A stretch of DNA of 48,792 nt, filler included, from Dimargaris cristalligena (taxonomy: Eukaryota), in the NCBI GenBank assembly GCA_003614675.1. It is 2 parts of 2 records of this genome, joined end to end, with 100 filler letters (N's around TTAATTAATTAA, not from the genome) between each part and the next. Parts side by side here need not be neighbours in the genome. Positions count along the whole stretch, not along the records: positions 24,459 to 48,792 come from ML002591.1; 1 more part is not named here. One strand, given 5' to 3'. This document shows, in pieces, positions 1-48,792 of the stretch; the first letter of the stretch is position 1; every line of letters begins with the position of its first letter. Below the pieces are notes generated by a model. That model searched no databases. It was not told the origin of the DNA and worked only from the letters and a program-made list of their open reading frames with translations. Position numbers and translations under genes: made by a program.

Positions 1-2502
1 TGTTTATTAGGAGAATACCCAATGGGTATTTTTATGAAATGTAATAAAGAAGGCCACCAATGTTGGCAGCTCTGAGGGAAGTAAGTCTGGGGATATGTCC
101 CAGACTTTTATAACAAAAAGATCCTCGAGTTATGAATAAGAACTATGAATACTGGAAAAACAGCCTAGCCATCAAAGGGCTTGTAACTGGGTAGGAAAAG
201 ATGAAGACTGATATTTGGTGATGTTCTTCATCTTTTTTAAACTAAAAATAGTTTGGCCGGGATACGCTATTAGAGATTAAGCAGGCCAGGCCACAACAAT
301 ACCAAGAAATTAAACAAAAACAATATAATTGTTATAGTAAAGTAGAGTATTAAGAATAGAAACATGCAGAGTAAATACGATCAGGAAAGACAAATATGAC
401 TTTGGCAAATTACTCATCATGAATATTTGACATCTGGTGCCATCAATAAGATATAGTATGTTCAGTAGTACTATAGAACTGCTATAGGGATATGGCCAAC
501 TTCACCTTGTGGATATTCAACAAGCAGTTTAGCAATCCATCCCCGCCACCAGCCTGCTGGTTATCATCATTAGTCTGAGCAAGTCTATCTTCTTAAGCTG
601 CTGTTCATTCTTCTGGATTAGATACTTAGTCCCTATTTATCAGGACATCTCCAAGTGAGAGCAAACAACAGAATAGCTTCACATTAATTTACCTGATACA
701 ATCTGGCCCAAGTCAAACTATTAAACCTAAAGGGCAATTAATGAACCCCAATTTAAGATGATAATCTTGGGCTGTTGCCTTGGAGGTAATGTTGTGAATT
801 CCCAGATTACTGTAATTTTCCTGACGACAGAACCTGGAACAACCTTTAGCCGCCTGTTGTATAAATAGTATTGGCTTGAAGACAACAAACTAAATTCAGA
901 AGAAATCAGCCTCCCCTGGGACCCCTACACAATATGCCTAATAGAAACCATACCTAATACCCCAAATACCATTTATATCTTTATATTATGAATTTTCACT
1001 GGATCCCTACCTAGTGTCCCTTTACTAAATGCCCATCCCTTTGGCCCTAGGGGTATTTCATTACGACTGGAAACCAACCAAAGTCCCAAAATAAAAATCA
1101 ATCATATTTAAACTACTGGGTATCCCACATCATCTCTATATTTCTTTTAGCCCTTGGATTGGTGACTACCCACCATCTAGTTATGTGATCGGTTGATATG
1201 TACTAGATCCTTAATTAACGCATCTCACAGGACCCCCCCCCCACCAACTTACCATCACGACACCTAATGTCCCAGACCAGCTGGCTTGGTAACAGTCTGT
1301 AGCTTTTTCTGCCCCCCAAGTCTCGAAAGGGCGGATTCTGATAATTACCCCTTACTTACTAGTATTCATAATATTTATAGTCTCCCTTAACGACAAATGG
1401 AAAGGCCTACGATACCGCGACCATGTTATGGTCCAATGATTTGACGTAGCTTTACTGGGCCCATATAGATATATGTATTCCCGCTAGTTGATCCGTTTTA
1501 CCAAACCTGTTAGTCAAAATGACCACCCGGTGCTCCTAAAAGTACGCACTACTACCTTCTCATCCGGGACCTGGCGCACCCCAACCGCGACATCTCTGAT
1601 AGACAGACCTCGGGCCACATCCAATCAATTATGTAAATTTTTGTTAAGCCCAAATGCCGAGCCATTTTGACCGCGCCCGCTGCTCTACCCATGCCACTGT
1701 TTTGGGTACATCACTAAATAACGTCCTATTGCAAGACCCATGTAGATTCTAACAACGTCGCCGATATGATCCTCTCAAATCGATAAATCGGCAAACCAAT
1801 TAATACTATTGTTACTGCGCCTTACTTTGGATTACCTATATATTTCCACCAGGAGTAATACCTGCAGGTCATGCCAAAGTGCCAGTCAACTTGAACAATA
1901 ACCAATGACCAAGTGGATAATCAATAAATGAATATGGGTGATATTTTCGACAAAGCTATTTATTTCTAAATATATATATATATATAAGGGAGGATTCCTA
2001 AATCTATGAACTAACCGGATAGGTTACTGATAAGTTACAGACAAAATACAGTAAAATACTTTGAAAAGCGCTCCCCGGAATGGAGGCATCAATTAACTAA
2101 TTGGATACTACCTGTTCATTACAAAATCTAAATAATTGGTCATCATCGATTCCATTGGGCTGTTCATCGGCTGACCTGGTGACCAAGCGTTGGGGCTCGC
2201 TAATGTGCCGGTTGGCGGCACTGTAATTTACTATGGTCGATTGTTTGGGAATCTGAATGCCGATTAAAGGGACGTGTCTTCTTCGAAGATTTCCACTGAC
2301 ACCATATCTGCCGCGCCCGGCTCTACTTTAGCAGTTACCATCATTGTCCCTGTACACCGGGAGTAGATGTATTGTCGACCGGGAATGACTTATTCGCCAA
2401 TATATAGCGCTTATTGTAGCTCGCGTATTTGTCTGACGTATCTCCTGCCCAAGTGGCCAAACGTCCGATGGTCTTTTTCTGAATACGCTGGCTCAGGGAA
2501 GG

Positions 2503-3027
2503 TTAGCTGGGCTGTTTTTTCCCCTCCGACGGGATACTCCCATTAGTCCCCGGGGAAGTAGGGGCAGTAGGGGTACTCGGGGCCGCATAGGCTCGCATTT
2601 TTCGGGCGATTTTATCGGTTCCGTAGGCGAGCCAAGCTCGTCTTTTCTCGTGAGTCCACATGTAAGGGTATTGTTGTTTCGGGTGCGTAGCCAACATTTT
2701 CTGAATAGCCGCCTGAGCTTCTTCGGGACCCCTTTGCTCTTCGTATTCGTTTATACCGTGGACCCCGTAATAGTAGTCATTGAATCTACCGATGTCATTA
2801 ATACTAAGGCCTCGTTCTAACCGGTGGCGCGCGTTGAGGTATTTACGGGCTTTATGGGCCTGGTAGGTCACGCTGGCCTCAGCCTGTGCAAGTGCCTCGG
2901 CAACCATTTTGTCATGTGCGGCCTGTTCGGCGGCATCGATGTTGTTAGCAGTGGTGGCTCGGGATTGGACCCCCGTGAGAAGCCCGATTAGTGCCACGAG
3001 GAGGGTGCACCACAGTACGGTCCGCAT
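2503..3027 (-). CDS. Small secreted protein of unknown function (174 aa), effector-like
   Basis: Intronless ORF; N-terminus MRTVLWCTLLVALIGLLTGVQS resembles a signal peptide; upstream TATATAAA on the - strand near 3201-3208; no recognisable domain. Confidence 0.7.
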   Translation of the reverse strand: MRTVLWCTLLVALIGLLTGVQSRATTANNIDAAEQAAHDKMVAEALAQAEASVTYQAHKARKYLNARHRLERGLSINDIGRFNDYYYGVHGINEYEEQRGPEEAQAAIQKMLATHPKQQYPYMWTHEKRRAWLAYGTDKIARKMRAYAAPSTPTAPTSPGTNGSIPSEGKKQPS

Positions 3028-4700
3028 GGTAATGATTGGCTTGAGGAGTGGAGGAAAGTCTCAGATGGGCCGGGTTGTCAAAGGAGGGGTGTACGAGTGA
3101 GAGAGATAGATGTATAGACTTACCAGTCTTGAAAGAGAGAGAGAACTGAAATCCCGATTGCTGTGCAGTTATCGGTAGAACTAGGTTGGCAGGATCGCTC
3201 TTTATATAGAATGCGTTGTGGGATTATGGCTAGGCTGAAACGACAGTAGCCTAATTGATGAATTTTTAAATTATTCGAATGATTGACCGGGCCATTTCCG
3301 GGAGGATATCAAATGGGAGAGTACAGCCAAATACAAGGGAGCTCCGCGGGCCATTTCCGTTGATGAATAAGGCAAGGGTCCCAAACACATGGGCGATGAA
3401 GTGGTGGAAGCCCACCGGGATACTATAAGCCGGTGGTGGATTGGTAGTCTCTTTTCAAGGGAACACCGAGAATGTTTGGTGTCAGCCAATCTCGTTCGAT
3501 CAACGTTTTTTTGTAAAACAAAGGCACGTTGCGACCCAGTGCTACTTGGACTCTAGTCACAGATGCACTAAAAATAGGTACGCAAAAGGGAGAACTACTG
3601 CAGTGGACTAAAAAAACCCCCCTTCCTCCCTCTGCCGTGCTTCTTCCTATCAATCGACCCGATTAATTGTTGTACAGTAAAAAATTCCAGGTTGTCTTGT
3701 ATCCCCATCCCCTCTCCCCCTTCGCTATAGGGAATTCGGGAGAGAGGCAAGGGAGGGAAGGGCAATCCCTCGAGTCTAAAATATGCAGCAAATAGTTGGC
3801 GGACTTGTTTGTTTTCGGGAGAGTAAGGGGGAAAGGATATTTAGGCATTGTCGTTTTAGGTAGGCGCATAAGGGTATACGCCGTATACCTAATAATTGGA
3901 CGGCCGGAGAGAGGGAAGAGAGGAAGCGAACAGAGGAAAGTCGGAGCTGGGGCCGCATGAAATTCCTCAAATTGGTGTATAGCGTAGTGGTAGGGGAGGG
4001 ATAATACGTCTATCGGGCTATTCCCCACCCCCTATCTCTCCCCTACTCCATTTTTCCGCACTTCTGTACGGCCATCGACTATCCCCCGTTTTTGTTCCCG
4101 AATAGAGAGCACGATGCCAAGTGGGACTGTGAATTCACGATGAATAACCAATGCCGTGGGCCAAACGATACCATGCGGAAAGCCTTCCTTTGGCCATCGG
4201 ATGATACTGCTCCGTACAGGCTTGATTGGCCTACCGCCTGGATTCAAGCATGGCCTAAGGGGAGAACGACTTGGCCAACCACGTCTCCTAGTTCTAAAGC
4301 GCCGCTCTCCAGTCTCATAGATCCCCCGGCCATTTATGAAAAGCTCCGCGTGTATTGCAAAAATAGGTTTTATAGGTATTCTCCAAAAATGGGAATGGTT
4401 AAAATTGCTGTTGCTGTTGCCCTCCTCAATCCTCCACTAAAGGGAATTATACCCTTGTATACATATATGTGTATCTACTTATATCAAAAGGTAATTCCAC
4501 TCGCCCGGATTTAATTGAAAGTACTATCTGCCAAGCATTTCCAACTGGCATAGCTATCCGCAGTTCCATAAAAGAGAGAACGGGAGTTTGGGTGTGTAAA
4601 TATGCGACGAAGCGGTGCCTACTGAACTAGTTGTAAATGTAAAGCCAGCTAACAGTCAACGCTACCAATATATAGGCGTGGAAGAGATGTGCGGCACTCG

Positions 4701-7700
4701 TTAACGGTCATTGGAAGTAACTAGCAATTGAACAGGCGGAATCGTTGGTGTACCATAGCCATCCGTCCGAGCCCTTGGCCCCCCAGTACCACCACCATCC
4801 ACAATTGAAGTTGGAGTATCGCCTACGCCCAAAATATCCGTGACAATAGTTGCACCCGACGTGGAACGCGATGACGTTTCAAGCGACTCATGGCTAATCC
4901 CGCCAACGTGACTAGCGCCGCTGTCGGTTTTATTCGTGGCCATCGCATTGGGCACGGGGAAGACCAGGCCCATTCGATGGGTGGGTAGGACAGTGTTGGG
5001 TGTCGCTGCAGGTTCTATACGCTCGGCTGTCGCTCCATCCGTACCTCCTGGTGGCCGGGCCAGGGTGGGGGTGTGTGGATACTCGAGGGACGACAAACTC
5101 GCGGAGGTAAACGATGTGGGATTCGGCCAGTAGTGGCTACCGTGGTCATTCATATCGCCATATGCTCCCCCGCTCCGTTTAACTGTCGCCGTCGCCCCAT
5201 CCATTTTCGGAGCAGGCGTTTCCGGTATCGAGACGGGTTCGGAGTCGTTCGAATAGCGGGGCTTTTTAGTGTAAATATTCATCATGAGTTGGGCCACCTG
5301 TTCGTGTTGCTCGAGCTGTTCGCGTTGTTGCCGCATGAGCGACTGGAACTGGGCCACTGTCTGTTTTTCCCGGGCGAGGTCCACGGAAAGGGATTCCAGC
5401 TAGGTAAGAAGAAAGACGGTAAACACGCCGAAACCGATTATATTGATTAGTGGGACAGAGGTTGATGCTTAATACGGCACTGTGTAGCCAATGGAGCGAA
5501 TTGCTAAAGCAAAAAATTAAATGGGATGCGTAACAAGCGATTTACTCACCTCCTCCTTTTGGCCGCTAAACCGGTGCTGCAGTTTATTGTTTTCGTCACG
5601 GGCCTGCTGGTTGTCATAGTTGAGCTCTACGATTTCATTCCCCTGTGCTTCTATTTTTCCCTTTAGCTCGGCCACTTGGTCACAAGCTATTAGCATAATT
5701 GTACATATTATTAACATATGTATATAAAGAAAAGGACCAGAGTTAGCCGGAGGCAAATAACGGAGCAGGTGATATCATTGGTGTAAGGCCAAAATAAACA
5801 TTGCTACAAATAATGAAGCCAAACAAACTTACCGTCGTTTAGCCGCGCTTCCAAAGAGGGAATTCGGTCGACCTGTTCGCGAAGTCTGATGAATTCAATG
5901 GTTTGGAATAAATTCGTAAAATGTATATAAAATACGACGCCTAAGCTTCATAATCAAATAATACTTGGGTAATTTTGACCCTTCTTTCGTATGACACCCT
6001 TTACCATTAACAATATAGTGCAATTTCCCGTTATCCGTAGGGGTTTTTTTAAATACATATCTCGGACCCTTACTTTTTGTTTTCGGTGGTCAGTGTCCTG
6101 TGGTCTTTGGTCATTCGCTCTAGTCGAGATTCGGCTGTGTTCAACTGTTCAGTCTTGGTTCGCAGTTGACGAACAACTTTGTTCCACCTAAAAAATAAAA
6201 CAGTATAACCAAAGCAACATACATCTTGACAAGATGATTAAATGAAGCAAAGCACGATTAAGCGGCCAGTGGGAACGATCATTTCTCAGATAGTGTGACA
6301 GTAAAAAGTACATTAGTATGTATTAAACCTGGTGCTCACTACCGGTTGACTATTCCAGAATTCACTCATTTTAGCGTACCTTTCCTCGCGCATAGCCACA
6401 TCCTCCTGGAAAATCTGGATTTCCTGTTTCAGGTCGCTCACGAAGGCCTTAAGTTCACCCATTTCCCCGTTTTTATTTTGCAGCCGGCTAGTTAGCTCGT
6501 CCACGTCACGGGACAGCACTTTACTCTCCGTCTGGCATTCCTTAGCGGTGCGTTCGAGCTCCCGGGCCTCCACTTGGAGCTCTTCGTTGGTCCGGGTGGT
6601 ATCACGTAGCTGGATTTGGAGGGTTGTCACTTGGGCTGTAAGTCGGCCGTTCTCCTGTTCCAGAAAATCAGACTAGTGTGAGGGAATATATACAACAATG
6701 AACACGTGATATGTATAAATGATCAATACGGGGCACAGGGGAAGTATATTTTACAATTGCTGGGCAACATTGTTCTAATTGTAGAAAGTGTTAAAAATAA
6801 ACGTGTATTGCAATATACCTTTTGTTGATGGGATTCCTCAATCGATAATTTAGCGTGTAGGGTTTCATTCAGTCTCTCAATCTCCTGATCGCACAAAACA
6901 TAGTAGTTGTAGAAACAAAAGAAAATGAAAGGTTGGTAATTATCCCCCCAATGAGAAAAAAAAGTAGTGGAAAAATGAATCAGTAAAACTGGATGTAGTC
7001 GCAAAGAATGTGGTGGCCGAGGCATTTGTAACAACTGGTGGGTCTATTATTATTATTAATTACGAATAATCAAGGAAAGGCGTTTGGCTACTTACCTGAT
7101 CCTGCTGATTAGACTCTGAAGAGTGGATGAATCGACAGTAGAAAATGCAGGGTATACAATGCATGCATTAGACCACTATGTCGTCCCAAAAATTAAACAA
7201 TCGCAAGCCCACGTATGTCATGTATTCCCTATTATATGTGGTATTTACCTTGTAGAAAATGGTCGGCAGTCTGTAGTAGTAGTATCCTGTGGTGATGGGT
7301 GATGCGAGACATGTACCTATAGGGTGGGAAATAATCCCGAAATAGATTTTAGATATTAATGAGTAAAATGGCCAAGAGACGCCATAGTGGGATTGCCAAT
7401 AGCCATTCCTAATTAAAATACCCGGTCGGGCGCATCCCAGGGAACGCCTGGGTTAAAGGTTCATCTTACCTGTTATAGAATGGACCGGAGACCTGGGCCA
7501 TATTACATAGTAGCGGATGGGTGGCCAGGTCCGTAGACCGAATTGCCGCCAGTGCAAGTACATCGCAAACCGTTGGCGAAGTGTCCATGGGGGGGTGGGT
7601 GGTATGTGAGCGCTGCTGCAGTCAACCGATACATTGGTTGTCGAATGGCCAAATATCAATAGTATATCCATTAGACCACCATGGCTAATATACCGGAGGC

Positions 7701-10566
7701 ACTCGTATAGTAATAGTGCCGGGTATGAAAGGGAATCCGACATAAACCGCCATATTCCTACAGTAAAAAGCTACACGGCAATAATGTTATAGAGAGTCAT
7801 TCAAAGGCCCTAGTCATTTATGTTCTCATAAAGAGCAACCGAATCACTTACGAGAGAGGACACCGTGGAAGAGCCAAAGGACTGAAGCCACAGCGCTACG
7901 GTCAGGCTAGAAATCTGGGCACAGGTTACAGTGGCCACGGGATCCGAGTTTATCGGCTGGTTCAAAGTACTGTACAATTTCTGCAGTTGGCTGTAGGCGA
8001 AATTAGGCTGCTGCGCTTCGAGAAGGCGATTTAATTCGTGCTGTTGTAGATGGAGAATGGCCTGTTGGCCACAATGGGTCCGTGAAAATTGGGCTGCAAA
8101 GAAGTAGAGTACGGTGGAGTATTGTTAAGGCAGCAGAAATAATAATAATAATAATAATAATGTGTATACTTAAGTGGCGTCGAATAGACCGTTTCATAGA
8201 ATGGAGCATGTTTAATCCCGACAAAAGTTTGAGCAGTGATAGAAGAGATTCCCTAATTTAATTAGCCCAGTTGGTATCGCGGTAGTTGAAGCACGCGCAC
8301 TTACTTATAAACGAATTCAGTTGTTTAAACAGGGCCAGTACAATCTGTGATTCGGCAAAATCGCCCAGTCGGTCGATTTGAAGAATCAAAGCCATGCCAA
8401 CCATATCCGCAAGTACTTGCTGAAGCTTTTCGAGACTAAGGCGAGGCCATAAAAGATAAATGAATGGATAAAATTACATGGGCCATTGCAGTATCAAAGT
8501 GCGAGATTAATTATCATTTCAAGGGCGTCGGTTCTACTTGAGCTAGTAAAGCATAGTTTTCACCAAAATGCACAGCCACCGTAATGTACGGGAATATTTT
8601 CACGCACGTACCTCTCGTTGTTTTCTAGTTGGATCCGGGCAACGGCCATAAGAAAGGGAAAGAGGTGGGGATACTCATGAGGGGCCCACCATTCGTCAAT
8701 CTCACTATCTGGCCGATCACTGACTAGCGTGGAAATAGACCCACTGCTTATATTCATGAGTGATGCTTGGTTGGGGTCATTGGCAATAGAGCGTAGAAAC
8801 CGCTCCATGGAGCTGGAGGCCTGGGCCACAATGTCGAACTCATCAATCAAGTCGATGATTTCATTAAGGTTGATTCGGTGTTCGAGCAGGATGGATAGTA
8901 GGTAGTATATCTAGGGAAAATACGCGCCGGACAATGGTAAATGAAGGCAAAAATCAATGAGGAGGTAATAGTTACTAGATATATTATGTAAAAAAGGTGG
9001 CTGAGGTAAGTCGAATCCCGGAATAGAATTGCCACCGTGCAGAAAGTGGCCAGCCAAAGTAAGTCCGCTATTAAAGTTGATACCAGCCGAACAGGCATAT
9101 GGACTGGGCAGTCTTCTTACCTCATCGTAACGCTCGTGCTCTTTCCACTGGTGTTCAAGGGTGAGGCGGACGGCCTTGATGAGGGAGGGGTGATCCGCTA
9201 TAACCGATTGCATATCGCGGTGGTTCAATAGTCCGTAGACCAAGTCGATGGCGACCCGTAAATCCTCCTCGGAGTCGGTGCGACCAACGATATGGAAGAT
9301 GAGGCGCCACGTTTCACGATTGTTGGTGGCGTTGAAGATTTTACCGCTCAGGGCGGGGTCGTGGGTGAGTAGCAAATGTAAGCTGAGGAGGGCCAGTACG
9401 GTGGTGGAGGAATCGGGTTGGCCAATGTGGGTGAGGAGGGCTTTATAAAAGCGGGCGGCCCGGGGGTGCTGTTGAACCACCCGGGCAACCGCGGCGCAGT
9501 GGCCAGCCAGCTGGACCAGGGTGCGGTGGTAATGTAGGGAGGGTTCCGTGGGATCGTCGCTAGAATCCTCGAGCCGACTAGGCGGGGGATTGGACTCGTC
9601 GCTGTCGTTTTTATTATCGTCGTCTTCGGGCCGGCCAGCGAGTGTAGCGCCGGCCAGGGTTCGGTCCATGCAATAATGAATGAAGGCCCGCTGGGCCGAC
9701 GACTGGCCGGCAAAATGGGCGCCGGCGGGGGGAGTGGTCATTAACTGGAGCAATTGCAGGAATTGGCACTGCAGCATATCGTCCATGGATTCACCATGGT
9801 GGACGATATAATGACATAAGGGATCCACATAAGGGCTGATCACAGTGCCGATGGGATCGCGGAATAAGGTAGATACCACGGGGCTGCTCAGAATAGCCAA
9901 GGCATAGTTGGTGAGGGGTCGATCGCCAACGAGGGATGCGGGGCGTTGCGGATAAATGGAATGCCCCGTGGTGGGTAGGAGGAGAATATCAAAGAGGCGG
10001 GCTAGCCACCGGCCTTCGCCGGGATGGGCGGGTTCCGGAATAGCAGGGGCCGTTGGGTTAGACGCGGCCGGGGCGGGCGAAGAGAACCATTGGGAGGGCG
10101 AGACGTGGCTGATGTAGCGGGCAACGTAGGCGTCGTCGAGAAGGGTTAGCAGGGTCTGGGTAGGTATGTGGTGTGGATATATACGGGTATTATACGAGAT
10201 AAATGCGTAGCCATGGTGGGTAGGGGGAAGACAAGGTATGAGAAGAGGTTAGGCGTATTCAATGGTGGGGGTGTGGTGTGTGGTACAGAGCATATAGCCA
10301 GAGAGAGGAGAGTGGCGTGCTTCCACCCCCCTCGTTAGCAGCTAGGTGGCGCAGTCAGGTCCAGAGGTGGCCTTCGTGCCGCAATGCATTGGCTCCCGTC
10401 GAACTGGACAACCTAGCCAGTCGCTGGACGAGTAAACTCACTGGGTTGGGGACTGTACCTGGAGGAGGCCGGGTAGCTGGGCCTGCTGGTCGTCGGCCAG
10501 CCGCTCGAGAGTGTCAAGCAGCTGGAAAAACTGCCGTAGAGTATGGTAGGGGGAGTCGGCTAACAT
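4701..10566 (-). CDS. CIP2A-like: CIP2A-like protein (ARM-type N-terminus + coiled coil + disordered tail), 14 exons, ~1136 aa
   Basis: Phase-consistent GT-AG exons: 10566-10459, 10155-9121, 8910-8612, 8435-8305, 8093-7852, 7615-7470, 7316-7249, 7115-7096, 6884-6819, 6672-6380, 6187-6074, 5885-5833, 5686-5550, 5399-4701. Segment LVQLAGHCAAV...RFYKALLTHIG...TTVLALLSL...GKIFNATNNRETWRLIFHIV...RVAIDLVYGLL matches recalled human CIP2A LANLCRHNLSV...SFYRTLITLLA...VVVFALSIL...[20 protein letters not shown]...KYSVDLLMDLL. Coiled-coil end QLEQHEQVAQLMMNI resembles ELNKHSHMIAMIHSL. Boundaries of the middle exons are less certain. Confidence 0.8.
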
Positions 10567-11257
10567 GAGCAGGACTAGGAGGGGTAAACAAGACGAAAGC
10601 TAAGCTGAAGGGATAAAACGGCGCAGTACGGAGAAGAAAAGGGAGGCGGGCAGTTGGCTTAAAGTAGAGGTGGGCAATGGGTCCATCCTTGTCCTGTTAT
10701 GCGACACTTTCGCTAACGAACCCTAAAGAGCGAGTGAGAGAGAGCTGCCTTGGGCATACAAAGACGGTTGATGACTGATCTTTGTGAGGGGTCTGCAGCA
10801 GTGTGCTCGAAGCTCCGGTAATCCTAGCTTACTAAATGGGACAAGGTAAAAGAGCCCCAGGGCGGTGGGACATTAAATTTCCTGGTGAACAGCGGGGCTT
10901 AAATTTAACCTTGGCTATTCACTTTAATGATTCAGGCCGCTTCCCTTTCAATTGGACCAGCTGAAAAAAAATAAAAGAATAACAAAAACTAACGCCCAGT
11001 GCCTGACCTGGCTTGTTTATGAATATAATCTCTCCCTGCTCTCCTCAGCCTCCGAATCCAACCGCCATTCCTTCGACAGCCATCCCAAACTATATACCTT
11101 GTCTTGATTGTATTATCGCTTTCCGAGCAGTTCCCTTTACTTATATTTCCTTCGTCCGTATCTAGGCCAACCTCGTCTGTATATTAAAGAGGGGGAGTTC
11201 CTAAGCCTCACCTCACCGCACCCCACTCCGCACAAACTCCCTCTGGGCTTCCATACC

Positions 11258-14200
11258 ATGCTGGGTGAATCCTCTGCTCTTTTCCCTGAGGAAGCCACGG
11301 CCGCGGTTCCATCGTCACCCGCCCTGTTCCTAGATTCCTCCGGACCAGGTGACTACAATTCACCGCTGGCCACCACCTGTCCGCCCGATATGCTGATGGC
11401 CGATACCACTATATGCATACCCTCCGCTGCCAAAGCCCCCGCAGCACCTGAGTTCCCCCCGACCGACCCCAACGAGCCCGGGATTTTCGTTTCCGAAAAC
11501 TGCCCCTCCCCAACGAAGCCAGCCGGGACCTACTCCGATACTCTCATTGCCTCCCTTTCCGAAGAAGGCAGCCCCCCCGCCGACATGACTACCCCGACCA
11601 CTGTTAGCGGCGATATACCCTCGGCCCCAGAAATGGACCTGAGTCTGAACCTGAACCCGAGTCTGGACCTAGCCCAGGCCAAGGCAAAGGCCGACCGTCG
11701 GAAAACCTGTGACATTCGCATTCCGGAGGAGTGGGCCATGCAGTTCGATGAGCCCTCCGAAACAACCCTAGGCGGAGCCCATTTGGCTCGCTCTCCTTCC
11801 GCGCCGGAACCCGTCGAGGCGGCCCACCTGCCCAAGCCAAACCCGAACCCGGAATCCGAAGACCGGGCGATGGACCTGGGGAGTAGCACCGAGCCCAGCC
11901 CGCTGCTGGAGGACCAGGCCGATTCCGACGTATCCGTGGACGAGGGGGAAATTAGGCCGTTTAATCGTCGGAAATCCCAAGTCCGGTTTTCCCTGGCCCC
12001 CGCCACCGTGCATACATTCGGGGCCGAGACTGATGAGTCGGACCATGGCCATGGTGACGATGAAATCGACGGCAACCGCCAGACCAGTGTCCCTGGTCTT
12101 ATCGAGCATTCTACTTTCAATGAAACCGCAAACGGACATGCCAACCACGAGGTAAAGCAGTCGCCGCATGACCGCACCCCAACACCTGACCTGCTCGACC
12201 TATCTGCCACCCCACCGCCGAACTCACCACCCGCTCCCGCCCCCGCTACCACTGTTACCGACATGGTCAGTATCGCTCCACCGGTTTCGAGGGAGGATCA
12301 GCCGCCCATGGACAACCCCTCCTCCCCTATTAATACAATGATGGATGCGGACCCCACCTCCCCAGTGAATACCACCCCCGCTCCTGTTCCTGCTTCCGCT
12401 CCAGCCCCTGCCCCGGCGTCCCCTCCCTCCCCTTCCCTCCTCATACCCATCACGCCTCGTACCATACAAACCGCCATTTCCATCCCTCTACCCGAATCGC
12501 CCACCCCTCTACCCAAGGGCGAAGACGTATCCCCGGCCGGCTCCAACAAGTCCGTCAACGAGCGCGACCACTCCGAGGACGACGACCACGTTACCGAGGA
12601 CCTGCTCTACAAAACCCCCCGGAAACAGGCTCGCACCGCCTACGTGCTCAGCCCCACCTTTTCCAACGCTCTTCTCCACGCCACGCCTGAAGAACAGGCC
12701 GCCATCCATGATACCCTGTTGGGTTCAGCTAAGCGCATCGAGGCCCAGTCTACCCATTTGATACCCTACTCCACGGCCCATCCGCTATCCCACACTGCTG
12801 ACCACCCCGGTTCCGAAGCAACGTCGGCCGACTCCCAGTATGAGGAAACCCCCCTCATCTTATTCCAAACCCCGGCCCCGGCTAGAATCCGCGCCAATTT
12901 CGTTCGCCAGTTGCCCAACGACACTCTAATCTCCACTATTCTAAGCCAGGACAACAACATGGACGCCGACCCCTCCACTACCAGCAATGGAGGAGATGCC
13001 GCAATTCAAGCAGTAGCCACCCATCCGAATAATTTCTCTGACCTCTTGGCCCGTACGCCGGCCTCCAGTCGCGAGGTTGTCAGCTCACGTCCGTCCGGTC
13101 GCAGCGCCAATGCCAATGCCAATAAGTACTATCCACCCTCGTGGCTTATCCCCGTTACGCCGGCCCCGACCCTGCTGGACACTGTACGCAATGACTTTGT
13201 TTCGCCCGATAAGATCCCTAAATACAGCTACATCGAAATGGAGGAAATCAAACGCCAGTTTGGTATCAAGGTAGGCACATTGGTTGAATTGGTATATACA
13301 TAGCATTGCACAGAAAATGGGGGACCTCGAATACGGACAGGCCCACTCTTTGAGAACTTCATCCAACGCGTATATATATCCCCCCCTCCTAAAGCAACTC
13401 CTCGTTTGTAAAAACCCCGGTTATCCAATCTCCGCATCTATCGCTGCTACACTGTTGTCCAAAACCACTAGGTCCGGGTAAAAGAAGAAGCCCATCAGAA
13501 AGCCTTAGACGAAGTCAAGCAGCAGCTAGAGCACGAGCGAAGGGAAAAGTCGGAAATCAACGATGTGCTAAACGAGTACGCAGAAACCATGTCTAATTTT
13601 GTGGGTAAGTTCCTCGCTAACCGACCCGCATTACTCGCACTAGTTTTACTAATCTCCTAATACAATCCCAGCCCAAACCAGGGAGGAGGAGGGCAGTTGT
13701 TATTTCCATCTTGTACTATCCCTGGCGAGTTGGCCAAACCAATTTGTACTTATCCGATTTCCTGCCACTTCTTTTATCAAATGTATGTCTATTAGAAACA
13801 TCCCAAGCGGCTGAAAAGGAGTACAATGAGAATATGCTCCGAATGGAGTCGCAAAAGGACGTTCTCAAGGACACCATAGAGGGGATGCAGCAGACCCAGA
13901 ACCAGATGGCCCAACGGTATGAAGAACTGCAGGCCGAATCCAACAAGCAAACTCAGGTAAGGGCATGCCTTCATTATATTTATCATATCCTCCCTTTTGC
14001 TCCAAAAATGTTCTGCTTTACTCCAACTCTCAGCGCTCTCAGAAATCTCGAAAATCATGGGCTCTTGAATCTTATACATCGCAACACCCCCATCGCTAAC
14101 AATCTTTAACTTTGTTTTTCTTTTGTAACCATGTATATATATATATATATTCCAACCTGCGATATTTACCCTATTCACAGGCCAATGGCAACCTACTAAC

Positions 14201-14474
14201 GGAGATTGAAAGCCTCAAAGGGGGTCTGGCCATCGCCGAAAATAACTTTGAAGCCCTGAAGAAGCACGCCGAGGCCAAAATCGAGGAAGCCAACGCGGAA
14301 ATTGTCAAGGTTCGGTCGAGCTACGATAAGGATATATCAATTCTCCGACTCCAACTCACCAAGTCCGAGTCCAAGATAAAGACTCTAGAGGCGAACCTCG
14401 CGACCAAAACACAGGAGAATGCAGACCTAATGGGAATATGTGATGAGTTACTTGTAAAAATCGGCGACCAGTAG
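11258..14474 (+). CDS. TACC: TACC-domain (transforming acidic coiled-coil / Alp7-like) spindle protein, 4 exons, ~866 aa
   Basis: Exons 11258-13270, 13472-13604, 13796-13956, 14181-14474 (GT-AG, phases consistent). C-terminus FEALKKHAEAKIEEANAEIVKVRS...KTQENADLMGICDELLVKI is the TACC_C signature. Long acidic, Pro/Ser-rich disordered N-terminus with many S/T-P sites. Confidence 0.9.
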
Positions 14475-14775
14475 GAGGGAGGAGAGAATAGGGTTGATGG
14501 CCAGATTAACTATGCTCATGCCTTGACAAGTCTCCTGATCCAAGCTGGGCCCATTCGTTGGACAGATCCCTATCCCAGGCTAGCTACTGTAGTCCCCGTC
14601 ACTCGCATGGCCCCCGTTGTTAGTCAATTTGCCTACCGCTTACCATTGCCCCAGCATTGGAGCATGCATGGCTAATGTTTCAACACTATATCCCTACTCC
14701 TTCCCATTATATGTATCCTCAATACCCATGCTATCTACTGTCTGTAATACCTCGATGCTTCGAATTGCTTATTCA

Positions 14776-14777
<2 letters not shown>

Positions 14778-14805
<28 letters not shown>
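14778..14805. repeat. (TTA)n microsatellite
   Basis: About 9 tandem TTA units; similar (AAT)n at ~8138-8161, (TA)n at ~1970-1986 and (CT)n at ~33379-33396. Confidence 0.85.
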
Positions 14806-14806
<1 letters not shown>

Positions 14807-15664
14807 ATTTTTATTTATTTCAATACCTAATGTTCGCCCTAAGTTGCTATAACAAATGCCTCTTCGGAATAATGCGGATAATTTTAACTCAGAATGCCAT
14901 TATCTTCCTCCCATCCATCTCTTCACCCATGCTATACATTATATGTGGGTAATTCCATACCCGTTTCTCATCCACCCCGCGTGACGAATATTTACAGATA
15001 TTGATTGTGTATAAATTTACTTACTATTGTTATTTTCGTTAAAAGATTAATTGCCGGTTGAATTGTTCGATTTCATGTGGGTGGCGGGGAGATTCGGCTG
15101 CTTGGAAATAGAAACGAAAAAAAGGGCATGGCGCCGAAGGTACGTTGTAGGACAGTTCAGTCAGATAGGGAATAGGGGAAAGGGGGGTGCAGGAGAAGCA
15201 CATGGGAGAAGTTCAAACAGAATATCGAAGGAACATTTCGTTCGGTAAGCCACGGATATTATTGGTCAACAAATATACATAAAAACAGGGCTTGCCTTTT
15301 CCCTCTTTAAATAACCGACTTAAACCAATACACAGTTAGGTTGACTTTCACCCAAATAAAAGATCCTGTGCAACTTTTGAGTAGGTAAGAGCATATTTTT
15401 TTTGATAATTATAGTCACTTATAGATTTTGGCATATGTACAACAATGTGAACAATCGAGTCTTCGAGCCGGAGATTTTAACGCACAAGCTCATTCCAGTT
15501 GGTGTATTTTTTCAACACCTAGTTATTGAACTTCAGGAACACAGTCAATCATCCCCCAATCTTCTTATAAACTAACTCCTAACTCTGTCCTTTTTCACCG
15601 TTTAATTATCCCCAACGAAAACTTCTTCCGGTGACATAGCTAATAGATTGCAAAGTATTTTTGG

Positions 15665-16510
15665 ATGAATATCTTGCAAGCAAACTGTTCGGTCAAGGAT
15701 TGGGATAGATTGAAGAAATTCTTTGAAAAACGCAAAAAGAGTCAAAAGACTGCACTATTCTTCGACTACATTATGGGAGCAACTAGCAACAATGATTTGA
15801 CGAGCACGGATGGCACTGTGGAACTGAAAGACAGTACACTAGCTCAACTGGCACGGAAGGAGCCCAAAGTGGACCAGTTTGATGACAACCCCAATGGGAC
15901 TTCCAATGAAAAACCCGGCGGGGTTTTCGATGCCCTTTTCAATACTGTTTTCAAAGAGCTTAAAATTTTGGTGAGTTCTCGAATGGCTAAACTTCAACGT
16001 GAGCTCGGTACGTCTGGTACCTTCAATGAGGACACCTCCCAACCACCCGAAGTCCATAGCTTGGAGCAGGCCTGGCGCACTCAAATCAACGTGGTTACCA
16101 AGGTCCTCGCTGTTCGAGGGAGAACCAAGCTCTTAGAATCGGTGCTTAAACCCAGTGTCCTCAAATACCTCTCAGTCGACAATTTGACTACCAGCGCCCT
16201 GTGGGCCATCAAGTTTAATCACTCCGAGACAGCCACGTTGCTGTATACTCGAGCGGGAGAAATAAGCAGGGAACCCAATAAGTTCCAAGAAATTCTGGAA
16301 GGTATTAAAGAATGGACCTCGGCCCCAAGTGGTAATCGCAGGGCGTACCTGCATGAGTCAGTTGTTAGGGAATTGTTAGATGAATTCGCCAGTCCAGTTT
16401 TTACCGATTACTTCGACAGCATGGCGGACTTTAGCGATTCATTTGACGATAGCCAAGAGGATGTCCTGAAGATTATGGCCAATAAACCCAGATTTAAGAA
16501 CGTGGTTTAA
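15665..16510 (+). CDS. Uncharacterised helical protein; probably the last exon of a spliced gene with upstream exons from ~15075
   Basis: 281-codon ORF with protein-like composition; AG acceptor at ~15646 is in frame; candidate upstream donors GTAAGC (~15245) and GTAAGA (~15385). No family recognised. Confidence 0.55.
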   Translation: MNILQANCSVKDWDRLKKFFEKRKKSQKTALFFDYIMGATSNNDLTSTDGTVELKDSTLAQLARKEPKVDQFDDNPNGTSNEKPGGVFDALFNTVFKELKILVSSRMAKLQRELGTSGTFNEDTSQPPEVHSLEQAWRTQINVVTKVLAVRGRTKLLESVLKPSVLKYLSVDNLTTSALWAIKFNHSETATLLYTRAGEISREPNKFQEILEGIKEWTSAPSGNRRAYLHESVVRELLDEFASPVFTDYFDSMADFSDSFDDSQEDVLKIMANKPRFKNVV

Positions 16511-18372
16511 ACCGAGCGGTACCAAGGGTATATGTCCAACGCAGTTTCCGATTACCAGCCACTGACCACGTAGCTCTATCTAAGGCATTCGGCTGAGAAA
16601 AATATGTGCATTTGTGGCTATGGATATCCGACATATATATTTAGTTTTCTAGAATCCACTACGATATACCATGCCAGGAATACTGTATTAGTTAAATAAG
16701 CATTTGATTTTTAGTGACACCAACTTAATAACTGCGACAACTCAAGTTTAAGGATAATTAATTAACTGCAGATAATTACATGCACTGCAAACGTCAGCTG
16801 ACTATGATATATGGCGACTCATCATAATCCGCTTCATCATAGCCAGAGACCTCTTACATTTTGTTGACGCCCAATTAGACTGGGCAATACTACCCACACT
16901 TCCCATGGTTCCACCCTACACTCTGGAGATTATTTCCACCCTTTCCATCCTGGCTCTAGGATGTCTATTCTACGAGCTTGCTTCGGTGACCTGAGAATTC
17001 CCTGTGTGCCGACGGATACTATACAGAGCTCTTTCCTCTAATACTCTTAACAACTCTCTGGGCAATACATCGCTTTTCCTTGGCGTATGCATAACTCATA
17101 CTTGGTCATCTTTTACGAACTGTTCTCCCCCTATTAATTCGTTACTCTTAGCTGTATCATTCTTGTACTGGTATCCTCTTATTCCGACCAATAAATTCAT
17201 ACCGATGGTCATACCTGCTATAATGTGTTTCTATCTCACAGACTCGAATGTACCGTTTGTGTGGTTCAGCATTGCGACGACTGTATTCAATAAATTTAAA
17301 CGGGACGACCCTTGTACCATGGTGCAAATTCCTAGAAAATATTGGAATACCTTCGCTTAAGAGGAATACCTTTAAAGGATCTCAAAATAAGACTACGAAA
17401 GGCACTTTATAGATAATGACAGCGAAATTTTTCAGAAAAGGGTGAATTTACTAGGAAAAGGGATATGAGTTGCAACTATATACCTGATGAATAGCTATAG
17501 GATCTCGCTCGGCTTTATTTAGTCGAGCAGACCAAGGATAATGATATAAAACAAGTACGCACTTTACTGGAAAACGTTACAGGGTGCTATGCTATAATAC
17601 CGACTAATAATACGGCGGGGATAAGGAATATAGTGTATTGGATTTATGAATTTAGAGGTGGGAGCGGTTGATGAAAGGCGAGTCTTCACTGGTTGAATTC
17701 CCGCGCCTAGTTCCCCAAGACAGGTCGGTTTAAATCCCAGCAGACGGAGCACTGGTCCTTTAGCTGCACTCTCCACACGTAGTTGACGAATTTACAGTCT
17801 ACTACCACCATTGCCATGATTTAAAATACCAAGTACATACTTTATTCTCAAGAACTAAAAAACCGAAAAATATAACTAATAGAGTGGATTGGACTGCAAT
17901 ATGATTCGATGGAGGAAAAAACTTCTGTAGAACACGTAATTCTACGGATAGAAAAACAACCAGGGAATCAGGATATGGAAGTACCCGGCTATCACCATGT
18001 ATGATTGTATGGGCCCCAGCAGTGGTGTAAAAAAAGATGGCCGCGGGGTTTGACGGTAACAGCCACGGAATATATTTGGTTTTCCATTTCGTAGACCCAC
18101 ATACTGCACGGCATAGAATAGATATAAAATATAGAACATAGAAGGAAAATAAAAGGACGCCTCAGTAATAGAGGCGCAAACAAGCAAAGACAATACACGG
18201 TGTTCGGGAGTATAAAAGCTCGCTGAAGCGGCACAGGTGGGCCTATGGATAGATCCTAATATAGTAAAGGTATAACATATAGTCAATTCAAAATAGGAAT
18301 ATACCGGTAATCGAGTTACGCCAAATTCCGGGAGGCGGCCCACTGGCGTTATTTAGAGGAATTTCGGCTGAC

Positions 18373-18997
18373 TTAAAAGTACCGAGGGTAAGGAGTTCGC
18401 ATACCACTCGAATAGCTGGATGCCGAATAGTTGGACCCCGAATCTGTAACAAATGAGGAGGCCGAACTGGAAGTATCACTTCGGCCCGAGTTTGAATCAT
18501 ACTCATGGAGATGCATGGTCATTCGGGGTTGTTTTACGTTTGAACTTCCTTGTTGGCTGATACTTGAGAAATTGTCGGGAATTGAATGGTCGGATGGATT
18601 ATTAGTTGAGCTAAATCTCACATGATCCATAATGTAGATTCGATTCATCGAGAATCCCTTTCTTTTCTTGTAGACTCTCCCATACGGGTCGGGAGAATCA
18701 TAGGTTGCCGAGACCCGTCTGGTGGATGTGTCGATGGTTTCAATTGTAATGCAGATAATGGCGGGCGAGTTGCCATATCGGATTTTCAATCCATCTAGTG
18801 GACATTGGGTATAATGGTATATCGCTTTGGTTAATACAGCAAAAGGGTCTAGGGCCATTCACGGCAGTTATTATTGAAGAAAGCTGGCTGACAAGTTTCG
18901 TGCTAAGTGACTTACCACCGACATCGACATTATTGGAATTCCCCCACCAGTTATCTGGCTGAAGGACAAATCCATCGTACATGTCAACGTCAACCAT
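18373..18997 (-). CDS. Small uncharacterised protein A (~167 aa, 2 exons: 18997-18916, 18794-18373)
   Basis: MVDVDMYDGFVLQPDNWWGNSNNVDVG-[phase-1 GTAAGT...TAG intron]-DGLKIRY..., Ser-rich tail; paralog of the 21131-21714 gene. Confidence 0.7.
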
Positions 18998-21130
18998 TGT
19001 GTATTGTAGTTTCGGGGGCGGCAGATAAGGTGGGGACTGTAAATAGGAATTGATGGACTAGGCAGTATAACAATAGTAATAAGACCTGAGCGATACCGAA
19101 ATGGGAAAGTTATAATAAGAGCGGGAAATGACTTGAACACTGCTTTGCTACAATTAATGGCCAGGTGGGGCAGTTGGCGGTATTTAAATGTTTTGCAGAC
19201 TAGCTGGGTCTGTGACGGTCCCATTTACTTACAAGTAAATTGACTTCACTGAAAGGTCGGAAATCAAAGGGGAGAAATGCATTAAATTGATCAACAAAGT
19301 ACTGGATTATACGCCGCTAGTCAAAATCATCTGCATCTAGTCTAAAAAGCATGGGGGTTAGTCGTATGGGAGGGATGGGGATGCTCTGGGAACCTAATTT
19401 TTATGGCATAGGCTGATGTCTTTTTTTTTTAGAATAGTCCTGTGAGAATTCACCTCGGGAAGGCCTATTATTTACTGTACCCGTGGTATTTCATAAGTCC
19501 ATAACGGCATTGTAATTGATTTTGGTAAAGAAGACCTGATGGTGGTTCGTATTCATCTTACAGGGGGTGACTTTAAAGCACCCCAAGTGTTGTATACGAG
19601 CGTTGCCGTGGCCTATGTGGTTTGCGTCATACTGGCCGTTTTGGTTTTGGCCGACAACCTCCAACCATATACCCGTTGCCAGCCCTTAAGGTTAGTCTAT
19701 ATTGAATCGTGAATGAATGGCCTTTAGATGGGCACATGATCCATCAGCCCGAAAATAATCCACATACCACGCTGGTTAGCATGGGGCCCATGCTCCAAGG
19801 ACGGCGTTACCAAATCAAACTTGGGTCTGGATCCAACGGACGGTTTAATATACCCCGTTGTAATCATTGTAGAATTATTAAACCCCAACTAGCACTTTTG
19901 GTGGTATATCAGACACTGGCTAGTTTTAACGCATTAAATTGGCACTGGGTTGGGATAGCCACTGTTGAACAGCGCACGAGGCCCCGGGGTTCGTTTCCAA
20001 ATCAACAGCCGCTCGGCGAACTTGATAAAAGAAGAGAAATTGACTTGAAGCCCCATATGACAACGGTCGGCTGATACTCTAATAAGGACATATTGTTCGA
20101 ACCACTAATAGGAAATCCGGTATCCCAAGTGACAGTTCACTAAAAAATCATTTTATTTTATACCATCCTTTCGACTATTGGATTTTGGCAGAATCAGGAC
20201 ATACCCATGTTTACTAACGGCCCTTTGTTTCAGGCGGTTTCCTAAGGTCGCGTGAGACTTCTGACAACCGCTACCAGGAGTGTATTTGTGATGTAATGAT
20301 AAAAAGATGGCAGACTGGTGATAAACCGTAGAAACTGCCGAGTAGGTCTCGTCCGTGGTAACATAATGCGGTTGGATAATGATGCCATCATTCAGCGAAC
20401 CTCGGAAGTCGAAATCAGGGGGTTGTTTATCAATTGGTCCGAAACTAGTACGGTTCGGCCAACAAAGGCCCGCACTTCCCACCGATGCATACCGTACGTC
20501 GATTGGATGAACTTTTATCCCATAGGTACTAAACCGGGGCCACTTTATATTAGTATATCGTCTGGTGCAGAAGGTCATGAGAGCAAGTCCTCCTAAAAGA
20601 GATGTGGCTGCGCGGTTAACGAAGCCAAGACCTAATGATTTCCGAATGCTTCTATATGTTAGGCCACCTCCTACGGTCGTCAACCGCATTGGAAACATTT
20701 CCATCATTTTTTGTATCACCCCATACCATCAGCACAAGCCTTTTTGCCATCGTAAAACATTATGATTGTATGTTATATCTGGACAACTCCCATTCACGAC
20801 AGAATCCATATCGCTGGTACCCAATCTGATGCAGCCCGAACTCGATTTAATATTCCGTATTCGATGACAAAAACTGGAGATTTAATAAAGAGAAAAAAAT
20901 AGCTTCACCAACCAATTCACTCCGGTCAACCACTATATAAAACTCCACAAATTCACTATCAATACCCAGCCAGCAACGTCTAAGCTAGTTGGTTCCAGCC
21001 GACATACCATTTATTATCTCCAATATACTAATTGCCCATATCTCCACCACCGGGATCCGTATCGTTTAGCGTGCCGCCTTCCCTCCGCTCCCCTACACTG
21101 CCGCCACCTGACCATCCTTTGAACCTGACC

Positions 21131-21714
21131 ATGAGTGAATCGACCGATTTCCCCAGCGACTTGGTGGCATGGTGGGTCAACACCGATAATGTCGATTGCG
21201 GCGGTAAGTATTATAAAACAGACTTTGTAAGGTATTTTGACACGCTACCTCAGCGGACTGGACTGTAATACCATCTAAGTAAGTTTCTGCGCTAACCTTG
21301 GTATCCCGGATAAATATTCCTATTATTTTCCATATAGATGAAATTCGAGTTCAGTATCACAGCCGAACCACTGGGAAATTCACGGATAAGTGGGTGTTTA
21401 TTAAAAAAATCCAGCCGTTTATGCTAGAGGTTATGGTTTCTGCCTATGGGCCGGGGGCCTGCAAAGAAGCGGTTGTGCCGGCCGAGATTTTGAAAATGCA
21501 GGACATCAAAGTTATCGAAATTAAGAAAAGAGAGCAGCCCATACTGCAAACTATTGGTAAAGGCTGGTCCCGTAAATCTCCCAGAGGAGGAGGGCCCTCG
21601 AGTCCCAACCACCACAACAAGTCCGGAAATTACGGTACTTACTACTCGTATCAAGGTCACAACAGTGGCTCTTCGACTAACCCCGGGTTTTTCTCTTCAG
21701 GCTTCGGATGTTGA
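21131..21714 (+). CDS. Small uncharacterised protein B (~149 aa, 2 exons: 21131-21203, 21338-21714)
   Basis: MSESTDFPSDLVAWWVNTDNVDCG-[phase-1 GTAAGT...TAG intron]-DEIRVQY..., Gly/Ser/Tyr-rich tail; upstream TATATAAAA near 20934. Confidence 0.72.
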
Positions 21715-23287
21715 CCTTAGCAATTTTGCCTACCGCACAGGTTAGATTCAACGATTTAGTTTCGGAACATCGCCCCACCTACCTCTTCCTGGACCATCCC
21801 ACGACTTAACGATACATTTGTCTGACCGCATGCTTATTCCCCTCCCCCGGATAAAAAACCAAGGCTAGCCCCTCAATCAGTATTTCTTCGGATTTCATTT
21901 TGACGCCGTCACCAGTACCAGCCCGGTGCATTATATTGTCGGGTCGGCGGTAACATAACCACACCTCGATCTATATCCTGGAACCTCTTGACCCTGACAA
22001 TTGTCGTACTGATATTGATATATATCTATCTTTAACACCACCACCTGTTCTTTTATTTTACAATTACATTGCATGGTCCTTTTTTTTTCAATAAATCAAC
22101 ATTGCGATAGTATTTTGACTGGGAAAGTTGGCACTAGCTTATAAGGTCTTGTGGGCATAGCCCACGATGGCATCTTGATTTTATAATAAGATATCGACCA
22201 TAATTAAAATTTCGGGTGATAAATGGATATTGTTACAAATATGCATTACTAATTTGGGGGTCTCTTTTTGGTCAGTTCCGGGTGGGGATGGATTAAGGTA
22301 TTACAGTATATCAAATCTCACACATTTCTACTCGTGAGCGGTTGAGTCAATAGCTATAGCCCAGTTACATTCATAACACTCCATAATGTATCTCTAAGGA
22401 TATGTATACGCTTATATTCTGTCTTCGCTATTATTATCCCCCTGTCTGGTTTACTGCTGTGCATATGCCTCGTTCAACGATGCATTTTTTTACCATCGAC
22501 CCCATTTTCACCATACCTAAGCCCTCACTCTCCCATATATTTATAGAACAAAAATGGGTAAATATACATTGGAAACCCCTTCTTTAACAGTGCCTCTTGA
22601 CTGATTGTAAAGGCCTGGATCACACATATGAGTCCGTAAACGTGTCGGACCAAGAACCTAGACAAAGGCGCCATATTAGATTTCGGCTATGTGAAATTTA
22701 TTTGATTCAGGCGAAAAACGGAATGTTCACATAGTGGGTATTTTACTGGACCACCAACCAACTTCCACTATTACCTCAACTTTTTACTACATTGAATAGC
22801 CTGTACAACCGAGCCAATCTGCCCAAGGCATTTCGCCAACCGTCTCGTATTGTACAATTAAAGGTGTGTGACTTTATGAGTAATTATATCGAGGAATAAT
22901 ACAACACTAACCCATGAGCCAGTTGAAAACTGTCGATGAGTTGAATATACATATCTATTTGTGAATTCTGGCCCAGTGTAATATAATTTTGAGTCTCGTC
23001 GTATTGACAAACTTAGTAGAATTCCATCAAAACCGGGGAAAATAGTACGATAGATGAACCTATGTCTAGAGATGAACGACATGAGCATTTTTTACTGTAT
23101 CCTATTGTGTAGTTAATAAAATAAAATCTAGAAAATGACTATACATAACCTCATCGATCACAGGAAAGACCTAATCAAATAATAGGTCGATGAAATGGAC
23201 TAATTATCTAAACACTCGGGAAAGAGAACTTAAGTGATACGTAGAACGAGTTTTTATAAACTACCCAGTCCAGTAAAAATTAAAAAA

Positions 23288-23405
23288 AGTTGTAGCACCA
23301 ACTATTCCCAAGTGGTCACCCACCTCAGTACTAAATTGGCTGATAAGAACTTAACTTCGCAGATCTAACGGGATACGGTGCTAACTCTTACATATGGCCA
23401 CAACT
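23288..23405 (-). rRNA. 5S rRNA gene (solitary copy)
   Basis: - strand reads AGTTGTGGCCATA...CACCGTATCCCGTTAGATCTGCGAAGTTAAG...TTTAGTACTGAGGTGGGTGACCACTTGGGAATAGTTGGTGCTACAACT, followed by an oligo-T Pol III terminator. About 118 nt; terminal and internal helices pair. Confidence 0.93.
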
Positions 23406-24358
23406 AAAAAATTATGCATTTTTTGGTATTTATTAGGTAGTCAATAAATTAAACACATCGTTAGTTTGCGAGGCAGTGCTATTAATATGGCCATTTATAG
23501 TCCTGACATACAATAGCATTTGGTTTAATAATTCAGTTAGATCCCTTCAATAGATGCAACTTACGCAAGCCACCAGCTAAAACAATATGTATCTACTATA
23601 TGACAATTTTTTCAATATTGCCAATACTAACAAGAACGCATTTATCGCTATGGAGGTGGCCCAAACCTACTTATAGTTATGACAGACCAGCCAAACTATA
23701 TAATTAATCGATTCTATAACAGGGGTATATTTATACCGTAGATGGAATATTTCCTTAATTCGGCGAGTATACTGTCACGGGAAATATCATTCGATGGTGT
23801 GTAATCTCTGAACAATTGGATAAAACAGTATGTATCTAATCTAATAATACCTAGTATTAGGGAAATGGACGATAGCATACTATGCTGATGCGTACGTGTA
23901 TCGGTCGGGGACAGTACCCCTCTGGGGTTAAAAAAAAACTCCAGTTGATTGGGCAATTGCAGGTTTCGGCTGGAAGATTGAATCAAGGACCATGATATAA
24001 AGGATCTGGCAGCTAAGCGAGGCGATGAAAAGAGCAGACGGGGCAATATACCTTTCAAGTCCACTAAACGGCAAGTTACTAAGCAAAAAGAAAGGGGATG
24101 GAGTAATTAGTGAAATACCAAACGGATCATCGATTATTACAAACTAGTGGGCGATAATTAATCATCATTACAAAACGACCGGGGGACTATTCGGCCTTTA
24201 CCCTTGGCTGGAAACTTCCTGTCTCCATTTTAAGCTGACCATAGACCCATGGGATTGGCTACCGCAGAAAGACCGTCCGCGTTGAGAAACATAGAGTCGA
24301 CATCCCTGTCTGGGCCGATGGAGACGGTGACCGGCAATGATAGACATCTCCCCTTTCT

Positions 24359-24458
24359 NNNNNNNNNNNNNNNNNNNNNNNNNNNNNNNNNNNNNNNNNN
24401 NNTTAATTAATTAANNNNNNNNNNNNNNNNNNNNNNNNNNNNNNNNNNNNNNNNNNNN
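24359..24458. other. Artificial 100-bp assembly linker (N44-TTAATTAATTAA-N44)
   Basis: Symmetric N runs flank TTAATTAATTAA (24403-24414), which places stop codons in all six frames. Confidence 0.97.
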
Positions 24459-24513
24459 ATAATACTAATCGCCCCAAAGTCGAACTGTTTTAATCAGATT
24501 AGATAACAATGTA
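24459..24513 (+). repeat. 55-bp exact inverted duplicate of 27721-27775
   Basis: ATAATACTAATCGCCCCAAAGTCGAACTGTTTTAATCAGATTAGATAACAATGTA equals the reverse complement of 27721-27775. Confidence 0.95.
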
Positions 24514-24609
24514 CAATTGCATCCGTTCCCTTCACAACTCCTTGCTGATGATCCTAACTCCATATTTCTAATACTCGAATCGCCCACATTACTCCCGTGC
24601 TATCCCTAG

Positions 24610-26414
24610 TCCATGAAACCGTTGGTCTGATCGATGGTGGCACCTCGACTAAGATGACCGTCAATTACAATCTGGTAAGTATAGCAAATTCACCGAATTA
24701 GGCTAGGCGCCTCCTTCCAACAGCTCTCCAGAGCCATTCCATACTTCACTTGATCCCCGCATATTCCTCCAATACCCACTAACTCTTATTCCCCATCTAC
24801 AACTAAATACTCACACTTTATTACCATTGGATGAATGTCCATTAGTTTGGCGGTACATTGATCAAACTGGGTACTGAACGTCACCGTCACCTTATCCCCG
24901 AAGTGGATAGCCTGGAATCAACGGGCTGTTTTGGCTTAACCGAATTGGGCTACGGCAATAACGCCATTGAGATGGAGACCACCGCCACTTACGACCAGGC
25001 CACCCAAGAATTCATTATCCACAGTCCATCGACCAAAAGCCAGAAGTTCTGGATCACCAATGGTGCCATCCACGCCAAGTACTGCATCGTCTTTGCCCAG
25101 ACCCTTGTCGCTGGCAAGAACGAAGGCATCCACGCCTTCCTGGTCCCCATCCGGGACCGTGATCTGCGGGTATGTCCCGGGGTCACCATCCGTGACATGG
25201 GTCGTAAGCAGGACCTGGACGGGGTTGACAACGCCCTCCTGGCCTTCAACCACGTGCGTATACCCCGGGTCAATCTCCTCAACCGCCATTCCGAGGTCCA
25301 CCCGGACGGCAGTTTCACCTCAACCATTGAAGGTCGCCGCAACCGTTTCATTCGAGTGGCCGACCAACTGCTCAGTGGTCGTATTTGCATTGCTTCCATG
25401 ACCATGGCCTCTGCCAAGGGTGGCCTCACCGTAGCCCTGCGCTACGCGGCTACTCGCCAGACCGTCGGCCCTGCGGGTAAATCGAATGCGCCCATCCTGA
25501 GCTACCAGCTCCAGCAGCGGGCCTTGATCCCACTGTTGACCCGCTTGATTGCCCTCAACTTTGGCCTCAACCACACCAAGCGGGTCTGGATGAGCCCCGA
25601 ATCCGACCAGGCCGAGGTGGTGCGACTCTGCTGTGTCATCAAGCCTCTGATTACCTGGCATGTTGAGCGAGTGGGAACCATCTGCCGTGAGCGCTGTGGT
25701 GGTCAGGGCTACCTGCGCTGCTCTCGCCTATCCTCCGTCATCGGGTTTGGACACGCGGGTATCACTGCTGAAGGAGACAACTCCGTGCTGATGCAGAAGG
25801 TCGCCAAAGAACTGCTCAACGACGTTCAGCGCGGCAACTATAAACTTACACCGCCCGCCAATCGCAGTACCCCGCCCAGCGGTTGGAGCCTGGACAGCCT
25901 GGACAGCATGGTCGACTACAATCGCCTGCGTCTGATCGATCTGGTCCAAGAGTTGGGCAATAACCTGCGTACCAAAATGGCCGCTGGCCAGACCCTGTTT
26001 GACGTCTGGATGTACGAGGAATCTGATACCATTCAGGCCCTGTCCAAGACCTTCGGGGAACTAATCTCTTTGGAGCAAATGGTCAAGGCCGTTCGTAGCC
26101 CATCCCTCAGCGAGCCCACTCGGAAAGTCCTCCAGGATATTTGTTACCTGTATGCCCTTACTTTGATTGAGACCGACCTGGCTTGGTATACCTACCAGAG
26201 CTACATCACTCCCGCCAACGCCCGGACGGTGAGCCCCCGCGTTCGTCAGGGAGTTGCCCAACTGGCCCCGCAGGCCCTGCATATCGTGGAGGCGTTTGAT
26301 ATCCCTGATGAACTACTCGCGGCCCCCATCGCCCTGGACTGGGAGCGATTCAACGAGTATGACAACCAGGGCGAAATTGTAGTGACTGCTGAAAGCCTCC
26401 CGGCGAAGCTGTAG
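24610..26414 (+). CDS. ACOX: Peroxisomal acyl-CoA oxidase, exons 2-3 (24610-24674, 24846-26414)
   Basis: [34 protein letters not shown]; motifs [50 protein letters not shown]-terminal PTS1 AKL. Confidence 0.95.
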
Positions 26415-27820
26415 GCGGAGGGCTATCTAAATTATTTTATACTCTATATTTACTATTGTACCAAAGTGGTACCTGTCAATATCCATACTCGTATTGTTTG
26501 AACTTAATAAATCCGATCTATAGACACCCGTACAACTAAATAGTTACAATGGGCCCATTAGTTCCTTATTTAATGCGTCCATGAAGTGTTGCTGGTCCAA
26601 GGTAATAGGGCCATTGCCTCGGCTGATGAGGGAAAGCATGTCTGAGATAGCCTAGGCGTAGTAGACATATGCAGCAATTGTCAGTGATACCATATGTTCG
26701 TATCAATAAGGAGGGTTATGCACTGACGGAATAGATATGGGTAATGGCTATCATTAGAATTGCGCAATCTTAAGAACAAGATAAACTGGTATTGCACTCA
26801 ATAGGGGAGGTCCGGCCTTTTATGTCTATGGTTGTAGTTTGAATGTGAGCGGTGAAATAAGCAGGGCAATTCAAAAGCACAAATAATCCGAATCAGCTAA
26901 ATAATTGTTTGTTATTATGGTTTCCATGGATATATATAAAATCTTAATCCCATCAAGCGTCAAAACAATGTACTTCCGATAGAGACCGTGTCATTGTCAA
27001 TTATAAAAGAAAGATACCGAATTATTTACAGGATCGCAATATCACAGCCATCGAAGGCCAGATGGGAACTGACCAAAAACACTCTTTAGCAATCTCCCAC
27101 CCCGAAAAACCCCCAATAGCTAGTGTATTCCAAAACGGGGAAAATAAGGCATATAAAAGGTATAGCATTGCCTATTCCCAAACTGTCACCCATCCTACTA
27201 CTAAATCAGTCGTGTTGCTGTTGGTTGGTTCCAGAATAGTCCTAAGGCACCATGAAATGGGCTATAGGCCTCCAAAGTTCCGCATATCTCGGCCTGAGAG
27301 GAGAGCCATTGCCAGCCTGGCTATACTCGTAGGATTATTCCTAGCAAAACAATATTTCTTAGATCCAATGATATCCAAAATGGGACCCAATCATTATGAT
27401 ATGGCCATATTTTGGTAACTTGAAATATTTACCTTGGATATTTGGCATACACAATCTTAATCAACCGTCATAATCGACTATCAATAATAGTAATAATAAT
27501 AATGTATGGGTCTGGATCGTTTTCAAAATATGGCCGGTAATCCCAAATATTGCGCCACTTCCTTCTATTATGCATTCTTTTAAAAAAGTATCAACATCAG
27601 ATCGAATTGGTAGTGAACTTTTAACCAGAGGTCTAGAAAACCCGTTTTCATCTATCATTTTTCAAGATATAGCCAAACCAAGCACAACTAGGACACGTGA
27701 ACTATCGGTCTATAAGTCACTACATTGTTATCTAATCTGATTAAAACAGTTCGACTTTGGGGCGATTAGTATTATTATAATTGGACAAAAGCAATTGATA
27801 TATTAAACGGATAAACATAC

Positions 27821-28133
27821 CTGCAAAAATATTGAGGGGGTTACGCTCAAAGTCCAACACGGAGATGAAACCACCTTGGCCGACGGCCTGGAGACGCTTG
27901 AAGGCCAAGTCGCGCTCCTCCTCCAAAGTCACGTCGTAGCGGGGGGCGAACAAATCGTAGTTATCCAAGATAAAGCGCTTGAGCTTTTGACGGTTCTCTC
28001 GGTTATCGGGTTCTAGCAGCTGGCCCAACTCGGCCGAACTGAAGGAAGCCTTCGGAAGGTGAGCCTCAGCCACTTGGTAGGCTGAGTCCGAAGGGTTCTG
28101 GGCAAAGCGCTGCAGAGGAACGTCGGTCTTCAT
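27821..28133 (-). CDS. ACOX: Peroxisomal acyl-CoA oxidase, exon 1 (opposite strand from the rest of the gene)
   Basis: MKTDVPLQRF...LFAPRYDVTLEEERDLAFKRLQAVGQGGFISVLDFERNPLNIFA-G|GTATGT. The phase-1 end joins exon 2 (24610) in frame as IFAVHETVG; total ~648 aa. The start codon is the least certain part. Confidence 0.88.
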
Positions 28134-28936
28134 CTGAATGGTCGAGCAAATGCGAAGGAAGAGCGGGGAATAGACACAACTAGTAAGAAGGGAGAGAAAT
28201 AGTAGTTGCAATGGAAAGAGTGGGAGAGGGCTAGAGTGAAATGTACAAGGGTAGAGAAAGCTGAGAGACCAGAAGTAGGTGAGCGGTTGATAATGTATTT
28301 ATTACAGGTGAAAATGACCGCTCCCAGGGCCACAGCCAAAGCATATACTGTGGGTGGGATTGGCAGCTGAAAATTCGACAGGTCGTTTTTATATGCGCGG
28401 GGCGAGGAGAATACCACATGAATGGAGCAACTCAGTTGACATGCCGTATATATGTATGTAATAAGTTTCATGTGACCGGTGTTTCTCCTCTGGCTTATTG
28501 GAGGACCCACAGATGCCGCATATAAGGAACACCGCACACAGCGCAAATCACCACCACCTTGTATGCCCTCCCTCCCCGTCATGTGAAAAGGGGAGCGGTA
28601 CTCCTACGGAAATATTGAATGGCCACCAAAGAATATGGGGCACATCGCACCGCTTGGGGACTATTCCTATCCTTATAACCCCGCTGAGCGGATGAGCTAC
28701 CCTCTACCAGATTGAAACTAACCAGAAAATTCCCTAACAAAGAAAAGGGGGTGAGGAGAAGCTACAGTAATTTACAATTAATCATGAACGGGTGGTAGAG
28801 GCTAAGTAGAGGCGATCAATGGAAGCACAGGATAAATATACTAGTCGAGGTGTTGCTGTCTTTCAAAGGTATAGGGACCACTCGTTGACGGAATGAAAAA
28901 TAGCCGGCCAGGCAATATCACCATCTGTTATAATGG

Positions 28937-30173
28937 TCACTGGCTAGTCTCCGTGGCGTGTGGGGGCAAGTCCTTGGCCAGGAGTGCATTGGTCGGGAAG
29001 GCGAAGCAGTTTTGGGGTCGTAGAACCCCCCGGTACGCGGGTTCAGTGAGCGGGAGTTGCTCCATGGCCCGGTGCAGCTGGGCGGGGCTGGTCAAGGCAC
29101 CGGCTCCCACTTGGGATAGCATAGCCCCTAAATGGGCCTCCAATGCCTGTGCCGTCTGACACTCGGTGGCCGTGGGGTTTTTGTAGTGATCGGAACCCAA
29201 GCGGGCATTCTGGAGCGACTCGAGTTTCATTAATAACAAGGCACCCCGGTCCAGGTGTTCCGTGGCCCGATGGGGGGCTTCCACGGGGGATTGCTTCTCT
29301 GGGCCGCGTAGGACAGCGTCCACATCGATACCAAGCGAGGCCAAAAGATGCTTGTCCAACTCGACACCATCGGTCGATTGTGACTGGAGTTCGGGCTGGT
29401 ACTCCGCCATGAGAAACTCGATTTCATCAAAACTCAGCGTAGGCTCGTCCAGGGCCAACGGTGCCTCGACGGAAGGCTTAGATGCGGCTGGGGGTAGAAC
29501 GGGATCGACATTCACCTCCACCGGTCCGAGTAGAGCGTCTTGCGTGTCGTAGGTTGGGAAGCAAGAGCCGTAAATGCCGTATTTGGTAGTGCGGGCTATA
29601 TCTATGATCAGGTGGTGGATTGGATTAACAGAGGTTTATTAAGGTTGGTCGTTTAGCACAGCGATGTGCTCGTTAAGGGCCATTCTAAGTCTAGTAGCCA
29701 GTTGACTTTTACGAAGTCGGGATGGGCTAGAAGTAGAGACCAGGGCTCCCGAATTCTTCCACCTGGTCTGGGACCAGGTTAACTAAAAACCCTTCACCAT
29801 GCGACGCGTAACTCCAAAGCTTACTAGAATACCCCCCCCCTACCATCAACAGCGTGGCTCCCTCCCCCCTTTACCATTACCATTGGCATGGCTACTTACC
29901 GATTTTTTCGGTTGGTTGACTACCCGGATGTACCTGAACGGGCTTGAGTCGACTGAAGGGGTCGACGGAATCCAGGCTCGGCACGGTAGCAGGCTCCATG
30001 GGCGCGGCCGGATAGACCGCCAGCGTGCTAATCCCATCCGCCAAAGGAAGCTGCTGACCGGCCTTCAAGTCAATGGCATCAGTGAAAAGGTAGCCCATGG
30101 GGCCCGGACGCATGAGCGCCACCTTTCGCGTTGGACCCGATTTAGCTGGCGGAGTAGCAGTGGGTGTGGCCAT
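28937..30173 (-). CDS. Rsc58 / BRD7-BRD9 C-terminal (DUF3512)-like chromatin-remodelling subunit, no bromodomain, ~312 aa
   Basis: Exons 30173-29900 and 29601-28937 (phase 1). YGIYGSCFPTYDTQDALL resembles the YGPFSSFAPxYDS motif; LDRGALLLMKLESLQNARL...PTATECQTAQALEAHLGAMLSQVGAGALTSPAQLHRAM resembles recalled BRD7 LDETTRLLRELQEAQNERL...EMHLAEQVTNNLKELAQQVTPGDIVSTYGVRKAM. Confidence 0.7.
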
Positions 30174-31432
30174 TGTGAGAATTAAGTGGGTGGCAGAGGA
30201 AAGATGAGGGTTAAGGAGAATAATAAAAAAGCAAGCTTGAGTATGGTCTAGGCTAGGCCAATCTAGTAAAAGACTAACAAAAGGGTAATGGGACGACGGC
30301 AAAAGTTAAGGTGAACCGTAATAGTGTTTTAACAACAATGGGTTTGTGGAGCTAGCTCCTTCACTGTCTCCACTTGCGCCGCCTTGGAAGAAACCTATTA
30401 GCCGGACTGGGAAGAACACCAACGTGGGAGGGGGGCGGTATTACAGCTACTGATTTCAGGGTCTAATTAACCACATTGCTATTACTCCCAGCGAAGAGGC
30501 GGTTTCATGTAGGGATGATGGGTCAAGATATATTTTCATATTAATCTCCCCCCAGTACACTAAACAAGCTAAAGTAACCTTACTACCCTTATTATTTACA
30601 TGAAAAAGACACCAGCATAGGGAGTTTTTCTGGGAACATTAACTCATATACACGGGCTAGCTCATATTTTGTTCAATGGTCATTATCATACGTCGGATAG
30701 TTGGTGATTGTACTTATTATATTTTTAGCATACCTCCAAAGAGAAGTAAGGCATAAGAAATATATATTCGTATTAGAGAAGGTTTAACCTAGTTGTATAA
30801 CTAAAGGTCGCTTGAACAGGTAGGGCTGTAATGTAGCAAAATGTACGCTCTATCCTCGTCCCCAGCTTATTTACATTCAAGTTTGAGTGTGACAGTCAAG
30901 TAGCTCTCATAAATATGGTATTAAGGTAAATAAAATAGTTCAAACCCATGAGTCCATTACACCACCACGGCATTGAATTTCCTATATATGCCTTTATCCG
31001 TTCTAGATAAACTTTATTGATATAAATAAATCCTCATAATGTCCGGAAGTGTGTATATCGGTGAGGGAAAGGTCTAGGACCACAAGGCTTCGTCCCAATG
31101 GGGCACATAGCTTCCCCGTGGGGTCGGGTGGGCAGAAGGGAAAAAATTAGGCATACTAGAAAAACTCCTGTCGGGTTTGGGTCTCTAGTGTTGTGGTTGC
31201 GGGCTATCATGTTGGGTTGTCGATGATGTGGTGGCTTGTGTTTGTGGGGGGCGGGGCATAAGCGGTGGTGGTATCGGTGATTGGGGAGTCATCATAGATG
31301 TTCGCCATTCTCTTAGGGCGAGGCCTGTGGGTCGGGTTCCGGTTTGGGGGTGGCGGTGGGGTGCGCGAGCCAGACCATCTATACTATCCAGCTAAGATGC
31401 AAACCACCAAATCAAAAAATTGAAAAAATAAA

Positions 31433-31505
31433 GGGCTCGACCGGGATTCGAACCCGGGCCACGTGCACCCAAAGCACGTATGTTAAACCTCTACACTATC
31501 GAGCC
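31433..31505 (-). tRNA. tRNA-Pro (anticodon TGG), intronless
   Basis: GGCTCGA acceptor stem pairs with TCGAGCC; anticodon arm CGTGC-TTTGGGT-GCACG; T-arm CCGGG-TTCGAAT-CCCGG; downstream T-rich terminator. Confidence 0.95.
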
Positions 31506-33646
31506 ACCAATAAAATAATCAGTTTTTGGTAATCTATTTTCTAAAGATATTTTACTGGGATTCTAGTGGAACTCGCTAGAACACTCAAGATACACTGAGC
31601 CGGTAAGAATTTCGGTTTGTAGTGCAAATGGGAAGTCCTGAATTGATTACCCTTAATCCACTTGGGCTAAAGTTTAATTCTAAAAACAAATTGGGGTAGA
31701 TATATGGATCAACCGAAACCCTTCCAAAAACGTGATATTCACTTAAGTGTCCTGGAAATCCACAATTCGCTTTACAACTATTTATAAACAACCGTGGGGA
31801 GGGCTGTATTTAACTGATTCTTAATCTTCCCATCGGACGGGCGTACCTAGTCATATATTGATTGGTATCATTGGAACCCATGCTAATATATGATATTATT
31901 ATATTAAGCTGTTGCGATATTTAGCCAATATGAATATATCTAAACGAGTTCATTATTTTAACCAGCCGTTTCGGACAATCTTTTTCGTAGCTGTTGGCCA
32001 ACTCTGGCCTTTAACCCTCGCATTTTCAAAAAAATATGGACACCATACGTTTTGTTCGATTATCAAGAGCTCTGTAGTTCGCGGGCACGTCTTGTTTAGA
32101 GATTTTTCTGGCAAAGCGATTACATGTATTAGCTACGTTTTATCGAAGCTACTCCCCTGGCCAGGATATCCCCGGCTCTATAGATGCAGGGTCTCAGATT
32201 AGCATCACTTGCCATATCTACCTGAAAAGTCTGGTGTGTCAATCTGTACGTCAGCGAAGTATAGGTTACTTAATTTTGAACAGCACCATCAACCAGCACT
32301 TGGAATAGCCTAAGGCAGTGTAATGTGGTCCACTTTCACGGTGGCATAGGTCTTATTGGCAGCTACTGGCTTGATTGTTTTTGGAAACATTCCTACTGTC
32401 TGTTCTGTTAACTTTACACCCAAATCATTATTGTTATAGCGTGCAAGATATATATACTCAGCTATGCGTATATATCCGGTGCTGTTCCAGGCTGATAATG
32501 ATGTCAGGGTAATTGTCGGTAGATAATAAGTATATAAATATTAGAAAATAGTTCCTGACAGATTAATGTCGAGGAAGTGTGGTTTATGCATGGTATATTG
32601 CATTTGCATCATCCAATTTACTTGGACTGGAGTGCAGAATTTCCATGAGTACGTAGGTGCATTGGTTATGCTATGGCACGGGCCCTATATATATAAAACT
32701 AGTTTCTGACTCATTCTATTAAATCTCAGGGAACATACTCTTAACAGTTAACTCTGTCTCCTGGCTAAACCACAGTAGTTAAAACGTTTGTCTACTTTTA
32801 GTGTTGCTCCAGAATCTAACCAAACACCTGTTGTGGCGGATGGGTGTCAGATTACCCGACTGCTTACGGGAAGTGGCTTTGGTGGCCCGCTGGACGCCTT
32901 GCCGGTCAACCCGGATACAGCAAATGGGGCCATATCAACAGGGTGGTGGATTTGTAAACGACCCAAGCGCATCTACAGTGCCAGATGGCGGTCTCAGGCT
33001 AAGGCCGGGAATCGCATCGACTGGGTTGGTGCTTCCTAGCACTTTGGGACATTGCTTACATTGGGCATTTCAGGCCAACTTGCCACCCGGGGTTGATTAA
33101 CAGCTACGCCCTGCTCAGTTGAACGCTTAGCCAAACGGAATGGTTTCAAGCGGAATGTCGAGGGGCGGGACTCCGCCAGTGATTGCAGGGTCCCTGGTGT
33201 TTATCACACTGCCCACCCTCCCCTTTGATGAATAGGGAGGGTCGGGAATGCTCTCGACCATTATGTGATAAAGAAACGCCCATGTCCGGTTTTTGGCTAG
33301 TGGTGTTGAAGGGTTAGGGTGCCGCTGAATGGTTAGCCTATGGTGGAGTATTGATCGGGCTTTCATCTCAAAGACCCACTCTCTCTCTCTCTCTCTCGCA
33401 CTTGCTTTTTATTCGATGAATATTGGCAAAGGTATACTATACACTAGTCATCGGCCGGGATATTCTAGGAAGCGGGTCAATTATCGCGATTTACTCCATG
33501 CGAACCAACAGACCACCAACTCTAAGCAATAACACGGGATTGTTGGAGAGGGAGGGCCCATCCTTTCCTTTGTTTGTGGGAGAGCGCAACGAGTAGTGAG
33601 GATGTTCGCTCGCTGGTCAAAGGATTTTAGCCTGGTCCATAAATTA

Positions 33647-33665
33647 CCAATCACTGTCTGCCACC
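33647..33665 (+). promoter_or_regulatory. ERSE-like element 1 (CCAAT-N9-CCACC) upstream of BiP
   Basis: CCAAT cactgtctg CCACC; ERSE consensus is CCAAT-N9-CCACG. Confidence 0.55.
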
Positions 33666-33733
33666 CACATCCCCACGGATGGAAAGAGGGACTACAGTGG
33701 AAATGGGAGTGCTAAGCAAGTAAGGGTGCAGGA

Positions 33734-33752
33734 TGTGGTTGCCTGTCATTGG
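33734..33752 (-). promoter_or_regulatory. ERSE-like element 2 (CCAAT-N9-CCACA) upstream of BiP
   Basis: - strand reads CCAAT gacaggcaa CCACA; exact 9-nt spacing. Confidence 0.6.
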
Positions 33753-33899
33753 CTAATAATTAATTATCAGCGAGATAAGTAGGAGGTACCCGCGCTAATA
33801 AGCGAGTGACAGCGGAACCCCTTTTCCTTATGGGTAGGTTAGGTTGCGGAGCCCTAACGAGGGTGTTGCCTTCGCTGTAATGATCGGACGGGGCGCTGG

Positions 33900-33906
33900 T
33901 ATAAAA
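33900..33906 (+). promoter_or_regulatory. TATA box of the BiP gene
   Basis: TATAAAA ~175 bp upstream of the ATG at 34078, followed by a pyrimidine-rich leader. Confidence 0.6.
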
Positions 33907-34077
33907 CTACCGTCCAGGGCCGTTTCCCTGAGGTTGCATCGTTCGTGTTTTCCTGTACTTTATCCGCATAACATTCCTTTCCCAGTACATATCTATCTAC
34001 ATATCCGGCCCAGTTAAGCCCTTTGCTTTACATCTCCTTCGTTTTATACTTCCCCCCTCATCTACTTTTTACCCAAT

Positions 34078-36397
34078 ATGCGGTTCGGCTCCTACTTCAC
34101 CAAGGCCACCATGGCCCTCACCATCTTCGGTCTGACCTCCTTGGTCATGGCCGATAAGCCCGCTAATGACAAAGAAGCCTACGGTACCGGTAAGTATTCC
34201 CCCCTTCCCTAGCCCATCTACCCAAGGCTGCTTCTCATCTGCGCATCTAGCCTGCCCACGTACCGCCGCCGCGCTTTTGGCGGGATGGAAACCCTCCTGG
34301 GTGTTGGCGTTCTCTTCTTAGACTGTGGACGATTTGTCCTGCTTCTTGAAAAAGAGATGGGTCCCTCCGCTGGCTGCCCACTCATCCGCTGCTTAAAGCT
34401 GAGAGTACCTTCCCTCTTCCTCGCCTCCACCCGTGTCCAGTTACTAATCCGGCCCCCCTGTTTATCACCACTATGATTTTCTCTGGATAATCCCTCTCCA
34501 ATCAGTCATCGGTATCGATCTGGGTACCACCTACTCTTGCGTGGGTGTCCACAAGGGTGGACAGGTCGAAATTATTGCCAATGACCAAGGTAACCGCATC
34601 ATGCCCTCGTATGTCAGTTTCACCGACTCTGAGCGTTTGATTGGTGAGGCCGCCAAGAATTTGATCGCCTCCAACCCCAAGAACACCGTTTTCGACGCCA
34701 AGCGTCTGATCGGTCACCGCTTCAAGGACCCCGAAGTCCAAGCCGACATGAAGCACTGGCCCTTTGACGTGATCAACAAGGATGGCAAGCCCGTCGTTCA
34801 GGTGGAGGTCAAGGGCGAAAAGAAGCAATTCACCCCCGAGGAAATCTCCGCCATGGTGCTCGGTAAGATGAGGGATACCGCCGAGGCCTACCTGGGTGTG
34901 AAGGTCACCCACGCCGTGGTCACCGTGCCTGCCTACTTCAACGACGCCCAGCGTCAGGCCACCAAGGATGCTGGTACCATTGCCGGTCTTAATGTGCTCC
35001 GTATCATCAATGAGCCCACCGCCGCTGCCATTGCCTACGGTCTGGACAAGAAGGGTGGTGAACGTCACATTCTCGTTTTCGATCTGGGTGGTGGTACCTT
35101 CGATGTGTCCCTCCTCTCCATCGACGATGGTGTGTTCGAGGTTCTGGCCACTGCTGGTGACACCCATCTGGGTGGTGAAGATTTCGATAACCGTCTCATC
35201 AAGTACTTCAGCAAGATCTGGAACAAGAAGACTGGTAAGAAGGTCGGTGAGAACCTCAAGTCCCTCGGTAAGTTGAAGCGCGAGGTTGAAAAGGCCAAGC
35301 GTACTCTGTCCTCGGCCGACTCCGTCCGTGTCGAAATCGAATCCTTCCAGGACGGTGAGGACTTCTCCGAGACCCTAACCCGGGCCAAGTTCGAGGACAT
35401 CAACAACGATCTCTTCCGCAAGACCCTGCAGCCCGTCAAGCAGGTCATCAAGGACTCCGGTCTCAAGAAGGAGGAAGTCAACGACATTGTGCTGGTCGGT
35501 GGTTCCACTCGTATCCCCAAGGTCGTCGAGCTTATCGAATCCTTCTTCGGTAAGAAGGCCTCCAAGGGCATCAACCCCGACGAAGCCGTCGCCTACGGTG
35601 CCGCCGTCCAGGGTGGTATCCTGACTGGTGAAGAGAACACCCAGGGCCTGCTTCTGCTCGACGTCAACCCCCTGACCCTCGGTATTGAAACCACCGGTGG
35701 TGTGATGGCCAAGCTGATCAAGCGTAACTCCGTGGTCCCCACCAAGAAGTCCCAGATCTTCTCCACTGCTGCCGACAACCAGCCCATCGTCCTCATCCAG
35801 GTCTACGAAGGTGAACGTGCCATGACCAAGGACAACAACATGCTTGGCAAGTTCGAACTGACCAGCATCCCCCCCGCTCCCCGTGGTGTCCCCCAGATTG
35901 AAGTGACCTTCGAAATCGACGTTGACGGTATCCTGAAGGTGTCCGCCGCCGATAAGGGAACCGGCAAGTCTGAGTCCATCACCATCACCAACAACAAGGG
36001 CCGTCTGTCCGAGGAAGATATCGAGCGCATGGTCCAGGAGGCCGAGCAGTACGCCGATGAGGACCGTCTGTTCAAGGAGCGCATCGAGGCCCAGAACGGT
36101 TTCGAAGCCTACATCTACTCCATCAAGAACCAGGTCACCGACAAGGACGGTCTGGGTGGTAAGATCGAGGAAGAGGAGAAGAAGACCATCCTGGACGCCA
36201 TCAAGGAGAAGACCGAATGGCTCGCCGACAACGTCGCCACCGCCACCAAGGACGATATTGACGAACAGAAGAGCGAGCTGGAGGCTATTGTCAGCCCCAT
36301 CGTCAGCAAGCTCTACGGCGAAAGCGGTGCCGGTGCTGGCCCCGCTGCCGATGACGACGAGGAGGACTTCGGTGCCCGCGACCACGACGAACTTTAA
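34078..36397 (+). CDS. KAR2: ER Hsp70 chaperone BiP/Kar2 (exons 34078-34189, 34506-36397; ~667 aa)
   Basis: Exon 1 encodes signal peptide [25 protein letters not shown]; spliced sequence [16 protein letters not shown]; Hsp70 motifs TVPAYFND and [11 protein letters not shown]-terminal HDEL; strong C-ending codon bias. Confidence 0.98.
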
Positions 36398-37247
36398 GTC
36401 GAATAGATGGTATTACCACCCTGCCCAACTGTCGCTGGTCTATTTATCTCAAGAATTCTTTTTGTTCCATGGGACTCCACATCTCCCACCACCACCACCC
36501 ATTACTTTTACTTTAGGCCCTCTTACTCTCTATGATTCGCCTTAACCCACGTACGATCTTGTGTTGCATCTGACTAAAAAAATAAACATATATATACAAA
36601 TATGTACGAGAAGCGCATTGCTGCTTAAACCAACATTACAATGGTACCACTATGAAGGAAAGAGCCAGTGGGTTATCTGGGTTTGACTAGTGCCATTCGG
36701 AATAGCACATGGGCGAATCTCAATACAACCGTATAAGAGGATTGGATGAAATACCAACTAGACTAAGTTGGTGGACAATGAACTTTTAACTTGTAATACC
36801 TATTTTATGAGGCGAATTTTCCGCTATACAGCCGGACATTTAACCCCTCACACACAGTAGTTTTTTTTAATGGCTGGTAACGCCAACTTCATGCGCGTGG
36901 TTCACACCCCTTGGATTGAGCAATACTAAGGGAGCTATTCAGTATTACGATTCAGGACCGATATAATGGTCACAAATTGCCTTTCCCCTGATTATATCAC
37001 TACACTTTTTCATATTGCTTAATATTCATTTATTGTTAGCTCGTTTCCTTTGAAGTTATCCGGCTCTTCAATGTCGTATACTATATTACATCACCTTTCG
37101 ATGCAACGACACAAGTGCAGACCCCTGTCTTGTATGACTATTATAAAAAAAGTACACATTTATTTTAATCCACCACCGCCCCGACTATCTGTCGTTCCTG
37201 TGGTTTTAAAATGTAACCCCTACACTATTTTTGAGGCCCAATGTTTA

Positions 37248-40013
37248 CTAAGCTGTCGAATTCCACATTTTCCGCCAAACTAACCGAGCGCCCAGAACGC
37301 GTACGGTCCCCATCAATACAATCACAAACCAGACTCCGATCATAACGAGTAAGAGAGGAATTTCACCCTGAAGCATACGAATGTACTTATCGATTAGCTT
37401 CCCGATTAGTCCCCCCGTGTAGCCGCCACTAACGTCGGCCCGGCGGAGATCCGCATCCGTATAGGGACGGTAGTGCTGAAGGGTATTGCCCAAGATGGCC
37501 ATCAATTGCCCTGCCTGAGTATTCCTAGGGGGTTCCGACGGTGTTGTGGTAGTGGTGGTGGCTTTGGCTGTGGCTGCGGTGGTTGGGCGGGCAAACCAGG
37601 CCTCGATTCCCGTGGGTGATGTCGGCCGGTGAGTTATACGGTAGAGCAGGCCCTTCACCTCAGTCGTGGAAGTTGCGGCCTCCATAATGCCCTCCATGAC
37701 CTGCGAAATCGCATCAATTTGGGTGATGGTGGTGGTGGTATCATCGTCGCGGCGTGAGAGGCTGACTGGGGTTGGTGTATTCGGGAACTCGTGGAGCGTT
37801 GTTGAAGAAGGTACCCGCTGAGCCGAATTAGTCGGAGTGGGCATGGACAGGGAATTGTCTGGCCCAGTGGGTTGGACTGCCTCCTCCCCTAAATTAATGG
37901 AGATAGCATTGTGGAAGTATTGGTCATCCGGCAGGGCCCCGTCCCGCCGGTAGAGCCCCTCGGGAACGTACACTGTGGCTGGCTGACGGGCCTCCCAGAC
38001 CGAAGCCACGGCGCTGGCGGGGGTTTTGTTCAGGTAGGCCTCAACGGCCAGTGCCCCCAGTCGGTTGGTGTCCTTCTCCGACAGGTAGGTCGAGTTCGCC
38101 AGGAGGCCGTGCACGTCTTGCATGGTCCCGACGTACTGGCCCACCAAAGCATCCACAAAGTCCTCCATGGTACGGTTCAACGGCTCCACACCGACTACCA
38201 ATGCATTAGGGTCCACCCGCGGTAGGGTAACGTTGGCGGCATCGTTGATATACGTAAAGAGTTTCCCGATGGCCTGAATTTTCTTGATGAAAGCGCAATT
38301 GACAAAGTCCATAGCGGCCGACTCAAAGGGCGTGTTGTTGAAAATATCACCCACCACGGTGCGCGTATCGTTGATGATAATATCGAGTGAGCTATTGAGG
38401 GCCCCGGTGCCTTTCTTAATGGGCCCAAAAATATCCTCATTGACGGTGAATTCCATGGCTGCCAGTTGTCGGTTAATTCCACCGGCAAAGTCGTTAGACA
38501 CCCGAGTCAAATCCTGGGTCATATTGCCCACGACATGGGACCTGAACGTGTTGAGCGAGTGGGCGGCCTCGGGGGTATACTTTTCACGAAGTTGGTTGAT
38601 ACTTCTAATTTGGTTGGCGATAACCAGTAAACCCAGGATGCCGGAGGCTAGGCAGGCCAAACTGGGAATGTGGTATACGTACTGCATCCACCAACGGACT
38701 AAATGGGCCTTTTCAACGTTACTATACCGCTTATGAACGCGTTCATTTAAACTGTAGAGCCAGGGTTGAGCGATACCCGTATGGATATCCTGCATTTGGA
38801 TTTCGTGAACGCTCTGCCCTGGTCCACCAGGCGGCGGTGGGTGAAGCGGGTGGCGACTGCGAATGAAGGTCATGAGTTGCTGGTGTTCCCGACGAATCCG
38901 GGCCATGTTAAGTAAGATGAGGGCGACGGCAATACCCACCAGTACGCCCACCCCAATCAGGAAGATCATTCGGGTCGCTTGGGCCAGGCCATCCACTAGC
39001 GCCGCACCGGTTTGGGGATCGCAGAAGTTGGCCTGGGCGGCCTCCGGTACCCCAACTAGACTGGCGTTCACCTTGATACGACTGAAGCCGCTCCGTATAG
39101 TGGATTTGAGATTTTCGAATGGTTTGCGAAGCAGGTCGATCAGCTGGGCTTCAACATCCGCCAGTTTGGGGACTTTCTTCGTGGCCTCGTCCAGGTCCGT
39201 ATTCATTTGGTCGGGAATCTGGACCGTCCAACTGGAAGTATCGGGGTAGCTGATACTCGGGATGGTACGGGAATTACCGGAAACGAGGTCAAATAACGAA
39301 TTGCTGCCATCGACAATTTTATTGGCCCAGCCGACGACGTCGGTCACCTGGGACTGGATACCCTTAATAGTAGAATTCATGGCGGTATTGAAGGAAGATT
39401 GGAGATCGGCCATCCCCGCCTTGAACAAACTCAGCCCCCCCTGGATCACCAGATCCGCAACGCACAACTGGAAGGCCCGAAAAGCGGAAATAAGAAAAAC
39501 GATAATCTCCTCCAGGAGAGTGACGGCCAGCACGAGGCCATCGGCGGTTCGGTTGACGACCGCCAGGGCCGCCTTATTGACAATTTCATTCGTTTCCTCG
39601 GCGGCCTTTTGCGGGAGACTGAGCAGCGTGTTGCCTACCCGTTCCACCGATTGGCAACTGCGGAGGAAGTCGTCTTTAGTGTCCTGGCCGAACCGGTCGA
39701 CCTCCACGCTGTGGAGGTACAGGCGGACCGCGTAAAAGAGAATTATAATGATAAGGTAGGTGGCCCAGGCCCGGCTAAGTTTGGCATTCAGGCCCAAATA
39801 GGGCGAGAAAATGGTGCCGGTCGGCCCCGCTTGGCTTTTCTCGGGCGGGTGGTCTAGGTACATGAAATTGGGGGAGCCGTTGCCCAGGTTGATACTCATC
39901 ACCCTGTTGGGGTCGCTTAAATCGATGAAGTTGGATTCTCGAGAGGATAAGGACACGGGCTGAAACTGACGGCCTATCCGACGTTGGTAGGGAGGGGTAG
40001 ATTCGGTGGCCAT
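37248..40013 (-). CDS. PRM1: Plasma-membrane fusion protein Prm1 (921 aa, intronless)
   Basis: SPYLGLNAKLSRAWATYLIIIIL matches the Prm1 PYLGLxARLSxxW motif; conserved Cys (SCQSVE, LCVADL, NFCD, VNCAFIKKI); multiple TM segments; HIPSLACLASGILG. Confidence 0.9.
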   Translation of the reverse strand: MATESTPPYQRRIGRQFQPVSLSSRESNFIDLSDPNRVMSINLGNGSPNFMYLDHPPEKSQAGPTGTIFSPYLGLNAKLSRAWATYLIIIILFYAVRLYLHSVEVDRFGQDTKDDFLRSCQSVERVGNTLLSLPQKAAEETNEIVNKAALAVVNRTADGLVLAVTLLEEIIVFLISAFRAFQLCVADLVIQGGLSLFKAGMADLQSSFNTAMNSTIKGIQSQVTDVVGWANKIVDGSNSLFDLVSGNSRTIPSISYPDTSSWTVQIPDQMNTDLDEATKKVPKLADVEAQLIDLLRKPFENLKSTIRSGFSRIKVNASLVGVPEAAQANFCDPQTGAALVDGLAQATRMIFLIGVGVLVGIAVALILLNMARIRREHQQLMTFIRSRHPLHPPPPGGPGQSVHEIQMQDIHTGIAQPWLYSLNERVHKRYSNVEKAHLVRWWMQYVYHIPSLACLASGILGLLVIANQIRSINQLREKYTPEAAHSLNTFRSHVVGNMTQDLTRVSNDFAGGINRQLAAMEFTVNEDIFGPIKKGTGALNSSLDIIINDTRTVVGDIFNNTPFESAAMDFVNCAFIKKIQAIGKLFTYINDAANVTLPRVDPNALVVGVEPLNRTMEDFVDALVGQYVGTMQDVHGLLANSTYLSEKDTNRLGALAVEAYLNKTPASAVASVWEARQPATVYVPEGLYRRDGALPDDQYFHNAISINLGEEAVQPTGPDNSLSMPTPTNSAQRVPSSTTLHEFPNTPTPVSLSRRDDDTTTTITQIDAISQVMEGIMEAATSTTEVKGLLYRITHRPTSPTGIEAWFARPTTAATAKATTTTTTPSEPPRNTQAGQLMAILGNTLQHYRPYTDADLRRADVSGGYTGGLIGKLIDKYIRMLQGEIPLLLVMIGVWFVIVLMGTVRVLGARLVWRKMWNSTA

Positions 40014-42096
40014 TTCGTAAAAGGTATATACAGGTTGGTACTGCCTTACAGATAGTATTGTGGATTGGAAAAAAATTACTGGATATTTTTAAGTGCGTTT
40101 AGAAGGGAAGAGTAGTACGTTCAACGTCAGAGCTTCAATAATTTTACTAAAAGAATGATCAGGTTCAATAGCATACAGACTATGAAACAAGTATGGCTAC
40201 AAAATAGATTGAATATATACAACGATGGCAAAACAAACTTAGGTATGGTAATTTTAAACCTAATTGACGCTATTCCAGGTTAGGGGAGAATATAACATAT
40301 AAATGGCAAATAAAAGGAGGAGCAGCTAATTTGACTATGAGAGGAGGGGAGTGGAGGGCGTACTTGAAGAAAAGGGGCCCACTCATCACTATATATATAT
40401 ATAAATATATCGACTAGTAATGAAGGTGGTGTAAAGGGACTACCGGAAACGAGAATGGCTCTGTGTGATGGACAACCCATCCTTCAGTGACGGCTGCTCC
40501 ATGGCAGTAGCTAAAGTAAGGCAATAGGGGAAGCGCCTCCAGCTCATTTACAAAGACCATTACATCTCGTCTGATTATAGGTCCAGTGTGAAACGAACCA
40601 GCAGGCAAGCCCACATAAACAGACAAAGCACTAGTCCCGAACTGCTTATATATAATACCTATTTTATTTCGGTTTTTATATATATATATTTTACTTATTA
40701 GCCCAAGAAGAGATCTATTCTTTGGCAATTTTTATAAAGGGGACAATCATGATGACTGTAGCAGCTGCCCAAATAGAGCGAGTATCTCAATCGAATGTGG
40801 CATTGAATATTAGGCCACTGTCGGACAATATAAAGAGACGGATGGTCAGTTGGGTAAAGATAATCACTCTGTACAATGAAGGGAGGGGGTTGGGTATGCA
40901 AGCCTTGCCGGAGATGTGGCGGACGAGGTGGTTTCCAAGTCCATCGAATATCGCCATCGACCGTAGAGCCGCTTTACTATTTTTAGACACTGCGGGAAGA
41001 GGCAATTTGAACTAAATAGCACAAGACATTGTACATGGGTTAGCGACCAGTATCCGTTTTTCAGTTAATTCAAAGCGGACTTTCAAGTAGGAAGGCCGTC
41101 CTCCATCAACCGGATTAGGGATTTACCCGACCTTCTCAATTTAATAGCAGTCGAACTACTGGCTCTTGCAGCTATATTCACATGGTACCCTATTATTCAA
41201 GTTCAATAGCTGATGTCTGGTGACCTCAGTTGTTCAGAGCGGGCGCTGGCTTATACATGTAAAGTTGCTAGATTCGCATACTCTCTATTATAAAATGGGG
41301 GTACAGTGCAAATACACATGCCGAGTTAGTGGACGTATCCGTTTGAAGATTTCGGGATCCAGGTTGGATTGGCCTTAGGCAACCGCGGCCAGAACAAGGC
41401 GAAATCGATCGTCTTAGCGTTGACGTCGCCCTAAAGGTGCATTGGTGATTCTTTACTTCCCGTAGATCATAATTCGATGGTGATACTCGCAAGTTAGCCA
41501 TTGGTATATGCAAGCTTCCTTGAAAAAATAGACTTTGGTGCACAAGAAAAAACATTTTTCGAGAATTTACCCATCGGCCTCTTATCTATTACGCATACCT
41601 TTTACTGCGCTGTTTACCCACATCCTAGAGCTATTTTAGTGGATATCTGAAAGCAAACACATATAACTGCCTACGACTGAGAGGAAGATAATAGGCATTT
41701 ACTTCTTAGAGGGCGGGTATCGGTGGAAAACACGAGAGCTTAGAGCTGGGCTCCGCTCGTCAGCCTTTTAAAACCAGCCTGATGTGACTAATCTTAGGGA
41801 GGGAAGGCTTTCGTATTGACTTGATGCAAAATAGATTAGTTGGGGATACCTATTCCCAATAATCCGTACTAGTTTAATGATTGACTTCGTTCTCTTTAAT
41901 CATCCTCGACCCTGCTGAAACTGCTTCGCCTCTGCATTGCTATAGCGGAGTTTGGCAGTGATGCCATCAGGCTTGTGTAGCCGGGAGGGTTGGTATAAAG
42001 AGCACTCGCGCGAAGTAGCCGTGGAAAGTGACCGACTCCCTTCTCACCCGATACCCATTATATTCACCCTGAACACCCTCAGTCATTTTGTTCGCC

Positions 42097-44049
42097 ATGT
42101 ATCTCACAATGACCTTTCACTTTGTGCTATTTGCCCTATTCTATGCGATTGTCAGTCACCTGGCCTTCTGTAGCAGTTTTGAACCCATTACGCCATTTAG
42201 TCCGATTTTACCTTCGACATTTTCCCTGGTTCCTGCCGAAGTTGGTCATTTAACCCCCGTAGCTGCCACCAGCAGAGACGACCCTCAATTGGCCACGGCC
42301 CTCTCCTATTTTGCCCAGTTTTTAAATATCACTGCCGAACAGGTGCAGCTTCAGGACCGCCAGGTAACGGCGGACACGGGAGTCCACCACCTACACTTCC
42401 AGCGAGTCCAAAGTGGGGTGTTATTGGCCAATGCTTTTATCAACGTAAACATTGGGCCCGGCCCCACGGTTCTTTCAGTGGGTCAAACTACGCTAGCCGA
42501 GCAAACGACCACTCTTAACCCCCCCGCCAGGTTCCAAGCGGACCCCCACTCCGCCCTCGACTACCTTGCCCCCTATTTGCCGCAGCACTGGGCCAATCTC
42601 TCCGCCATACCGCTCACGGTGCAGCCGAAAGGCGACAAAGTGAGTGGAAACGATGGCGGCCCAACATATATTTATGAATTACCCAATGGACCAATTGTGC
42701 GAGTAGGGGAGCGGTATCTGGCTCTGACGGTTAATCAACTGGTCAAAGTCTGGTGGGTCAATGTCCGTTTAGAGCCCCAGTGGCTAACCTTTTACTTCGC
42801 CCAGAGTTCGGGTGAGTTAGTAGCCGTGGCGGACTGGACCCGGGCCGCCTGCTACGACATTTTCCCCTGGCCTCTCGATAACCCCAACGAAGGGAACCGT
42901 CAGCTGGTGTGTGACCCTTGGCTACCTGCCACCTCCCCCAAGGGCTGGCAGCATCACTATAAATTCGCGGACTACCACACCACCGAAGGTAACAACGTGC
43001 ATGTTCAAATCCACGACACCAGCGTCAATTGGACCGTTTCCCGGCGCCCTGTTGCAAGCGTCAATGCGAATCAGGTCCAGTTCGCCTTCCCCTTAGATCT
43101 GTCCCAGCCACCGGTCCAGTACACCGACGCCGCCTTAACCAACCTGTTCTACCACTGCAACATGATGCACGACCTGCTCTACGTGTACGGTTTTACAGAA
43201 GTCGCAGGCAATTTCCAGGACGATAATTTCGGCCGCGGCGGCCGCGAAGAGGATTCCTTGGTGGCCTATGGGCAGGGCACCAGCTCAATTAACAACGCTT
43301 ACTTTAGCACGCCTCCCGACGGCTCTCACCCGTACATGTACATGTTCCTCTGGAATATGACCGGGCCCAATCGGGATGGGTGCCTGGACCGGTCAGTTGT
43401 TGCGCACGAATATACCCACGGTCTAACCGCTCGACTGACGGGTGGGCCCATCAATGTCTACTGTTTATTATTTGGAGAGGCGGCGGGATTAAGCGAAGGC
43501 TGGAGTGACTGGGTGGCTACGGTATTGCAGGTTCGGCCTTACCCATCCTCCTCCACCGCTGTGTTCATCCCTACCCATCTGGACCAAGTGGTCGTTGTTG
43601 GCGCATATGTAACTGGCAAGCCCACCAAAGGTATCCGAACCCACCCCTACACTACCAACATGGCCACCAATCCAACCACCTATGCATGGCTCAACCGAGC
43701 CAATTACAAGGAAATCCATAGTATGGGCGAGGTTTGGACCCAGATGCTGTACGAGGTGTTCTGGAATTTCGTGGGTCAGCACGGGTTCAATACGAACTGG
43801 TTTAGCGGGGATCCATCGGCCGGCAACACCCTGGCCCTGCAATTGGTCATTGACGCCCTGAAATTACAGCCCTGCTTCCCGGAATTCATCTCGGCCCGTG
43901 ATGCCATACTGCAGGCTGAGAAGCAACGGACCATGGGCACCAATCGCTGTCTGATTTGGAAAGGGTTTGCTAAACGTGGGCTTGGCGAAGGGGCTAAACG
44001 GGAGAATGATACCTACATTGAGAGCTTCCACTTACCCCAGGACTGTTGA
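42097..44049 (+). CDS. Secreted M36 fungalysin metalloprotease
   Basis: Signal peptide; FTP-type propeptide (DTGVHHLHFQRVQSGVLLANAFINVNI); TTEGNNV; YGFTEVAGNFQDDNFGRGG; zinc motif HEYTH; EGWSD; HSMGEVW; LKLQPCFPEFISARDAI. Start is ATG 42097 or 42109. Confidence 0.95.
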   Translation: MYLTMTFHFVLFALFYAIVSHLAFCSSFEPITPFSPILPSTFSLVPAEVGHLTPVAATSRDDPQLATALSYFAQFLNITAEQVQLQDRQVTADTGVHHLHFQRVQSGVLLANAFINVNIGPGPTVLSVGQTTLAEQTTTLNPPARFQADPHSALDYLAPYLPQHWANLSAIPLTVQPKGDKVSGNDGGPTYIYELPNGPIVRVGERYLALTVNQLVKVWWVNVRLEPQWLTFYFAQSSGELVAVADWTRAACYDIFPWPLDNPNEGNRQLVCDPWLPATSPKGWQHHYKFADYHTTEGNNVHVQIHDTSVNWTVSRRPVASVNANQVQFAFPLDLSQPPVQYTDAALTNLFYHCNMMHDLLYVYGFTEVAGNFQDDNFGRGGREEDSLVAYGQGTSSINNAYFSTPPDGSHPYMYMFLWNMTGPNRDGCLDRSVVAHEYTHGLTARLTGGPINVYCLLFGEAAGLSEGWSDWVATVLQVRPYPSSSTAVFIPTHLDQVVVVGAYVTGKPTKGIRTHPYTTNMATNPTTYAWLNRANYKEIHSMGEVWTQMLYEVFWNFVGQHGFNTNWFSGDPSAGNTLALQLVIDALKLQPCFPEFISARDAILQAEKQRTMGTNRCLIWKGFAKRGLGEGAKRENDTYIESFHLPQDC

Positions 44050-44459
44050 AAGAAAAAGTGGAGAGAATTTGTTTGTTTCGATTAGTTACGGCCTAAGTAT
44101 AATTGACAATATGCGTGAAATACTCGGCCCAGGTGTTCATCTGACTGCACATTTACTATACAAGGCATTGCTCATTATAGAAACTATTCACCCAATTGTC
44201 GCCTTTATAATTCATTCGAAACCATATATTGTTTTGTTTAGCCTCTCATGAATACGTATATATATTATACGGGCAACAGATCCGGGGAGTACACTCCCCT
44301 CTGATCCCTTATTTTAACTGACGGTACAGATGTGCTCTCTCTGTAGGGAGTACTGTGATTTATTAAGTATCTTCCACATAGTAATAAAATAAGGGTCAAT
44401 TTTAAACAGAAAAATTGATTGTTTTCACTTTATTACCACACCCCACACTCTACATCACC

Positions 44460-46960
44460 TCACTGTAGTGCCTCACCATACACCGTATTTCTGGTAGTCC
44501 TGTGTCTATTTGGAATTGCCACATAGAGGTTGGTGGGGTTGGCCACTCTGGAAAGGGCCACATATAATTGGCCATGGGAAAAAACGTTCTGATTAAGGAA
44601 TACTGCCACCTTAGAGAGTGTCTAGCCCTGTAACTTATTAATTGTCATAACAAAGGTAGCTTGAACAGGAAATTGCCAGTGGGAAATTTGATCAGTACCT
44701 CTACACCCAAGTAGGAGACATTGATCTGGGGAATAATGTGAACCTTTCCTGAATTAGTGTCATCAGCCCAGGATATACCCAAAGTAAACTAAGATATGCT
44801 CCTTACAACAACACAGGTACTATTACAGAGACCTTGGTTTAGACTTAGATTCTGCATAAGTAGGAGTGGCATCCTAAGCTTAATATGGGAGAGGCTCAAC
44901 TGAGCTGTATAATGAAAAATCCATTGGATGAAGCAAATATTACTGGTTGAAAATAAATCTCCCATACATTATCCCATACACTTATCATTTAAAACCTTAT
45001 ACAGCTGGGCCGAATTTCACCCATATGCAAGGAATGTGCAGGTATTCTAGAGATCTTGATAGTGTTAAGAAACTTAACAGCATATCTAGCTACAGTACTG
45101 TTGAAATCCTTATCTTTGGTAGTCTATAGAAAGGTATACAGAACTTACCCCAGGCATCATGGAGATGGCCAAGTTGTTGATGGCCCTGCTATTGTCAATT
45201 TAAAGGGTAAGAATGGAGTTAGAGCTGATTTCATTGGGACAGAGGTACTTTTGTGTCAGGGACAGGTATACCTAGATTAGGAGGGCTGAGGGATAGGAAT
45301 GTTAATATCTATATTACCCATATCTATGTTAACTATTTTGGAATGGGCTATGGGGTTATCCCCTTACTCAAAAGGATCCACAGATCCCTCTCCCAGCCAT
45401 AGAAGTTGATTGGTAAAGACCCCAAGGGTAGCTACTTCTTTTAAAGTATAAAGTATGTGTGTAGGTGTGGGTGTAGATATAGCTCCTGTTAATGGGTGAT
45501 TGAGCAAGTGGATAGCTAAATATGATAGTAGTTTATTGAAATATGAATAATAATAATAGATTGTATAATAATAGTGATTGGGTAATAGGTTGTAAGAAAA
45601 TATGGGGATAATCATCTAAGGTTTACCTAAATACCAATTGGCCCTTCCTTTATATTGGAGGATCAAATGCCCAAGCAGAGAAGAAAATAAATGGCCACAC
45701 CTGTTATCTATGCAGAGGGTCTCAATCCTGGTCTGGTCTAGGGTTGGGATGTAGTATAATATTGCTGGTGGCCTGGAAGTATGCATATAACAACAGGCTA
45801 TGTGTAAATGATACTGAGTTAGTTCTAGCTGCATAGCTAGGTTCTTATCCTCCAGGGTGGTTCTACCCTGGATATATGGGTGCTGGTCTATCTATTTGGT
45901 TGGTGCTGGGTACTGCAGTTGGTCCAGCATTAACCCTCCTTTAGTATAGTATATAAATAGATGGTAATAATAGTAATAGTAATAGTAATAGTGTCAGCCC
46001 ATCTAATCCTCCCTAAATATGGGAATACTGATCATCCTGTCTAATCTTACCTTATTGCACCATATTTCTCTTCCCTTGCTATATAACCCACTATGACCAG
46101 GCCCCAACACTTCTCATGCAATACTCCACCGGCTGATCCAACATTCCCCCTTTCTTAGTGGAGTCTTCTGGACATAAGCCCCCTGGTCAAGGTCCTGAAC
46201 CTTGCCTCTTCTTTAGTCATCACATTGCTCTTAAGGACTCCTTATTATAAGCAGTCCCCGCGTATAAATAACCAGGCCCCTCTGGGACCAGCTCAGTTCC
46301 TTAGCTTATTTTATAACCCCATAGTTTACCCTAATAAACTCATTATATGCTCACCCATTGTATTAGCCAGTAAGTGTGCCCACTACACATCCCTTGCATT
46401 AGCTGACACTCCTCCTTTATTGGTTAGTACCAATCCCTTCCTAATACTAGTAGCCTACTTAGCCGAGCCTAAGCCCCACCTACCATTAGAAGCCTATCCC
46501 CAGGACTCTTGATGGACTAAGAGTGGTAAACCTGGGTGACAAATAGTAATAGTAATAGTAATTGGGCAGCAGTTCCAATTAATTGAGCATCAAGGAGAGC
46601 TTAGGATCAGGTGACTGGAAATACTAAGGGTTATATATATAAAGTTAGCCCCATACATTTTTACGAAAAATAGTGGCTTTATAATATAGATATCAATAGG
46701 TTTAAGCAGGGTGACCGATAAGGGTAAGCCAATGGTTCATATAGAATGTGCAGGTTTAAGGCATTAAATGCCACAGGTCTCTAACAATACCTGAGAGCTG
46801 GTGTAGATACCATCAGTGGAGAGTCAGGGTGGTATAGCAGATACTGCAGACAGGAATACAAATAAATGGACATATAAAAAAATGAGTCTCAAGACTTACC
46901 AATGCATAGGAGGGTAGAGTAGATAGAGCTGGCTGCTTTCTTAGCAATTGGGAAAGATAA
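44460..46960. other. CpG-depleted degenerate sequence block (decayed repeat or gene duplicates)
   Basis: About 10 CpG in ~2.5 kb by manual count, none seen in ~45015-46125; only short broken ORFs; (TAATAG)n tracts at ~45964-45990 and ~46543-46562. Confidence 0.6.
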
Positions 46961-48634
46961 GTGGCGAATATGTGGGTGTACAGTTTTTGGCCTTGAGGAT
47001 GCAAGTAGTGAAGATTACCTCTCTTCCAATGCGACTAAAAGCCGAATATACCGGTCTCTTATTTGTAGACGATGCGATTTTTTTCCGGGTTGGAAGAGAC
47101 AGTTCTAGGGACGAACATGTCCATTATTTCGGACCGGCAGGAACTAGTAAACAGATATACGGCAGATGGTACAACTAAAAGCAAATTCATTATATTGCAA
47201 TTAACAGTAATTGGTGGTGACTGCCAAATAGTACCAGACGGAAAGAGGATGAACAGCCGGAGAATAATTGGAAGAATAACGCGATGCCATCTAATTTGAA
47301 GCCCCCACTTAAGTATCGCGCATCACGATTTACAGGGCGATTTTATTTCGGTGGGGGGGGGGGTGCTATTGGGATAATCGTCTTTCCCATTCGTTATTGG
47401 GCACAGTAGTTATCCACAGTTAGAATGCCATTCTGCATTTCTGGATGGCAAAGCAAATTGATGAAATAAACGTACCTAAAGAAAATACATGAAAATAAAC
47501 TTGGTTAAAGCGGGTTCAATTAAGAACTATTGACTATGCTCAGATTTTTTTAGTATATACCTCTAATCGATACTGCCTACGGTCCATCAGACACGTTACA
47601 AGAATTTTGGTTACGTAGTAACGGGGGACAGGTCATACCCCAATATGAATATTTGTTAGGGTTGCATCGAATGTGGGTGTGGTTGAAGTAGACGGGAAGG
47701 GTGGATATAGTAGAAGATATGAGAGAGGGCGAGGTGGGTGAATCTATATATAATCTCCATGGTTTGACGGGCATAGTAATGGTTGGTCGATCAAAGTGTG
47801 TGTAAATCGATGGAGTGATCCCTGCGGCTCACTTCTTGAACAAAGGGAGTGTGGCTTTGAACGATACCCAGGGTTTGGCGAGGATATTCGACAGGGAAAC
47901 TATGAAGAGGGGAGATGTGAAAATAGAGGGAGTAGTTAATCCATGCGACAGTGCCAAGCAAATGATGTGAATGCAAAAAATTGGCCTACAGTCCATTGGC
48001 TTCTTTGAAAGACGGCGATTCAACCAGTTTACAATGATTTGGGCCCGATCCCGAATCGTAGGCCCCGTTACACTGTGGTGATCGAGGTATAGCCGGCGAT
48101 TAATCTTCTAGGGGACTTGCTTCGATGCCATGTGGACGCAGAACTATGCTCACCGCCCACGCGGCAGGATGGCTAGAAACAAGACGCCGGAGGGTAATGT
48201 TGAATTAATAACCCTTCCGGCTCTCGAAAACAGGGGGCTAGCCGTAGATCGCCAATGTTCCAATACCTTTGTTTAATCCCGAGGGCTGAAGAAATCGTGA
48301 GGCAGAGAAGTGCCGGCCAATTTTGGGTGGTGATCCATTCACAATAGTTTGGAAATAGTTCCCTGGCATCGCAAATGGGATACCCAGTGGTAGGATGAGC
48401 TGGGCGAGGCGAGAGAACAGTAGAATATCTACTTAGTTCGGTTTGGTGAACTGTTGCTAGACAATTATATAAATACCCCAGGTTGCACCTCACATATTAT
48501 TCACAGCAATATTACATCCATAGTACTTCATCTGCACTATCACTACTATAGCTTCACAATACCATTGCTCTTCTACTCTATAGCTTGATTTTATTCTGAC
48601 TATTTTATCCACTCACCCTCCAACTACTTTCACC

Positions 48635-48792
48635 ATGATTAAGATCCCCTAACTGCTCATCTCAGTCACTTTGATTGGTGCCCTCCTAGTTGTAGCCTTG
48701 CCCCAGCCACAGCCCAATCTGGCCATCAGGGTAAACCTCAGATGAAGTAGAGTTTTATTTAAAGTGAATCTAAGGCAGGTGACCTTTTGGTC
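48635..48792 (+). pseudogene. Disrupted secreted-protein gene (runs off the window end)
   Basis: CACC-ATG start; MIKIP*LLISVTLIGALLVVALPQPQPNLAIRVNLR*SRVLFKVNLRQVTFW; in-frame TAA at 48650 and TGA at 48743; lies in CpG-free sequence. Confidence 0.55.

Follow-up and report, generated by a model that had tools for sequence, protein, structure and literature searches.

We analysed a 48,792-nucleotide stretch of Dimargaris cristalligena DNA (GCA_003614675.1; hereafter the window), in which two parts of the genome are joined with filler, and all positions are counted from its first letter. Its sequence and the public gene models reveal an intact multi-exon gene on the minus strand at 4701-10566, with the A of the ATG at 10566 and the stop codon at 4701-4703, exactly the limits given in an initial annotation made from the sequence alone. 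Translation with the public 13-exon structure yields 1094 amino acids identical to P0012 (RKP36813.1; UniProt A0A4P9ZTG8), a product publicly labelled 'hypothetical/uncharacterized protein'. Our revised model comprises 14 exons encoding 1132 amino acids, with the following features:

4701-10566, minus strand: whole gene, ATG at 10566, stop codon 4703-4701
10459-10566, minus strand: exon 1, 36 aa, first helices of the head; conserved in Dimargaritales only
9121-10155, minus strand: exon 2, 345 aa, predicted ARM-repeat head with CIP2A_N homology
9214-9522, minus strand: most conserved block, protein residues 248-350, aligned with 5ufl chain residues 166-268
8612-8910, minus strand: exon 3, further predicted ARM repeats; AF2 confidence high to about residue 425
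8305-8435, minus strand: exon 4, helical head modelled at low AF2 confidence
7852-8093, minus strand: exon 5, helical head modelled at low AF2 confidence
7470-7615, minus strand: exon 6, end of the head; 'IRST..HP' block common to relatives
7249-7316, minus strand: exon 7
7096-7115, minus strand: exon 8, 20-nt micro-exon, following the public models
6819-6884, minus strand: exon 9, 66 nt, phase 0/0, EIERLNETLHAKLSIEESHQQK, start of the coiled coil; absent from the public models
6380-6672, minus strand: exon 10, coiled coil
6074-6187, minus strand: exon 11, coiled coil
5833-5885, minus strand: exon 12, coiled coil
5550-5674, minus strand: exon 13, coiled coil; acceptor proposed at 5674
4701-5399, minus strand: exon 14, last coiled-coil heptads, C-terminal motif, tail and stop codon
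5271-5309, minus strand: conserved motif QHEQVAQLMMNIY closing the coiled coil; putative equivalent of the human tetramerisation core 884-892
4704-5270, minus strand: T/G/P/S-rich tail, about 190 aa, presumably disordered

Both public models skip exon 9, whose 22 residues align with the Tieghemiomyces and Dispira orthologues; on this ground, the 14 exons of the initial annotation appear to be a better count than the public 13. For exon 13 we propose the acceptor at 5674 in place of 5626 in the public models, and the 16 residues gained close a gap relative to the orthologues. This departure of both public models from the conserved exon structure might be read as a sign of faulty annotation or of a pseudogene in decay. 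Such an origin is, however, barely conceivable given the integrity of the locus: all 14 exons are open, all introns (13/13; 133-303 nt) follow the GT-AG rule, exons and introns contrast in GC content (54.6% versus 40.6%), the protein of a second strain (P0001; KAJ1982160.1) differs from P0012 at 1 of 1094 residues, and full-length orthologues occur in two further genera, Tieghemiomyces and Dispira.

Exon 2 had been read in the initial annotation as the ARM domain of CIP2A, and homology searches bore this out. Alone, it matched Pfam CIP2A_N (PF21044; E = 2.4e-5), the sole helical-repeat family recovered, at protein residues 248-350 (window 9522-9214), and CIP2A was its sole match in the PDB (5ufl_A, E = 4.5e-5). 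The profile search proposed with that annotation agreed: a profile built from the three Dimargaritales genera retrieved 5ufl_A at E = 5e-10, the next matches being coiled coils at E values of at least 1.7e-3, while an eight-sequence profile reached 5ufl_A at E = 4.2e-29 over chain residues 19-305. ARM families other than CIP2A were absent from the results of both profiles. Profile-profile alignment (hhalign) of the Dimargaritales sequences with their Endogonales, chytrid and P0008 relatives gave a probability of 99.45% (E = 4.7e-22) over 166 columns. In a shuffle control, none of 2100 decoys matched at E ≤ 10, against 6/7 real non-Dimargaritales relatives, and chance is therefore excluded. Searching outward from the Dimargaris protein likewise returned Pfam CIP2A_N, PDB CIP2A and, among named Atlas clusters, CIP2A as top matches.

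Taken singly, the Dimargaris protein scores 21.7-23.6 bits against CIP2A_N, under the Pfam gathering score of 26.3; the Dispira orthologue scores 28.9 bits, above it, and the Tieghemiomyces orthologue has no Pfam match at all. Similarity to human CIP2A (KIAA1524; crystal structure 5UFL, residues 1-560) is detectable by sequence only over approximately chain residues 19-305 of 560, with a core identity of about 15-29%. The conserved block overlaps residues 150-270, the region predicted to bind TOPBP1 according to a review (PMC10566317). By contrast, the N-terminal 40 or so residues of CIP2A align weakly in the eight-sequence profile, exon 1 being conserved only within Dimargaritales. Human PP2A-B56 determinants are described in this part of the head (K8, K21 and A24; PMC9974998), and none of the three has a confident counterpart in the Dimargaris protein.

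Structure prediction places the same fold at this locus. The AF2 model of exon 2, built from a 10-row alignment (pLDDT 73.8, pTM 0.73), contains three inserted low-confidence loops not shared with human CIP2A, one of them acidic. The comparison with the human ARM domain suggested by the initial annotation ranked 5ufl_B first among 48,161 PDB chains (VIA-align; Z 19.9, rmsd 3.0 Å, 243 residues, 18% identity), followed by Syo1 (Z 14.0), WAPL (13.1) and, at rank 4, the p115 head (12.9). Foldseek returned 5ufl_B and 5ufl_A at ranks 1-2 as the sole matches at E ≤ 1e-3. A longer 605-residue model loses confidence past residue 425; by Z it scores CIP2A at 15.2, tied with generic ARM proteins (15.8-15.1), whereas by rmsd CIP2A is lowest, at 3.6 Å over 334 residues versus 6.3-7.5 Å for the generic ARM proteins. 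The exon-2 head is thus predicted to adopt the CIP2A ARM-repeat fold, in a model whose training data presumably included 5UFL (2017).

The outcome named beforehand as counting against CIP2A was a best match to Uso1/p115, an elongated homodimer in which an ARM-type head is likewise followed by a long coiled coil. Under this reading the protein would be another tether of that architecture, and its match to CIP2A generic repeat similarity; the identical overall layout, Atlas feature scores of 0.88-0.90 for Uso1/p115 clusters and the presence of the p115 head 3gq2_A among the fold matches (Foldseek rank 7, E = 3.6e-2) could be taken to favour it. Yet CIP2A ranks first and exceeds the p115 head by 7 Z units, and this test therefore failed to refute the CIP2A reading. 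Neither Uso1_p115_head (PF04869) nor Uso1_p115_C was found in exon 2 at E ≤ 1, or in the whole protein or 10 members at E ≤ 0.01, and four PDB sequence searches with the head or the whole protein returned no p115 chain. Moreover, Zoopagomycota own a separate Uso1 cluster in Atlas. With the Dimargaritales profile search, the 10-member Pfam scan and the fold search all contradicting it, a Uso1/p115 identity is very improbable.

Downstream of the helical head, the CIP2A layout continues with a coiled coil some 265 residues long and a hydrophobic end motif, after which comes a tail; head, rod and motif follow one another in CIP2A order, in line with the full-length homologue claimed in the initial annotation. 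High heptad scores place the coiled coil at approximately residues 680-945 of the revised model, and residues 651-849 are free of proline. The open reading frame at 6313-6672 matched 56 coiled-coil Pfam families, and coiled coils were also among the PDB matches of the protein. The human coiled coil is reported at 618-876 (PMC12765896), and both rods thus measure about 260 residues.

Among the seven longest relatives compared, six conserve the motif closing the rod (window 5309-5271), namely those of Dimargaris, Tieghemiomyces, Dispira, Jimgerdemannia and Endogone, and P0008; the remaining one, the partial Rhizoclosmatium protein P0007, shows no more than loose similarity over the matched stretch. 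When the C-terminal parts were aligned by hhalign, the motif fell in register (probability 93%, E = 3e-7). At the corresponding place, human CIP2A carries the tetramerisation motif MIAMIHSLS, core 884-892 as given in a 2026 preprint (bioRxiv 10.64898/2026.08.22.746418), against which relative P0008 reads IATMIHNLS. Dimargaris has Ile at the position of human L891, and L891I is the sole tolerated change reported in that preprint. The CIP2A-like terminal helix proposed earlier is borne out by this comparison, and judging from the aligned sequences the Dimargaris motif is the apparent positional counterpart of the human one.

The tail after the motif is fungus-specific, T/G/P/S-rich and presumably disordered, and its roughly 190 residues in Dimargaris compare with 13 in human CIP2A and approximately 10-20 in Jimgerdemannia and Endogone. 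According to the same preprint, CIP2A tails vary strongly in sequence and have diverged in invertebrates (C. elegans B0432.7, Drosophila, octopus, ant), yet these homologues retain a long parallel coiled coil with a short end that tetramerises. The fungal proteins conform to this invertebrate pattern of a variable tail behind a retained coiled coil and short end.

Relatives of the Dimargaris protein occur in three fungal phyla. At E ≤ 1e-3, phmmer recovered 8 proteins, the query included, from 1.84 billion representatives; 6/7 of the others match CIP2A_N at E ≤ 0.01 and 5/7 exceed the gathering score. In a 10-member alignment (A2), 9/10 members match CIP2A_N, and any other family is matched in at most one. 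The proteins of Jimgerdemannia flammicorona (RUS31352.1; A0A433QNJ0) and Endogone sp. (RUS18618.1) share family and architecture with the Dimargaris protein, along with the end motif QH[ED]x[IV]A...Y.KK. At 78 bits they clear the Pfam threshold, and they have been auto-named, whereas the Dimargaris protein falls below it and is labelled uncharacterized.

Some fungal relatives, such as the Jimgerdemannia entries in UniProt, already bear the automatic name 'CIP2A N-terminal domain' protein. The preprint cited above speaks of metazoa in its text, and the words 'fungi' and 'fungal' are absent from its main text; its data set took in an EggNOG 'Opisthokonta' group and 86 oomycete InterPro entries. 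That the family extends beyond animals is already implicit in the databases, through the Jimgerdemannia names in UniProt and the oomycete entries in InterPro. The Dimargaris protein is an additional member of a family already known in fungi.

Collectively, the product of this gene is very probably the CIP2A family member of Dimargaris cristalligena. Since a full-length CIP2A relative exists in an early-diverging fungus, the family predates the animal-fungal split. An even greater age is conceivable, provided that the oomycete entries were inherited vertically. Highly diverged descendants might even persist unrecognised in Ascomycota. In Atlas, the full-length protein finds its three best feature matches in unnamed clusters of about 1050 aa whose few members of known phylum are mostly Ascomycota.

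CIP2A in animals helps hold broken chromosomes together in mitosis, and a related mechanism may be envisaged for the Dimargaris protein. Its long parallel coiled coil would form a dimer, pairing tail-to-tail into a dumbbell-shaped tetramer like that of human CIP2A. The conserved face of the head (approximately human residues 150-305) would bind a fungal TOPBP1 orthologue of the Dpb11/Rad4/Cut5 type, and damaged or under-replicated DNA would thereby be bridged or organised by the tetramer as the nucleus divides. Yeast Dpb11, to our knowledge, lacks the TOPBP1 region that binds CIP2A. We give a TOPBP1-linked mechanism for the Dimargaris protein a little less than an even chance.

A CIP2A homologue could also have diverged in function, serving as a lineage-specific ARM and coiled-coil scaffold, for instance one that acts at spindle pole bodies or regulates PP2A-B56, without a TOPBP1 role on damaged mitotic DNA. 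Several observations are compatible with such divergence: identity to CIP2A, at only about 25-30%, remains only in the core block, and animal CIP2A lacks a long T/G/P/S-rich tail after the motif. Human CIP2A is described as having centrosomal and PP2A roles too, and its encounter with TOPBP1 in human cells as depending for its timing on nuclear export and on breakdown of the nuclear envelope, a logic that need not apply to closed-mitosis fungi. In addition, the CIP2A-binding segments of TOPBP1 are described in the review as conserved in vertebrates (PMC10566317). The pattern of conservation points the other way, in that the two best conserved elements, the predicted TOPBP1-binding head region and the tetramerisation motif, are those that human mitotic repair needs, whereas conservation is lacking in the B56-binding head. 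We consider functional divergence of this kind improbable.

A full-length fungal orthologue indicates which parts of CIP2A are ancient: the predicted TOPBP1-binding head region, the length of the rod and the oligomerisation motif at its end, and not the B56-binding N-terminus. This selective conservation suggests that a genome-stability role is the ancestral one; PP2A inhibition was probably not the ancestral job, because the B56-inhibiting head (human 1-40) is not detectably conserved. In its most extended and rather doubtful form, this scenario would place the complete scaffold (TOPBP1-facing ARM surface, rod of about 260 residues and terminal tetramerising helix) in the animal-fungal ancestor, have it act as a DNA-lesion tether in closed-mitosis fungi, and make the B56 head a later animal addition.

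At a practical level, the public models of this locus omit a conserved exon and its protein carries no family name. CIP2A, a cancer target synthetic-lethal with BRCA1/2 loss, has been studied almost only in vertebrates; it now joins the 'animal-like' genes that early-diverging fungi have kept and that yeasts have apparently lost or altered beyond recognition. Chytrids or Mucoromycota may therefore offer simple systems in which to study the CIP2A complex.

The Dimargaris gene is a member of the already known CIP2A family and not a new kind of gene. On the minus strand at 4701–10566, we identified a chain of open reading-frame pieces separated by GT-AG introns of 133–303 nt, with a GC content of 54.6% in exons versus 40.6% in introns. 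The largest piece matches the public product of Dimargaris cristalligena (a mycoparasitic fungus of the Kickxellomycota, order Dimargaritales), P0001 (KAJ1982160.1; 1094 aa; 'hypothetical protein H4R33_005090 [Dimargaris cristalligena]'). P0012 (RKP36813.1; UniProt A0A4P9ZTG8, 'Uncharacterized protein'), the second member of its cluster, is reproduced letter for letter by the window translation with a 13-exon structure, and P0001 differs from the window translation at 1 of 1094 residues. The Dimargaris protein carries no family name in NCBI or UniProt.

Proteins from Tieghemiomyces parasiticus (P0002) and Dispira simplex (P0003) aligned by tblastn to positions 6884–6771/6816, a stretch that both public models (KAJ1982160.1 and RKP36813.1) treat as intron. 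Placing a 66-nt exon here closes a gap of 22 residues against each of the two orthologues, and shifting an acceptor from 5626 to 5674 closes a second gap of 16 residues. Both changes were drawn entirely from conservation and splice signals (GT-AG, orthologue alignment):

6819–6884, minus strand: added exon of 66 nt, phase 0/0, encoding EIERLNETLHAKLSIEESHQQK, from the orthologue alignment
5627–5674, minus strand: 48-nt extension of the penultimate exon, which the public models probably start too late

The revised model comprises 14 exons and 1132 aa. The span given by the initial annotation proved exact, running from ATG to stop, and its count of 14 exons appears to hold as well, through the conserved 66-nt exon skipped in both public models. 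Judged from the sequence, the true protein is likely 1132 rather than 1094 aa long, and the public gene models for this locus would need correcting. A further minus-strand piece at ~8257–8160 was rejected as an additional exon, since the orthologue alignment is continuous over the 8305/8093 junction when this piece is left out.

Exon 2 (10155–9121), in the head of the protein, by itself matched the Pfam family CIP2A_N (PF21044) at E = 2.4e-5 with 23.6 bits, just below the gathering score of 26.3, and the only other Pfam row was a TetR family (E = 0.08). Against all PDB sequences, its sole significant match was human CIP2A (5ufl_A; E = 4.5e-5), aligning query residues 243–346 with chain residues 166–268; the whole protein gave the same picture against Pfam and PDB. 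Profile searches upheld the proposed CIP2A homology: a profile of three Dimargaritales proteins reached 5ufl_A at E = 5e-10 with only coiled-coil proteins behind it, and an eight-sequence profile did so at E = 4.2e-29 over chain residues 19–305. Profile–profile comparison of the Dimargaritales proteins with the other relatives yielded a probability of 99.45% (E = 4.7e-22). In the 10-member family alignment, CIP2A_N was matched by nine members and any other family by at most one, while a decoy control scored 0 of 2100 shuffled sequences versus 6 of 7 real relatives. The precomputed Pfam list of P0001 holds PF21044.5 and PF27605.1, the latter not among the matches in any scan against our local Pfam copy.

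Structure prediction, based on a shallow alignment, separated CIP2A from other ARM-repeat proteins most clearly for exon 2. The AF2 model of exon 2 as a single domain (pLDDT 73.8, pTM 0.73) was compared with 48,161 PDB representatives, among which 5ufl_B of the human CIP2A crystal structure, probably within the AF2 training data, ranked first (Z 19.9, rmsd 3.0 Å over 243 residues, 18% identity), followed six units lower by Syo1 (Z 14.0) and then by WAPL (13.1) and the p115 head (3gq2_A, 12.9). With the same model, Foldseek placed 5ufl_B and 5ufl_A at ranks 1–2, the sole two matches at E ≤ 1e-3, and the p115 head at rank 7 (E = 3.6e-2). The rival assignment named in the initial annotation, an Uso1/p115 protein, was the poorer match for this model (Z 12.9 versus 19.9 for CIP2A), and the result that would have counted against CIP2A was not seen. 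The longer model of residues 1–605, built on a 10-row alignment, was partly confident (mean pLDDT 66.9), with residues 239–425 at about 90 and poor values past 425. For this longer model, CIP2A and generic ARM proteins were level by Z (15.2 vs 15.8–15.1), and CIP2A ranked 2–3 in Foldseek, with Vac8 ahead; its rmsd was by far the lowest, at 3.6 Å over 334 residues vs 6.3–7.5 Å.

We searched 1.84 billion representatives exhaustively by phmmer with residues 1–605. At E ≤ 1e-3, eight proteins were recovered: the query itself, its two orthologues from Dimargaritales, one protein from each of the chytrids Rhizoclosmatium hyalinum and Chytridiales sp. JEL 0842, one from Jimgerdemannia flammicorona, already named 'CIP2A N-terminal domain-containing protein' in UniProt, and two unnamed Logan proteins. 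Besides the query, six of the seven matched CIP2A_N at E ≤ 0.01, five of them above the gathering score; the Tieghemiomyces protein had no CIP2A_N match in the Pfam scan. An Endogone protein was added to the relatives later. Word-index homology searches returned almost nothing besides the Dimargaris protein itself, and no animal CIP2A was among their results. The family is present in at least three fungal phyla: Kickxellomycota, Mucoromycota (Endogonales) and Chytridiomycota.

Its reach may extend further. The best three Atlas feature matches of P0012 were unnamed clusters of ~1050–1068 aa (scores 0.94–0.95), mostly Ascomycota among the 2–4 of 59–60 members in each whose phylum is known, with an arthropod CIP2A cluster scoring slightly below them. 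Architecture alone can drive such scores, because Uso1 clusters also reach 0.89–0.90 with P0012. These three clusters may represent unrecognised, diverged CIP2A-like proteins in Dikarya; if they are homologues, describing the family as 'lost in Dikarya' would be wrong.

Past the head, a stretch of about 300 residues with a single proline scores strongly for heptads, which marks a coiled coil at ~680–945 of the revised model; it matches dozens of Pfam coiled-coil families. For human CIP2A, the reported layout is a globular domain (1–617), a coiled coil (618–876) and a conserved C-terminus (877–905) (PMC12765896), and the two rods are therefore of similar length. The Dimargaris coiled coil ends in QHEQVAQLMMNIY, with close versions in Tieghemiomyces, Dispira, Jimgerdemannia and Endogone. 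In human CIP2A, an antiparallel tetramer with residues 884–892 (MIAMIHSLS) as its core reportedly joins two 46-nm dimers and is required for mitotic repair, with L891 critical and L891I tolerated (bioRxiv 10.64898/2026.08.22.746418). The unnamed relative P0008 reads IATMIHNLS, and the Dimargaris residue at the human L891 position, when aligned through P0008, is Ile. The earlier description of a coiled coil with a CIP2A-like terminal helix thus agrees with an end motif conserved among the fungal relatives and with the likeness of P0008 to the reported human sequence. In hhalign of the C-terminal parts, the end motif fell in register (93%, E = 3e-7), although coiled-coil bias inflates such scores. 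A four-copy homo-oligomer prediction of residues 837–925, run without controls, returned 'no answer' (scores 0.20 and 0.13, mark 0.32), and the C-terminal 60 residues matched nothing relevant in the PDB (best eL20, E = 1.5).

Past the motif, the Dimargaris protein has a further ~190 T/G/P/S-rich residues, a difference from animal CIP2A; the corresponding tails measure ~100 residues in Tieghemiomyces and ~25 in Dispira. At the extreme C-terminus (4704–4790, minus strand), R-T-D-G-Y-G-T-P-T can be paired with R-E-D-E-F-G-Q-P-T, which lies at the end of the Tieghemiomyces protein; apart from this, the two tails do not align. This stretch may be a short linear motif.

Elsewhere in the window, 3 of 12 long ORFs scanned carried a Pfam family, and the three genes fit a fungal chromosome. 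The assigned features are:

24846–26414, plus strand: acyl-CoA oxidase (Pfam)
34448–36397, plus strand: Hsp70, cytosolic-type, single exon (Pfam)
42073–44049, plus strand: fungalysin M36 metalloprotease (Pfam)
31433–31505, minus strand: tRNA-Pro(TGG)

Two long stop-free frames had no Pfam family: 11108–13303 (plus strand; 731 aa, P/S/T/A-rich), which runs divergently from the CIP2A-like gene with some 600 bp or more of intergenic DNA in between, and 37248–40088 (minus strand; 946 aa; no family at E ≤ 1e-3). The E2F motif TTTSSCGC occurred twice in the window vs 5.4 expected, with no site near the promoter of the CIP2A-like gene. Two runs of 44 N, at 24359–24402 and 24415–24458, were taken as a scaffold gap.

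The Dimargaris protein combines a homologous head with the three-part layout of CIP2A and a conserved end motif. Its best conserved head block corresponds to human ~150–305 and overlaps the region where a review places the predicted TOPBP1 contact (human residues 150–270; PMC10566317). Experiments are reported to have mapped TOPBP1 binding to the ARM core (10.1101/2021.02.08.430060; PMC9288427). B56 binding by human CIP2A reportedly relies on its first ~40 residues, K8, K21 and A24 among them, a stretch whose conservation is said to reach 'from humans to lancelet' (PMC9974998); this stretch aligns only weakly with the Dimargaris protein. The overlap of the head block, together with the weakly aligned B56 stretch, would make a genome-stability scaffold likelier than a PP2A inhibitor. 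Mechanistically, a parallel coiled-coil dimer would be joined tail-to-tail into a tetramer, and the head would bind the fungal TOPBP1 orthologue. We advance this specific TOPBP1 mechanism, with its predicted binding by the head, tentatively, at slightly less than an even chance. In human cells, nuclear export and breakdown of the nuclear envelope are reported to set the timing of the CIP2A–TOPBP1 encounter; this timing need not apply in a fungus with closed mitosis.

Literature searches on CIP2A with fungi, Dimargaris, homolog/ortholog or Dpb11 found no discussion of a fungal CIP2A homologue among the papers listed. The tetramer preprint draws its alignment from the EggNOG 'Opisthokonta' group and 86 oomycete InterPro entries and describes homologues 'across metazoa'; 'fungi' and 'fungal' are absent from its main text as available, and its supplementary breakdown of 434 homologues may list fungi (bioRxiv 10.64898/2026.08.22.746418). 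In the databases, automatic annotation has already labelled some of the fungal relatives as CIP2A-domain proteins. What is new here is the family's fungal breadth, the gene-model corrections and the pattern of conservation, which points to which parts of CIP2A are ancient.

Follow-up and report, generated by a model that had tools for sequence, protein, structure and literature searches.

A proposed paired CCAAT-box module with ERSE-like geometry upstream of the BiP gene of the fungus Dimargaris cristalligena

The BiP gene of Dimargaris cristalligena, a fungus of the Dimargaritales, is preceded by two CCAAT boxes of opposite orientation, one on either arm of an inverted repeat that is imperfect, and each box is followed, after exactly nine nucleotides, by CCAC. 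The fungal CCAAT-binding complex (CBC, Hap2/3/5) is the homologue of NF-Y, and the explanation that we tentatively favour, with a confidence that stops a little short of even, is that the motif pair is a dyad of CCAAT boxes that serves BiP as an upstream module and whose resemblance to an ERSE is one of geometry. At present, the ERSE spacing in the dyad is best regarded, judging from the sequence, as a geometric resemblance rather than a demonstrated ER-stress input, and the two sites are named “ERSE-like” instead of ERSE because the defining CCACG is lacking.

All positions refer to the window, namely the whole stretch of 48,792 nucleotides that was analysed. The initial annotation had assigned the promoter to BiP, and the gene product bears this out: it is an Hsp70 that ends in HDEL, as expected of this ER chaperone, it matches the Pfam HSP70 family with an E value of 4e-256, and its predicted N-terminus aligns with those of the BiPs of Tieghemiomyces, Dimargaris, and Dispira, all of which are Dimargaritales in the Kickxellomycotina. 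The nearest proteins come from Tieghemiomyces parasiticus (91%), Dimargaris verticillata (86%), and Dispira (81–82%). BiP is the sole ER chaperone gene found in the 48.8-kb window, and its first intron, of 316 nt, is long by fungal standards. The features used in the following paragraphs are:

33072–33082 and 34103–34113 (the latter within exon 1): matches to the A. niger-type UPRE
33639–33672, + strand: left arm of the inverted repeat, 34 nt, imperfect, 24 of 34 positions complementary to the right arm
33647–33665, + strand: ERSE-like site 1, CCAAT-N9-CCAC(C), CCAATCACTGTCTGCCAC(C), with CCAATCA as its CCAAT box
33665–33672, + strand: shared 8-mer CCACATCC, copy 1, 13 nt after the CCAAT of site 1
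33673–33677, + strand: the one CCACG within 1.28 kb before the BiP ATG, 21 nt after the CCAAT of site 1
33731–33764, − strand: right arm of the inverted repeat, 34 nt, 24 of 34 positions complementary to the left arm
33731–33738, − strand: shared 8-mer CCACATCC, copy 2, 9 nt after the CCAAT of site 2
33734–33752, − strand: ERSE-like site 2, CCAAT-N9-CCAC(A), CCAATGACAGGCAACCAC(A), with CCAATGA as its CCAAT box
33900–33905, + strand: TATA box of BiP, TATAAA
34078, + strand: ATG of BiP
34078–34189, + strand: BiP exon 1, signal peptide
34190–34505, + strand: BiP intron 1, 316 nt, GTAAGT...CAG
34256–34262, − strand: TACGTGG, candidate Hac1-type UPRE in BiP intron 1, the sole [TG]ACGTG[GT] core in 30300–34540
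34506–36397, + strand: BiP exon 2, with HDEL and the stop codon at its end

The initial annotation had reported CCAAT-N9-CCAC at 33647–33665 on the + strand and at 33734–33752 on the − strand, the two facing each other, and a check of the sequence located both motifs there. Its estimate that they stand 150–250 bp ahead of the BiP TATA box agrees with the measured distance, for the convergent sites lie 148–253 bp before TATAAA, and the spacer is exactly 9 nt in both. It had also remarked that neither copy has the final G of CCACG, which is indeed how the sites read, with CCACC in site 1 and CCACA in site 2. Site 1 belongs to a CCAC-rich run, in which CCAC recurs at N9, N13, and N21 from the CCAAT box.

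The arms of the inverted repeat are separated by 58 nt, and the dyad as a whole stands approximately 150–260 bp upstream of the TATA box. Overall the arms are 71% alike and have in common AATTA and the 8-mer CCACATCC, of which there are five copies window-wide, including the two in the arms. Their complementarity of 24 out of 34 was reached by none of 300 shuffles, and a length-free segment score of 14, as obtained for the repeat, by two of 200; the dyad is thus non-random at about the 1% level, a modest statistic, and one that was looked at once the repeat had already been noticed. Aligned without gaps, the arms place their CCAAT boxes 4 nt out of register and so are not simple copies of each other. 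An origin from a transposon (MITE) was considered and set aside on the evidence of the window, which contains the 171-nt module just once; on this count the module is not an obvious repeat family either.

The CCAAT boxes themselves are of the kind bound by the CBC. The in vivo CBC consensus from ChIP-seq in Aspergillus is CCAATVR (PMC7144946, in the part available), and both CCAATCA of site 1 and CCAATGA of site 2 match this Aspergillus-derived consensus. Five CCAAT boxes occur in 32800–34077, and the two that fit CCAATVR are exactly those of sites 1 and 2; window-wide, the fit is found for 65 of 169 CCAAT (38%). The same source, as far as its accessible text goes, describes a CBC footprint that extends about 13 nt downstream of CCAAT, at the border of which the bZIP HapX docks, and because the CBC recruits HapX, a fungal composite site of CBC plus bZIP is established biology (PMC7144946). 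At the CBC:HapX site, CSAAT-N12-RWT with a TKAN half-site, the CBC brings in a bZIP at a set distance, where its own footprint ends (PMC7144946), and by analogy this site may be taken as the nearest mechanistic precedent within fungi for the dyad; it differs in that HapX acts on iron genes and not on ER chaperones. A HapX-type site proper was also considered for the dyad and set aside: RWT is required 12 nt after CSAAT (criterion from the available part of PMC7144946), and the sequence there is CCC in site 1 and CAT in site 2.

Each arm is made up of an AT-rich AATTA, a CCAAT box that matches the CBC consensus, and a C-rich block closing in CCACATCC. Two CBC trimers would occupy the dyad in opposite orientation and constitute an upstream activating module, and the CBC-bound dyad would promote strong BiP transcription; a partner protein may in addition occupy the CCAC/CCACATCC block, where the CBC footprint would end. 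The binding of the CBC, the partner protein, and the effect on transcription are what we infer from the sequence; the position of the dyad relative to the TATA box and the ATG is that of a promoter element. If this is the right reading, a paired CCAAT-box upstream module is unremarkable.

How much weight the 9-nt spacing can bear depends on its frequency. In the window, CCAAT-N9-CCAC was observed four times versus 0.50 expected from shuffles, the remaining two matches, at 2951 (−) and 13119 (+), being inside long ORFs. The rate quoted in the initial annotation, approximately one per 262 kb per strand, was too low, as the N9 motif is several times commoner here. When the spacer of CCAAT-Nx-CCAC was varied from 0 to 25, each spacing gave 0–4 matches, with 42 over the 26 spacings and a mean of 1.6, and N9, with its four, tied with N0 and N24, so that enrichment of N9 above the other spacings was not found in the whole window. 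Within the promoter, defined as 33400–33900, 33078–34077, or 32078–34077, two N9 matches were obtained in 2 of 20,000 dinucleotide shuffles for each definition, and one match in 0.5%, 1.1%, and 2.5% of shuffles across the three. The earlier argument that two copies are unlikely by chance is thus upheld by the count but loses force in that the copies are non-independent: the value of 2/20,000 overstates the case because both copies are arms of one inverted repeat and may represent one event. Moreover, CCAC is found at N9 in arm 1 because of a tandem CCAC, this arm reading CCAC-CCACATCC. The support for a selected 9-nt spacing consequently comes closer to a single observation than to two, and this is without any correction for the many stress motifs and relaxations that a reader might have matched.

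The sites through which fungal Hac1-type factors act are also relevant. In the accessible parts of the respective papers, the yeast Hac1 sites are given as CAGNGTG and TACGTG (PMC3935401), the site bound by Cib1 of U. maydis as TGACGTGG (PMC6490947), and that bound by HacA of A. niger as CAN(G/A)NTGT/GCCT (PMC3472299). No Dikarya-type UPRE (CAGNGTG, TACGTG, TGACGTGG, or CANRNTGKCCT) was found between 33083 and the BiP ATG, and no CAGNGTG, TACGTG, or TGACGTGG core in 33212–34077. In 32800–34077, a search for ACGT, ERSE-II (ATTGG-N-CCAC), a perfect HSE, the XBP1-type TGACGTG, and CRE/GCN4 sites returned none, and neither an ACGT core nor CAGCGTG occurs in the 1.28 kb upstream of the ATG. Given the absence of an ACGT core, CAGCGTG, and a perfect HSE from these 1.28 kb, a conventional stress element does not compete with the dyad there. 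The Hac1/HacA/Cib1 UPREs of Dikarya represent the characterised mode of fungal BiP induction; the D. cristalligena gene is like those that use them in having one TACGTGG, in intron 1, and unlike them in having no ACGT core in the 1.28 kb before the ATG.

For comparison, JGI metagenome contigs were scanned for the peptide QG[N/H]RITPS[Y/W/F]V, which is specific to BiP, by means of a degenerate pattern; this yielded at least 117 loci, all encoding the peptide in a BiP-like context. Among the matches listed, 37 loci had at least 600 bp upstream (63,196 bp in total), and CCAAT-N9-CCAC was present in one of these 37, L068. This locus carries three tandem ERSEs on the same strand (CCACG, CCACC, CCACC), from −502 to −398 relative to the peptide motif, 66–150 bp before TATAAA and about 180–265 bp before the ATG. 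We take its sequence signature to be animal-type, and such a textbook triple serves as a natural positive control that validates the motif scan. It shows that natural ERSE clusters can include CCACC copies, in this case beside a full CCACG.

Loci were called Dikarya-like when their best tblastn match was to named fungal BiPs, which was the case for seven among the matches listed: L007, L027, L039, L050, and L060, with 76–93% identity to fungal BiPs over 490–743 residues, and the weaker calls L062 (76% over 267 residues) and L046 (83% over 70 residues). Two other loci, L017 and L079, with 77–79% over approximately 200 residues, were left out of the fungal count; they carry a signature that we assume to be animal-type, and CCAAT-N9-CCAC was found in neither. 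Among the matches listed, none of the seven Dikarya-like loci contains CCAAT-N9-CCAC, and no locus came from Dimargaritales or a recognisable early-diverging fungus. From −1000 to −150 relative to the peptide, Hac1-type cores occur, among the matches listed, in five of the seven Dikarya-like loci (12 in 5,950 bp) versus 10 of the 30 others (12 in 24,568 bp), and the same interval of the D. cristalligena BiP holds one, the TACGTGG of intron 1. The scan of viral contigs with BiP produced five giant-virus Hsp70 loci, which are irrelevant to the comparison.

Other readings of the dyad were weighed as well. The CCAAT pair may be functionless, a neutral leftover from a small duplication with inversion; the upstream region is long and poor in genes, and the ERSE likeness would be a coincidence that pattern matching picked out. 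We consider this somewhat unlikely. In its favour, both copies belong to one inverted repeat, and the tandem CCAC-CCAC of arm 1 automatically retains CCAC at N9. The coincidence is made easier by a motif pattern relaxed from 10 to 9 fixed bases, by N0 and N24 being as frequent as N9 in the window, and by a single match turning up in 0.5–2.5% of shuffles. A neutral relic does not readily account, however, for the extended CBC consensus being kept in both CCAAT boxes, for the 8-mer CCACATCC being identical between arms that are only 71% alike, or for the dyad module being single-copy in the window. [quoted passage not shown] We judge this to be unlikely, and it is compatible with the CCAAT-dyad explanation instead of excluding it. 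The intronic heptamer is the only [TG]ACGTG[GT] core across 30300–34540, TACGTG being the yeast UPRE-II (PMC3935401, in part) and GACGTGG the Cib1/XBP1 core (PMC6490947, in part). The frequency of Hac1-type cores in Dikarya-like BiP loci, five of seven versus 10 of 30 elsewhere among the matches listed, points the same way. Yet a lone 7-mer is weak evidence, as the 48.8-kb window has 13 cores of this class, which corresponds to about 0.2 expected per 850 bp, and an intron is an atypical location for a fungal UAS.

The remaining alternative is that the sites are genuine ERSEs. CBC/NF-Y bound to CCAAT would then bring in a bZIP activated by stress, which would occupy the CCAC half-site 9 nt farther on, and an early-diverging fungus would have kept an ancestral logic known from animals and plants. 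ERSE-I is CCAAT-N9-CCACG and is served by NF-Y with ATF6, and also XBP1, or in plants by NF-Y with bZIP28 and bZIP60, according to the available part of PMC3935401. With the mammalian ERSE-I the dyad shares CCAAT flanks of NF-Y/CBC type, the exact 9-nt spacer, and the CCAC that follows, and, with that of GRP78/BiP in particular, the presence of more than one copy in the proximal BiP promoter; it departs from the mammalian element in that its copies are without the final G, are mutually inverted, and lie farther from the TATA box (148–253 bp). With the plant element, used by a bZIP whose mRNA is spliced by Ire1, it has the bipartite geometry in common (PMC3935401, in part), whereas the specificity-bearing CACG/ACGT part is incomplete in the dyad (PMC5499772, in part). 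The exact spacer together with consensus CCAAT boxes in both copies, the two matches in just 2 of 20,000 shuffles, and the 1.28 kb upstream of the ATG that is devoid of an ACGT core, CAGCGTG, and a perfect HSE all speak for an ERSE. CCAC supplies one complete G-box-type bZIP half-site, and the animal-like L068, with CCACC in two of its three tandem ERSEs, provides a parallel for the reduced end. The ERSE is, in addition, common to mammals and plants, and the Ire1-dependent bZIPs XBP1 and bZIP60 use it as well (PMC3935401, in part). Nevertheless, CCACG is absent from both copies, and in tunicamycin-induced promoters of Arabidopsis the most enriched bipartite words are those with CACG, ACGT, and CGTG (RAR 6–13), words with CCAC reaching 4.7–5.8, and specificity is carried by the bZIP half and none by the CCAAT half, as reported in the accessible part of PMC5499772. 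Since both copies belong to a single repeat, they count as nearer one match than two, and one match is produced by 0.5–2.5% of shuffles, before the many other motifs open to matching are allowed for. The shared 8-mer follows CCAAT at N13 in arm 1 and at N9 in arm 2, and window-wide enrichment of N9 is absent. The motif also occurs in none of the seven Dikarya-like BiP loci among the matches listed, a conventional Hac1-type core, TACGTGG, is present in intron 1, and the characterised fungal Hac1 orthologues, such as Cib1, bind sites of the ACGTG type (PMC6490947, in part). The results obtained lean, on balance, mildly against the ERSE/UPR reading, and genuine ERSEs at these sites appear unlikely to us. 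The bZIP in question would be the orthologue of Hac1/XBP1, a membrane bZIP resembling ATF6 being the less likely candidate. To our knowledge, no ATF6 is known in fungi, and the part of the reading that involves an ATF6-like factor with S1P/S2P is pure conjecture. ATF6 is described as a metazoan arm in the portion of PMC10512342 that is available.

In its full form, the ERSE reading would hold that this early-diverging fungus, a member of the Dimargaritales, still drives BiP through an ERSE-type composite element, with CBC/NF-Y positioning an Ire1-dependent Hac1/XBP1-type bZIP on the CCAC at exactly 9 nt. The NF-Y-plus-bZIP logic common to animals and plants would then go back to the ancestor of opisthokonts, and Dikarya would have derived their stand-alone UPRE later; we regard this as improbable. 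If it were true, the NF-Y-plus-bZIP element would no longer be just a trait that animals and plants share but an ancestral eukaryotic UPR switch lost in Dikarya, and the dyad would give a first entry to the cis-regulation of the UPR in Zoopagomycota. As a hypothesis this is well formed and cheap to test, and its basis is a single promoter. A literature search, with most subscription journals outside its coverage, did not find an ERSE in any fungal promoter; the term occurs in the fungal paper PMC6490947 only within a reference title. UPR cis-elements of Zoopagomycota were not found either, and the papers that pair Zoopagomycota with the unfolded protein response deal, in their accessible parts, with other subjects.

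In another sample of this organism (run X5), the ERSE-like motifs are unchanged, and 3 of 1,578 promoter positions in 32500–34077 differ (32905, 34016, and 34021); at a divergence of about 0.2%, the unchanged motifs are uninformative. Besides the organism's own contig, this run contains several shorter ones that match window positions 34680–35110, in the BiP coding region, with, among the matches listed, 11–13 mismatches per 76–83 aligned letters; these presumably derive from other Hsp70 genes or from another organism in the culture.

Several further features of the window were recorded. No Pfam-recognisable ORF was found between approximately 30300 and BiP, and the nearest annotated feature upstream of BiP is a tRNA-Pro (TGG) gene at 31433–31505 (−), about 2.4 kb before the TATA box, which accounts for a cluster of ACGTG at 31460–31479. 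At 33380–33399, approximately 250 bp upstream of the CCAAT dyad, there is a (CT)n tract roughly 20 nt long. A 5S rRNA gene at 23287–23405 (−), full length and with an Rfam score of 103 bits, is located amid protein-coding genes, and the Rfam matches within the 48.8 kb include no further rRNA genes. Downstream, a 921-aa ORF at 37248–40013 (−) is convergent with BiP and has no Pfam match at E ≤0.001, and a fungalysin gene, encoding a secreted metalloprotease (Peptidase_M36, E 8e-140), lies at 42073–44046 (+). The window also contains an acyl-CoA oxidase ORF with ACOX domains at 24846–26411 (+) and, at 11108–14471 (+), a long ORF followed by an exon for a TACC_C coiled-coil domain.
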